This document shows, piece by piece, positions 1 through 64,000 of a DNA stretch of 64,000 nt. This DNA comes from Octopus bimaculoides (Eukaryota), in assembly GCF_001194135.2 (NCBI RefSeq), contig NC_068981.1, positions 40,434,198 to 40,498,197 on the forward strand, written 5' to 3'. A program made the position numbers and the translations under genes. Below the pieces are notes generated by a model that made no database searches, was not told where the DNA came from, and saw nothing but the letters and a program-made list of their open reading frames with translations. The stretch's first letter is position 1. Every line of letters begins with the position of its first letter.

Positions 1-34
<34 letters not shown>

Positions 35-121
35 GTATGTGTATATATGTATATGTATGTGTATATATGTATATGTATGTGTATATATGTATATGTATGT
101 GTATATATGTATATGTGTGTG

Positions 122-152
<31 letters not shown>
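1..152. repeat. Compound (TA)n/(TATG)n/(TG)n microsatellite
   Basis: Direct reading; explains the spurious YV/YI ORF 27..323. Confidence 0.95.
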
Positions 153-1984
153 AGAAGAAGAGTGATGGTAGTGAATTTGAGGTTTCAGCCTGCTAATATG
201 CCTACTGACTTATCCAAAGACTCCATGTACTCTTATGCATTTGTCCAAAACAATCATCTGGCATCTCTTAAGAACTTGTTCAGTACCCTAAATTTTAGCA
301 GAGTGTGTAGTGGCAGCACCTAAAGGACTAATAGCTATACCTTTATGATGACAGATTTGAACAAACAAGACAGATCAGAAAGGTATTTCCAGTTTCAGCA
401 GAAACTTCAAGGAAGTAAATTCCAGCCTCTTGTTGCTGATTAGACTGCTCTCTTATCTACAGTGTGTTTGAGTTCATTATTATTGACATTGTTATTAATG
501 TGTGAACATTGTATAGTGTTTCTCTCAGAATTTTTGTTGAAAGATTATTGTAGCTAAGTTGAGGGAGGCCATAAGTTTGAGGTTCTCAATGTTAATGAGG
601 GCTGCACAGTAGATTACATCTATGGAGTATATCTGTTGATTTTGATGACGAATTCCTTCTGAGAGTACCACATAGATGAAGAACTTGCTTTAAATAATAT
701 CAGAAACCTCTGCAGATTTGAGGAATCAGTTTGATTGGGGTGTTAACTATTTGTTAACCAGATCAATATGTGGCAAGCCCCCCCCTTTTTTTTTTCAGTA
801 TTAAAAATACATTTCACCTTACCATTTCAAATATTTGGCACTTGGTAATCAAATCCATTATCTTATTCAGTTTTAAGCAGAAAACTCTGCATGCCAACAA
901 ATGTATATTTGCCCTGGGGAGATCACTTCTTGAATTTCTTAGCAATTAGAGTCACAGGTAAAAGTAATGGAGATTCCTGATTGGTCAAAATGACAAATGT
1001 ATGTTATTACTTCCAGTAATCATTCATGCATTTATCAAGGGCTGCTAGTAAAACTTAAATGAAGAAAGCATATCTGACCAAGCTCTCTTCCGGCTACATC
1101 ATTATTGATTGCATCTTGTAAATGCATTTATGTCTACTTTCAGCTATTTTGATGTGTTGTAATGCAGCACAATCTTTCTAGTTTGCATTTTAGCAAGCAT
1201 GTCCACTACAGACTGAGAGAAGAGAGATTAACTTCAATACAGGTGGTTGAATATCTCAAGCCATGAAATTTTGGGCTCAGAAGAGGAGAAAATAAAAAAA
1301 AAAAAGAGAAAAAGAAACAGATAATAACAGAGGGAATATGAGAGATTGGTCAAAGAAAAAGAATGGAAGCAGCAAAAGGCACCGAGAAGTAAAATACAAG
1401 GATTCAGCACTGTAGTAGCAGCAAATATGGGGCAATAAGAAAGAGGGGGAAGAAAATTACTGCTACGACCACCACCACCATCACAAACTCTGTCATGTGT
1501 TGGATATCTATGTATTTACTGGGAAAAGTAACTAGAAGAGTTAAGTGTATATACTGTAGCAAGTGGAATTTTTGACGTTTTTGACAGAAACCTTCTTCAA
1601 GATGGAAATATGAAAAAAGAAAAATTTGAAGATCTTCATTATCAGAGTGACAGACAACAACTAGTAGAGAATGCAAAACAATGTGAGAGCGCAATTGTAA
1701 ACAGGAAGTAGTGTGTGTGTATGAGAGAGAGAGAATGTATGTATGTATGTATGTATGTACGTACGTGTACGTACGTATATATGTGCGCTTGTGCTTGTAT
1801 ATTTATGTATGTATGTATATGTGTAATTTTATATCCATGAGTTTTATATTGATATATATATATATATACAATACATATTTGTGAGTGTATATGTATGTAT
1901 ATAAAATGTCCGCCTTATGTTTATGATATACACGTAAGTTAAATCTGTATAATGTGTATAATGAAAAAATGTACTTGCCTGATA

Positions 1985-2376
1985 GGCGTAGGAGTGGCTG
2001 TGTGGTAAGTAGCTTGCTTACCAACCACATGGTTCCGGGTTCAGTCCCACTGCGTAGCATCTTGGCAAGTGTCTTCTACTATAGCCTCGGGCCGACCAAA
2101 GCCTTGTGAGTGGATTTGGTAGACGGAAACTGAAAGAAGCCCGTCGTATGTGTGTATATGTTTGTGTGTCTGTGTTTGTCCCCCCCCCCCAATATCGCTT
2201 GACAACCGATGCTGGTGTGTTTACGTCCCCGTAGCTTAGCAGTTCGGCAAAAGAGACCGATAGAATAAGTACTTGGCTTCCAAAGAATAAGTCCTGGGGT
2301 CGATTTGCTCGACTAAAGGCGGTGCTCCAGCATGGCCACAGTCAAAAGACTGAAACAAGTAAAAGAGTAAAGAGTA
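1985..2376 (+). mobile_element. Full-length tRNA-headed SINE, family A (GGCGTAGGAGTGGCTGTGTGGTAAG head)
   Basis: A-box-like TGGCTGTGTGG and B-box-like GGTTCAGTCCC; internal (TG)n; 3' AAGAGTAA repeats; homologous copies elsewhere in the window; CpGs intact. Confidence 0.85.
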
Positions 2377-2386
2377 TATATAAAGT

Positions 2387-2420
<34 letters not shown>

Positions 2421-3000
2421 GAGGAACAGACAAATAGGAAGCAGTGTGACCGGAGATAAAGAATACGCACACCACCCGGTGTACATATTCTTTATCTTCG
2501 CCGCAGTGTGTACACATTTTCAAGATGTGTATGCGCACGTGTAGTGTTTGTGTATGTTAAGTGGGTGCGCCATCGTTATTTTCTATAAATTGTATCTAAC
2601 TAACCTGCCTATGTCTTGCAGATAGCTAATTTCCAGCAAATCAGTTGCGCAAGCAGGTCGAATAGAAAACATGTAATAAATAAAACTATTATTACGTAGT
2701 TATCACAGCCCTTTCTTTCTCACACGCACAGTACACACATTGTCGTTTTCCTTTCAGAAAAATTACGTCAGCTTCCTTTGTGTGAAAGTTTTATTTTTTT
2801 GGTTTCTTTTTTAGTTTTATTTTTTATTTCCAATTCTTTAATAAAATGCTGTTTTTTTTTTATTTGTGCGTGTTATGCTTAAAATAGTACAATAGCGAAG
2901 TCAGGATGCAATGAGGAAACACTTGAAAAAGAAAGTGCTTCTCAATTCAAACCTCGTCCAAATCGAAAACGGTTTCCACTGTTTCTTTCATGCCTCTCAC

Positions 3001-3180
3001 CTTCGGAAAAGGAATGAATGCCGCAATTTCCTGTTTCCTTCCTGTGTAAAAATAACTTCACTCTCCTATCTTATATAATATATCACGAGCCAATTGAAAG
3101 CAAATCTTACCCTACTGTCGGCTATCTACCGAAGGATCGCCCTACTGTCTTATATAAAGCATATATTGGACAATGTCACT
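3001..3180. promoter_or_regulatory. Candidate bidirectional core promoter
   Basis: Minus-strand TATATAAG (3070-3077), CCAAT (3090-3094), CCCTACTGTC twice (3110-3119, 3140-3149), plus-strand TATATAAAG (3151-3159), minus-strand donor AAG|GTGAGA at 3001/3000; lies in the CpG-retaining zone. Confidence 0.4.
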
Positions 3181-3894
3181 GAAACGCAAAGAAAGACGAG
3201 ATGGTCACGGATGGAACATCTTCGGTTTGTGGCCTGTTTGACTAGGGCTGCATTGTTGCTAAATAACAATATATAAACCATCATTAACAACAAGCCGGCT
3301 CCGGAGCAACTTTAGATTTTATTTATGTCGCTGATATCCTTGAAAAAATATATAACGTGAACGTCTCAAATTAGTTTTCTAGTTTCCGAAAAGGTAGAAA
3401 CAGAGAAGGGGCAAAGAGATAATAACTAAATAGTTTGCGGGTTTTAACAAGGGGATGAATTATATTTATCAAGGAGCATTTAACAAGACTTAAGAGATGC
3501 TTTATGGTATTGCTTGCTTGAGCGCGTGTGCGTGTTTCACGTCATGCATGAGTTGTGAATCTAGTCATTGTACCTGTATTGTATAGGGATCTATTTTTAA
3601 CATGTATTTTCTGCTAACGATAATATATTATTAACGCAATAAGGGTCAGGAAAATATAAATGTGAGTTGGCAAAGGGACTCCTTAATGATTTTTAGATAC
3701 TGGTTGAAAAAATACCAAATTGATTCATTATTTGTTTAATTATCTATTTACCTAATTTACCAATTTGTCTAATTATCCTAATGATCTATTTACCTAATTT
3801 GGCTTAAAGAGGCTATATTTTATTCGTGAAAGACAACAAAGGGGAAAATTCTGTCGTTCGCGCCGCAAGTCAATATTGATTTTGCAAACTTATG

Positions 3895-4030
3895 GTCAAC
3901 CAGTACTCCAACCGTAACTATCTTCTCTTTTAAGGGATCTAAGATAGTAGCGAAGTTGTACTTATTTGTTTAAGACGTTGAGAAAAGATTTCAGGGAGAG
4001 TTAGCTGCTATTTTTAAGAAGTCAAATAAA
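3895..4030 (-). mobile_element. SINE-like repeat family D, fragment
   Basis: Shares the GGAGA.TTGGCTGCTATTTCTAGCAG-type block with copies at 9.2, 19.6, 23.3, 44.4 and 51.1 kb. Confidence 0.5.
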
Positions 4031-5242
4031 CACCACCACCCCTCACATACAGGCTGCTTTGACTTATGACATACCATGACAGTATCCGAGTAATTGACCT
4101 GAGATTCCCTGTGAGCCTACTCTCAGCTCTACTGGGGATACCTGTCACACAAATATCATTGATGCAGTAGATGTTTTTTTTTTTGTTGTTGTCTTGCTAT
4201 TAACGATCAAATTAAACAGCAAGGCTGAGAAGGAATTTCGTTTTTTTTTTGTATTCGTTTTAATCAATATGAAGCGGTATCATTCGTTTTTCTGTTTTCT
4301 CTCTCTTTTTAAAGGTTTATCTATAATTTTTTTTCTTAGCGTAGAGCTTAATGAGATTATATATAAAAAAAAAAAAAAACAGGGGCTTGCAATGTTTCGT
4401 CCCTTTCGTAAGCGAATTAGCTAGTGAAGAGAAAGAAACTAATGCTACAATGATTAGGAATTCTCAAACCAGATCTTCTTTGTCGTGGTAATTGAATAGA
4501 CGTAAAGACATAAGTGATAGTCCAGCTTATACTGCAAAAATCCGTATGTAAATCATTCTTGCAAGATTCCTTTCAAAGAGACCGATTAAATTCGTGTCAG
4601 CGAGAGATTTGTTGCAGACGCTAGCTCTACTGAACAACCACAAACATTGGTTTCTCTGACTCGTTGCAAATTTGCATACACACGGCTCAACTGCAATGTA
4701 ACATAAGCTGTCATATAACTGTTTCAGTGTTTTTTAGCCAACCAGATTGCTTAGTTTGGGGAACATTTGGTAATTTCTTGAATAATTCTTTGAGTTTCTT
4801 CTGAATTATAAAAGGAGATATTTGATGTTTTCTTTTAGACTCTATTTTCTGCCTGCTGTTTTTATGCTTTTTGGCTTCGTTATGAAGAAATTTTATCTTG
4901 TACCTTTTCTCTCTTACATTTCACTCTCGTTTTCACTAGTTCGATTTGTTAATGTAAAGAACCGTATAGTCACATTCATATTTAGGAATGTAGCTCCCAG
5001 TAACTTGACAGGTTGTCGTTAGAGACTTCAAAAGAACACTTACTCTCTCTGTCTATATCTCCCTCTGACACACACACACACACACACACAGTTACATTCA
5101 CACATGTATTGCGATACACTCAAAGAACACGTTTCAGTAAAAACTTGTGTGTTCTTTCCACTAGTAACTTGTCTTGATTGCTGTTTATTTTTAATGAACA
5201 TACTCGCTAGGTCTGTTGTGATTAATCTGCTATCATTAGAGT

Positions 5243-5406
5243 AGCGAGCTGGCAGAACCGTTAACTGCATCGGACAAAATGCTTAGCGGCATTCTGAGTT
5301 CATTCTTACGTGGTCGATAAAACAAGCACCAGTTGAGCTCTGGGGTTGATATAATTTGACTTCTACCTCCCTTCAAAATTGCAAGCCTTGTACCAAAATT
5401 TGAAAC
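5243..5406 (+). mobile_element. SINE family B (GAGCTGGCAGAA head), internally deleted
   Basis: Head GCGAGCTGGCAGAACCGTTA, core GTCGATAAAA..ACCAGTTGAG..CTGGGG, end CCTTGTACCAAAATTTGAAAC; multiple copies in the window. Confidence 0.75.
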
Positions 5407-7121
5407 AATTATAATTATTAGCGTTAATTAATAATTTTGATATCGGAGTTATTTTTGCTTACGATTTCCATAATTTTATTCAACAACTAATTAACAGCAA
5501 CATTAAACACTAATGATTCAATTTAACCTTGTTCCTCGAAATACCTATGATGGTGGTGCAATTACATACATTTATGGTAATTAAGTTCAGGAACCAGTTT
5601 TGATCTTAATCGAAATTGTATTTTCTCTTTTTGTCATAATCAGGTATATATGTTCAGTTTGAACGTCTGTATGTTGACAACTGTTGGAAAACAGTGGGTG
5701 GCTTACTTCTGAGGGTGAAATAAAGGAGGGATACATGAAGCTGGGAGTTCAGAGAAAACAGGCTGTAGTGATTAGATAGATGCAGGGGCTGTAAGCCAGA
5801 GTTCGTAGTTTGACAGATATGGAGCAATCCTCCAGTGAGAGTCTTTGTAGAAAGTAAATGATCGATACTCTGGCTTTGAAGGGGGAAAACTAGTTTTGTG
5901 GCGTGCCGCTGTAGCTATTATTATTTGTTTAGGATCATAGTAAAGCTTAGCATTTACTGTGACTGATAGTTTTATTCGTCATCCAAGACCAAAGATACCG
6001 AGGTATAAGATTGTTTCCTTTTCCTCGATATGAGCAGTGATTGTGTATTTATGATGTCGAAACCATACAGATATCTCCATTAACCTTCTTGCTAATACAA
6101 ACTTCCTCCATTTTTTAATATAATCATTAAATAACTCCATAAATGTCCATTTGTACTGTTTTCTTTTTTTTTTTGTTTCGTTTTGTTTGCTTTTTTTTTT
6201 CTAACATATCTTTACGTTGAAAAATATTTCGTACATTCTGATTCTTATCTAGGAATCGAATTGGTTAAGATCTCAAGTAAACTTTACCGTTTCATCTATT
6301 TGCCGAGAACATAATGTTTTCAAATGTAGCAGCCTTTGCCCATTGATTTGTCTCGCCTTACCCTCCCCCTTCTCCCCCCCTCTCTCCCCTTTAATTAAGC
6401 ACTCACAAGTTGTTGTTTTTTTTTTGTTTCGCATCTCCAGTAACTTCATTTACTCATTTTAATTATTTTACTGCTTGATCTCACCACGACCCCAACATAA
6501 TTCATTCTTTAAATTTATAAAAGTAAACAAATGTTCGTGTTTGTATGTGATGGGGTGTTCATTTTCATAAAATAAAATAATCTATATTAGGGGGACGTAT
6601 TTCAACTTCTAAAATGCACTAACATAAACAATGTCAATTTCTAACCGCTAACAAGCTCAGATTTAATCGAATGACTAAGAAATGACTGTTATTTGATTTA
6701 CGCCGATAATTTCGGTATGAGAAAATTTTCCTAAAATTATTCAGCTGTGTCTTTTAACACTTTAACATTGCTTCAACGTAGCAGCCTCATTAAGGTGGTT
6801 GGAGATGCTTGAAATAGCGACCAAATAATTTACAATTTTCATTATTAATTTAAATTAGACATACTTTGGTTAATCCTGGATTAAATCTTCTTAGCTCAAC
6901 CCTAGCCGGTGATAAACATCAATTATTTAAGTTTGTTTTGATTCCGAGTCCTGAATGCAAAAACATAATTAAGAATGGTTTAATATTCCCACACATAGAA
7001 ATGGAATTTCTTTTGAGGGCGAGAAAGAAATAATCTATTACGCTCTATTTATTTAACAAAAGCTTGTCTCTCTCGTTACAACCACTAATCGTTATATCAT
7101 ATTTTTTTACTTGTTTTAATT

Positions 7122-7433
7122 CAGGGGTTCTCAACCATTTTTTACTATTTTGTTTTGGTGGACTCCCATAGCCATTCGATGTTTAAAAACTAGTTTTATA
7201 GATACTTTTTTTCAAAATTCCTATTCTGTTTTTCACACATTAACTTTTATAGGCTGAACTATGTAAAATGTTAGAGAAAGAGACCTAGTTGTTTCTTGCC
7301 ATATACACCAATGCATATATTTAAAGCAGAATTTTCTCAGGGGCCCGTAAAATACTATCGTGGATCTCCAACTTACTATTTTGGTTGTGTGAACCCCCAA
7401 GAATCTTATATGGACTCCACTTGAGAACCACAG
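7122..7433. mobile_element. hAT (Charlie-like) MITE
   Basis: Termini CAGGGGTTCTCAA ... TTGAGAACCACAG; degenerate 8-bp TSD TTTTAATT/TTTTAGTC (6/8 match). Confidence 0.7.
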
Positions 7434-7444
7434 TTTTAGTCAGT

Positions 7445-7580
7445 AGACTACTGCCATGTTGGGGCACCGCCTTGAAGAATTTTAGTTAAAGGAATCGATT
7501 CCAGTGCTTATAATATTTTTCTTTAAGTCTGATACTCATTCCGTCGTTACTTTTACCGAACCGCTAAGTTACGGGCGATA
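7445..7580 (-). mobile_element. SINE family A, 3' half
   Basis: Reverse complement matches the TAGCGGTTCGG..AAGGCGGTGC.CCA.CATGG portion of the 1985 copy. Confidence 0.65.
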
Positions 7581-7739
7581 AACTATTGCATATCACATAG
7601 CTGTTCTCCACTGGGAAGTAAATACACTTAAGTTACATTTAAAACCCGCTATTCTTTTCAAAAGCTCCCATAAAACCCAAGATATTTAGTCATGATTTAA
7701 AATTTTAATAGAGTTTTATTATTTAATTTTATAACAGTA

Positions 7740-8320
7740 TTTGGATCTTTTTTAAAACGGGGGCCACATTTTTCATTAATGTTTTACGTAGTGTTTTTGG
7801 TACGGAAAGACTTTCAAACTTCGTATACTTATCTATTTTGTGTTATAGAACAGAAAAATATTTTTGTATTCGAATTTATTTCATGTAAAAAATTGTCTTA
7901 TTTCGATAATTTCAACCAATCACTGACAAGTATTCAGTTGTTTAGATTTACTCCTTTGGCTGATTAAGCGATGTAAAGCGTATTTAATCTCCATACCTTC
8001 GTTTTATTTGCTTTTTTCATTTTAAATTTGCTTTAACCCTAACCCTAACCCTAGGGTTAGGGTTAGAGTTAGGGTTAATTGTTTCAGAATCGTTTGTTTA
8101 TGTAGTCGGCACTTAATGTATATCGGCTGAATGGACGTCAGTGATTGGTTGAAATTAGAGAAATTCGACAACTTTAACATGGAATAATTTATGGATTTCT
8201 ATTTTTTTTAAGAAGACTAAGAGAAAAAGATGTTTTATATGACACATTCTACCAGTGTTCCAAGTTTCAAAGTGTTTCGTTAATGAAAAATGTGGCCCCC
8301 CCGTTTTAAAAAAGATCCCA
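7740..8320. mobile_element. Tc1/mariner-like MITE with about 40-bp TIRs and an internal telomere-type palindrome
   Basis: TIR GGATCTTTTTTAAAACGGGGGCCACATTTTTCATTAA (7743-7779) matches the reverse complement of 8280-8317; TA on both flanks; TAACCC/GGGTTA repeats at 8034-8078. Confidence 0.85.
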
Positions 8321-9169
8321 GTATTTATAATGTTGGGTAAATGATATACCCACCTAATAGACGAAGGTCAGTTTTTTTTATTTTTCTGATTTACGGAAAA
8401 CTTAGACCACCAAATGAGTGTCTTTATAATCAAGTTGGAGCAGGAAGACATGGTACTACAAAAGTATATAAAATGCATTACTTGCACTTAACTTTAGGAA
8501 GTATCCACGTGTACGAATGACAAATTATATGAACAAGCGAGTGTTTACTTAACCCTCACACTTCTACTACCCAATATATATTACACCCATACAGTATTGC
8601 GCTCTTTTACGTCATCTCTTTCACTGTATTTCGCACGCTCTCATTCTGTCTGTGTGTGTGTGTACTGCATATTGCGTACTCTTTCTTTTGTACATCCAAA
8701 AGCATGGATGTATGAATAATATCTATACATGAGAGAAAGATCAACATATATACGTACATAGATGCCCACATATCTATCTATCTAGATAGATAGATAGATA
8801 GTTATAAATTTCTGGTGGTATTTAGTTGAAGCGAACAGTTAGAAGCCCCAGCATATTAGATACGCTCATAATTTCGTATTTTGATGGGTGTGACATTTCA
8901 AAATTCTTCTGCTTCGCCCCCACAAAATGATACGAAATTCATAAAATAATAAAATGGAACAGGATTTAATCTCCACGGAGTCACTCCTATTATACCGGTT
9001 AATTATTATGAGAAGAGGTTCCCCCACCTCTGGTAGGTGGGGTACAAATTATATACCAATAACTAGGTCTATTCGTGATAAATATCTTTGTTTAAGATTC
9101 ACGTTGCCGGGTGACTCAGTGTACTTTCACTACGGGCTTGCGTTTTATAAGAGCTTTCTATTGACTTAA

Positions 9170-9360
9170 TGCTGTTGTTGTTTAGTCCCCGGTCAGCTCT
9201 GCTGAAACATACTCCTAATAAAAAAGAAAAAAAAATCCTGATATTTTCTGTATTTTTCGGTTACAGTCTATCAGCTATGATGTTATTCAATAAATCCATT
9301 TTCAGGACAATATAAGGAGATTTGGCAGCTATTTCTAGCAGATCAGAAGACCACGTAATG
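9170..9360 (-). mobile_element. SINE-like repeat family D
   Basis: TTGTTGTTTAGTCCCCGGTCAGC ... GGAGATTTGGCAGCTATTTCTAGCAGAT, the reverse complement of the (CAA)n-tailed family. Confidence 0.65.
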
Positions 9361-10102
9361 ACTTAACGTTGCCTCTGAGTTAGTGTATGTATATGTTATG
9401 TTTACAGGAGAGAGAATGTGTGCCTGTGAGGAAGAGAGTATTTAAGCTGGATGGGAGACTTCGTTCTTAATGTGCAACATAGAGTGTAAATATATGAATT
9501 ACTACAAATCCCTTTCGTATCACTGAGAAGATTTTTTTCTTCTTTTGAACAGAAAATGCTCCATTTTTTACTATAATCTTCAAACACTTTTCTTAAACTA
9601 GTTCTCAACGATACCACACCCACTCTAGTATTGTAAATAATGATTTTGACTAGGAATGAGAAAGACTGGAAAGAAAGAAGCCGTGATTTTTTTTTCTATA
9701 CCAAGTGCGAATAGTGGAGAAACATGGTGGTCGGAGGGGTGGTTGTGTTATTTATTTTATAGACTGCAGAAGCTAAAGTTAGTGTGTGTGGTTGGTGGAA
9801 TTTAAAATAAAATTATTAGTAATGCAGGAAAAAAATTTTTTTTATCTTTACTGTTAATAATGTTTTGTTGTTATTGATCTATGTAAATCAAATTTAGACA
9901 TGACTTTTTTGATTTCTTCGATATTATCCATATGATAATAGAATTTGATGTGGTCATTTTTGATATACGCTGAGATAGTGAAATAAAGTAGTTGTTGCCG
10001 TTGTCTGTTCTCTGTTGCTGTAAGAAGAGAAAATTACTTCATATCTTATATCTTCTAAATTGATTATCCATAGTCTAGTATGTATATATGTGTGTGTGTG
10101 TA

Positions 10103-10161
<59 letters not shown>

Positions 10162-10830
10162 GTATATACCGTACATATATGTATATATGGTATTAAAAAA
10201 TATGAAATACACGAAGATGAGGTTAAAAAAAGACAGGGTGTACTAAGTTGACGCATATACATACACATACATGCATATATACATACACGCGCACGCACAC
10301 GTGTAACACTGCGTATCGTTTTGGGAAGATTGAAGCATCAACCTGCATATGCCAGAGCACTTATCTGTATAGTAGTCTCTTAACTACGTGACTGAATTTA
10401 ACTATAGAATTTTCAAGTAGTGCAGAGAATTCTTGACAACGTGCTTCAGGTTTGTACGTATGAAGAAAGTAAGAAAATCTTCTACTACAAAGCATTTTTT
10501 TAAAATTACATAATTTAATCTTAGGAGAAACTATGATTCCGACCATTGTCGGCACCCTCCAGATAAATGAATAACGGTGGCTGATAGCCAGCTTTAACAT
10601 CTCAATGTCAGTATCCTCACGAAAAATGTGTGGGGTAGGGAAAGCGAGAAAGAGACTGGGCATCTGCTTTGAATGATTGCTGCTATGTGAACTCTGTCAG
10701 AGGCAGCCAAGGACGTTTTCCTACTAAATATTTGTAAGGGTGATGTTAAACTGGACTGTATATATTAAGTTGACAGAAACTATAGTGCACTGCACAAAAG
10801 GCCTTAAAGTATTTAGTCTGCTTAGATTTA

Positions 10831-11810
10831 GATAACTGTCCTCTGCCAGTCTTCAAGACTCTGTGGAAAGGTTACTGATGCCGGCCTTCCTCGTTTAAAC
10901 CGTGGGAAAAAAAATGGAAAGAACTTATACTTGAATGCCAAAGAATGGTATACACTTTTCTCCTCATCTGAAGTGACCACCTTGTGCAATCTGCACACTT
11001 TGCAGAGTTCGTGTTCTGCCACTGAAGGGGCTAAATTCCTAGATTTCTTATAGTAAGAGGAAATAGAAAGATATATTCCTTGTCTTTGCTACAGTGTTAG
11101 TGGTATGAATGAAGTGAAACTGTTATAATTGGGAATAGAATCAAAAGTGAAGAAGTCACAACACACACATATCGAATATCATCTCTCCCAGATGTGACAA
11201 AATAAGTATCAGCAATTTGCTATGGTCAATTTTATCAAATCCACCCGCCACCTTACTCATAAATAAATGGCATTTTGCTTGTGCAAGAAATCAATATTTG
11301 GATATTTAATGAGGAAGAAGTGATGGTAAGGGTATTGTGTCAGACAAATCATTATGACCTGTTTTTCTTCAGTAAGATCATTTTAAGTCAGTTACTCAAC
11401 TGATGTTACTCAGGAAAAGTATGAATGATGCACCAGTCCATTTTCTCTTCTCTATAACAGTGTCAATACTCAAAGTATTTAATGTGCTGTGCATTGTGAT
11501 GCTTTGACTCTGACTCCATTCCCAGTTAGAACAATTTCACTTCATTCATGCCTCTAACACTGTAACAAAAAGAAAGAATATGACTTTCTATTTCCTCTTG
11601 CTACAAATCTAACAGACTTAGCTCCTTCAGTGGTGGAGCATGAACTCTGCAAAGTGTACAGAGTGGCTATTTTGGATAAGGGGGCAAGCATGCAACGTAC
11701 TTTGACATTCAAGTACAAGTTCTTGTGTTTTTTTTTTATGATTTAGATAAGGAAAGACAGCATCCATAACATTTTCACAAGGTCTCCATGACTGGCAGAG
11801 GACAGTTGCA
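10831..11810. repeat. Long imperfect inverted repeat (arms about 10831-11180 and 11475-11810) of an unclassified dispersed repeat
   Basis: Reverse complement of the left arm aligns by eye with the right arm (CCTTCAGTGG, GAACTCTGCAAAGTG, CATTCAAGTA.AAGTTC, GACTGGCAGAGGACAGTT, CTTTCTATTTCCTCTT, TTTCACTTCATTCAT). Sequence just beyond the right arm (about 11840) has a related piece near 40560-40665 (-). Confidence 0.8.
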
Positions 11811-12854
11811 TTCGAGATCTTGTTATCATTTAACCAGAAACCTGATCTGAATGCTTGTAACAGAGAGAACTCCACTAGATTAAATGGTACTTTGCCGAGA
11901 GATAACAAAAAAAAAAAAAATCAATTAGATTCTTATCACATGCTGTCTAGTGACTGACACCTGTCTATGTTAGATAAAGTGATGCTGTGGCAGAATTCCA
12001 GTATTGTAATAGCTGACCAGAGGTCTGAAGAACTAGAGCTAATATTACTTTTATGACATACACTCTATTTTGAGTTGGAAATTTTTTGTAAGTTCACAAA
12101 GATAATTTACCATAAAATTTCTTACTTTTAATTAATTTAATTTTGATTTAAGATATTTAAGAGAGAAGTCATCTTTAACCTTGCAGAAAAGTTAATCCAG
12201 CAAATGTAGTTACTGTGTTTTGACTTGGTAAAGTAGCAGCTCATCAAATCACAATCTACTGTCTTCAAACATAAAGAACACAATAGTTAATGTGATCTTA
12301 GGATCTTAGACACACCGTGCTTGGTAAAGAAAATATAGGTTGATTATGACTGGAATTGATCTTAAATCATGTTTTATAACATGAATATTTAGGAGCAAAA
12401 GATCACATGGTCTTAGACACATCATATCCAAGGAGTGCAGAAGGCTTAGATTTTTATTGTATCTAGAACAGTCTTCTTGGAGAACTTTCATAGTGTCATT
12501 TTAAATTTTATTAATTCTTTTACTGGTTTCATTGTAGAAATACTGGAACACGACTTTCAATGGTATAATTGATTATATCAATCTCAGTTCACAGGTGCCT
12601 GATTCAGTTACAAGACATGGATAACACAACTTTTCGAAACTGCACTCTACTATTATTTCAAATTCAAATTTTAATTTTGAAATATCAAATTAAAGTATCA
12701 ACTAATTTAAGTGGAACTTAATGTGTGTGTGCGCCTAGAAATTATGCCAAAGCCAACAATGGGGCCTGATACAGTTTTGCTGCTTGATGGACCCTATCAA
12801 GCTATCAAACCCGTGCCAGGATAGAAAATAGGTGTTAAATGGTAATGATAGTAA

Positions 12855-13068
12855 AGGCAATGAACTGGCAGAACCATTAGCATACTGGTAAGAAATACTT
12901 AGCAGCATTTTGTCCATATTTACTTTCCAAGTTCAAATTCCACCAGGGTCGACTTTTCCTTTCATCCTTTCAGGGCTGATAAAATAAGTACCAGTTGAAC
13001 TCTGGGATTGATTCAATCAACTTACCCACTTCCCTCAAACCTGATGGCCTTGTGCCAAAATTTGAAAC
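12855..13068 (+). mobile_element. SINE family B
   Basis: GAACTGGCAGAACCATTAGC head, GTTCAAATTCC B-box-like, GATAAAATAAGTACCAG core, CCTTGTGCCAAAATTTGAAAC end. Confidence 0.8.
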
Positions 13069-13919
13069 TAAATAATGATTATAGTATATACAGAGTGGGT
13101 GGTTAAATGAATCCTTTGAGCTTCAGAAAAATATCAGCCTCTTTGCATTCTGCATTCAGATCTCATCAAGGTCAACTTTGCTTTCATTCATTATTCAATA
13201 AATAAATACCAGTCAAGTATTGCAGTCAAACTTTCTCTCACTCTTTGTCTTCTTCAGAATCAGTTACACTACCTTATAAGGGGATTATGAGGGATCACTT
13301 TCGATGTCCCTTTGTTTAGGGATAGTAATATCTTTTCACCTAACATGTTACAAAAACCAGACAAAGAAACCATAGAAGAATATGGCAGACGTGGGTGGAC
13401 TATGATATAGAATGGCCCTTCATAAACACACACACATATGCATAGTGAAATCCATTGCATCTTGTACATAATTTATAGTACATTTGCTTCTCTCTCACAT
13501 TGTATACTATTATGAGCAGCTGTGGCAGCTGATCAAATATGAATGTGTATGATTTAACAATGAGATATCTATCTGTGTCAGTCATTGTGTGCGTGTATGT
13601 TTATGTAAGTGTGAGTATATGTATGTGTGTGTGTATGCATATGTACATTGCATGATTTGTTTTTTATTTCATACTGTTTACATTGTTTGTGTTCTGTTAT
13701 ACAAAATTACTGAGTGCACTGGTAATTTGTTGTATAAAAATACATTTGTGTGTGTGTGTGTGTGATAATGAAAGTGTGCAAGTTACTCCAAAGCCAGTAT
13801 CAACCTTTTCCTTGTAAAAGTTGGATAAACTAGTATTCTAGTAAAAAGTAGTGAGTAAATATTTAGTTTTAGTTTAATGTTAAATTGTTTTTATATAACT
13901 TAACATGAGAACAAACACT

Positions 13920-13972
<53 letters not shown>

Positions 13973-14076
13973 NNNNNNNNNNNNNNNNNNNNNNNNNNNN
14001 NNNNNNNNNNNNNNNNNNNNNNNNNNNNNNNNNNNNNNNNNNNNNNNNNNNNNNNNNNNNNNNNNNNNNNNNNNNN
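13973..14076. other. Assembly gap between (CT)n and (TA)n
   Basis: Run of N. Confidence 1.
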
Positions 14077-14110
<34 letters not shown>

Positions 14111-14111
<1 letters not shown>

Positions 14112-14715
14112 CCTAGCAAAAACCAATGTCTTAGTAAGTAGGAAGGCAGACAAAACACAAATCCCTTCAGGTAGATGGCCCTACTCAATCTGTAGAAAAG
14201 TAAGTAGAAACTCCATAAGATCTACCTGTTGTAAGCTATTTACACATAAGAGGTGCAGCAATATCAGAGGAAGGTTAACATGGAAAATAGCTTTTGTGTG
14301 TGGAAAATGCACAGTTACAATACTCACCAAAAATGTACAGAAAACAGACTCCATCAACTACTAGTGGGGTAAGCTAGAGGTAGTAGACAGCTTCCGTTAT
14401 CTAGGTGACGAGGTTAATATTGGAAGTGGATGCTCCAAGAGTATAGTTGTGAGAATAAGATTAGGTTGGACAAAGTTCAGAGAGTTCGTGCCTCTCCCTC
14501 AAAGTGAGAGGCAGATTGTATGAGGCCTGTGTGTGAATAGTTATGTTACACAGCAATGAAGCATGGGCTGTGACAGCTGGGAACATGTGTAGGCTTGAAA
14601 GAAATGAAGCCAGTATGCTTGGCTGTGTGTGCATGTTCAACAGAGAGTAAGTATCTTGAAGGAAAAGTTGGTCATAAGAGGTATCAGATGTGGTACACAA
14701 GAGAGACAACTGCGC
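14111..14715 (+). mobile_element. RTE-clade LINE fragment (region C-terminal to the RT core, disrupted)
   Basis: Translates with stops and frameshifts to SGRWPYSICRK..THKRCSNIRGRL..LEVVDSFRYLGD..RIRLGWTKFRE. Confidence 0.85.
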
Positions 14716-14721
14716 TAATAC

Positions 14722-15545
14722 ATCTTATGGAGTTTCTACCTATGCCTTTTCTACAGATCGAGCAGGGTCATCTACCTGAAGGGATTTGTGGTTTGTCTGC
14801 CTTCCTACTTATTAAGACATTGGTTTTTGCTTGACTGACTCTAAGGCCCTTCGATTCTAGATCTTGCTTCCACACTGAAACTTCTCTAGTTCTGATAGAG
14901 CAAGGTCATCAGCATAAACTCCCAGGGGCATCCTGTCTTGAATTCCTCTGTTATTGCTTGGAAGATTATGATGAATAAGATGGGGCTGAGGACTGATCTT
15001 TGATGGACCCCTACCCCTATCCAGAATTCTTCACTGTACTCGTTGCCAACCCTCACCTTACTGACAGCATCCCTGTACATAGCTTGTACAGCTCTCACTA
15101 ACTACTCATCTATCCCTAGTTTCTGCAGTGACCATAAGATAAGGGATCGGGGAACCCTGTCAAAGGCTTTCTCTATGTCAACGAAAGCCAAGTACAGAGA
15201 TTTATCTTTTGCTAGGTATTTCTCCTGTAGCTGTCTTACCAGAAATATAGCATCAGTGGCGCTTTTCCCTGGCACAAACCCAAACTGCATCTCGTCTAGA
15301 CTGACTTTCTCCCTAATTAGTTGGGTTATGACCCTCTCCGTGACTTTCATTACTTGATCCAACAACTTGTAATTATTCATATCTAATGCAGTTGACTATG
15401 GTGCTGCTACTCCAGTGATTGGGTGACTCCTTCATGTATCACCTGATTGACTATATGGGTGACTAGACTATAGCTAACACCGCCAGATATTTTAAGCATC
15501 TCTGCAATGATTCCTCTGATGGGCCGGAGGCTTTCCCTGTCTTCA
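14722..15545 (-). mobile_element. RTE-clade LINE reverse transcriptase fragment (pseudogenised)
   Basis: ORFs 15102-15380 and 14886-15098: QFGFVPGKSATDAIFLVRQLQEKY..AFVDIEKAFDRVPR..GVHQRSVLSPILF; stop codons and frameshifts. Confidence 0.92.
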
Positions 15546-15552
15546 TACCCTT

Positions 15553-15879
15553 TGTGGCTGTATAGTAGACGTTTGCTTCCCAACCACATGGTTCAGGGTT
15601 CAGTCCCTCTGTTGTCGTAGTATAAGAAATATATTGAAATATGTTGAAACAAGTATAAGAAATATATATATATATAAACCTTGCCAAAACTGACCTCATC
15701 TGTGCTTGTACCACGCAAAAAGCACTGCGTCCATTCTGCAGAGTAGTTGCTGTTAGGAAGGGCATCCAGTTGTAAAAATCCTGCCAAAACAATCACAGAA
15801 GTCTGGTGCAGGCTTCTGCCTGGCCAGCTCCTGTCAAACCATCCCACCCGTGGCAGCATGGAAGGCAGACAATAAATGA

Positions 15880-15883
<4 letters not shown>
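15553..15883 (+). mobile_element. SINE family A head joined to an RTE-type 3' tail
   Basis: GTGGCTGT..CCCAACCACATGGTTCAGGGTTCAGTCCC head; TTAGGAAGGGCATCCAG..AGCATGGAAGG..GATGAT tail; ends in (TA)n. Confidence 0.65.
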
Positions 15884-15938
<55 letters not shown>

Positions 15939-15943
<5 letters not shown>

Positions 15944-16794
15944 GGGGCAATTAGTATATTTTTTATTTCACGCATTGTTTGTTTTTGATTTTGTTGACTA
16001 TACATTATAGTAGGGTCGGTTGGGCACTGTCTCTGAGAAAAAGCAGCACGATGATGCAATTCAATCTGCCAGAAATTTGGAAAGGACATGCTGTACTGAT
16101 TGGCTTGGCATTTGTGCCAGAAGCTCCATTATGACCATTTCAGAGTGTTTGAGTGTCAATCTGAGAATAGTGCATGTACTGAGAGTGATAAAAATCAAAC
16201 ATTCAGTCAACATTATGGGGTTTGGAATAATCACTAGTGATGGCAACGTTATGCTTCCATTCGCACATGGCTTCACACTCAACATGGAGGCCTACATCAA
16301 GTACCTGGAGGAGGTAGTACTGCCCTGCATCAAGAGAACAGCTGCTGGAAGACCCTGTGTCTAGCAACAGGACTCTGCACCATGCCACACAAGCAGGAGA
16401 ACCCAGTCATGGCTGTCAGACAATTTCTGAAACTACATCACCCCTAACATCCAGCCACCTAACTCCCCAGACTGAAACCCCCTTGATTATTATGTGTGGA
16501 ATGCAGTTGAGTGAGAGACCAACAAAGCTCCTTGTAATACCAAAGATGAACTGAAGGCAAGGATTATGGCAGCATTCACCAACTTAAACAAGGAGACTGT
16601 GCAGAAGAGCTGCAGGAGATTACAAAGTCGTCTGGAGGCCATGTTTGAAGCCAATGGCGATTTTATTGAATAAACTTACTCTTTAGTATTTCAAGATATT
16701 TTTATGTAATTTTAGTAAATATATCTGTTAAAACGAAACGTCATTGTTATTTTCATTTTTGCATAATAGACGACAATATATTCACCACACCCTA
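15939..16794 (+). mobile_element. Internally deleted Tc1/mariner transposon, DD37D (maT-type) transposase relic
   Basis: ..CV*QQDSAPCH..PPNSPD*NPLDYYVW..NGDFIE*; 37 residues between the D of QQD (16371) and the D of PLDY; first catalytic D missing; TA-rich flanks. Confidence 0.85.
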
Positions 16795-17175
16795 TACATA
16801 TATACATATATATATATATATAATCATAAATATAGGGATTGACAGTAACCTGCTTCTCCAACATACTGAGAATTCAGAAATAGCAGTCAAAGAACTACTG
16901 ATTTCAAAACTACAAATTATTACTCCAGATTGATAGCGATATTTTTGATACACACAGAACAAAAACACTAGAGAAGAGTAAAAAACACTTGCCTTTAGTT
17001 AATTTAGTACAATTGTTTCACAGTTAAGAGTAAAATACTCTATTCCGATCCTCAGCTAAATATTCTAATAAATTTGTTAATGTCTAAGTAACTCACGTTA
17101 ATCTTGACCATGTGAACATCAATACCACGTGAGGAAGACGCTTTACCGAAGAAGGTTTTTTTCATACTGAGCTAC

Positions 17176-17200
17176 NNNNNNNNNNNNNNNNNNNNNNNNN
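17176..17200. other. Assembly gap
   Basis: Run of N. Confidence 1.
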
Positions 17201-17252
17201 AAATTGTTGATTAATAATTTTATTACTAATTGACGATTCCCTGCCCTGCATA

Positions 17253-17291
<39 letters not shown>

Positions 17292-17339
17292 ATGATGATG
17301 ATGATGATGATGATATATACATACATATATATACATATA

Positions 17340-17654
17340 TCTTCCCACAACCTATCTTCTGTCCTACTTCCACCCTCCTTCCTTTTTCTCTTTCTCTTTT
17401 TGTCGCCAACAACAACACCTACACTGACATTCACACCCTCTCACCATTTCAAAATGTAACTACATGTGAATCATTGGCGATTTTCTTCCTCCCTCTTCCT
17501 TTCTATTGAACTTTCCTCTATTCCTGAAGAAGAGCGTTACTCGAAACATTAAACCATCTTTTTTTCCTTCTCTGAGAGTCTGCTAATACTTTACATGTAC
17601 CATGTCCTTGCATTGTTGTTTTTTTTTTGTGTTTGTTCTTTTTTTTATTTACTA
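17340..17654 (+). mobile_element. Probable Penelope-associated non-autonomous repeat with a hammerhead-ribozyme-like core
   Basis: CTGAAGA (17524-17530), GAG/CTC stem, GAAA (17543-17546); flanked on both sides by (TA)n-containing microsatellites. Confidence 0.45.
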
Positions 17655-17667
17655 TATATATATATAT

Positions 17668-17711
<44 letters not shown>

Positions 17712-17712
17712 A

Positions 17713-17926
17713 TCCTTTAGCATTTAAACCGGCCATATCTGGCAAAAATATTCTACTTGTTTAATGCTCAAACTGGCCAGAACTAGCCTCTCACACCTAC
17801 TCTGCAATGTCATTTAAAAGTAAGCAATCACATCATTGAAACCTCAAAGTTATAAGATAAGCCATGATTAATTCGAAACAATGTGAATAAATAAGCATTG
17901 CATTTGATAACCTAAATGCTAAAGGA
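17713..17926. mobile_element. piggyBac-like MITE
   Basis: TIR CCTTTAGCATTTA / TAAATGCTAAAGG; the reverse-oriented homologue at 40151-40362 ends GGG|TTAA. Confidence 0.7.
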
Positions 17927-18328
17927 CTAAAGTCATGTCAACTTTGGAGTATTCTTGATTCCTGAGATTATCTCCCCTTCTTATATGACATTGGTCTGAT
18001 TGCCATTTTATAATTATGGCATATCTTCTTGTGGTGGAGATGATATTCATAAATCAAGATACCTTTATTTCTTAACATGTGTGTGTGTGTGTATGTGTGT
18101 GTGTGTGTGTGTTTGTATGTGTATCTGCCAGTATGCAGGCCAGCCCCACATGGGATTTTCACCTGGTTTGTTCCTGCTATAGTTTTGATTTTCCCTCGTC
18201 TTCCCCCCTCTCATTCCCCTCTCTACATCCTATTCCAAAGAAGGACAATGTGTAACCATTTCTCTTAGCATCAAAATTATATATTCTGATCATGAACTCA
18301 TCTCCATCTTGCTATTTATGTCTACGTG

Positions 18329-18384
<56 letters not shown>

Positions 18385-18393
18385 NNNNNNNNN
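18385..18393. other. Assembly gap inside (TA)n
   Basis: Run of N. Confidence 1.
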
Positions 18394-19004
18394 NGCATGA
18401 GTGTATGTATATATATATGTGTGTGTGCACATGAATGTATAGCTTTTGTTTATTTTATGCTATAAAAGCATAAAGTTACTTCATACTGATTTGAGTGGGA
18501 AATGTGCAGCGTGATTTATGTGTTTATTTAAATGTGAGATAAACTGGTCTTCTATTTATCTTCCTAATTCACAATGAAGCAACAAGGTCCACATTACAAG
18601 TATACCTTATTAATCTAATCTCATAAACTTATAGATAAGTTAAGTGCATTCATATCTCAACATACTATCTAAACAGCAGATCAAGAGGAACTTAATTAGC
18701 ATGTTTTCAAATACTATAATATTCAGCAGAGAATCTTTTCCCATGTTTAATCATTTATTTTAAGGTTTATTGATAGAATTACGAGGAAACATTTTACAGT
18801 TAGTGCAATCTTGTCATGCCTGTTTGTTGTATCTTCTATAAACAGCCATTTTTGTGTTAGACATAGAAACGGCAGTTCTTAATTCTAAAACACAAGATCT
18901 ACTTATTGCTAAAGCTTTTAAAAAAATAATAAGGACTGCTTTACCACCGATATGAACTCAATTGCATTCTGTGAAGATGCAATCTCTCCTAGAAAATGCA
19001 TGCA

Positions 19005-19450
19005 GCTATTATTGCTAAGATACATTGGGTCTCACAGAGGCAAAGTGGCTGAGTTCCTTTCAAGTGTTGGGCCTCAAGTTCATTTTGAGTGTTGGGCCTC
19101 ACGGAGGCAAAGTGGCTGAGTTCTTTTTGAGCGTCAGGCCTCACAGAGGTAATGACTAAGACCCTTGGCTTTATGTCAGGCTTGAGAAGAAGAACCATCA
19201 AGCTGAGCAAAATCGCAGTCGTGAAAGATACCAGTGTCACGCAAATGGCACCTGTGCCGGTGGCATGTAAAAGCACCCATTACACTCTCGGAGTGGTTGG
19301 CATTAGGAAGGGCATCCAGTTGTAGAAAACCATGCCAAATCAGACTGGAGTTTGGTGCAGCCTCCCAGCTTACCAGCCCTGGTAAACCATCCAACACATG
19401 CCAGCATAGACAACGGACGTTAAACAATAATGATGATGACGATGATGGTG
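19005..19450 (+). mobile_element. 5'-truncated RTE LINE 3' end with internal tandem subrepeats
   Basis: Repeated CAC(A/G)GAGGCAAAGTGGCTGAGTTC units, then GAGTGGTTGGCATTAGGAAGGGCATCCAG..GGACGTTAAAC and a (GAT)n tail. Confidence 0.75.
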
Positions 19451-19587
19451 ATGGTTTCAAACAATCATAAGATTTCTAAAGAACAAATATATTGTTAGAT
19501 TCTGAACCAGTATTTGTTCTTTGTGTGTGTGTGTGTCTTTAAAAGAAATTTCATCCTACCAAATTAATGAAAACAGCAACCGAGAAA

Positions 19588-19790
19588 GGGAGTCATTGAA
19601 TGATTATTCGTTCTACTAGAAATAGCTGCCAAATCACCACTAAATCACACCTGCTATGTTTAAGAAAGAAGTACACATAAGATAATATAATCTGACATGT
19701 TTCTAAAGTGACATGATGGTCGCAGCTTAAATTTTTTTTATCATAAATCTCTGCTTAATCAAGGTCAATTTTCAAACTTGACAACAGCAT
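19588..19790 (+). mobile_element. SINE-like repeat family D
   Basis: CTACTAGAAATAGCTGCCAAATC..TAAATCACACC..CTTAATCAAGGTCAA..ACAACAGCA. Confidence 0.55.
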
Positions 19791-20194
19791 CACAAACTGA
19801 TATCCTTGACTAAATCCAGAACAATAGAAATCAACTAATTATCAATAAATCCTCTCTGACTGACTCTCTTCAATCTTTCATTCACTAGACTTATGGATTT
19901 ATTTTGTTTTAATGTCTGCAGTCAGTCCTTGTGAATATTTAAAAACTGCATATATATTTATATATCATTGATTATATATGCAAAAATTATAGTGCTCACT
20001 TTTAATTAGAATAGATAATGTACGAAAAAAAGATAAATAACTGTATTGAGATGTACTGGATGTTGCTTGAATTTTCTGTTGAGACGTTGATCTTTAAACA
20101 TCTCACCATTTTAGAAATAAAATGACTGAAGATTGACACCTCTTTTGAGATACCATAAAACTACTAATACATCTCAGATCAGCTAAATCATATG

Positions 20195-20276
<82 letters not shown>

Positions 20277-21519
20277 TTATGCGTGCACACACACATTAAT
20301 GGATAATTGTAATTACATTTTATTACGACAATAATATATTTGTTTCTAGATTATTCAGAAATAAGATATTTTACTGACAGAAGATAGAAAATGATGGCAA
20401 CTAGTTATTTATTCCCAAGACTGATATCTTTGTAATGTTTTAGTGCACAGGATTAGGGTTACATAGCTACAAGGTCAAGGAATCATTTAAAAAGACTCAA
20501 CTTTAACTGAAGAAAAATATTAAAGGAGCATTTCTTTTCTTAGAGAGATGTATTTAATCTCTCATTTGTGCTGCCTTCCTTTGAAGCTAATTAATGTTAT
20601 ATATCTAACGACCCCTCCTATCCTTTCTATCCATTGTCATTCATCCTATCTTATTACCTTGAACAATTCAGTCTGCCTGCCTCACACTTGTTAACTTGTA
20701 AATGTTGATCATTTTGATCTCAAAAAATTTGTATGAGTTTCACAAAAAAGATGTTTCAATCTTGGAGGAATAGCCCAGAATCCAAAACCTTGAAGATTAA
20801 CATGACATAACTTAAAGTGTTTTATAGTTAAAGAGAATGCAAACATTCCAATGTCATCTATGAAGGGATTTTGACTAATATGCAGTAAAGCAATAGGTTA
20901 GAATTTGACACTATATATTCAAGAAAACAATAGAGTACATGAAATAAGCAGTTGCATCTCTGGAAGGTTGATAGACCAGAGTATCAGATGTGCAATATTA
21001 GCTGGCATTGTACTCAGTAACAATACAGCTTCCATGAAGTCTCTTAACTTATGAAAGAAATTTGTGACTACACCTTCCATCTTTAAAAAATGAGCACATC
21101 CATTGTATTTTTGGATAAATTGCATGAAAGTAAAATGGAACTATTATGGCTAGAACACTTTAAGCAAAAGCTTTATTCAATCGAGATTGACCTGGGACAA
21201 AACGACAATCATAAAATGAACTGTTCATGCAGCTCCTAAGATATAGTTGATGGTTTATGTTGTCTACATAATATAATTTGTGCTGGGGAGCATGTAGGAA
21301 ACTATGGTAACTAGAGTAAAGAAAGGCTGGAATAGGTTCATGTTGCTGTTACGTCTTGATAACTAAGGAATTTTTCTGTGTAGTAGATAGAGTGTAAGTG
21401 TATGTAAAAACCGATGTCTTCATGGTAGTAAACCATGAGCACTGAATTTTGACAATCTATGGAGATCGAAGGGAAATTAGCATAAGCTTATTCATTTTTG
21501 ATTGTTTCATTTTAGGTCC

Positions 21520-21915
21520 AGGTGTGGCTGTGTGGTAAAAAAGTGTGCTTCCCAACCACATGGTTTCAGACTCACTGTTTGGAACCTTGGGCAAGTGTAT
21601 TCCACTATAACCTCAGGCCAGAAGTCTGTCATGTGTGAGTCTGTGTTTGTGCATGTCCATACAGTGTTATCATTTGCTTACCTTGGTTTCATGTGATAAT
21701 TATCAACAAGTGTCACCATCTTACAAGCAGTATCCTTCATTTCCATTCTTTCATGAAAACATGTCTGATCATGTGGAAATACAACCTTTCTTGGAGACAG
21801 ATGAGGGTTAGTATCAGCAATGGTATCTGGCTGTGGAAAATCCATCTCAACAATTTCTGTCCAACCTTTACAAACAAACATGGAAAAGGGAACATTAAAA
21901 TGTTGATAATGATAA
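21520..21915 (+). mobile_element. Decayed SINE family A head plus tail
   Basis: GGTGTGGCTGTGTGGTAAAA..CCCAACCACATGG..CCTTGGGCAAGTG; tail CAAACATGGAAAAGGGAACATTAAAATG(AT).. Confidence 0.6.
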
Positions 21916-22384
21916 TGACTCGCAAAGTAATACAGCACAAATGAGGAATTAAGCTTAAACCTCTCTATAAAGAAATGTTTCTTCAATTTTTTTTCTTCAA
22001 TTGATATTAATGTCTTTTAATAATGCCTTGACCTTATTCCAGGGTAATGTATAAGCCTAATCATGTACACTAAAACACTGCAAAAGACATCAGTCTTAGA
22101 CTAAACTAAAATGCTCCATTCTCTATGTTCTATCAGCAAAAATATCTAATTTCTGAATAATCAAGAAACTAATTTATTATCATTCTAATCAAATGTAATT
22201 ACAATTGTCAATTAAATAATGGTATAATTAGCTAAGATTGCACTAATGATGCCATTTAAAGTCAATAACAAGATGAGAAAATGGGGAAAACACAGTAAGT
22301 TATCAGGGGAAAAGAATCTTTTGGTTGATACTTATCTGATTCCCTTACAAATCCTTTGTTCTTCTTCTTACATTACATATATAT

Positions 22385-22570
22385 CATCATCAGCTTCATT
22401 TTAAGTCTGTTTTCCATGCATGCATGGATTGAATGATTCGACATGATCCTAGAGATTGGAGGATCACCCTTGCTGCATTGCCTTAGTTTTGGCATGGTTT
22501 CTATTGCTGGATGCCCTTTCTAACACCAACCACTTTACAGAGTGTACTGGGTGCAATTTTTTCAAGGCAC
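22385..22570 (-). mobile_element. RTE-type 3' end fragment
   Basis: CATCATCA..TTCCATGC..GCTGGATGCCCTTTCTAACACCAACCAC is the reverse complement of the RTE tail. Confidence 0.65.
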
Positions 22571-23309
22571 CACCACTATTGAGATTGTCTTGCTATCATG
22601 TAAAACCAAAGAGCCCTCTCAATCCCTGTGTTGTCACTGCTTCAATAAATTACCAACCATTTGCTGAACATAATGAGTGCTTTTTGTGGTGGGGGAATCA
22701 CTTTGTTGTACACAAAGGGAAACAGAGCCCCCTGTGATGGATGGAACAGATCTGTGGTGAGTAGTAGAGAGAATAACAGGGGGGAAGTGTGTTGGGGTGA
22801 GAATAATGGAGGAGACAGGGAAGAAGAAAATTACTGTCAAGGATTTGTATGAAAGAGAGTGAAGGACAAAGTTGTTGTGGTGATAGGGTGGGTTTATATA
22901 GGTGGACTAGTGATAAGGGAATTTGGTCCACTTTCTTTGTTTCTATGGGTTGGACAGTCTACCAGGGTCCATGACAGTTCTTATTGAAATTACATAGATT
23001 TATTGGTGAGAGAAAGTAGTGTGGTATGAGTGTAGCAGAGACAGTATAAAGGAAGTGAATAATAGAATTGAAAGGGAAAAATAATGTCAGGGGTTAATAA
23101 AAGAAAGAATTAGATAGTAATAGAGGGTGGTAGGAAAGACTTACAGAGGCAGTGTAAAGAAAGGAGTTAATTGGAGGGGAAGAGAAAATTAGTGCCCAAA
23201 GGTAATTTTTCATATCCATGTCTGTACAAAGAATACGCTTCATTCTTTGTGTTAACATAAAGGATGGAGCTTCTTTGAAACTAACAAGTACCACGAATTG
23301 TTTAATCAT

Positions 23310-23490
23310 AGATTGTTGTTGTTTAGCCCAGATCAATCTTGATTGAACAAACAATCCAGCCTTGACTATCCTGTCTTTTGTTCAGAATGAACATATCTAC
23401 AAATGCATTATCCAAAGCATTCTCTTTTTTTTAAGATGGGAGATCGTGCTTTGAGAGACAATGGACTACTATTTCTAACCACATACAGAC
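23310..23490 (-). mobile_element. SINE-like repeat family D
   Basis: TTGTTGTTGTTTAGCCCAGATCAATCTTGATTGAACA..GAGAGACAATGGACTACTATTTCTAA. Confidence 0.6.
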
Positions 23491-24019
23491 TCTCTCATTG
23501 GCTTATTTGATCATGCATTTATATTTCCTATTACTGTTTCTTGAATGCCAATTCAGTCCTGATAAAGCAGATCTATGATCAAATACATTTCTACCATGCA
23601 CACAAAATCTATTTTTTTCTTCTGCTATAATGTATCCAGGACCACATTATCAAATGTGTCCTACACCACCATCAGCATCTGACATAATTTCTTCAGGTGC
23701 AGATCCATGGTCTCTTGAGACCAGCAGATGCCTACTAGATGCTGTTATATCCAACACATTCTAGAGTTTGAAGTTATACAAGACACTGACATTAGATTCT
23801 GCAATACAAAACTTCTTACTTGAAAATATATTCAAATTAAAGCATTCTTTAATTATATGTAAGATACTTATTCTACATAGCATCTTTTAGAATTGGCTCG
23901 CCTAAAAAAATTGGCCTCAGAGAGGACAATCCATCCATAAAACATTGTCCTATGAAGTCTTGTTCAATCTATGTCATCAAGGAAAAGTGATTGTAAAATG
24001 CTGATGTGTTTAAGAAGTT

Positions 24020-24170
24020 TTGAGTTCATTTTTTAAACATATGGTTTTGAGTTCAGTCCCACTGTTCAGCATCTTGGACATGTGTCTTCTGCTATGGCCC
24101 TGGATCAACTAAAGCCTTGTGAGTGGGTTTGGTAGACAAAAGCTGAAAGAAACACATTGTGTGTGTTATT
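24020..24170 (+). mobile_element. SINE family A 5' half (CpG-decayed)
   Basis: CATATGGTTTTGAGTTCAGTCCCACTG..AAAGCCTTGTGAGTGGGTTTGGTAGAC..CTGAAAGAA. Confidence 0.75.
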
Positions 24171-24204
24171 GTGTGTGTACACACACACACATATATATAT
24201 CACA

Positions 24205-24400
24205 ATCACGATCATCATTTAACATTCGTTTTCCGTGCTGGCATGGATTAGATATGAGCTGGCAAGTTAGAGAGTTGCACTAAGCTCTAATTGTCTGTTT
24301 TGACATGGTTTCTATGGTGGGACACCCTTCCTAACATCAACCACTTTACAGAGTATATTGGCGTACTGGATGCTTTCTATGTGGCACCAGCACAAGTGCT
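24205..24400 (-). mobile_element. RTE-type 3' end fragment
   Basis: CATCATTTAACATTCGTTTTCCGTGCTGGCATGG..CCCTTCCTAACATCAACCAC. Confidence 0.7.
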
Positions 24401-24552
24401 TTTTACATGTGTGTGTGTGTGTGTGTGTGTCCTTATTTTCATATCATGTGGCAGATGTAAATGAATGTCACTGTCATACAAGTGGTGTTGTTCATTTCCA
24501 ATATCTTGCAAAAAAAATGTCTGGCCATGAGGAAATATTATTTTCTACTTTA

Positions 24553-24752
24553 GGCACAAGGCCCGAAATTTTGGGGGAGGGTGCCAGTTGATTAGATCAA
24601 CACCGGTACACAACTGGTATTTAATTTATCGACCCCCGAAAGGATGAAAGCAAAGTTGACCTCAGCAGAATTTGAACTCAGAACATAAAGACAGACGGAA
24701 TACCGCTAAGCTTTTCACCCAGCATGCCAAACTTTCTGTCAGCGTGCCACCT
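24553..24752 (-). mobile_element. SINE family B
   Basis: GGCACAAGGCCCGAAATTTTGGGGGAGG..TTTATCGACCCCCGAAAGGATGAAAG..GAATTTGAACTCAGAAC. Confidence 0.8.
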
Positions 24753-27284
24753 TGCTGTAAGGAAATATTACCTTACTTGGAAACAGGTGTGTGTTGGCAA
24801 CTGGTGGGGTACTTGACTATCAAAAATCTACCACAATAAACTCCATCCAAACCATATAAACATGGAAAAGTCGAGGTTAAGATCATGATGACATTTCTGT
24901 AAAAGCATACATGTGTATTATCACTTCTTAACCTCTATTTTTCCATGCTTATATGGGTCAAATTCAGATAAAATCTTTCTTTTAGAAATGACTAACAACA
25001 ATGGATTTATTTAAGTATATTTCAACCTCTTCCAGCACCTGATGTTATTTAAAACAGTGTTGTAAATTTCATGATGAAATTCTGAAAACTGACGCTGCGT
25101 TTGAATATCAGGGTTTTGTTTTTTTTGTGAGAAGTTTGCTGCCCAACTACATGATTTTGGATTCAATCTCACTGCATGGCACTTTGGACAAGTATCTTAT
25201 AGAGCCCCAGGAAATATAACCTTACTTGGAAACAATTGAGGTTTAGCAACTGGAATGGTATCAGACCATAAAAAAACCTGCTTCAACAAAACTCAACCTA
25301 ACCCATCTAAGCATAGAAAAATGGATATTAAAACAACAATGATGATGATGATTTTTGGTTGTTTAGATTCAATAAAGTCCTGTGTTTTATGTCTTATATA
25401 AAAACGCTTGCATCTTCTTCTCCATGGGAGTGCAGTCTTTTCGTCTGGTATGAGAGAATGCTGTTCATACTGTATTGATGTGTATTTGTAGGTGTTTGGC
25501 GGTTTATACCAAACAAAGTATCTAAAAATATCAAATTTTTATCATAAAATAATACTTAACTGATATCGTGTAGTCATTTACTAAGTGGTCAAGTGAATCT
25601 CAAGTTGGTACATGGCTCACACATTATGAGTTACTATTTTTAAGTCGCAACTTTTTATTGGCTTGAAATGTAATCTTCATCACTTAACCTCTTCCTCAAA
25701 CATGAAACATTACAGTGCTTTTTCTTTTAATTTCCTAGATTCTGTTTTTTCACTTTCTTTTGTTTCTTCATCTCACTCTCAACCCTATCTCTCTCTCACC
25801 CCTTCTCTTTCACCCCTCTCACTCTCTCTCTCCCTCCCTCCACCGAATTAATATATTTTTAGATTAATTGACTGCAAGGCCTAATCTGTTGCATCAGTAA
25901 CTAACAATACAGCCAGGCTGCAGACAGGATCAGAAATGTGGATTATCTTTTAATAGTAGTCAATAAAATTGTATTAGAGGCAATTCACTTGGAAAAGAAA
26001 GGCTTATATTTGTGTATCTGAGACTGAAATTAAACTGACCTTAGATATAAATTGTATGTCACCACCCTCTCATCTCCCATCATCACTCCACATTTCTTTT
26101 GTTTATTCTCCATCTTTTTCTTCAGCTTTACTTTCCTTTTCATTTTATCTCTCCATCTTTTTTCCAATTTCTCTCTCTACTTCAAAATCACCTACTTTCT
26201 CATTTTTAATCATTTCTTCTTTCTTCCATTTAATTTTCCTTCTCTTCCTGTCATCTCTTTCTTCTCCTCTTTTTTCCCCTCTCCCTCTTTATTATCTGTT
26301 CTTTCTACTTTGATAGAGTCCATCAAGGCCCAGTATACTAACAGCCTCCTTATTACATAATTTACTTAAAATTTTAATCATTAGAAATTTTGAAAATTCT
26401 CACTTTACTCCCTTGTGAGAATAAATGTTCATTAGCACTAATATAATTTTCTTCTCATTATATTTATAACTATTTTTAATTCATCATACCAAGTATGGTA
26501 GCCTACACTTAATGACAGAAAATAGTTTTATCGTGTTTCTACTCATTAGCCTAGCAGCCTGTTCGCGTAACCTTGCTAAGAGATATAATTTTATTTCATC
26601 ATTACATTTAGATATCTCAGAATACACATTATCATTTTCATCATAATCTCTTTTGTCATCACCATTAGTTATTAACCTTGTTCTTGTTGCAGTTGTCATC
26701 ATCTTCTCTATAAAACTTGATAATTTACTTATCAGTGCAAACTATTGATTTGACTATATACGAAAATTAAAAGATTGCAAATATAAAATTATGAACTTGG
26801 TCATCTTTTCCATCTCAGCATGTTCTATTAATTAAACTCTTCAAACGTATTTCCAGTCATACAAAAGAACACTCCTTAACACTTCTTTTCTACACAAACA
26901 ATGAGAATTCAGCTCTTCTCACATGAAATTCTTGTATTATGTAAACTGTTGTAACTGTAACATTTCACAGGAAACATGTGATTCACTTCACATACCAGTT
27001 GTTACAAAGTAATACCATCATCATCATTATCATTATAACCATTTTTATCACCCTCTTTTTCATGCTTACTATGGAATTCATTGAGGCAGATTTTTCTACA
27101 GCCATTGGAGCAGATTTTTCTACCAACTACACTCACCTGTTTCGTAGTACATTATAATATTGAGGATATTTAATATGTAGTTACTATATACACACAAGAC
27201 ATTACACTTAAGAAGTACAAAGTTAATTTCTCTAAACATTATTGAATATGATTAACAAGTACAGAACAAAGAATATATATATAT

Positions 27285-27434
27285 GTGGTTGGCGTTAGGA
27301 AGTGCATCCAGCTGTAGAAACTCTGCCAAATTAGATTGGAGCCTGGTGTTGCCATCCGGTTTCACCAGTCCTCAGTCAAATCGTCCAACCTATGCTAGCA
27401 TGGAAGGCGGACGTTAAACGATGATGATGATGAT
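27285..27434 (+). mobile_element. Young 5'-truncated RTE 3' end in a TA tract
   Basis: CpGs intact; 3 differences over about 124 nt versus the 37046 copy; (GAT)n tail. Confidence 0.85.
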
Positions 27435-27849
27435 ATATACAAATACAATTTCTCTCCTCTTATGAAATGGAACATTTTTAGTAGAATGGCTTGGCAGTAT
27501 TGACATCATTGCAAACTGATGGTGGTTGATAGTATAGAATTCTATTCTTCTGTAACTAAGTCCCTTCACAAAACCTTAACTTTGACCAACTTCATACATA
27601 TTAGTAAATCTGTTATTAAAATCAATATACTCTCAAGAAATAACTAATTTTTTTTACAACTGTTGTGAGATAATAAGTCAATCTTAATTTTGGATATTAT
27701 CTAGAAAATATTCGATAAAATGAAGAAGGAAGAAAAGCAGTAGATATGTTATAAAGGAAGTATGTAATAGTTTAATATTTGTTTGTTTAATCCAATTCTG
27801 ATGTACATTTCCAAATATTTTGGAGCTACTTGTTGAAGTGACTGTATTT

Positions 27850-29345
27850 ATTGAAGATCTCTGATTCATAATTAGATAATAGACATAATTGTTGATGTTA
27901 TTCAATATGAAGCTGTTTTCAGCTGTATATAAATTGTACTTTTTATCCCATTGATATAAAGTCTGCATTTCCCTAAAATTTCCCACTTGATGTCAAAAAT
28001 CATGTTCTTTTAAATGTTTCATAAACTCTGCATTATTTGACTGATTAAATTAGCATTATGTAATGTTTCTTCATGTGCAGTTAATTTCTGTTAATTTTAT
28101 TGATTTATGTGATATAATATTTTTCAAGTTGGGACTATATCTGTAACTCACTTTCAAACAATTGCTGTTGATTAGTTTTATGCAGCAGTAGTTAATGTGA
28201 AAATGCTTACCTGTTAAGTTTAGGAAATTTGGAGCTGTATTTGACTTAAGGGTTAAATCTATAGGCAGGTGGCAAATGTCAGTATTAACCTATGCTATTT
28301 CTTTAATTGATTTATTATAAAGTTTGTATTTATCTGGGATTAACTTTAGTACGGCATCTAAGAAATATATATTAATGATTCCTTTTATTGACCACAATGT
28401 TAATAAGAATTGTAATTTTTAGAGCAAAATTTTTTTAGATGTTAATAAAGCCATTCATATAGGTATCTAGTGTATACTCACTGGCATATTGTGAAATGTC
28501 CAACCCATCATGTATATATAGCCTAGTGTTTGGTGTGGGAACATTCTTATTTAATGAGTCTAGTATATATAGGCCAACAGGATTACAAATCCCTGTGCTA
28601 TCACACAGCCCCATACTGACGTTGAATAAACTTTTGAGATCTGCTTCTTTTAATCCTTGTCAAAGATGAGTGCTTCAAGCATCCATAGTGATACTGATGT
28701 CATTATCATCTATATCATTATACATTCTTTTGAAATTTAGATTGCGAATAAATAGAGATTTAAAAATAGAAGGTTAAAATTCAGTGATGTCAAATGTAAT
28801 ATGCTTAGAGTCATCTTTATAGTTAATATTATTGAACCAACTAATTACTATGCTAAAGTTATTCCTATGCTGAGGTTTGGGTGTCATTCTAATGTTATTA
28901 TCAAGTATTTTTAAAACATTTCTTCTGATTAATTTCATTTTTGTTTTTGCCAGACTAATTAATCTACATTTTGGATTGAAGTTTAAATTCTTTTTATGAT
29001 CCTTAGTCTAATATATACCTTATGTTTTGCCAAGCATTGTAACCTATTTTTAAATTCCTTTTCTTAGTTACATTTTAGAGTTTATATTAAATGTTTATGT
29101 TAGTCTTTTTGTATTTTCAAGTAATATTTTTATTATTTAGTTATTTGTAGGTGCTGTTTTCTTTTTCATAAAGGTCAATGGTTTTGTTAGAGAATATAAA
29201 GCTGTTTTTGAATTCTTAATATTCTTAATGTCAGATATAAGGTTATTTTGAAAGGTGTTGGTGTACTTATGAAAGCATGTGTTAGCTATCGTGTCTAAAA
29301 GGTTGAATTCAAAAGGTTCAAGGTCTTCAATACAAAGTGTGATTT
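27850..29345 (-). mobile_element. Penelope-like element relic 1 (RT + GIY-YIG region, heavily decayed)
   Basis: Minus-strand motifs in the expected order: LEPFEFNLL..FQNNLISDIKNIKNSK, KDHKKNLNFNPKCRLI, ITFDITEF*PSI, LFNVSMG..VGLYILDSL, RLYIHDGL, FLDAVL, KVSYRYSPNLKNII, DIKWEIL..YNLYTAENSFIL. Confidence 0.85.
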
Positions 29346-29569
29346 TTCATATTTTTATTCCATTATATGTGGTTGTTTTTGTGCTATTAGATTTGTATCC
29401 TCAAACAAGTACTTAAGTACCATCCTCTTGGTGATATTTCACAGCATAGTAGAACACTGCTGATGACCAAGAACTATAGTGTTAATCATAGATCTATACA
29501 CTGTAACATAATCATTGATGATATTCTTACTCCAAATAATAAATGATGAAGTTGTTAAAGACATGCAAA

Positions 29570-30945
29570 TGCTCTCTTGCTAGCAAACTATTGGATCAGT
29601 TCAAATAGGACCTCTTCAACCTAAATAACCTTACATCACCACTATCAAAGAAACTCTCAAGAATAGCATTACAAAATTTCAGAAACACCAAGAATGTATT
29701 TATTCTATCAAACAACATGAACAGCTGTCGTAAATGACACTTCTCCAACAGTATAACAAATACACGTAAAATTTAAGACAAAAAAACTTAACACTACAAA
29801 ACTCCATAAGTCAAGAGGATAAAATGGACTAGCAATGGAATTAGATATAAACAACAGGACTGAATAACTAGCACTCTGCACATCTCACATAACACTCAAG
29901 GACCATGAATCAAACTTCTTAATAGCATACAGGTAGGAGTTATCTTCTACCTGTATGCTATTAAATCCCACTAAACCAGTTGCAATAGATATGATAATTC
30001 AACATAAAAATTACCGCTATAGTATTACAAAATCAACAGACTTACCCAAATGAATAACACTGCATCTATGACTGGATGATTTACAGATATCAATAAGTGC
30101 CTGTAAAATCTGCACAATTTGAAAGTCATATTCACTTTTCAATAATCAAGCTCCTATTTGTAAAAATACTCACAATCACTAAAAACGACAGCACACTTGC
30201 AGATCAAAAACTTCAGGTCATAACTAACACTAGATGATAATTCTGGGTTTTTTTGTTTACAAAGTTCTAGCCAAGATTTGTGAAATCAGAGGCCTCTATA
30301 CATTACATGTATTAGACACAAAATACAGTAACTTGAAATGTGGCCTTTATTGTAATGATGGGCTCATGGTATTAAAAGGATATGAATGATTGCCAACTAG
30401 ATAAATTAGTCTTCAGGTGAAACATCTTTCAATAGATAATCTCAGCACTTTGATGACACACCAATGCTCAGCAACTTCAAGGATAAAATGCAATGTTTTC
30501 CAAATACGAGTAATGACCTAAGCCCTTATAAACAATGCAAATATAAGGTACTATGTTTTATCCTCTCCCTCAAACACACTACCCAAACAAACCTTACCAG
30601 AAATTTGCTGTATACCAAGTATGTTTGAAAACAACTGCATAGCCAATTCCTACTTTGGTCTGGAAACACTTTTTAAATCAAGATTCTTGCACCACACTCC
30701 TTCCAGAACATAAATAGAACAGGCACAAGCTTGTCGAAATAGCTATGGTCACTAAAAGACCAACAAAACACAAAATATAACATCAAGTAGGTCATTGATC
30801 ACAATGAAACATACAAGGAAAATGAAGACTGCAGCCTGTGTACCTCAGAGAAAACAACCATATTGTTTTTACTTAGGCCATCCTTGAATTTACAATTTAA
30901 GTTGATCTCCTCTTTCATGCACAGACCTAAGTATCTACTGAAAAA
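29570..30945 (+). mobile_element. Penelope-like element relic 2 (RT + GIY-YIG endonuclease, heavily decayed)
   Basis: ITLKDH (29889-29906)..TCMLLNPTK; ICEIRGLYTL..GLYCNDGL (30342-30365, decayed GLYRDDGL); VYQ (30610)..YFG (30651); TSLSK*LWSLKD; CSLCTSEK; HRPKYLL. Confidence 0.88.
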
Positions 30946-30984
30946 TGTTCAACTAAATATAATAATCCTTTCTACAGAACTCAC

Positions 30985-31180
30985 AAGGCCTTGAAATTTT
31001 GGGGGAGAAGACTAATCGCTTACATCAACCCCAGTGTTTCACTGGTACTTAATTTATTAACTCTGAAAGAATAAAAGGCAAGATCAACCTTGTTGGAATT
31101 GAACTCAGAACGTAGCGGCATATGAAATACTGCTAAGCATTTCGCCCAGCGTGCTAACAACTCTGCCAGCTCACCACCTT
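30985..31180 (-). mobile_element. SINE family B
   Basis: CACAAGGCCTTGAAATTTTGGGGGAG..GAACTCAGAACGTAGCGG..CTAAGCATTTCGCCCAGCGTGCTAAC..CTGCCAGCTCACC. Confidence 0.8.
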
Positions 31181-31854
31181 AATCTTCAAATAAATATGAT
31201 AATAATAATAACAGTTATACTATCAAACAAGTCATGCACCAAAGCAATCCAATAATGACAAAATGCACAGAACATTCTGCTTTGCAGCATACAGCCTACA
31301 GAGCTTCACCAACCCTACATTCTGTACAAATTGTTATAGCACTTACATCCAGTACATTTCATACCACACGTTTCAGGTACTTTTGCTCCACTAAGTACAA
31401 TTTTGTCCCACATGTCTGCATGTCCTTACTCAGATTCTACATACTTTTAATTACACATACATAAATCATTATTCATTTTAGAACCACCATAACTCAAAAA
31501 TTAACTATTATTACATGTTCATAAACACTATATTCAGTTTGAATTATATTGAATTATTCATTCTGTTATTTATATATTTATACACACATAAATTCATGCA
31601 TTTTTAATTTTCCTGTTAATTCATTATTTTAATAATGTCTCCAATGACAACCTTTGCAATTTTCATTTTGTTATTGGAAATTCTATTATCAACATTACAA
31701 ATTCTAACGAGTTGCCAACCCATTCTCAGTGCCAAAATAATTGTTAAATGGACTGTAAATAATTATTAAATGATTTTTCTCTAGAACCTTCATTGCTTGT
31801 TAACCTATAATCATATGATTTTTTCTATGCACCCCGTACTTTGAACAGTCTTCA

Positions 31855-32350
31855 CTTTATCATCAGCATCATTATCATCATACAGAAGCTATTATATGCT
31901 AATTTATTTAGCAGGAATATTATCCTGAGATTTGGTGACAACACATCTCCACAAATCTTTCTTAAGACTCTTGTAGAATACAAGTCGGTGCTTATGTACA
32001 AGTCAACAATACTTGCCTCAATTTGAATATACTTCAGCCTCTAAGGTAATAGTTTGGGCATTTATGCCAAGTATGTTAATTACCTCAGGAATAATTTTCA
32101 TCCTTGTAATCCACAATATCTCTATTTCTCTGGATAAGTTGTGATATTCATCAATTTACTCAATTTCCTTGCTATACATTTTTCCTATCATATGGAATTG
32201 TGAAGACACTGATCTCACTCTGTTCTTTCACTTTTTCATGATCTGAGTTGTACGATCAGTTTAGAAATTCTATAAAAACTTATAATTTCTATTCACTATG
32301 GAAATTCTTGGTTCAAATCACTTTTGTGTCACTTCAAATCCACAAGCTTG
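31855..32350 (-). mobile_element. R4/Dong-like non-LTR retrotransposon 3' remnant (restriction-like endonuclease region)
   Basis: Minus strand reads ACGFEVTQK*FEP..IVNRNYKFL*NF*TDRT..KEIE*IDEYHNLSREIEILW..KIIPEVINILG..STRVLRK, resembling the WY.H.P..V.EN..YKILWDF..TDR / KIEKY..L..EI..LW..IPVVIGALG pattern, followed by a (GAT)n-like tail. Confidence 0.7.
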
Positions 32351-32567
32351 AACATCCTTATTCACTCCTTTACTGACAGTCATGTCTATGTCTATACTCT
32401 TATTGTGCTAGCTTACTACGCTCACTTAAGAGATAGGCAATACTTTAGTCCCACCTCTTCCACACATTTTGGATTTGTTGATTGAATTTTATGAACCTTT
32501 ATCATTATTATTATCATCATCATTATCATTATCAGTAGTAGTAGTACGAGGACGAGATGACGACGAC

Positions 32568-32765
32568 TGTGAGCTGGCAGAATCATTAGCATGCTGGACA
32601 GAATGTTGAGCAGCGTCTCTTCCAGCTTTATAGTCTAAGTTCTAAAGCTGCCAAAGTCAACCTTGCCTTTCATCTTTTCATGGTCAATGAAATGTGTACC
32701 AGTTGAGTACTTGAGACAATGTAATCAACTATCCCCCTCTCACCATAATTTCAAGCCTCATGCCC
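32568..32765 (+). mobile_element. SINE family B
   Basis: GTGAGCTGGCAGAATCATTAGC..GCCTTTCATCTTTTCATGGTCAATGAAATGTGTACCAGTTGAGTACT. Confidence 0.75.
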
Positions 32766-33843
32766 ATAGTAGAAAGAATTATTATTATCATTATTGTACT
32801 TTATGCATACTGGCCTGTACATACATATATATGTGTGGTTGTGTGTTTGTACATGTGTATGAAGATATGTAAATATGTACACAAACACACAGTTGTTGCT
32901 TACCACCAGATCAACTCACATGAAGCAGAAATTTTTATGGTCACAGCTTATAGGATTTCAGCATAGTTCTCTTCAGTAAGAGCTGATCTGAGTGTAAGCA
33001 ACAACTGTTTCCAAGCAACTGATTTGGAGGGAAAAACAACAAAAGGCGTGTCATACTAGTAAGAACTTTTAATTGATGTGAAATTATCAACACCTTCTAT
33101 CTCACTCTAAGTACACACATACAGTTATATAAAAATTAACAACACACACACATTCACGGACAGATACACATACTACCATAGATATTTAAACAAATACACC
33201 TGATGCTCATATATTATAGCTAGATACATGAACACATAAATACATGTCTGCGCATGTGTGTGTGTGTGTATATGTGTGTGCAGGTATATAGACACATACT
33301 CACATGCTCAATTTTTGGTTTATATGCTTCTCAGTTTCTGAGTACAAATAATCATGCATGTGTATTTAGATTTATATGTATATACTGCATGTAGATAGGG
33401 AAATACATTGTGAAGTGTTTTATATAATGCAGTGAGAATGCTTATCAGTGAATAAAGAGGAATAAGCTACACTTAAGATTTCTGTGTCTGTATTATTTCA
33501 AAAAGCATGAATGTTGTGCCAGAAGTAAAACTTAGTGATTGAAAAATGTTGATCTATAAAATAAGTACCAAGAGGGAATAAACACTGAGACTAATGTAAT
33601 CAACTAAACCCTGAAACCAGTATGAGAATAAAACATATATAAAATAAATATAATACACATGCTCATACATATGTATCATCAACATCATAATTATTGTTTG
33701 AACATCGACATTTCCATGCTTGCATGGATGAGATGGAATTCAGTGAAGCAGATTTTCTCTAGTTAGATGCTTTTCCTGTTGTCAATCCTCACTTGCTTGC
33801 AAGCAAGGTAACATTTCTCTATTATCAAACATGCTTCCACAGT

Positions 33844-33895
<52 letters not shown>

Positions 33896-34147
33896 TTGTT
33901 TAAAAGAGTTCCAACACTGTCTGTTTTTTATGTTTTATTTATATTCCTGCAGAACCAATGTGGGATATAGAATATGGAATATACAATATATAATATAATA
34001 TACAATATATAATATAAAATAAAATAAAATAAATAAAAATAAATATGGATGGCACCACGAAATAAAGTATTGAATGTAGATGAAATATTGAGTGTTCAAT
34101 ATAAAGGATCAAATATATAAATATATAAAGATAAATATATCATTATA

Positions 34148-34290
34148 AATATATAATGATAATGTATATCATTATCATCATCGCTTAACGTCCGTTTTCC
34201 ATGCTGGCATGGGATGGACAGTTTGACTGAGGACTGGCAAGCCAGTCCTGAAAGGATGAAAGACAAAGTCAACCCCGGCGGAATTTGAAC
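34148..34290 (-). mobile_element. RTE 3' end abutting a SINE family B fragment
   Basis: CATCATCGCTTAACGTCCGTTTTCCATGCTGGCATGG..GGCAAGCCAG joined directly to TCCTGAAAGGATGAAAGACAAAGTCAACCCCGGCGGAATTTGAAC. Confidence 0.7.
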
Positions 34291-34319
34291 TGAAGCAAAA
34301 CAAATGTTAAATGATGTTG

Positions 34320-34625
<306 letters not shown>

Positions 34626-35031
34626 TGTGTGTGCATGTGTACTTGACTGGTCTCCATTTCAGCAAAGCAGTGCTGATGTTGATATTACTACAGATCACTC
34701 AGTGCATTATTTACATTATTTACATTTGAATAAAACTAATAAAAAAATCTAGTAAAAAAATTAACAAAATTTTTTTATTAGTTTTTATTAGCTTTATTCA
34801 ATAAATTTATAACGTATATACTGGTTTTTACTAAATAATCTTTTTAAATAATATTAACTTATGTTTGACAAAAAAAATGGTACTTTATACTTGTATAGAT
34901 AGGGGTAAATTTTACACTAAATTATTAATTCCCATAATGTTTATATAGAGGGTTTCCTTAGGTTTAGCATTTTCTATATATATCGGTAATGTAATTTTAT
35001 GTGTTTAATTTAATGCATATATATATATGTT

Positions 35032-35072
<41 letters not shown>

Positions 35073-35474
35073 TAGGCACATTCCATCAGTAATTACTCAG
35101 GTTAGGTAGTTGGTGGCATTAATGTAGTAAAACTCAAAAAATAAGCGAAACACAGGTGCGTGATGGAGTTGGAGGCAGATTTACTTCTGCCTTTACAGCG
35201 TGTAAAGAAAACGTTGTTGCAGGAATGTATGCAGCACATGTACTACAGCATTACTATGTGTAGCTTTAATACTGAGATTGAAAGGCAGGGGCGAATTATG
35301 CCTACCTAATCTACAAAAAAACATAATATTTTGCATTTTATGCAAAGTAATCAGAGTAACCTTCATAATTTTATTGAATTAGGTGCATATTTTTCCAGAA
35401 CAGGAGAATGTTACGATTTTTTTTTTTATCAGGGTATGCACTGCCTACCTTCCTACCCAGGTGGCATGTCCTTG

Positions 35475-35527
<53 letters not shown>

Positions 35528-37008
35528 TTTTATATGTGTATGTTACTTAAGTTTCAAGTGAAATTACTACAAATAAGGAAACAGAAAAATTTGATAAGAA
35601 TCCTTCTATATAGACAATATCTTCATCATCACTTTTGACCTAGATAAAAACTCTCTTTGCTGAGTGTACTGTGAACTAGATGTTTGAGCAACTTTTATTG
35701 TGAGTAACAATAAATTTGGAAATTTTCTCAATAATATCACTTTTTCTTTTAATAAATTGTTTCTCTGTAACATCTTTTATTCTGGAGTGTCTTATATATA
35801 TATATATATATATATAGTCTTCCTAAAAAACTAAATATTTTGAAAGAGAGATTTTTTTCTGCTACTTATGCACCCACCTTAGTTGCTTAATTTGAAGACA
35901 TTATACAGTAGAAAAATTTGAACCTGACAGTCCAAAGGTGAAAATTAGAGTTTTTCGTACTTCCTAGATATGTCCAGACATAGAAAGAAGTTGAAAACTA
36001 AATAGAATAGTTGATAGTTGTAATAAACACAGAAGTTTTGTGTTAGCCTATTAAGATTATGCAGGTTGGATTTTGTCCAATAAATTTGATGTATATAAAA
36101 CATTAAATGAATTTGGGAACAGCCTTATACAAAAGATCTAAAGTGAGATTTGCCAAGAATGAGGAGTCAGTGAAGATTAAATTATCATTTGGTCTTGGTT
36201 CAGATCTAAAATCTTCATCAAGCAGTATTTACAGTTATCATGTTTGAGTAAATTCATTGTGAGCAACAAACAAAAGAATGGACTCTAGTAGCAGAAGAGT
36301 TATAATGACAGTGATAGAAACATGAATCACTTTTTTGTTGGTTTTAATAAAGAATCTCTGCAAGTTGATAAAAGAGAAGTAAACTACATTGTATTATTTC
36401 TTTCATAAAGCTTTGGTTTATCTAGAACCATTTTCTTATTTGATAATCTTAATTATTTAATGCTTCTTCTTCCTATGTTCCTTCAAAACACATATGATGG
36501 TTACATAGCATCTCTCCACGTCTCACAGTTCTTTGCATTTTTATTGTTGTTTGCAAGGTCTTTTGAACTGCAAGTGTTAGCTTATTTATATCTGACTGTT
36601 TCTTACACAAGGAGCTAATATTTTAACTGACTGATACCAAGTAGCATCCAACAAAAGTTATTTGTCTGGTAAGCAAACTCACATCTACATTCAATAAAAT
36701 TAAAACATTATAAAGTACTAGGGACACACAAATCAAAGTTTCAACCAAGATTCAGTCTCCTAATCAGAATGTTTGCTTCAATGTCCCAGACATCTAAAGA
36801 GAGGGGTTTAGATTCTCAATGCCTACAAGTATTTTGATAAAGGTCCTCAGAAGAAAATCATTCATCTATTTTTAGTAATTCTCATTTGTCTATCTGATTC
36901 ATTCTTCACTGCATCACCACTTATAACAATCTTTATTTCTTGAGCAAACATAACAGCCCTCCAATTGGTCCTGGGCCTGCTAGAAAATATTGTGTAATAT
37001 TACATATA

Positions 37009-37045
<37 letters not shown>

Positions 37046-37048
<3 letters not shown>

Positions 37049-37186
37049 AAGGGCATCCAGCTGTAGAAACTCTGCCAAATTAGATTGGAGCCTGGTGTTG
37101 CCATCCGGTTTCACCAGTCCTCAGTCAAATCGTCCAACCCATGCTAGCATGGAAAGCGGACGTTAAACGATGATGATGATGATGAT
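37046..37186 (+). mobile_element. Young 5'-truncated RTE 3' end in a TA tract
   Basis: Directly follows (TA)n; CpGs intact; near-identical to the 27285 copy. Confidence 0.85.
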
Positions 37187-38054
37187 ATAGTACATACCAT
37201 TGTAGTTAAAAATTATAATCATTATGGTAAACTTTGAATTTAAAGAAGATAAAATAAAACAAAAACATCAAAATAGAAAGCTGTAATCCTAATACATCCT
37301 AATATTTCAAAAAAGTAAGGGCACAATTTATCATGTGATTAAAAATACACCGTCTAAAAACAAACATTAAAGAAAAAAACCAGAAGAGATGTTCATGGCT
37401 GGTTTGACTTTAATCATAAGTCTGTAGAAGTAAAACTGACCTGTGGTTAAACAATAGTGTTTATTACCAATAACCATGGCACTTCTCATCATTATAAACA
37501 CCATCATCATTAAATGCATGTACTTTCTTGCCCTCATTACCGTGCTGGCCTTCTCTCTATACAGAATTCCTTGAGAACTACATTTGTCCTCAAACATTAG
37601 AATATAACATATTAAATAAGTCATTAACAGTTTTATTTCCATTAAGATTACTTGTTTTTTTATGTTTCATCATTGATATTTGCATCTGATAAGTTTTGTA
37701 CTCTTTATAACTGAAATTATTTATCACTGAACTTATTGCTAATTATTTTTGATGTCTAATTTTTCATATATGACATATTCATATTGCATATTGATTGCTA
37801 TATCTTCTGAATCTATAATACATCTTAAATTAATTGTGAAAATTGCTCCCAACCCTATAAAGTTAGCCTCTAATCTTTCAAGTTTACATTTAATGTAATT
37901 ATAAATTTTCCATTTAAATTATTGTAACCATACATAACAATGCTGGTTGTACCAAAGATCATGCCCCAGCATCTTCATAAACATATAACTGAAACCTACA
38001 CAAAAGCCTTCTCTTGAAAGTACCATAGCCTATCCCCTCTCCAGTTATTTGTTT

Positions 38055-38238
38055 CAAATTTTGGCACAAGACCAGTTGAGGAGGAGATAATCGACTGGTA
38101 CTTTATTCTTTGACCTTGAAAGGATGAAAGGCAAAGTTGACTTTGACAGTATTTGAACTCAGAATGTAAAGTGCCAGAAGAAATGCCACTAAGTATTTTG
38201 TACAGTGTGATAATGATTCAGCCAGTTCACTGCCTTAA
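38055..38238 (-). mobile_element. SINE family B
   Basis: GTTTCAAATTTTGGCACAAG..GAAAGGATGAAAGGCAAAGTTGAC..TTTGAACTCAGAATG..GCCAGTTCAC. Confidence 0.75.
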
Positions 38239-39266
38239 TCCCCTTTAAAATTATTTTGTTGTAATAATTGAAATACTTCCTCCTTTTTACTATCACTTTC
38301 TCAATATTCTATACAGTTTTTTTTTTTTCTTACTTTACAACAGCTCCAAGCAATTACTAATGTCATTAATTAGGCAGTTGGATACAAAAGCAATTTCTGT
38401 CAAAGAGCCACATAAGCCAGTCTTCTGTTATTATTCCATTCATATCTAAAATCCTTTATCGGAATGAATATAAATCAGTCCAAGTACTTGACTGTTACTT
38501 TATCGACAAAATTGACCTCATTGGGATTTTGAATTCAGAACATAAAGAGACATAATTAATGCCAACGGGAATTTTGCTTGATACTCAAATGATTCTGCTT
38601 GTCCAACATTGAATTGGCTCCATTTTGTGACTGGAACTTAGTTTATTAATTCTGTTAAGCAAGGAGTCACAGTTCGAGCTGGTTACACCAGTGTCTGATT
38701 TTGGAACAAAGAGAATCCCAAATTTAAACTCAATGTTCCACATGCTTGAATATCTTTAACCCATAAAAGAAAATTTCAGCCTCCTATTTTGCTATTCCAT
38801 GTTGATATGCACAGTTTATATGTACAACTTATTTTTCCATTCTGATTCAGCATTAAATGAGGGGTGGGGGTGGATGACAATATATTGAAAATATAGCAAT
38901 ATTATTTCAAACAATTTTGATTTACTTATCTCATATAAAGATTTTTGTTATTCTTGAGGAATTCTTGAGACTCTTTGGAGCCTCATTGTTGTAATAAAAG
39001 AAATGTATAACTGGCTGCTGCCAGTAGGATGCTAATTGCTACATGAAACAGCCTCTGGAGAGATCTATATAACCAAGTTATTGTAGCCAATAACAATTAT
39101 TGCTTTCTTTCTATAATGTTCTGATACAGCTCACAATGTATTTCTCAAAATGAACCACTTGTATCAGTAATGATTACAGCTTTGTATTTTGATGTTTTTG
39201 TTTTATTTTATCTTCTTTAAATTCATGGTTAACCATAATGATTGTAATTTTTAACTACAATAGTAT

Positions 39267-39330
<64 letters not shown>

Positions 39331-39580
39331 CATATATGTATATATATCACACAATAGGAGAAAAAACAATCTAGTTACATGTCTTCAGTTTTTTTTTTTT
39401 TTTACTTTTTTTAATGTTATAAGAGTTGTTTAGTCTAACAAGTTTCTTCACAAAGGAATGCAGTCACTTTCAAGTGATGGGCGTCCAGTAAAATGGCTGT
39501 TGAGTCAAGTACTTCAAACTGAATAGATCTTAATGTAATCTCCATTTCTTTTTATAAGCATCATTTATTACAGAGTGGCA

Positions 39581-39594
39581 GTAACCATAGCAAC
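39581..39594. promoter_or_regulatory. RFX X-box-like motif GTAACCATAGCAAC
   Basis: Fits the X-box consensus RTHNYYWTRRNRAC at all 14 positions; nearby CpGs retained. Confidence 0.3.
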
Positions 39595-40150
39595 GATACG
39601 TATGCATAAAAATAAGAAAAATATAATAGAATGATAATGTAATTGCATGAAAAGAAATCAAATTAAATTATATATACTCAATATTTAAATTAAATAATAG
39701 AAATCTATTTATGTAAATATCGATTTACTTCTTAAGCATAGGGACAGAAATGAAATTTATTAGGAAAAGTGTGAGATTATATAATGTTCATTCATCCCTG
39801 TCTCAAGACTACTAATAATGTACATAGAGTATATTAGTTCACCCAGAGACCCACACAAGAAACTGTCTTAGATTGCTATTCATTACATACCTGTTTTTAT
39901 AATTGATGTAAATCTTAATAAATGTTGCATGTAATTGGGAAAAATAAATTTGAAACACTTATTGTCATAATTTTTTCCATAGGATTGGGGGTTGATTTGT
40001 TGAATTAGCAAGGTTTCAGACAAGGTACCTTATACTATTTGGTTACCAACCTTTACATTCTATGCTCAAATCTTGTAGAGATCAGCTTTGTTTCTCAACC
40101 TTCAGTAGGTGATCAGAATAAAGTATCAGTCAAATACAGAGTTAATTCAA

Positions 40151-40362
40151 CACTTTAGCATTCAGATTACTCTGTCAAATGAACTCCTTATCTATTCATA
40201 TTACTTTGAATTGATCATGTATTGTCTCATAGCTTTGGAATTTCAATGATGAAATTGCTTATTTTCAAATGATGTTGTAGGTTAAGATCAGATATGTCCA
40301 GTTTGAGCATAAAACAGGTAGAATATTTTGGGCCAGATATCGCCAGTTCAAATGCTAAAGGG
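40151..40362. mobile_element. piggyBac-like MITE (inverted homologue of 17713-17926)
   Basis: CACTTTAGCATTCA ... TCAAATGCTAAAGGG|TTAA. Confidence 0.7.
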
Positions 40363-41659
40363 TTAATCAACTTCTCTTTTTCCTAAAATTTGTTACCTTT
40401 GCAATGATATTTCAATATGAATATCAGTTTTTTGGAAACCATCATTGTTTTTTTTGTTGTAGGTGGGGGTTATTTGTTTCATTTATTTATTTGGTACCAA
40501 AGTACTAGAAATGTCTATGTGTTTTCTTTTTAGTATCATCAGTAGATGTCCTTCATCCTGTTTAGCTCCAGTCCATAACCCCTGAGTGTCTTTAGGAGTC
40601 CACTTTGTTGCAAGCATTCAGATTAGATCTTCAGTCTGGTTGTTAATTCCTTCTTTTCTCCCACCAGAACCACAGATTCAGATAAAAAGTTCATCAGCAC
40701 TGCCTTTCCTGTTCCAACAAAATCATTCAAAGAGCAGAAAAATGCAGTCACCTTAATTTTGCTTAAGTAGTAGTGAATCAATTGTTAAGTAAATATAGAG
40801 AAACGTACATATGTTAACACAAAGAAAAAGTTTTTTTTCTTCCTGCCCATTTTATTCTACTTTCTCTAATAAGTACATCATGTATTAAATATGTCGACAT
40901 TTACTTAGCCACTATTTATCATACAGATTGTGTTTCAGTAATATCTAATTTCTAAACAATTCTATCTTGCAACACCAACAAATATACATATTTTTATTGA
41001 CTAACTGTTGCTAATGCAGAGCAGCACCAGTTTTTTCAGAAGCTGGATTTTTAGCTACATTTCAGTTTATTTACTTAATGATTCATTTACTGCTGCTTGG
41101 CAAGCTATTGTGGCATGACTGCTCTTCTGCTGAGAATACTCAAAAAAGTAGGATTACATCCACATTCTCTCTCTTTCTCTAACCCTTTTTTACCAGGAGA
41201 AAATGAATACATGTTACACATCAACAAATATTATTTTCTCTCAACATGTTTCATTTACTTTATCCATACATTAAATATACTGACACCTATTTATCTACTA
41301 CTTATCATATGGATGACATCTCAGAATTATATACTTTCCAAACAATTCTCTTTGAATAGCCTTCTTAATGATGACCACTCAGGTGTAAAGCTAAAGAGGT
41401 TGTTTCACAAAGACTTTTACATAAAAGCTAGATCCACTTAAAGAAGTAAAGGAAGGAAGTAAGGGAACACAAAAGTGTTTCTCTACTTCTATAGCTCTTC
41501 TCAACCCTGCAACTTAACTTGTTATCCTGTTATTCATACCTCTTAGAAATTACTGTTCTCTTTGATATATGGCAGCACTGCACAATAACAGCTAATTCTT
41601 TTCCACTATTATTACTTTAAGTGACCCTGTAAAGTAAACTTTTGGTCCACATTTCTTGC

Positions 41660-41715
41660 ACACACACACACACACACACACACGCACTCTCTCTCTCTCT
41701 CTCTCTCCATCTCTT

Positions 41716-41769
<54 letters not shown>

Positions 41770-41805
41770 CGTATCTATCTATCTATCTATATATATATAT
41801 ATATA
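41660..41805. repeat. (CA)n-(CT)n-(TATC)n-(TA)n compound microsatellite
   Basis: Direct reading. Confidence 0.95.
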
Positions 41806-41814
41806 AAATCAAAT

Positions 41815-42097
41815 GGAAATTGTGGTTGTGATACCTGTGCCGGTGGCACGTAAAAAGCACCAGCCAATCATGGCTGTTGCCAGCCTCCTCCGGCCCCTGT
41901 GCCAGTGGCACGTAAAAACCACTCACTACACTCACAGAGTGGTTGGTGTAAGGAAGGGCATTCAGCTGTAGAAACACTGCCAGATCAGACTGGAGCCTGG
42001 TGCAGCCTGCTGGCTTCCCAGACCCCAGTCAAACCATCCAACCCATGCTAGCATAGAAAACGGACGTTAAATGATGATGATGATGATGATGATGATG
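41815..42097 (+). mobile_element. RTE LINE 3' UTR fragment
   Basis: Two GTGCC.GTGGCACGTAAAAA units, GAGTGGTTGGTGTAAGGAAGGGC..CGGACGTTAAA(TGA)n, then (TA)n. Confidence 0.8.
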
Positions 42098-42222
42098 ATA
42101 TATATATATATATATCATCAGAAATTCATAAATCTGAAGAAGCATGCTCTAATTTATAGAACAGTAAAGTATATAGATAAAAATAGATGAGACTGATCAA
42201 TGGGATTACTCAGGGTTTCACA

Positions 42223-42835
42223 NNNNNNNNNNNNNNNNNNNNNNNNNNNNNNNNNNNNNNNNNNNNNNNNNNNNNNNNNNNNNNNNNNNNNNNNNNNNNN
42301 NNNNNNNNNNNNNNNNNNNNNNNNNNNNNNNNNNNNNNNNNNNNNNNNNNNNNNNNNNNNNNNNNNNNNNNNNNNNNNNNNNNNNNNNNNNNNNNNNNNN
42401 NNNNNNNNNNNNNNNNNNNNNNNNNNNNNNNNNNNNNNNNNNNNNNNNNNNNNNNNNNNNNNNNNNNNNNNNNNNNNNNNNNNNNNNNNNNNNNNNNNNN
42501 NNNNNNNNNNNNNNNNNNNNNNNNNNNNNNNNNNNNNNNNNNNNNNNNNNNNNNNNNNNNNNNNNNNNNNNNNNNNNNNNNNNNNNNNNNNNNNNNNNNN
42601 NNNNNNNNNNNNNNNNNNNNNNNNNNNNNNNNNNNNNNNNNNNNNNNNNNNNNNNNNNNNNNNNNNNNNNNNNNNNNNNNNNNNNNNNNNNNNNNNNNNN
42701 NNNNNNNNNNNNNNNNNNNNNNNNNNNNNNNNNNNNNNNNNNNNNNNNNNNNNNNNNNNNNNNNNNNNNNNNNNNNNNNNNNNNNNNNNNNNNNNNNNNN
42801 NNNNNNNNNNNNNNNNNNNNNNNNNNNNNNNNNNN
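42223..42835. other. Assembly gap
   Basis: Run of N; the 223-245 aa ORFs here are artefacts. Confidence 1.
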
Positions 42836-42875
<40 letters not shown>

Positions 42876-43379
42876 ATCATCATTATCATTTATTTTTTGT
42901 GTTGGCTTGGGTTGGATGATTTGACAGGAGCTAACAAGTCAGAAAACTGTACCAGGCTCTGTTGGCTGCTTTGGCATGGTTGGATGCCCTTTGTAATGCC
43001 AATATATATATATATATATCATCATCACCATTTATATTTGCTTTCTCAGATTTATGGGTTTCCTGGGTGTATACATGTATAATTATAATGACAGTCATCA
43101 TCATTTTAATATCTACTTTTCCATGCTTGCATAAGACAGACACAATTCTTTGTGGCAGATTTTATAATACTCACCTGTTTTCCAACAAAGTAATATTTCC
43201 CCAAAACTGGACACATTTACATGGAAGATTGGAAATGATGGACACTGCTTGTATAACAGTGATGCTTGCTTACGACTATCAAGACAAAGGGACACAGACG
43301 CACACACACACATACAAATGTTTATACATAGGTGTATGTATGTATATATATGTACATACAGACGGACAGATAGATAAAG

Positions 43380-43780
43380 GGACAGGCATGGCTGTGTGGT
43401 AAGAACACAGTTCTGGATTCAGTCCTGCTGCATGGCACCTTGGGAAGTTATCTTCTACTATAGCCCTAGCCTGACCAAAGCCTTGTGAGAGAATTTGGTT
43501 GGCAGAAACTGAAATAAGCCCATTGTATGTATTTGTATATATATTTGTGTATGTGTGTGTGTGTTATTGTCTTCTTGCCTTGACATCACATGACGGCTGT
43601 AAACAAGTATCATTTTTATGCAAGAGAAGTCCTTTGTTTCCAATCTTTTGTGAAAAACATGTCTACCTGGAAACAGGTGGAGTTTGGTGACAAGGAGAGC
43701 ATCCAGCTATAGAAAATCTGTTTCAATAAATTCCATATGTCTCATGCCAGCATGGAAAAGTGAATGTTAAATGATGATGA
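43380..43780 (+). mobile_element. SINE family A head plus tail
   Basis: GGCATGGCTGTGTGGTAAG..TTCAGTCCTGCTGCATGGCACCTTGGG..; tail CATCCAGCTATAGAAA..CAGCATGGAAAAGTG..(GAT)n. Confidence 0.75.
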
Positions 43781-44044
43781 TTGGTGATATAATATTGTTT
43801 GTCATTTTACCTTTATATTTCTTTGAGTGTTTACTTTTACAAATAGTTACCATTCCTGCCACTAATTATTCGAGTGTGATGTGAGCAACTTGTTTGTAAC
43901 AGCTGCTTTTAACTAATTAATTGGATCATAACACTCTTGTCGTTCAAGTGTGTTTGAGTGGTAGAAACCTTAACCTCTCTTAAATATCTTTAAGCATTTT
44001 CTGGTGGGTGAGGAGTAGGGAGACCTATTTTTATTGATTGTGGT

Positions 44045-44470
44045 TGTTGTTCTTTAGCACCAGATCAGTTCTGGCAAAGCAGATCTATGATCAAAAGCAT
44101 TCTAGTCATGGCCTCCCCATCGTTCTTTCAGGTGTTACATATTGAGAACTATGAGGGGGTGCTGAAAAGTTCCTGGCTTTGAGTAAAAGAAAATGCAGGA
44201 AGATCAGTTAATTATGATTTTACTCGACATAATCCCCTCTCAGTTTCACACACTTATTGCAGCAGTCCTTCAGTTTTTCTAAGCCCTGGAAAAGAACTCA
44301 AAAAGTTGAGCCTCCAACCAGGCCTTTCACAATACCATTAAAGCCAGGAACTTTTCAGTCCCTCATATATTATTTAATGTAACCTTCGCTTTTTAAAAAG
44401 CAGGAGTATAATTTAAAGGAAATTTGACTGCTATGTCTAGCAGGTCGAGCTACCATGCAGGGTTTCCCTA
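44045..44470 (-). mobile_element. SINE-like family D copy interrupted by a mariner MITE
   Basis: Family D sequence on both sides of 44152-44365. Confidence 0.65.
44152..44365. mobile_element. Mariner-like MITE
   Basis: TIR TGAGGGGGTGCTGAAAAGTTCCTGGCTTT / AAAGCCAGGAACTTTTCAGTCCCTCA; TA at both ends. Confidence 0.85.
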
Positions 44471-47244
44471 TTGCTGGTTCATTCTTTTTATGGATCTTCT
44501 AGGCTGCAAGCTACAATGTTTTAACTTCATTTTATTCTACCTCCAGCTCAGCTCACTTGAAACAACCATCTCACTTTCCCTCAGCACCCTCTACATTGTC
44601 TCGCCATTTATGCCTCTGCACTAGATTTTTTATCCAATCCTTCTTAGGACTTCATTTTTCTGGAATTTTCTCCCAATTTACATTTTGCCTACAGATGTTG
44701 GCTTATAGATGTTTAAGCCAAACACCATCTGCATCAATCACAGCATATGCAAAGTACTATGGTTATAGCTACTTCTTTCTGACTAAGCTATAATGTATCA
44801 TGTCAAATACACTCACATCCAGCTGACCAATTTCTTCCATGCTTCCTTGTCCTCCTTCGTCTCTAAAAGTCAGTTCTTTTTTTGTCAAGGTTTATGTCTC
44901 TAACAATTATTGCACATATATTTGATAAGATCTACCTCTTCTTCTTCTACAATATTATAATTCCCAATATAATAGTTGATTTACAACTTCATCTTGTCAT
45001 TGCCAGAAGTGTCCTACAAACTTAAGTATGTATTGTTTGATGGGTTTTTTTAATAATAGTACATTTTTGTATAATACACTGTTCAATAAATGTTGTGCCA
45101 AGAACATTGTGATATAAACAAGACAAAAACAAAACAAAAAAATTACAAATCATCTCATTGCTCCTTTGCCATTTTCTGAATCTTGCATGTTTTGTACACA
45201 GTGATAAAAGAAGTTCTTATCAAGTGTAGTATTTATGATAAATGAAAGAACTACTTACACTGGTGATACCACTGACCAATAATAAAACTAGCAAAAGTCA
45301 CTTACAGCAAGGAATAATAAAAAAAAAATAGGTTCTGATTTAAAAGAACACTGTAACAATGATGTCATTGTTATGCAAATCATGTTAGCATTGCATATAA
45401 GTTGACCAAAACTATTTAAGAACAGCAAGTAATGACAGCTCGACTTCTTGAGTAGTGCAGTATGACACAACACAACATCAAGTAAATAGAAGTGATATAA
45501 ATAAGATTCTATCAGAACCGAGCCATATTCCATAAACCCAAGAATATAATAAAATGGGCTGAAGGAAATAAGTCACACGGACCTATAACAGAAATTTAGA
45601 TGAGTAATTTAAGGGATTATTTATCGTTTCCTTTTCCTCTAAGAGATATCCGATAACTTATTTCTCAAAATTCATGCTATTGGCTTATTTGAATTATTTC
45701 CTTAACTCATTCTATCTTTTAATTATACAAATTACAGTTATATGGTTTTTTTATGCAATGGCCAAAATCTTTGATTTTCTACTTTAGTCAGTTAATAGAT
45801 TTGAAGTAGCTTATACTTTACTTATAAGACTCAATATGGCTAAAACATACCTGTAGCTGTTACTTTACATGCTAACAGAAACTGGATTTTCTTCCAAATT
45901 TATAAATTATCTTTGTGAAATTAATTTTTTCATGAGAGTTGCTAACCACTACTCAGGAGGAAAGCGACACTTTTTGTTATTAAAAAGGAAATTTCAATTC
46001 TTTTTTGTATGTGTCATTTTGTATCTCACAACAATTTATTTATCAGGCTTTTCATAATATTGCAAGGCACTTGATTTTGTATCCTTCAGGATTTTAAGGG
46101 TTTTTAAAAATCTTTTATCTAGCTGGATGGGATTAGTAATCAGGAGTCCTGAGAAAATTCCATTTGACAGATTTGCATTTTATCAGCTAAAATGTTTCAC
46201 TCACTGATCCATTTAATACTAAAGAAATCAAGATTAAGAAACAGTCATAAGGTCACCTTGTATTTCGTCAAAGGTTTGAGGCTTTTAACTAATTTGGCCT
46301 GTCTTAAACTATATAACCCTAACTATATGGAAAATGTCTTATAAGCTGTAAGGGCCCATGAAGGCCATGAGTTATCCCATTCCTACCTTCTTCCAGACCA
46401 AGCTAATAAAACGAGTAACTCTGAGAACAAAATTTTCTTAATCTATATAATATTGTTTAAGGGGAAATAAAATACTTCATCATAAAAGAATTTACAACTG
46501 TTGATTTCTTACCATCAATCCTCACTGCATATATACATATATAAACACACACACATACATGTGTGTATATATTGTATGTTTTCATGTATTTGTGTGTCTG
46601 TGTATGTACTGTACTTAGAATTTGGAATTAGACTTTAAGAGTGATAGTTTTCTCACTGTAATGATTATGTTAATAAATAGCTTTCTTTCGATATGTCAAA
46701 ACCTGAGGGTGTGCCAGCTTTGAGCTCTCAAAGGATTTCCGCTAATGGAAATTCTTAGAAGCATTAGTAATGAATGAAGTAAAATAAACAGATAAATAAG
46801 AAAAATCTATAAAGAATTTCTTAAAATAAACAAACAAAATGAATAAAAGAAATTACAAGTAAAAACAAAAAGCAAATGAAAATAAAATGCACTGAATGTG
46901 TAAAATGAATGTTGAAAATTTATAAATATTAACATTCATTAATTTTAACATTTTTCATTCTATTTTGTTATTTAGGATTGCAGATGTCTTCTCTCTACCC
47001 TCATCTTTGTGTTCCCCTTCTCTGTTCTTTAATCTTCATTTTCACCAACTTCGTCTTTTTTCTCCTACTTTCACTTTAGCTTGTATCATCTCCTGATTTC
47101 TTTCCATTGCAATTTTTTTCTTTTTCTCATTCTTTCTGTTCTGAATCTAACAGTTCTTTCTTTATGTCTGTCTTTACTAAAATGTTGTGAATTTATGTAT
47201 CTTATCCATTTCTGTATTCACCAGTCTCTCATCTGCCACTACTG

Positions 47245-47610
47245 TCTCCTCCAAATCACATCCTTCAGTATTGACTCCTCTAAAATGCCTTCTCCAATAT
47301 TACATTCTCCAACATTATCTCATACATTTCTGTCTTCAAACACCACATCTTCTAGTATTTTGTCCTCTGACATTACATGATCTAACTCTGTCCTCTATCA
47401 TCATATTCTCAAATACTGTGATCCTTCAACATCACATCCTCCAGTATAATATCGTCCTGTTATATACCCTAACATCACATCTTCAGTAGTGTCTCTTTCA
47501 GCTTAACATCCTCCAGTACTGTGCCCTTCAGCATCGCATCCTCCAGCATTCTCACTTCCAATGTAATATCCTCCATATATATTCTTTAACATCACATCTT
47601 CCAATAGTGC
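47245..47610. repeat. Degenerate minisatellite of about 30 bp (CATCACATCCTCCAGTA..) within a long pyrimidine-rich tract
   Basis: Recurring CACATC(C/T)TCCAGTA-like units. Confidence 0.6.
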
Positions 47611-48204
47611 CTCTTCTTTCTCTTAGCATCTTCCAATTCTATCTTCCAGTATCACTTTTGCCATGTATACTTCCTAATTCTATCCAACAACACATCCTAC
47701 CTATATCTACTTTCCAAAACTCTCTCTCTCCCCTCCTACTTTCTTTTCCATTCTGTAAATTATTCCTCTTCCTTTCTAAGATCACTGGGCAGTATAATTA
47801 TAGAGATACAAAACAATGGGATGGCCACAGTTGGGAAGCAGTAACTCTACTACATATTCTCCTCTTCTCTTTCTGTCTTTCTCTACTTTTCTTCTCTACA
47901 TTAATTTCTATTCTGTTTCTTTTTTCTCTTTATTTTTCATCTTTTTGTGTTTTACTGTATCTCCTCTCCCTTCTTTGAATTATTCTCTTTTGTTATGCCC
48001 TCTTTCTTTCTCTGCACTCCTCTACTTTCTGTTTTCTACCCCCACATCTTTTACTTCTATTTCCTTCATAAAGGATACAATGTAAAATGTACAAAACATG
48101 TGAAAATAAGCTTTAACTAACTAAGAATTATAAAAAGTCCAAAGTAAATAGTGATATGCATTGCAAAAATCAGTTTACAAAATAGGATTCATTTGTATAC
48201 CACA

Positions 48205-48428
48205 TGGCGATAAAGGAGCCTAAATACAGTTGCTTTACCTGTAATAAACAGCAGCTAAATTTTCTTGAAACCACATAGTACCATTTTTAGAAAATGGAAA
48301 GCATTGGATAGTGTTGTCTTTGGTATACTTTCTGGTAAAAGATAATAGGATGGTACAATGTAGAACACTTTAATCATATCTGTTTGATTTCAAAGCTGAC
48401 TTGGGGCTAAACAACATCTACAACAACA
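48205..48428 (+). mobile_element. SINE-like family D copy with a 14-bp target-site duplication
   Basis: ATTTGTATACCACA at 48191-48204 and 48429-48442; (CAA)n-like tail. Confidence 0.75.
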
Positions 48429-51099
48429 ATTTGTATACCACAGGAAAAAGAAAATTAAGGAGAATAGAGAAGAAAAGCATTCTGATGTTTCGAGGAATGG
48501 CTTAAGGGTTCTGTTTACAGTTACCAGTCAATAACCTTCTCATTTCTTCTTAAAGAACAACAGCCTTGCTTGAAATGTTGGAATTCCTTTCTGCTCATAG
48601 ACAGACAGGATAAACATCTATTTTTCAAGGTTGTATAATAATAATCAGATTAATGAATTCTGAAACATTTTTCTTTTGTTTTCTTTTTTTGTCATAATTA
48701 TTCAAAAAGACGAGTATCCATCACCAACAAGAGACCATAATAAGGTTGAAACTGCATGGTCTGATGGTCTCAATAGCTGGGATGGTAGGCAGTTCTCTCC
48801 CCACTTGCAATATATATTGAGTGCAAAGTGCACTATTAATCATCTGGGAGAGGCATCCTCCTGGGGTTAAAATAGCTATATCATCTGTTCTTAGAGAATA
48901 CCTATGTTTAGATAGTAAATATTTAAAAAGAAACTACTGACAATTGAAACATCTAAATTAAGTCATTTACACACTAGCTTCTTGCAAAAGGACTCACACC
49001 TACTTTCTTAATCATTTGATTCAATTGTGCTCGAAGTAGCTATTATATAGAAAATAGGTCACTGGGGTTAATTGTTCAGAGTTGCCACTCATAAAAATAT
49101 TAGTTAAGTTAATGTTAACACATTACGTAGTGAGTACTGAAAATCTAACTAGAAATACGTATGTAATGAGGAAAAAGATTTGCTTCAATAGTTAATACTA
49201 CTTAATCACTTTGACAAATAAGGGAGACAACTCTGGTCATGTTCTGGTCTTATTAGACCTCCTCAGTGAAACACAGACCTCACCATCCTTGCTATAGGCA
49301 TGAAATAATTCCTTTACTGACTACTTTTTGATTTCAGTTTTAGATTATTTAAAGATTTTCTGAAGCAGAACTAGCCAGAACTGAACAACTTTTATTCAAA
49401 TAAATAATTTCTAGATTAAATGAAAAAATTAGGGAAACATAGATTAAATAAATAAATAAGAGACAAATAAATTAAGTTTACTTGTAAAATAATCAGTTTA
49501 AACTAAGTAAGCCTGTTAGTTGGCCAGTTGTATAAGATGAATCAAGTGAGACATTGGACAGGGTGAAGCACTTTCATGTTTTGTGGGAAGGGGTGTTTTC
49601 ATCAAATATGGTTAGTGTTTATATTAAACTAGGACAGGCATTTGATCAAACAACTATTATAATTGGAGATGATATTTTTCCTACCACATCCTCTAGACTG
49701 GTTATTCACTGTTGACAAGTAATTATGACCCTACCTCAAAATGACTGCAGTATTATACTAACAGCTCATAGTTTTAATTCAATTACACTGCAAGTGTTAT
49801 ATTGTACATATTTGGATGATACACTTAATTTTATACATCTCTGTTCACTTAGCAATAGATAATTGACATCAAATAATCTGGTAAAGTTACCTCAGTTAGA
49901 TTTATGCCATATCCAGCTTCAGATTTATTTCTTAACTTCTTAATGTCATGAAACTAGAACTAAGAACTATCCCAGAAAAGTTTGTTGCCTCCCAAGATAA
50001 TTTGCATCATTACAGGGTCAACATAAACATATCAAAAAGTAGTTTATCAGAAAATAGATCACGCAATTGTAGTAGTTGGTAAAAATCCCTGTTAATGAGA
50101 CAATATTATCTCGATGAAGGAGTTGGTGTGTTGTCTGAAGAAGCATCAATGCAATTAATTTGAATATCTCTTAAATATTCTTCAATCATGATTCTATGGT
50201 ACTAGAATGTGTTTGCAACCAAGAATTATTATACATCAAAGTGAAGGTGAAAAATTTATGAAGAGCCAATATTTGTTTGAAGAAATGTAGTTTGATCATC
50301 CAAGTCATGGAATAAGTTGTGGGCTCTGAGAGGCAATTTCGATGCTTCAAAATAACTAGTTTGGACACCACTTAAGAAGACTACTGACATCATTACCAGA
50401 TGGAAGAGAATGTGATGGTTAAAAGAAGTATTTCAGTACTTCCTGCAGCAGTCTCCTTTCAGAGTCAGTTGGATAAAGAAGAATGATAATAGACAGCAAT
50501 GATTGTTAGTTTGTAAATTGTATTATCTATGTTTCTATTCTTGTTATTGTTCAAAGAATTTTGTCTACACTATAACTGGATTTTTTGTTTTTTGTTTTGA
50601 TAATGTTAAAAACACTATCAAGTTTATTGAATGAAAAGACTAAAATGGAAAATAGGAATAATATGTAAACTTGGTATATATTAGTCTTTATTTTTAAAAA
50701 TAGAATGAATTTCATATATATGCTTGAATTCAGACATAGTTTATGAAAAAAGAATTCAATTTGTTTTTATAAATAACATTTTTATTTGCTTTTGAGTGAA
50801 ATATTTTCAAAAACTTGCATGGTTCAGATATTGTGAATCAAAATAACTAATGCTAAAATGTTATTCAGAAATATTTTAAGCCTCGTAAGCATAAATTATT
50901 AAGAGGAGACTTTCAATGAGTGGATGATTCAAACAGTTCATAGATATTTCATATTCAAAATTTTCCTAAAACCATTAAGCAGATATTTAATCAATTTTCT
51001 ATAATTGATTCATGGGTAACTATTCAAAGATCCTTTAAAATATGCATACAAAATTTTGCTGTTTTGAATAAAATTAACCAGCGACAAAAGTGATAGTTT

Positions 51100-51335
51100 T
51101 TGAGTAGCCCCAGATCAGCCTTCACTGAATTGATCTGTGAGTAAAACCATTCCTTCATGACCATTTCATTTATTCATTTATTTATTTGTTTATTTATTTT
51201 GCATTGAGACCATTCTGTATTTAAGACTGCATCATCTAAGTTCTTTTTAAAGATTATAGGGTGTGATTCGAGTGAAGTTTTGGCTATTATTGCTAATAAG
51301 CTAAGTGACCAAATAATAGCTCCCTCATTAGCTCA
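51100..51335 (-). mobile_element. SINE-like repeat family D
   Basis: TAGCCCCAGATCAGCCTT..AAAACCATTCCTTCATGACC..GTGTGATTCGAGTGAAGTTTTGGCTATT. Confidence 0.55.
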
Positions 51336-52502
51336 GTTTTGCAGAAATGTAACCTAATTGAGAATTTGGCTAGAAGACAAAACATTTTTATCTTCTATTA
51401 CATCATTATCTCAATTAAACAAACTTGCTCTGTCAGAAATTTTCTTTTTGTTGATTAAACACTCCAATCATGACACTGCACTCCAATCATGACAACTTTG
51501 ACTATTTTCTGACTTTGTGTATCTAGAATTATATTTTCAATTGTGCTCTTTTTTTTTTTTTTTTGTAAGATTAGTGTTTTATTATTTGAAACTGTTTTGG
51601 TTGCTATTTCTGGCAGATCCATCGAGTACTTGGAGACTGCTTTGTTGGCCTGTTTTAAAAATTTGTGCATTTGAAAGATATTTAGTTTCCCCATATCAAA
51701 CTTTGCTTTCAATAAAGCTATCATTTATTTGATAAGCAACATAAGACTGAGTTAATTAGGATAGACTGAAATAATATTCATATATTGGTAGCATTTTCTT
51801 GCTTGTCCTAAAATATATTAAAGTGATGTGGAAAGAATTGAGGGTGGCAGCTCCATATTGTTAGTGCGAATTTTGCTTTAAATAGTAAGTATAAAAGCTG
51901 ATTGAGGTTAATATTATGTTCAATGAGGCAGAATTGACATAGTTACCATATAATAATAGGATGGAATGAAAACTAACTTAATACAAAGCTTCTGTAGGTG
52001 TGGACAGTTGAAACCAGAAATGTTTGTAAATTTTACCAATCATCTTGATACAACGTAAAAAGAAAAGAAGGAAGCAAATATTTGAAGTTTAATTTTCAAT
52101 AGTCAAACAATTAATATTAGTATAACATTGGTGATTTCTTTCTTTTTTTTTTTTTTTTTTTTTTCATGTAATTTCAGTATCATAACAAGTATATTGCTAC
52201 TTTCTACTATTTTTAATAGCAGATAGTAACTTTACAGTTCTAGTAGCTTTGTTTGTTTCAATTACAGTATTAGATATCATGTTGGTAGTTCATAAAGATT
52301 TTTTGATTATATCAGATACTGAAGAAATATATGAAACGAAAAAACCAGAATTAGAATGCAAATCCTTCAAATTCACAACTAGCTAGCAGCAAACATAGTT
52401 TGGTCAATAAATTAAATTAGTCTTTAAATACTCTAGTTTCTGATCAATAACATAAAATAGCAATACCAATATATATATGTGTATGTGTATATATACATAT
52501 GT

Positions 52503-52547
<45 letters not shown>

Positions 52548-52696
52548 CAAATAGTAAATGAGTATATGCATATATACGTACAGGTATGTGCATACCAACA
52601 TCCACCTGTATGTATAGGTGCATATCTGGGTACAGGACATTGCAAACAAAACGTAGACGAGAAAACACACAAGCCACATAGAGAACATTTTTCTTC

Positions 52697-52953
52697 NNNN
52701 NNNNNNNNNNNNNNNNNNNNNNNNNNNNNNNNNNNNNNNNNNNNNNNNNNNNNNNNNNNNNNNNNNNNNNNNNNNNNNNNNNNNNNNNNNNNNNNNNNNN
52801 NNNNNNNNNNNNNNNNNNNNNNNNNNNNNNNNNNNNNNNNNNNNNNNNNNNNNNNNNNNNNNNNNNNNNNNNNNNNNNNNNNNNNNNNNNNNNNNNNNNN
52901 NNNNNNNNNNNNNNNNNNNNNNNNNNNNNNNNNNNNNNNNNNNNNNNNNNNNN
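52697..52953. other. Assembly gap
   Basis: Run of N. Confidence 1.
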
Positions 52954-53427
52954 AGGATTATTGACCGGAAGCATGACCATGCCGGTGTAAGGGGAAGAGA
53001 GAGAGAGTGGTAGAGGGAGAAACAAAGGGAGGAAGTAGAAGAATAGGTAAGCAATGAGAGGAAAAGAGAAAGAGAGGAAGTACGAGGGGGGAAAAGGAGA
53101 TACATAGTAGTAACAGAGGAAGAACAAGAGGGGTAAAGAGAGATACGTAGTAGTAAACAGAGGAAGAACGAGAGGGGGAAAAATTGAGGAGGAAGAGAAA
53201 GAGAAAGAGATAGAGTAGCGTCGGAAAATATAAAGTTACGAAGTGGTAGTATATGTATGTATATTGATAGCATTAGTCAAGCATAAAGTTTATTTTGTTC
53301 TTTAGATATTAAATTCTTGTGTTACAAGAATGGGGTTTTGTTTAAAAACTCACCCATTTTTTGACCAATAGTAGTGTTACAATATTCATAGTTTACACTG
53401 GGATCACTGTATAAGATTTCTATATAC

Positions 53428-54112
53428 AGGCACAGGTGTGACCGTGTGGGTAAGAAATTTGCTTCCCAACCACATGGTTCTGGATTCAGTCCCACTGCAT
53501 GGCACCTTGGGCAAGTGTCTTCTGCTATAGCCTCAGGCCAACCAAAGCCTTGTGAGTTGATTTGGTAACCAGAAACTGAAAGAAGCTCATCGTGAGATCT
53601 TTGGAGATATGCTGTGATTGAGAAGACCCAGCAAATAAAGTGGGATCATAGCCATGGCAGATTCCAGTGTCACATAACCAGCCCATTTAAAAGTGCCCTT
53701 GAATTATCAGGTAATATGCTGCCTGTTGAGTCAAGCGAAATTGTAGTCATGGTTGATGTCAGTGCTGCCTCACTGGCACCTGTGCTGGTGGCACATAATA
53801 AGCACCTTTCGAGCATAGATCAATGCCAGTGCTGCCTGACTGGCTCCCCATACCAGTGACACAAAGAAAGTACCATTCAAACGTAGTTGATGCAAGTGCC
53901 CCCTGACTGGTTCCCATACTGGTGGCACATAAAAAGCACCCACTACATTCTTGGAGTGGTTGGTGTTAGGAATGGCATCCAGCTGTAGAAACCTTGCCAG
54001 ATCAGATTGGAGCCTGGTGCAGCCTACTCGCTTGTCAATCAATCTTCAGTCAGACAATCCAAACCATGCCAGCAGAGAAAACAGGCATTAAACAATGATA
54101 ATGATGATGATA
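53428..54112 (+). mobile_element. SINE family A head followed directly by an RTE ORF end and 3' UTR
   Basis: Head runs to GAAACTGAAAGAAGC (about 53586), then GAGATCTTTGGAGATATGCTGTGATTGAGAAGACC (RDLW.YAV.EKT) and the RTE tail with (GAT)n. Confidence 0.75.
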
Positions 54113-54132
54113 TCATCATATATATATATATA

Positions 54133-54408
54133 NNNNNNNNNNNNNNNNNNNNNNNNNNNNNNNNNNNNNNNNNNNNNNNNNNNNNNNNNNNNNNNNNNNN
54201 NNNNNNNNNNNNNNNNNNNNNNNNNNNNNNNNNNNNNNNNNNNNNNNNNNNNNNNNNNNNNNNNNNNNNNNNNNNNNNNNNNNNNNNNNNNNNNNNNNNN
54301 NNNNNNNNNNNNNNNNNNNNNNNNNNNNNNNNNNNNNNNNNNNNNNNNNNNNNNNNNNNNNNNNNNNNNNNNNNNNNNNNNNNNNNNNNNNNNNNNNNNN
54401 NNNNNNNN
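54133..54408. other. Assembly gap
   Basis: Run of N between (TA)n and (TATG)n. Confidence 1.
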
Positions 54409-54469
54409 TATGTATGTATGTATGTATGTATGTATGTATGTATGTATGTATGTATGTATGTATATGTAT

Positions 54470-54686
54470 ATATGTATATGTTTGCGTGTCCATTTGTCCC
54501 CGCCACCATCGCTTGACAACTGATGTTGGTGTGTTTACATCCCCAGAAATTAGCGGTTCAGCAAAAGAAACTGATCAAATAAGTACTAGGCTAACAAAGA
54601 ATAAGTCTTGGGGTCAGTTTGTTCGATTAAAGGCGGTGCTCCAGCATGGCCACAGTCAAATGACTGAAACAAGTAAAAGTATAAAA
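54470..54686 (+). mobile_element. SINE family A 3' half
   Basis: ATCGCTTGACAAC..TAGCGGTTCAGCAAAAGA..AAGGCGGTGCTCCAGCATGGCCACAGTCAAATGACTGAAACAAGTAAAA. Confidence 0.85.
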
Positions 54687-56488
54687 GGACACTCCTGTTT
54701 TGCATATCATGATAATACCAGAGTTTTGTCTTCTTTTAGTCTTTGCTAAGTTTATTTTGAGGCCTCTTGATTCTAATATTTGCTTCTATGTCAGGAATTC
54801 TTCCCCTTAGTCTTCTACAGATCTGAGTAAAAGAAACCAGCTCATCAGTATGCAGGAGTCCCCATAGGTAGCCAGTCGTGAACTCTTCTGTTATGACAAG
54901 AAATTTGTCCATGTGCTAGCATTTGCTAAAAATTTTGGATCTGGAATTAGGTAGAGCAGTGGAATATTTGGATCTAAAAAGAATGTGCTGATTTTAAAAT
55001 TTGTGTATATTAAATGATACTTGTGTATGTGTGTGTATTCACTATATGTATTGAAATGGCATTAAATTAAAATAGCCATCTATGTGTGGTACTTAATGTA
55101 TAGATACCATCAAAACATGTCTGGCAGTCTTATGAATCACTGCTGTGATATATGTTGTGTTTTTAACACATGTCTGAAAAATGATTTTTTTTCAAACAAA
55201 ATCTACAACATCCTACTTTCAGTCTCATCTGTAAACATACATAATGTACTTTTGAAACATATTCAACACTTGTTTTGTTTAGATGAGTCTATAAATTTAG
55301 TCAATCACATAGAATCTTGTAGAATGTACAAATATGGATGCATTATTTTCTTTCCACCAACTGTCATAGAATATGGTTATGCTTCAATTAATCTGAGTTT
55401 TAAGCCAGTTTGATTCCCAGTTGTGGATATTTTATTTTACTTATATCACTAATACCCTTGAGAAAGTTAAGAACATCAAACAATCTCATTTTCCTTTTCC
55501 CTAAAAATATAACCTTGTGGTGGTTGTAAGCAATCTGTGTTTATTTTGTTAAGTTTGATTGTTTACTGTTCTGAGTTGGAAATATCTCCCACAATCATTG
55601 CTAACATCTTATGGTATGCTATTCCCTGAGGAAACAAACAACTAAGATCTACAAACATGCAACTCAAGTATAAAGGCTTTTGAGCTGGAAGAGTAAAATT
55701 GTCGATGTTTTCTTATGCAGCATATAGTTTATGCTCTTCAACATATTTGGGGTTTTATTTTCGTTTGTTTTTAGTATTTTTTGGCCATTTTACTTATACT
55801 GGTTGGATAGGTTGGTAAATCTAAGCATTTAAATATATTAGGAAAATGTGTTTTTACAGCTGAATTTCTTTCTTTTCATTTGCCACTTTATCACAGATTA
55901 TTTATTGTTTTAGTTAGATAATTTATTATCATTATTATTATTATTATTATCACTGCCATGTTACCAAGGGCTGAGTTTTTGTTTTTGTTTATGCCACATT
56001 TTTTGGCAATAATATTGGTTATTTCCCTCAAGGCTTCTGCATAACTGCAAATTTCACTTTCTTTTTTATTCCACTGGAATACAAAGATAAAATGAGATGA
56101 GTTACATATTTCAACCAATTGTTTATTATTATTTAGTGGATGTATCAGAACTCTCGAATACTTTTCTAATCATCCTAACAACTATGGATTTGTAAATCTA
56201 GGACTGTGATATGTGAGACTACCTTTTTTGTATTTCAAGAACTACATTATTTACTGTGTCTTACCATCCTTGAGATGATAGGGGATGATCTAAGAGGTAT
56301 TTGGCTTCAGGTGATGATAAAGATAGAATATTACAGCTTTTTTTTTTCTGTGTTTTTTTTATAGCTAAAGTAAAATTTCAGTTGTTAATTTGAAGATGAT
56401 TTCTTTTAATCATGTTGGTAAAACACCTACATGATTTCAAAGAAAGATTTCAGTAACATGAATGTCATTTGTTTTTGCTTAGATTTAA

Positions 56489-56708
56489 CCCTTTTGATAC
56501 CAACCTGTCTGAAGCCACCCTTACTTTTATGATACAAATTTCTGGTTTTAAAATAATCTAAGTTAAAATTTTCCACCAAAATTTCAGGTTAATTTATATT
56601 CCAAACACCAATTTAATAAATGACAGTTCTTGAGTAAATTGTTCATTATTTTTAAAATTCATTGAGACAAAGTTGGTATATTTCAATAGAAATATGTTAA
56701 TGAAAGGA
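56489..56708. mobile_element. piggyBac-like MITE, second family
   Basis: TTAA|CCCTTTTGATACC left end; degenerate right end GTTAATGAAAGGA. Confidence 0.5.
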
Positions 56709-57184
56709 TAGATACTTTAATTCACAAGGCCTTTGCTAATTATCTAAATCTTCTTTGCTTTTAATATAAGCTCCACATACTTCATGATACATACTTACAG
56801 TCAGGTTAAGTGAGACCGTGAAGTTAAGTATGTTGGTCATAGTACTAGTGATGGAATATAATCACTGACTCTCAAGCCAGTGTGCCAACATCCTAAAGAA
56901 CTCAACCAGATTTTACAACACTGTCTTAGAATAGAAACATTTCCCTCACCTGCTCTCTTTTTCTCTCTCTCCTCATCCTACTACTTATTAGATTATTATT
57001 GATTTCTCATTACGGTGCAAGCTTGCAAATTTCTAAGGAAGAGGTATATAGTTAACTTTATTGATCTCACTATGTGCTTGTTACTTATTTTAACAATGCC
57101 AGAGTGATCAGAAACAAAGTTAATGCTGACATGATTTGAATCCAAAATATAAAGTAATGAAACTAAATAATTATTTCTAATTTA

Positions 57185-57300
57185 AGTACAGGGCCAGAAA
57201 TTTAGAGGAAAGGGTTATCAAATTATATCAATCCCAGGTGACCTCAGCAGGATTTGAACTTGGAACTTAAAGAACCAAAACAAATACTGCAAAGCATTTT
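57185..57300 (-). mobile_element. SINE family B fragment
   Basis: GTACAGGGCCAGAAATTT..ATCAATCCCAG..CTCAGCAGGATTTGAACT. Confidence 0.6.
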
Positions 57301-57551
57301 GTCTTATGCTGTTGCATCTCTATAAATTCTCACCCCTGACAAAACTAAATAACAGTAAACATCTAATTCAACAGTAATATACCTTTTCTTTCCCAACATT
57401 GCTTCTATTTCTTTCCAAGCCTCACATTTATCTTCTGGTGGAAAAATGATTATGATTATTATGATGTTTGTATGTGTGTTCATATATATATATATATATA
57501 TAGATATATATATATATATATATATGTGTGTGTAAACACATACATACACAC

Positions 57552-58454
57552 GCACACCAGTTTTTGTAGTGATGATAGTGGAGGATATCGACTCCTTACT
57601 TGTTTTTCTAAAATGCACCATAAATATTCAATAATATTGAGATCTGGGGACTATGGTGGCCAGATAAGATGCTCAACTTCACTAGAATGTTCCTCATGCC
57701 ATTCAGTAACAACTTTAGCTGTGTGAATTGGTGCATTATCATCCTGAAAGATTGCACTTCCCTCTGAAAACAGTTCCATAACCATAGGATGAATTTGATC
57801 AGATAAAATGCTTAAATAGTCTTTACTTTTAATTCTGCCATGAAGGAAGACCATTGGGCTGGCGAATTTCCAAGATATAACCTCCCAGATCATCACAGAT
57901 CCTCCTTCATGTTTAACAGTTGGAAGAAGGCAGTCTGGGTCAAATGCTTCTTTTGGCTGTCTCCACACGTATACTCGACCAGTGGTCTGAAACAGAGTAA
58001 AGGATGACTCATCTGAGAAAATAACATTCTTCCACTGATATGGGACCAATTCCATAGGTTTTTACTCCACTCTAAATGCTTTGCAACGTTTGTTTTTGAA
58101 AGTAGTGGTTTTCTGATTGCAGCCCTCCCATGAAATCCAGCTTTGCACAGCTCCTGGTGAACAGTTTTTGTGGAAACTGGGTTCTCAAGGTAGTCATTAA
58201 GCTCTGCAGTAATTTTGTGAGCTGTACTTTTGTGATCCTTTCTAACAATTTGCGTAAGAGTCCAACAGTCCCTATTTGAAGGTTTTGGTTTTCTTCTGGA
58301 GTTTTGTTTTGACGAGAGGGTTTCTCCTTCTTTCTCAAAGGCTGTCATTACTTTCAAGACAGTACTTCTTGAAACAACAAATATTTCAGCTGTTTTCGTT
58401 TGTCACACGAGCATCAACAATTTGACTTCTTTGAAAGTCTGATAGATCTGTCAT
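57552..58454 (-). mobile_element. Tc1-type transposase pseudogene with DD36E spacing (Incomer-like)
   Basis: MTDLSDFQR.. start at 58454; HTH region; WKNVIFSDES; FQDDNAPIH..WPP*SPDLNIIEYLW with 36 residues between D and E; frameshifts and a TAG; 3' end lost in a microsatellite. Confidence 0.9.
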
Positions 58455-58549
58455 TTTAATGAATTTTAATTACCTTTTTCTTATGATATCTGAAAAGAAA
58501 TAGCAATTTTAGGAAAACATATTAAGCAACACTAATAATAAATCAAAAA

Positions 58550-58800
58550 ACATAAAAAGAAACACATAAAAAGCACCATCCGAATGTGGCTGATGCCAGT
58601 GCTGCCTGCCTGGCTCCCTTGCCGGTGGCACGTAAAAAGCACCCATTACACTCTCGGAGTAGTTGGCATTAGGAAGGACATCCAGCTGTAGAAACATTGC
58701 CAGATCAGACTGGAGCCTGTGCAGCCTCCTGGCTTGCCAGTCCCCAGTCAAACCGTCCAACCCATGCCAGCATTGAACACGGACGTTAAACGATGATGAT
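58550..58800 (+). mobile_element. RTE LINE 3' UTR fragment
   Basis: GCCGGTGGCACGTAAAAAGCACCCATTACACTCTCGGAGTAGTTGGCATTAGGAAG..CGGACGTTAAACGATGATGAT. Confidence 0.8.
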
Positions 58801-58959
58801 CATCATCATATACATATTCTTAATATACTCCAACAGAGGTTCAAGCATGAATATGCTAATTGTTGTTGTAATTCATTATTTAACAACAGTTCCATTTAGA
58901 TGTCCATGGTATGTCCTAGTCTTATGACATACTGTAACATTGATGTATACCTTCAAATC

Positions 58960-59293
58960 TTGTGCCTCAGAGAGGCAAGAGACAAGATGGTGAAGCATGA
59001 TCTTCAAATGTTGAGCTTCATGGAGATGATGACAGGTGACCATGGCAATATGCTGTGCTTGAGAAGACTCAACAAGCCAAGTGAAACCATAGTCATGACT
59101 ATGGCACCCATGCTAGTGGTACGTAAAAAACACCCATTACACTCTCAGAGTGGTTGGTGTTAGGAAGGGTATCCAGCCATAGAAACCCTGCCAAATCAGA
59201 CAGGAACCTGGTGCAGCTCTTCAGCTTACCTGTTCCAGTCAAGCCATCTAACCCATACCACCATGGAAAGTGGACATTAAATGATGATGATGA
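58960..59293 (+). mobile_element. RTE LINE: ORF C-terminus plus 3' UTR
   Basis: VKHDLQMLSFMEMMTGD..YAVLEKT C-terminal motif followed by the same tail seen in the other RTE copies. Confidence 0.8.
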
Positions 59294-59384
59294 TGAATAT
59301 GGGTTCATGAAACACTTACTTCATTAGAGTAAGGAGACTATGGATACCCCATAGAGAAAGGGCACTATGGGTTACCTTCAATAT

Positions 59385-59535
59385 GGCCTCTCCAGTTTAT
59401 GCCAACCAAATTTTAATAAAACTTTTGTTAACACAAGGTTATGGTGGAAGGTATTTGCCTAAAGTGTCATGCAGTGAGATTGAACCTCAAAACATGTTAT
59501 TGCAAAGCAAAATCTTTAACCATACTGTTATGTCC
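59385..59535 (-). mobile_element. SINE family A 5' half
   Basis: CAGTTTATGCCAACCAAAT..CACAAGG..TTGCCTAAAGTGTCATGCAGTGAGATTGAAC..AACCATAC. Confidence 0.6.
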
Positions 59536-59754
59536 ACAGCTGGAACTGAGAATTGAAATGGGAGTGTGGGCTTAGCTCATGTAGTGGGTTTATATTCAAG
59601 AATATTTCCCAAGTAGAGCCAGTGAAAAAAAAAACATCATTAAATACCATTGTGTAAGTATGGCTTCTTGGTGAATGGAGTAAAATGTTTTTGATTTAAA
59701 CTGAATATTTTGTCTTATTTATTTATTTAATAAAAGGAAAAAACAAAAACAGAA

Positions 59755-59861
59755 TTCTTAACCTACACATTTTTTCTTTCTCATTTTTCAGGTAAGTGTT
59801 CTGGACTGATTGATATCTTAAAGTTCCATTAACCATCGATCACCTTCTTTGTCTGGTAAGA
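59755..59861 (+). other. Candidate recursive splice site (ratchet point) with a 64-nt cryptic exon (59792-59855)
   Basis: Branch-like TTCTTAAC (59755-59762), 19/20 pyrimidines (59770-59789), CAG|GTAAGT at 59791/59792, downstream donor CTG|GTAAGA at 59855/59856; stops in all three frames. Confidence 0.55.
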
Positions 59862-59962
59862 TGGAATTGATTTTAACTTTTTCAATACTTATTTAAAATT
59901 TGAAAGTTTTAAATATCAGTTACTATTCTAAAACGAACAATAAAAATATTATATATTTCAGT

Positions 59963-59994
59963 TATTATTATCATCATTATTATTATTATTATCC

Positions 59995-60052
<58 letters not shown>
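59963..60052. repeat. (ATT)n microsatellite
   Basis: Direct reading; source of the poly-Tyr ORF 59900..60142. Confidence 0.95.
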
Positions 60053-60053
<1 letters not shown>

Positions 60054-61794
60054 TTGTCTTGTTGTTATTAAATGGTACTGTTTCATTACTCCGCTTAACT
60101 AAAGCATTTCATCTTGGATATTTGCCTTACAGGTTAATGTAATTGGCCATTACTTACATTAGACAATAATTTTTTGTTAACTATTTCCTCATATGTTGAA
60201 AATTTTTCTGTTTCAAATTAGAAGTCAGAAATATTCTAAAATTATGCCTTCACACTTGTTCTATATAGTTAATATCAAAGAATGAATCATCATCTGTTAT
60301 ATTTTTGCTTTATTATTTTCCTTTACTTTTTTTTTTCTAAATTTTCTACACATTCCTTCTCTTAAAACAGAAATTCAGAATAGGCTTTCTGTCAGTTTTA
60401 ACAAAGATTAAACACTCTCTATTTTAATTGAAAATATCTTTAACAGATATTCAATATATATTTTTATCAAAAACAAATAGTTTGATTAGTTTCCTTTTAA
60501 TGTTGTTTTTCAGGATTTTGATTTGTTACAAATTCATTAAGAATTGGAATTAGAAGCTACCCTTAGTTAAAATTAAAAAAAAAAACAATAAAATTAATTT
60601 TATTCTTTATTTCAGAATGTTTAACAACTCAATTTCCTGTTTCTTTTGTTTTGTTTGATTTTTGTTGTTATTTTTTTGGTTTACCCCTTTGGTTCAAGAG
60701 GATTAAAAATTTTAATTTAAGATTTTGTTTTAAGTTTCAGCTTTGATATAAGCATATTACTTTTCATAATACTCTCATAGCTCGAGGGAAATGATAGAGA
60801 GTGTTTCAAGAAAATTACTTGATATATTAAGTATAAACATATGAAAGATGTTTGTATTGAATATATTTATATTCAAAAGTTAACATCAATAACACCAGCA
60901 GAATTTTTGTTCTTGATACAGCAATGTAAAAATTTTCACTCAGTACGGTAAACATATTTCCTTGAATGTCTTACTATCACTACCAAAACTTAAGTTAGCT
61001 TATATACAAGTTTTTTTTAGCTTCCTTTAAATTTTCAATATTATTCTAAAAATGTCTTTGAGACTTGTCCATTTTTATTAACATTATAAAAGTCAGAATA
61101 TCTTTATATTGTTTAATATTTTCTTTACTTTTTGAAGACTCTAGTCATAGTTTTAGTGAAATTTCATCAATACTAATCTGGTAGTAACTCGAGAAAATAT
61201 TTATTGATAAAAACTCATATATTGTGGCTCACTTAACTAAAGACATTTATTGAAGAATATTAAGGATAAAAGTTATAAGAAATTATGCAGAAAAACTTCT
61301 GAATCCTTTTATTTTACTTACCTTTTCAAGAATTTTAATGGAAATGAAAATCTAAAAATTCTTTGATTCAAAATATCATTTCAGTTGAGGAGTTGATGAT
61401 AAATTCAAATCAATCAGTACATGTGAGGTACAGCATGTTGCTAATTACTACAAGCTTATCAATACTAAAACCAGAGAAGATGCTATTCAAAAAGTTAGAT
61501 AAATCCTTTCAGATTCATACTGATTGTAAATTCAATCTTTGCTTTTAATAAATTAATTTTAAAAAATGCATTTTCTTATTTAAACCATTATTTCTAAATG
61601 TTGTTTTTAATATATCATAACTTTAGCATTAAGATTTTAACCTACTTCAGCATATATTGCTACAAAAAAACATGAGCCACATAGAGACAAATAGGTAACA
61701 ATACTTTGGTTCAGTTGGTTAGAAAAAAATACTAATGGCATTATTATTATTATCATTATTATTATTTTGTCTTGTTGTTATTAAATGGTAGTTT

Positions 61795-61907
61795 CATTAC
61801 TCCACTTAACTAAAGCATTTCATCTTGGACATTTGCCTTACATGTTAAAGTAATTGGCCTGTAAGACAAATGTCCAAGATGAAATGCTTTGGTTAAGTGG
61901 AGTAATG
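61795..61907. repeat. Near-perfect 48-bp hairpin within a local duplication of 60045-60147
   Basis: Arms 61795-61842 and 61860-61907 with one mismatch and one G-T pair; 17-nt loop. Confidence 0.9.
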
Positions 61908-64000
61908 GTCAATTATTGATACAACTATGAAAGAATCCCTCTAATCCTTTAGTTCCCAACCATTTCGATGCTCCACACTTCTTTGGAATGTTTAATTACT
62001 TTTCGCTTCCCCTAAAAATGTAATTATTTGAAGAAGGAAAAGTCCAACTTCCGAATATCTGTTTATCTCTGTTTTATTAATGGAACCACATACAGTACTG
62101 TGAGTAAATGAATTTAACTCAAAACCTAAGCTTTTGACTTGATGAATAAAATGCAAATGTAAATTGGGTCAGTAGAAAAATTCCTGTGAACTGAAATCAA
62201 TCACAATTGTAAACAATGATTTCTTTAGTTCCTGCTTCTCATTATATCAAGACTTGAAACTTCCTTCTTGAGATTCTTAGGTCTGCTTGGGAATTCAGAC
62301 AAATTCCTAGATTTTGTTTTGGTTGGCACAAGAGAACTAAATTCAGATTCATATGAATATTTCATTGTATATGGAATAAGAAAACAACTCTTGGTTATAA
62401 TCTCATAAGGGATAAATCAACATATGTAAAATAATGAAGCCCATGGCATGTGATATGTTTAACAGAATAAAGTTCTTTTTAAGAGTTTGTTAATAATTTT
62501 ATTCTTAAAAGTGATTGAAATATGTATATTCTTTCCCCTCTCTGTCATACCTGCTGAAATGCTATCTTGCATCCACAAAGGATATGAACACTCACAATTT
62601 GAAACCACTGCACAGCTCAATGAAAGAAAATATATATATTGTGTATATATATATATATAAGCATTTACTAAAATAATTGGTGTATATATATTTCTGGGTG
62701 GGTTTTTTTTTCTAATATAAATGTTAATTATAATGTATGTTTAAAGTGAGGTAATTGACCAAATGGTTTAATAAAATATAATCTAAAAACATTCAGCATC
62801 TAATTACTGGTTATGAAACTACTATAAAATTTTATTCCTTTTTTTTATTATTTATTTATGAATTTTATGTTTTTAAACTGATATCTATTTTCATTTTTTC
62901 TTTTTGTCAGATATATATGTCCATATTTAAACATAAAAGAACAAAACTGAAACCTGGTTTATTTTAAAGAGACACATTGTTTAGCTTCCTTTTGTATTCT
63001 ATATTTTAACCTATAAATTTACATATATCTAACATCTATATTATGAAGGAATTTCAATTCTAACTATTATGACACTTTCAGTTCAGATTATAATGTACTT
63101 TCAAGCACTCTGTCCTATATTTTGATTGTTGAAACTAGACCACTTAATAAATTCTATTTTTATAGGAAATGAATCATAAATATAACATTACTACTTGTAA
63201 CGTAAGTTACATGGAGGCCAAACCCAGATGTTTCATTAAGAAATTTCATTCATATTTATATCATAGTTAAGATAATATTGTTATTTTGCATGTTATATAC
63301 TTGCATGTTACCAAAAGTTTATAAGTTGGCTATAAGTTTGATGTCTAGGAACTAGCTATTCAATTGACTAAAGTTTCTAGACATAATGGATCATATGTGA
63401 CTACAGTTTAAGTTGGGACAAGCCCAGTATGACACAATGGGGTTATCATTTAATGACAATCAGTTTCCACTCATTGACCCAGATTTCAAGAAGGCTAAGC
63501 TGAAATGCTTTGCTATTACACAGAAATGGAAAAACTTATGAACACTAGTGAGGATAAGGAATAATAGTCTTTTTTTTTTAATTACTTGTGCAAACCAGCT
63601 GAATGATGGTAGTACAAAAAATTTATGTAATGGTAAAAACACTGGAAATTTTAAAAGTTTATAATAATGTTGTGAATTAATTTCCAAAAGAAATTAATAA
63701 TTACAGGTAAAGTCAGATTCTTATATATATCGAAATCTGTCTGCACCAATTCAAATATATTCTCAGAGATGACTTGAGTCAGCTTAAAAAAGTGGAGTGA
63801 AAGTACAAAGTGCTTTTGTGTATATGAAATGTCCTGGATTTGTTAAAATTTCTATTTAATGTGGAAAAATGAATCACTTTCAAGCAATATGTAAGTCTAC
63901 AATGAGAAGGAATTTAAGCTGTTGAAAATAAATATCAAGCAAGTGTTTATGAAATTAGTCTAAATATCCTAATGATATTGTGAAATTTAAAGTTAGTGTT

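Follow-up and report, generated by a model that had tools for sequence, protein, structure and literature searches.

A site at 59791/59792 of the DNA analysed here (a stretch of 64,000 nucleotides, referred to as the window; slashes mark splice junctions throughout) joins a very strong 3' splice site directly to a perfect consensus 5' splice site. It is proposed to be a Drosophila-type recursive splice site with a cryptic 64-nt exon, acting in a plus-strand pre-mRNA whose exons would lie outside the window. Judged from its sequence, a probability of about one half is assigned to this reading. The interpretation is partly supported, and the site is to be regarded as a good candidate rather than as a finding. 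The presence, quality, and rarity of its signals are matters of direct observation, and the elements that compose it are the following.

59757 to 59762, plus strand: branch-point-like CTTAAC, a YTNAY motif whose putative branch A, 59761, precedes G59791 of the acceptor by 30 nt.
59762 to 59789, plus strand: AG-free pyrimidine tract, with T at -4 to -8.
59789 to 59791, plus strand: CAG acceptor (3' splice site), with the junction after G59791.
59792 to 59797, plus strand: GTAAGT, a consensus 5' splice site and putative ratchet-point donor, directly abutting CAG.
59792 to 59855, plus strand: putative cryptic RS-exon of 64 nt, not a multiple of 3, with all three frames closed by stops.
59856 to 59861, plus strand: GTAAGA (in CTG/GTAAGA), the putative RS-exon's own, weaker 5' splice site.
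59654 to 59659, plus strand: a second perfect GTAAGT (in TGT/GTAAGT), 138 nt upstream of the acceptor and outside the recursive model.

Most of these elements had been reported in the first-pass annotation of this DNA. Inspection of the sequence together with a script reproduced the YTNAY branch motif at A59761, the absence of AG across 59762-59789, and the gapless succession of CAG and GTAAGT at 59791/59792. By script, the 19 of 20 pyrimidines claimed for 59770-59789 (TTTTTTCTTTCTCATTTTTC) and the stop in every frame of 59792-59855 were likewise obtained. The second donor, CTG/GTAAGA, is located where it had been placed, with its GT at 59856, 64 nt downstream of the first donor. Features that the annotation did not mention are TT at -5/-6, formed by T59786 and T59787, and the greater strength of the GTAAGT donor relative to the one downstream. 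On both strands of the window, 59770-59797 is the single site at which 19 of 20 pyrimidines are combined with CAG/GTAAGT. Every sequence-level property of a ratchet point and of a cryptic RS-exon that can be examined on DNA is present at this site.

In the proposed mechanism, branch A59761, the tract at 59762-59789, and CAG would form a very strong 3' splice site bound by U2AF and U2, U1 would bind the downstream donor at 59856, and the two splice sites would jointly mark 59792-59855 as an exon of 64 nt. Joining of the upstream exon to G59792 would release the first intron segment as a lariat branched at A59761. This ligation would put exon sequence ahead of GTAAGT, regenerating a consensus 5' splice site that would out-compete the weaker GTAAGA at 59856. 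The 64 nt would be removed with the rest of the intron, leaving no trace of themselves in the mRNA (a 'zero-nucleotide exon'). Failure of the regenerated donor would leave the 64 nt, with their stops, in the mRNA as a poison insert, and this mRNA would probably be degraded. We infer transcription, strand, use of the site, and outcome in this scheme. The donor of the ratchet point matches at 6/6 positions (GTAAGT) and that of the RS-exon at 5/6 (GTAAGA). The predicted duplex with the 5' end of U1 amounts to -14.0 kcal/mol for CAGGUAAGUGU versus -8.0 kcal/mol for the CTG/GTAAGA donor, both values referring to the genomic context, whereas positions -3 to -1 would come from the upstream exon after ligation. 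Since the regenerated donor is the stronger one, skipping of the RS-exon is predicted.

In Drosophila, ratchet points are tandem acceptor/donor sites in long introns, fronting a cryptic exon of ~50 nt with its own donor. The cryptic exon is recognised first and is then removed, as the regenerated donor out-competes that of the exon (PMC8605326). For recursive sites, 3' splice sites of exceptional strength have been reported (PMC6110457), and of 197 ratchet points in Drosophila, 196 have TT at -5/-6 (bioRxiv 10.1101/006163). Strong conservation of the acceptor/donor core, set against a poorly conserved exon body, separates real fly ratchet points from look-alikes (PMC8605326, PMC6110457, bioRxiv 10.1101/006163), and the fly introns that harbor ratchet points range from 11 to 133 kb. 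With the intronic ratchet points of Ubx, kuz, Bx, and luna (Burnette 2005; Duff 2015; Joseph 2018/2021) the site shares the motif (Y)nNCAG/GTAAGT and TT at -5/-6. As in these, its pyrimidine tract is stronger than those of ordinary 3' splice sites, and no exon is found within tens of kb. The putative RS-exon also resembles its Drosophila counterparts, being short (64 nt here, ~50 nt in the fly), stop-filled, out of frame, and followed by a weaker downstream donor. Unlike the Drosophila sites, it belongs to a non-arthropod, probably a mollusc, with a far larger and repeat-richer genome, and it is known from its sequence alone, whereas those of Drosophila are characterised by their location in long sense-strand introns, ultraconservation of the core, junction reads, sawtooth coverage, and lariats.

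RS-exons of vertebrates (Sibley 2015; Blazquez 2018) follow the same logic of exon definition and subsequent competition between the regenerated donor and the exon's own. Their sequence features, YAG/GT with a downstream 5' splice site and premature stops expected upon inclusion, are found here, and unlike the looser YAG/GT consensus of the vertebrate sites, the motif at 59791/59792 has the stricter, fly-like form. In vertebrates, approximately nine fully suppressed intronic recursive sites have been noted definitively, and most RS-exons are annotated and included (PMC8605326). The site also shares features with intronic pseudo-exons or decoy exons, namely an acceptor-donor pair around a non-coding body in non-exonic DNA. 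A consensus 5' splice site at the start, however, is not usual for pseudo-exons, in which signals of such strength rarely come together.

The distribution of the motif among animals was described by Shepard, McCreary & Fedorov (2009), who counted ratchet-point motifs in introns longer than 50 kb against the complementary strands (PMC2773006). The sense/antisense ratio was 21.7 in the fruit fly, far above 10 in the mosquito, 8.0 in the beetle, 4.0 in the bee, and 8.2 in the sea urchin, an enrichment of the sense strand by 4-22 times in all five invertebrates examined, versus at most 1.5 in eight vertebrates (PMC2773006). The motif is under selection well beyond Drosophila. That data set uses the same motif definition and consists of genome-wide statistics that include no mollusc, whereas a single site is described here. 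The enrichment among invertebrates raises the prior for a site in a mollusc and renders it less surprising. If the source genome behaved like those of vertebrates, which it resembles in repeat load and, if it is that of an octopus, in size, the motif alone would be a poor predictor.

The rarity of the site depends on the number of signals that are considered together. By itself, AGGTAAGT is found at about chance frequency, as had been stated beforehand, with 2 occurrences in the window, both strands counted, versus 2.27 expected from shuffles. Y6NCAGGTAAGT with at most one mismatch occurs once in the window, at an expectation of 0.23. Among the 7,340 AG dinucleotides on both strands, 15 are preceded by at least 18 pyrimidines in 20 positions and 2 by at least 19, and 2 of the 7,340 directly precede GTAAGT. 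These counts yield a joint expectation of ~0.004 sites per window at 18/20 or more pyrimidines. In 4,000 windows simulated from a 4th-order Markov model, for which the window served as training sequence, the rates per window (both strands counted) were 0.0198, 0.0020, and 0.0003 for at least 16/20, 18/20, and 19/20 pyrimidines, respectively. The core composite is expected ~0.002-0.005 times per 64-kb window at 18/20 or more pyrimidines and 0.02-0.04 times at 16/20 or more, values that come from simple null models and from thresholds set after the site had been seen.

The additional signals lower these rates further. A GTRAG donor follows 25-125 nt downstream at 12-15% of random positions, 14.8% by one count, which multiplies the core rate by ~0.13-0.15, and the tighter GGTAAG falls within +25 to +125 at 2% of them. 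Of the 122 AGs of the window with a strong pyrimidine tract, 41 have an AG-free YTNAY at a suitable distance (a factor of ~0.34), and just 5 have an AG-free YTAAC 18-45 nt upstream. Jointly, second donor and branch motif multiply the core rate by ~0.05, making the composite ~20 times rarer. With a fair threshold fixed in advance, ~1 full composite per 500-1000 windows is expected, and one of the quality seen here is rarer by one to two orders of magnitude. In 1 Gb of such sequence, ~15-30 chance composites are expected at the loose threshold and ~2-4 at 18/20 or more pyrimidines, and a genome of 2-3 Gb would be expected to hold tens to hundreds of chance sites at the looser thresholds.

Within the window, five other AG/GT sites have at least 16/20 pyrimidines upstream, and their donors look random (GTTTAT, GTATAT, GTGGCA, GTGTTA, and GTCAAA). 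Since these pyrimidine-rich sites carry poor donors, 59791/59792 is a clear outlier. When the window was searched for additional ratchet points, the remaining pyrimidine-rich AG/GT sites had poor donors and no second candidate emerged. The sole other acceptor-like site with 19/20 pyrimidines lies at 778-798 on the plus strand (GCCCCCCCCTTTTTTTTTTCAG) and is followed by TATTAA, with no donor. Acceptor-like sites with at least 18/20 pyrimidines number 11 on the plus and 4 on the minus strand; the T-richness of the plus strand raises the chance rate of such tracts there. The site is a real statistical outlier, and a large genome would still hold some look-alikes.

The first-pass annotation had placed the site deep in an apparent giant intron. 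For the search for a host gene, stop-to-stop open reading frames were collected in six frames, those in in-window repeats, transposon frames, and low-complexity sequence were removed, and the remainder was ranked by amino-acid composition. Neither the best 85 frames (40 aa or longer; 4,983 aa) nor a further 152 (22 aa or longer; 4,973 aa; E<=10) had a match among 5.8 billion proteins. These 237 frames, ~10,000 aa in total, represent a search that is blind to non-coding exons, to exons shorter than ~22 aa, and to genes that the database lacks. Pfam returned nothing for the four most protein-like frames, and exact-product look-ups of three frames of the window, including a 37-aa minus-strand frame that spans the site, gave no record. 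A window without a detectable coding exon is compatible with a giant intron and with an intergenic desert equally well. Of the earlier claim, the lack of any recognisable exon stands, but the location in an intron is unsupported, as intergenic DNA fits equally.

Base composition provides a hint at the strand. Sense strands of metazoan introns are typically U-rich. In the masked window, T exceeds A on the plus strand in 8/8 bins of 8 kb (skew -0.037), and this strand contains 77 runs of at least six T versus 43 such runs of A, and 48 pyrimidine runs of at least 12 versus 28 purine runs. The skew is weak to moderate evidence in favor of plus as the transcribed strand.

The window has a G+C content of 33% and contains 124 tandem-repeat arrays and several families of interspersed repeats. 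Its assembly gaps and the transposon remnants recognised by Pfam are listed here.

13973-14076, 17176-17200, 18385-18394, 42223-42835, 52697-52953, and 54133-54408: six runs of N that mark assembly gaps, together 1,285 N, mostly flanked by (TA)n or (CA)n arrays.
15105-15395, minus strand: fragment of a reverse transcriptase (RVT_1).
57651-58402, minus strand: frameshifted remnant of a Tc1-like transposase (HTH_Tnp_Tc3_2, weak DDE_3).

Since the assembly is of draft quality with six gaps, small exons could be hidden. The best relatives of the Tc1-like transposase, with 74-85% identity, are intact and occur only in Logan, ENA, and TARA marine contigs, and its named relatives are Tcb1 transposases of spiders. 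Open reading frames at ~16014-16670 on the plus strand, adjacent to the RVT_1 fragment, had no Pfam match and are presumed to be mariner-like. A SINE at 1984-2371 has a tRNA-like head and itself carries GTG/GTAAGT; it presumably corresponds to a very abundant octopus SINE that it resembles. On this resemblance a cephalopod origin, called probable in the first-pass annotation, is plausible; the relatives of the transposase are not informative in this respect, and three strings derived from the SINE had no match in the full text of the literature searched. Other fragments of its family lie at 15554, 18083, 21520, 24035, 34497, 43410, 53428, and 54466, 8/8 on the plus strand. A second family (reference 53750-54132) has 8 members on the plus and 4 on the minus strand, and a third is mixed. 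Selection acting within a transcription unit could be the cause of such a bias in orientation.

The candidate itself lies within a stretch of ~430 bp that is bounded by a SINE-like fragment, whose end is near 59528, and by an (ATT)n array that starts at ~59960. A self-BLAST of 59529-59961 found no copy in the window beyond short low-complexity matches, so the statement that the site lies outside any repeat holds within the window. Membership in a repeat family was rejected, as there is no in-window copy, and the inverted and direct repeats seen locally amount to the (ATT)n array and weak AT-rich matches. No Rfam family matched the window at its gathering score. A U1 snRNA was considered for the U1-snRNA-like ACTTACCTG on the minus strand and rejected, there being no Rfam match at gathering score in the window and none at E<=1 in 59000-60600; ACTTACCTG is merely the complement of the donor and not a U1 gene. 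A tRNA or SINE head as the identity of the site was dismissed as well, as no tRNA was found, and no JGI metagenome contig matched the site when scanned with exact 25-mers. Nearby, a 122-bp segment at 60027-60148 is duplicated at 61740-61859 with 94% identity beside (ATT)n arrays, and is also found inverted at 61858-61907. It is probably the tail of another short repeat family.

The main competing explanation is a non-functional coincidence, in which an unusually good acceptor-like tract lies next to GTAAGT by chance, in DNA that is AT-rich, T-rich, and repeat-laden. This is a serious possibility, held at clearly below an even chance, and the same weight is given to its variants taken together, i.e. 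that the DNA is intergenic, that it is transcribed on the other strand, or that it is intronic with the site being ignored or spliced as a noise-level pseudo-exon. The chance-level frequency of AGGTAAGT is in its favor, as is the expectation of the core motif with at least 16/20 pyrimidines in 1 per 25-50 such windows. Yet at the stringency observed, a few such sites per Gb or fewer are predicted. Loose acceptor-donor pairs of the pseudo-exon type are common in the window (7 on the plus and 14 on the minus strand), but the donors of its other pyrimidine-rich AG/GT sites look random. A coincidence would also agree with the failure to recover any gene or exon in the window from the protein search of 237 frames and the exact-product look-ups, and with the motif being barely enriched over antisense in long introns of vertebrates (PMC2773006). 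Moreover, the site was picked by eye for looking perfect. It would nonetheless have to account for 19/20 pyrimidines, TT at -5/-6, CAG, a 6/6 GTAAGT, YTAAC 30 nt upstream, and GGTAAG at +64 occurring all together, each at its best form.

It is also conceivable, and considered improbable, that 59792-59855 is an ordinary expressed non-coding exon (5'-UTR, lncRNA, or poison) that happens to start with GTAAGT. A constitutive coding exon at this position is excluded by stops in all three frames. In one form, this explanation takes 59654-59791 as a conventional intron of 138 nt (GTAAGT ... TTAAC ... Yn CAG) of an unannotated plus-strand transcript. The normal signature of an exon is present, with a good donor 64 nt downstream of a strong acceptor; by chance, however, only ~3 in 10,000 exons would begin with GTAAGT at the base composition of the window. 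The perfect GTAAGT at 59654, 138 nt upstream of the acceptor, would supply the donor of that intron. The chance of a GTAAGT within 200 nt is ~4%, given 27 GTAAGT on both strands of the window, but at the candidate upstream exon, 59540-59653, the acceptor is mediocre (12/20 pyrimidines) and every frame contains stops. Mammalian exons capable of recursive splicing are mostly annotated and included (PMC6224609, PMC8605326), which agrees with an expressed exon; in any case, an exon beginning with GTAAGT would itself be capable of recursive splicing.

For a functional site, formal estimates that combine the chance rates, the gain from second donor and branch motif, and a prior split between invertebrates and vertebrates are above 0.6. 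They were discounted, since the null models are simple, the thresholds post hoc, and the context is not established, to arrive at the probability given at the outset for a recursive splice site at 59791/59792.

Cephalopod genes are thought to have very long introns. How these are accurately removed is not addressed in the literature searched, which also yielded no paper on 'recursive splicing' together with 'octopus'; the lone co-occurrence with 'cephalopod' consisted of two unrelated references. The first-pass annotation knew of no description of recursive splicing in cephalopods, and this holds in the literature searched. The novelty is nevertheless less than it implied, because enrichment of the motif is already known in every invertebrate examined, including the sea urchin (PMC2773006). 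That a working fly-type ratchet point exists in a cephalopod, i.e. lophotrochozoan, gene is suggested tentatively on the basis of sequence, at somewhat short of even odds.

If true, no recursive splice site would have been documented before in an animal other than an arthropod or a vertebrate, and a third major animal lineage would be added. Zero-nucleotide recursive splicing would then be a pan-bilaterian solution for giant introns, and the mechanism would persist in a genome of vertebrate size that is rich in SINEs. It has been suggested that intron folding mediated by repeats replaced ratchet points as genomes expanded, and persistence in a SINE-rich genome would run contrary to this idea (PMC2773006). 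One unvalidated motif alone changes little; from the enrichment in other invertebrates, the phenomenon is already to be expected. In practice, the site is of use as a prompt for a genome-wide count of sense versus antisense motifs and total RNA-seq. Once validated, it would provide a concrete locus at which the ancestry of fly-type cryptic exon definition and donor competition could be tested.
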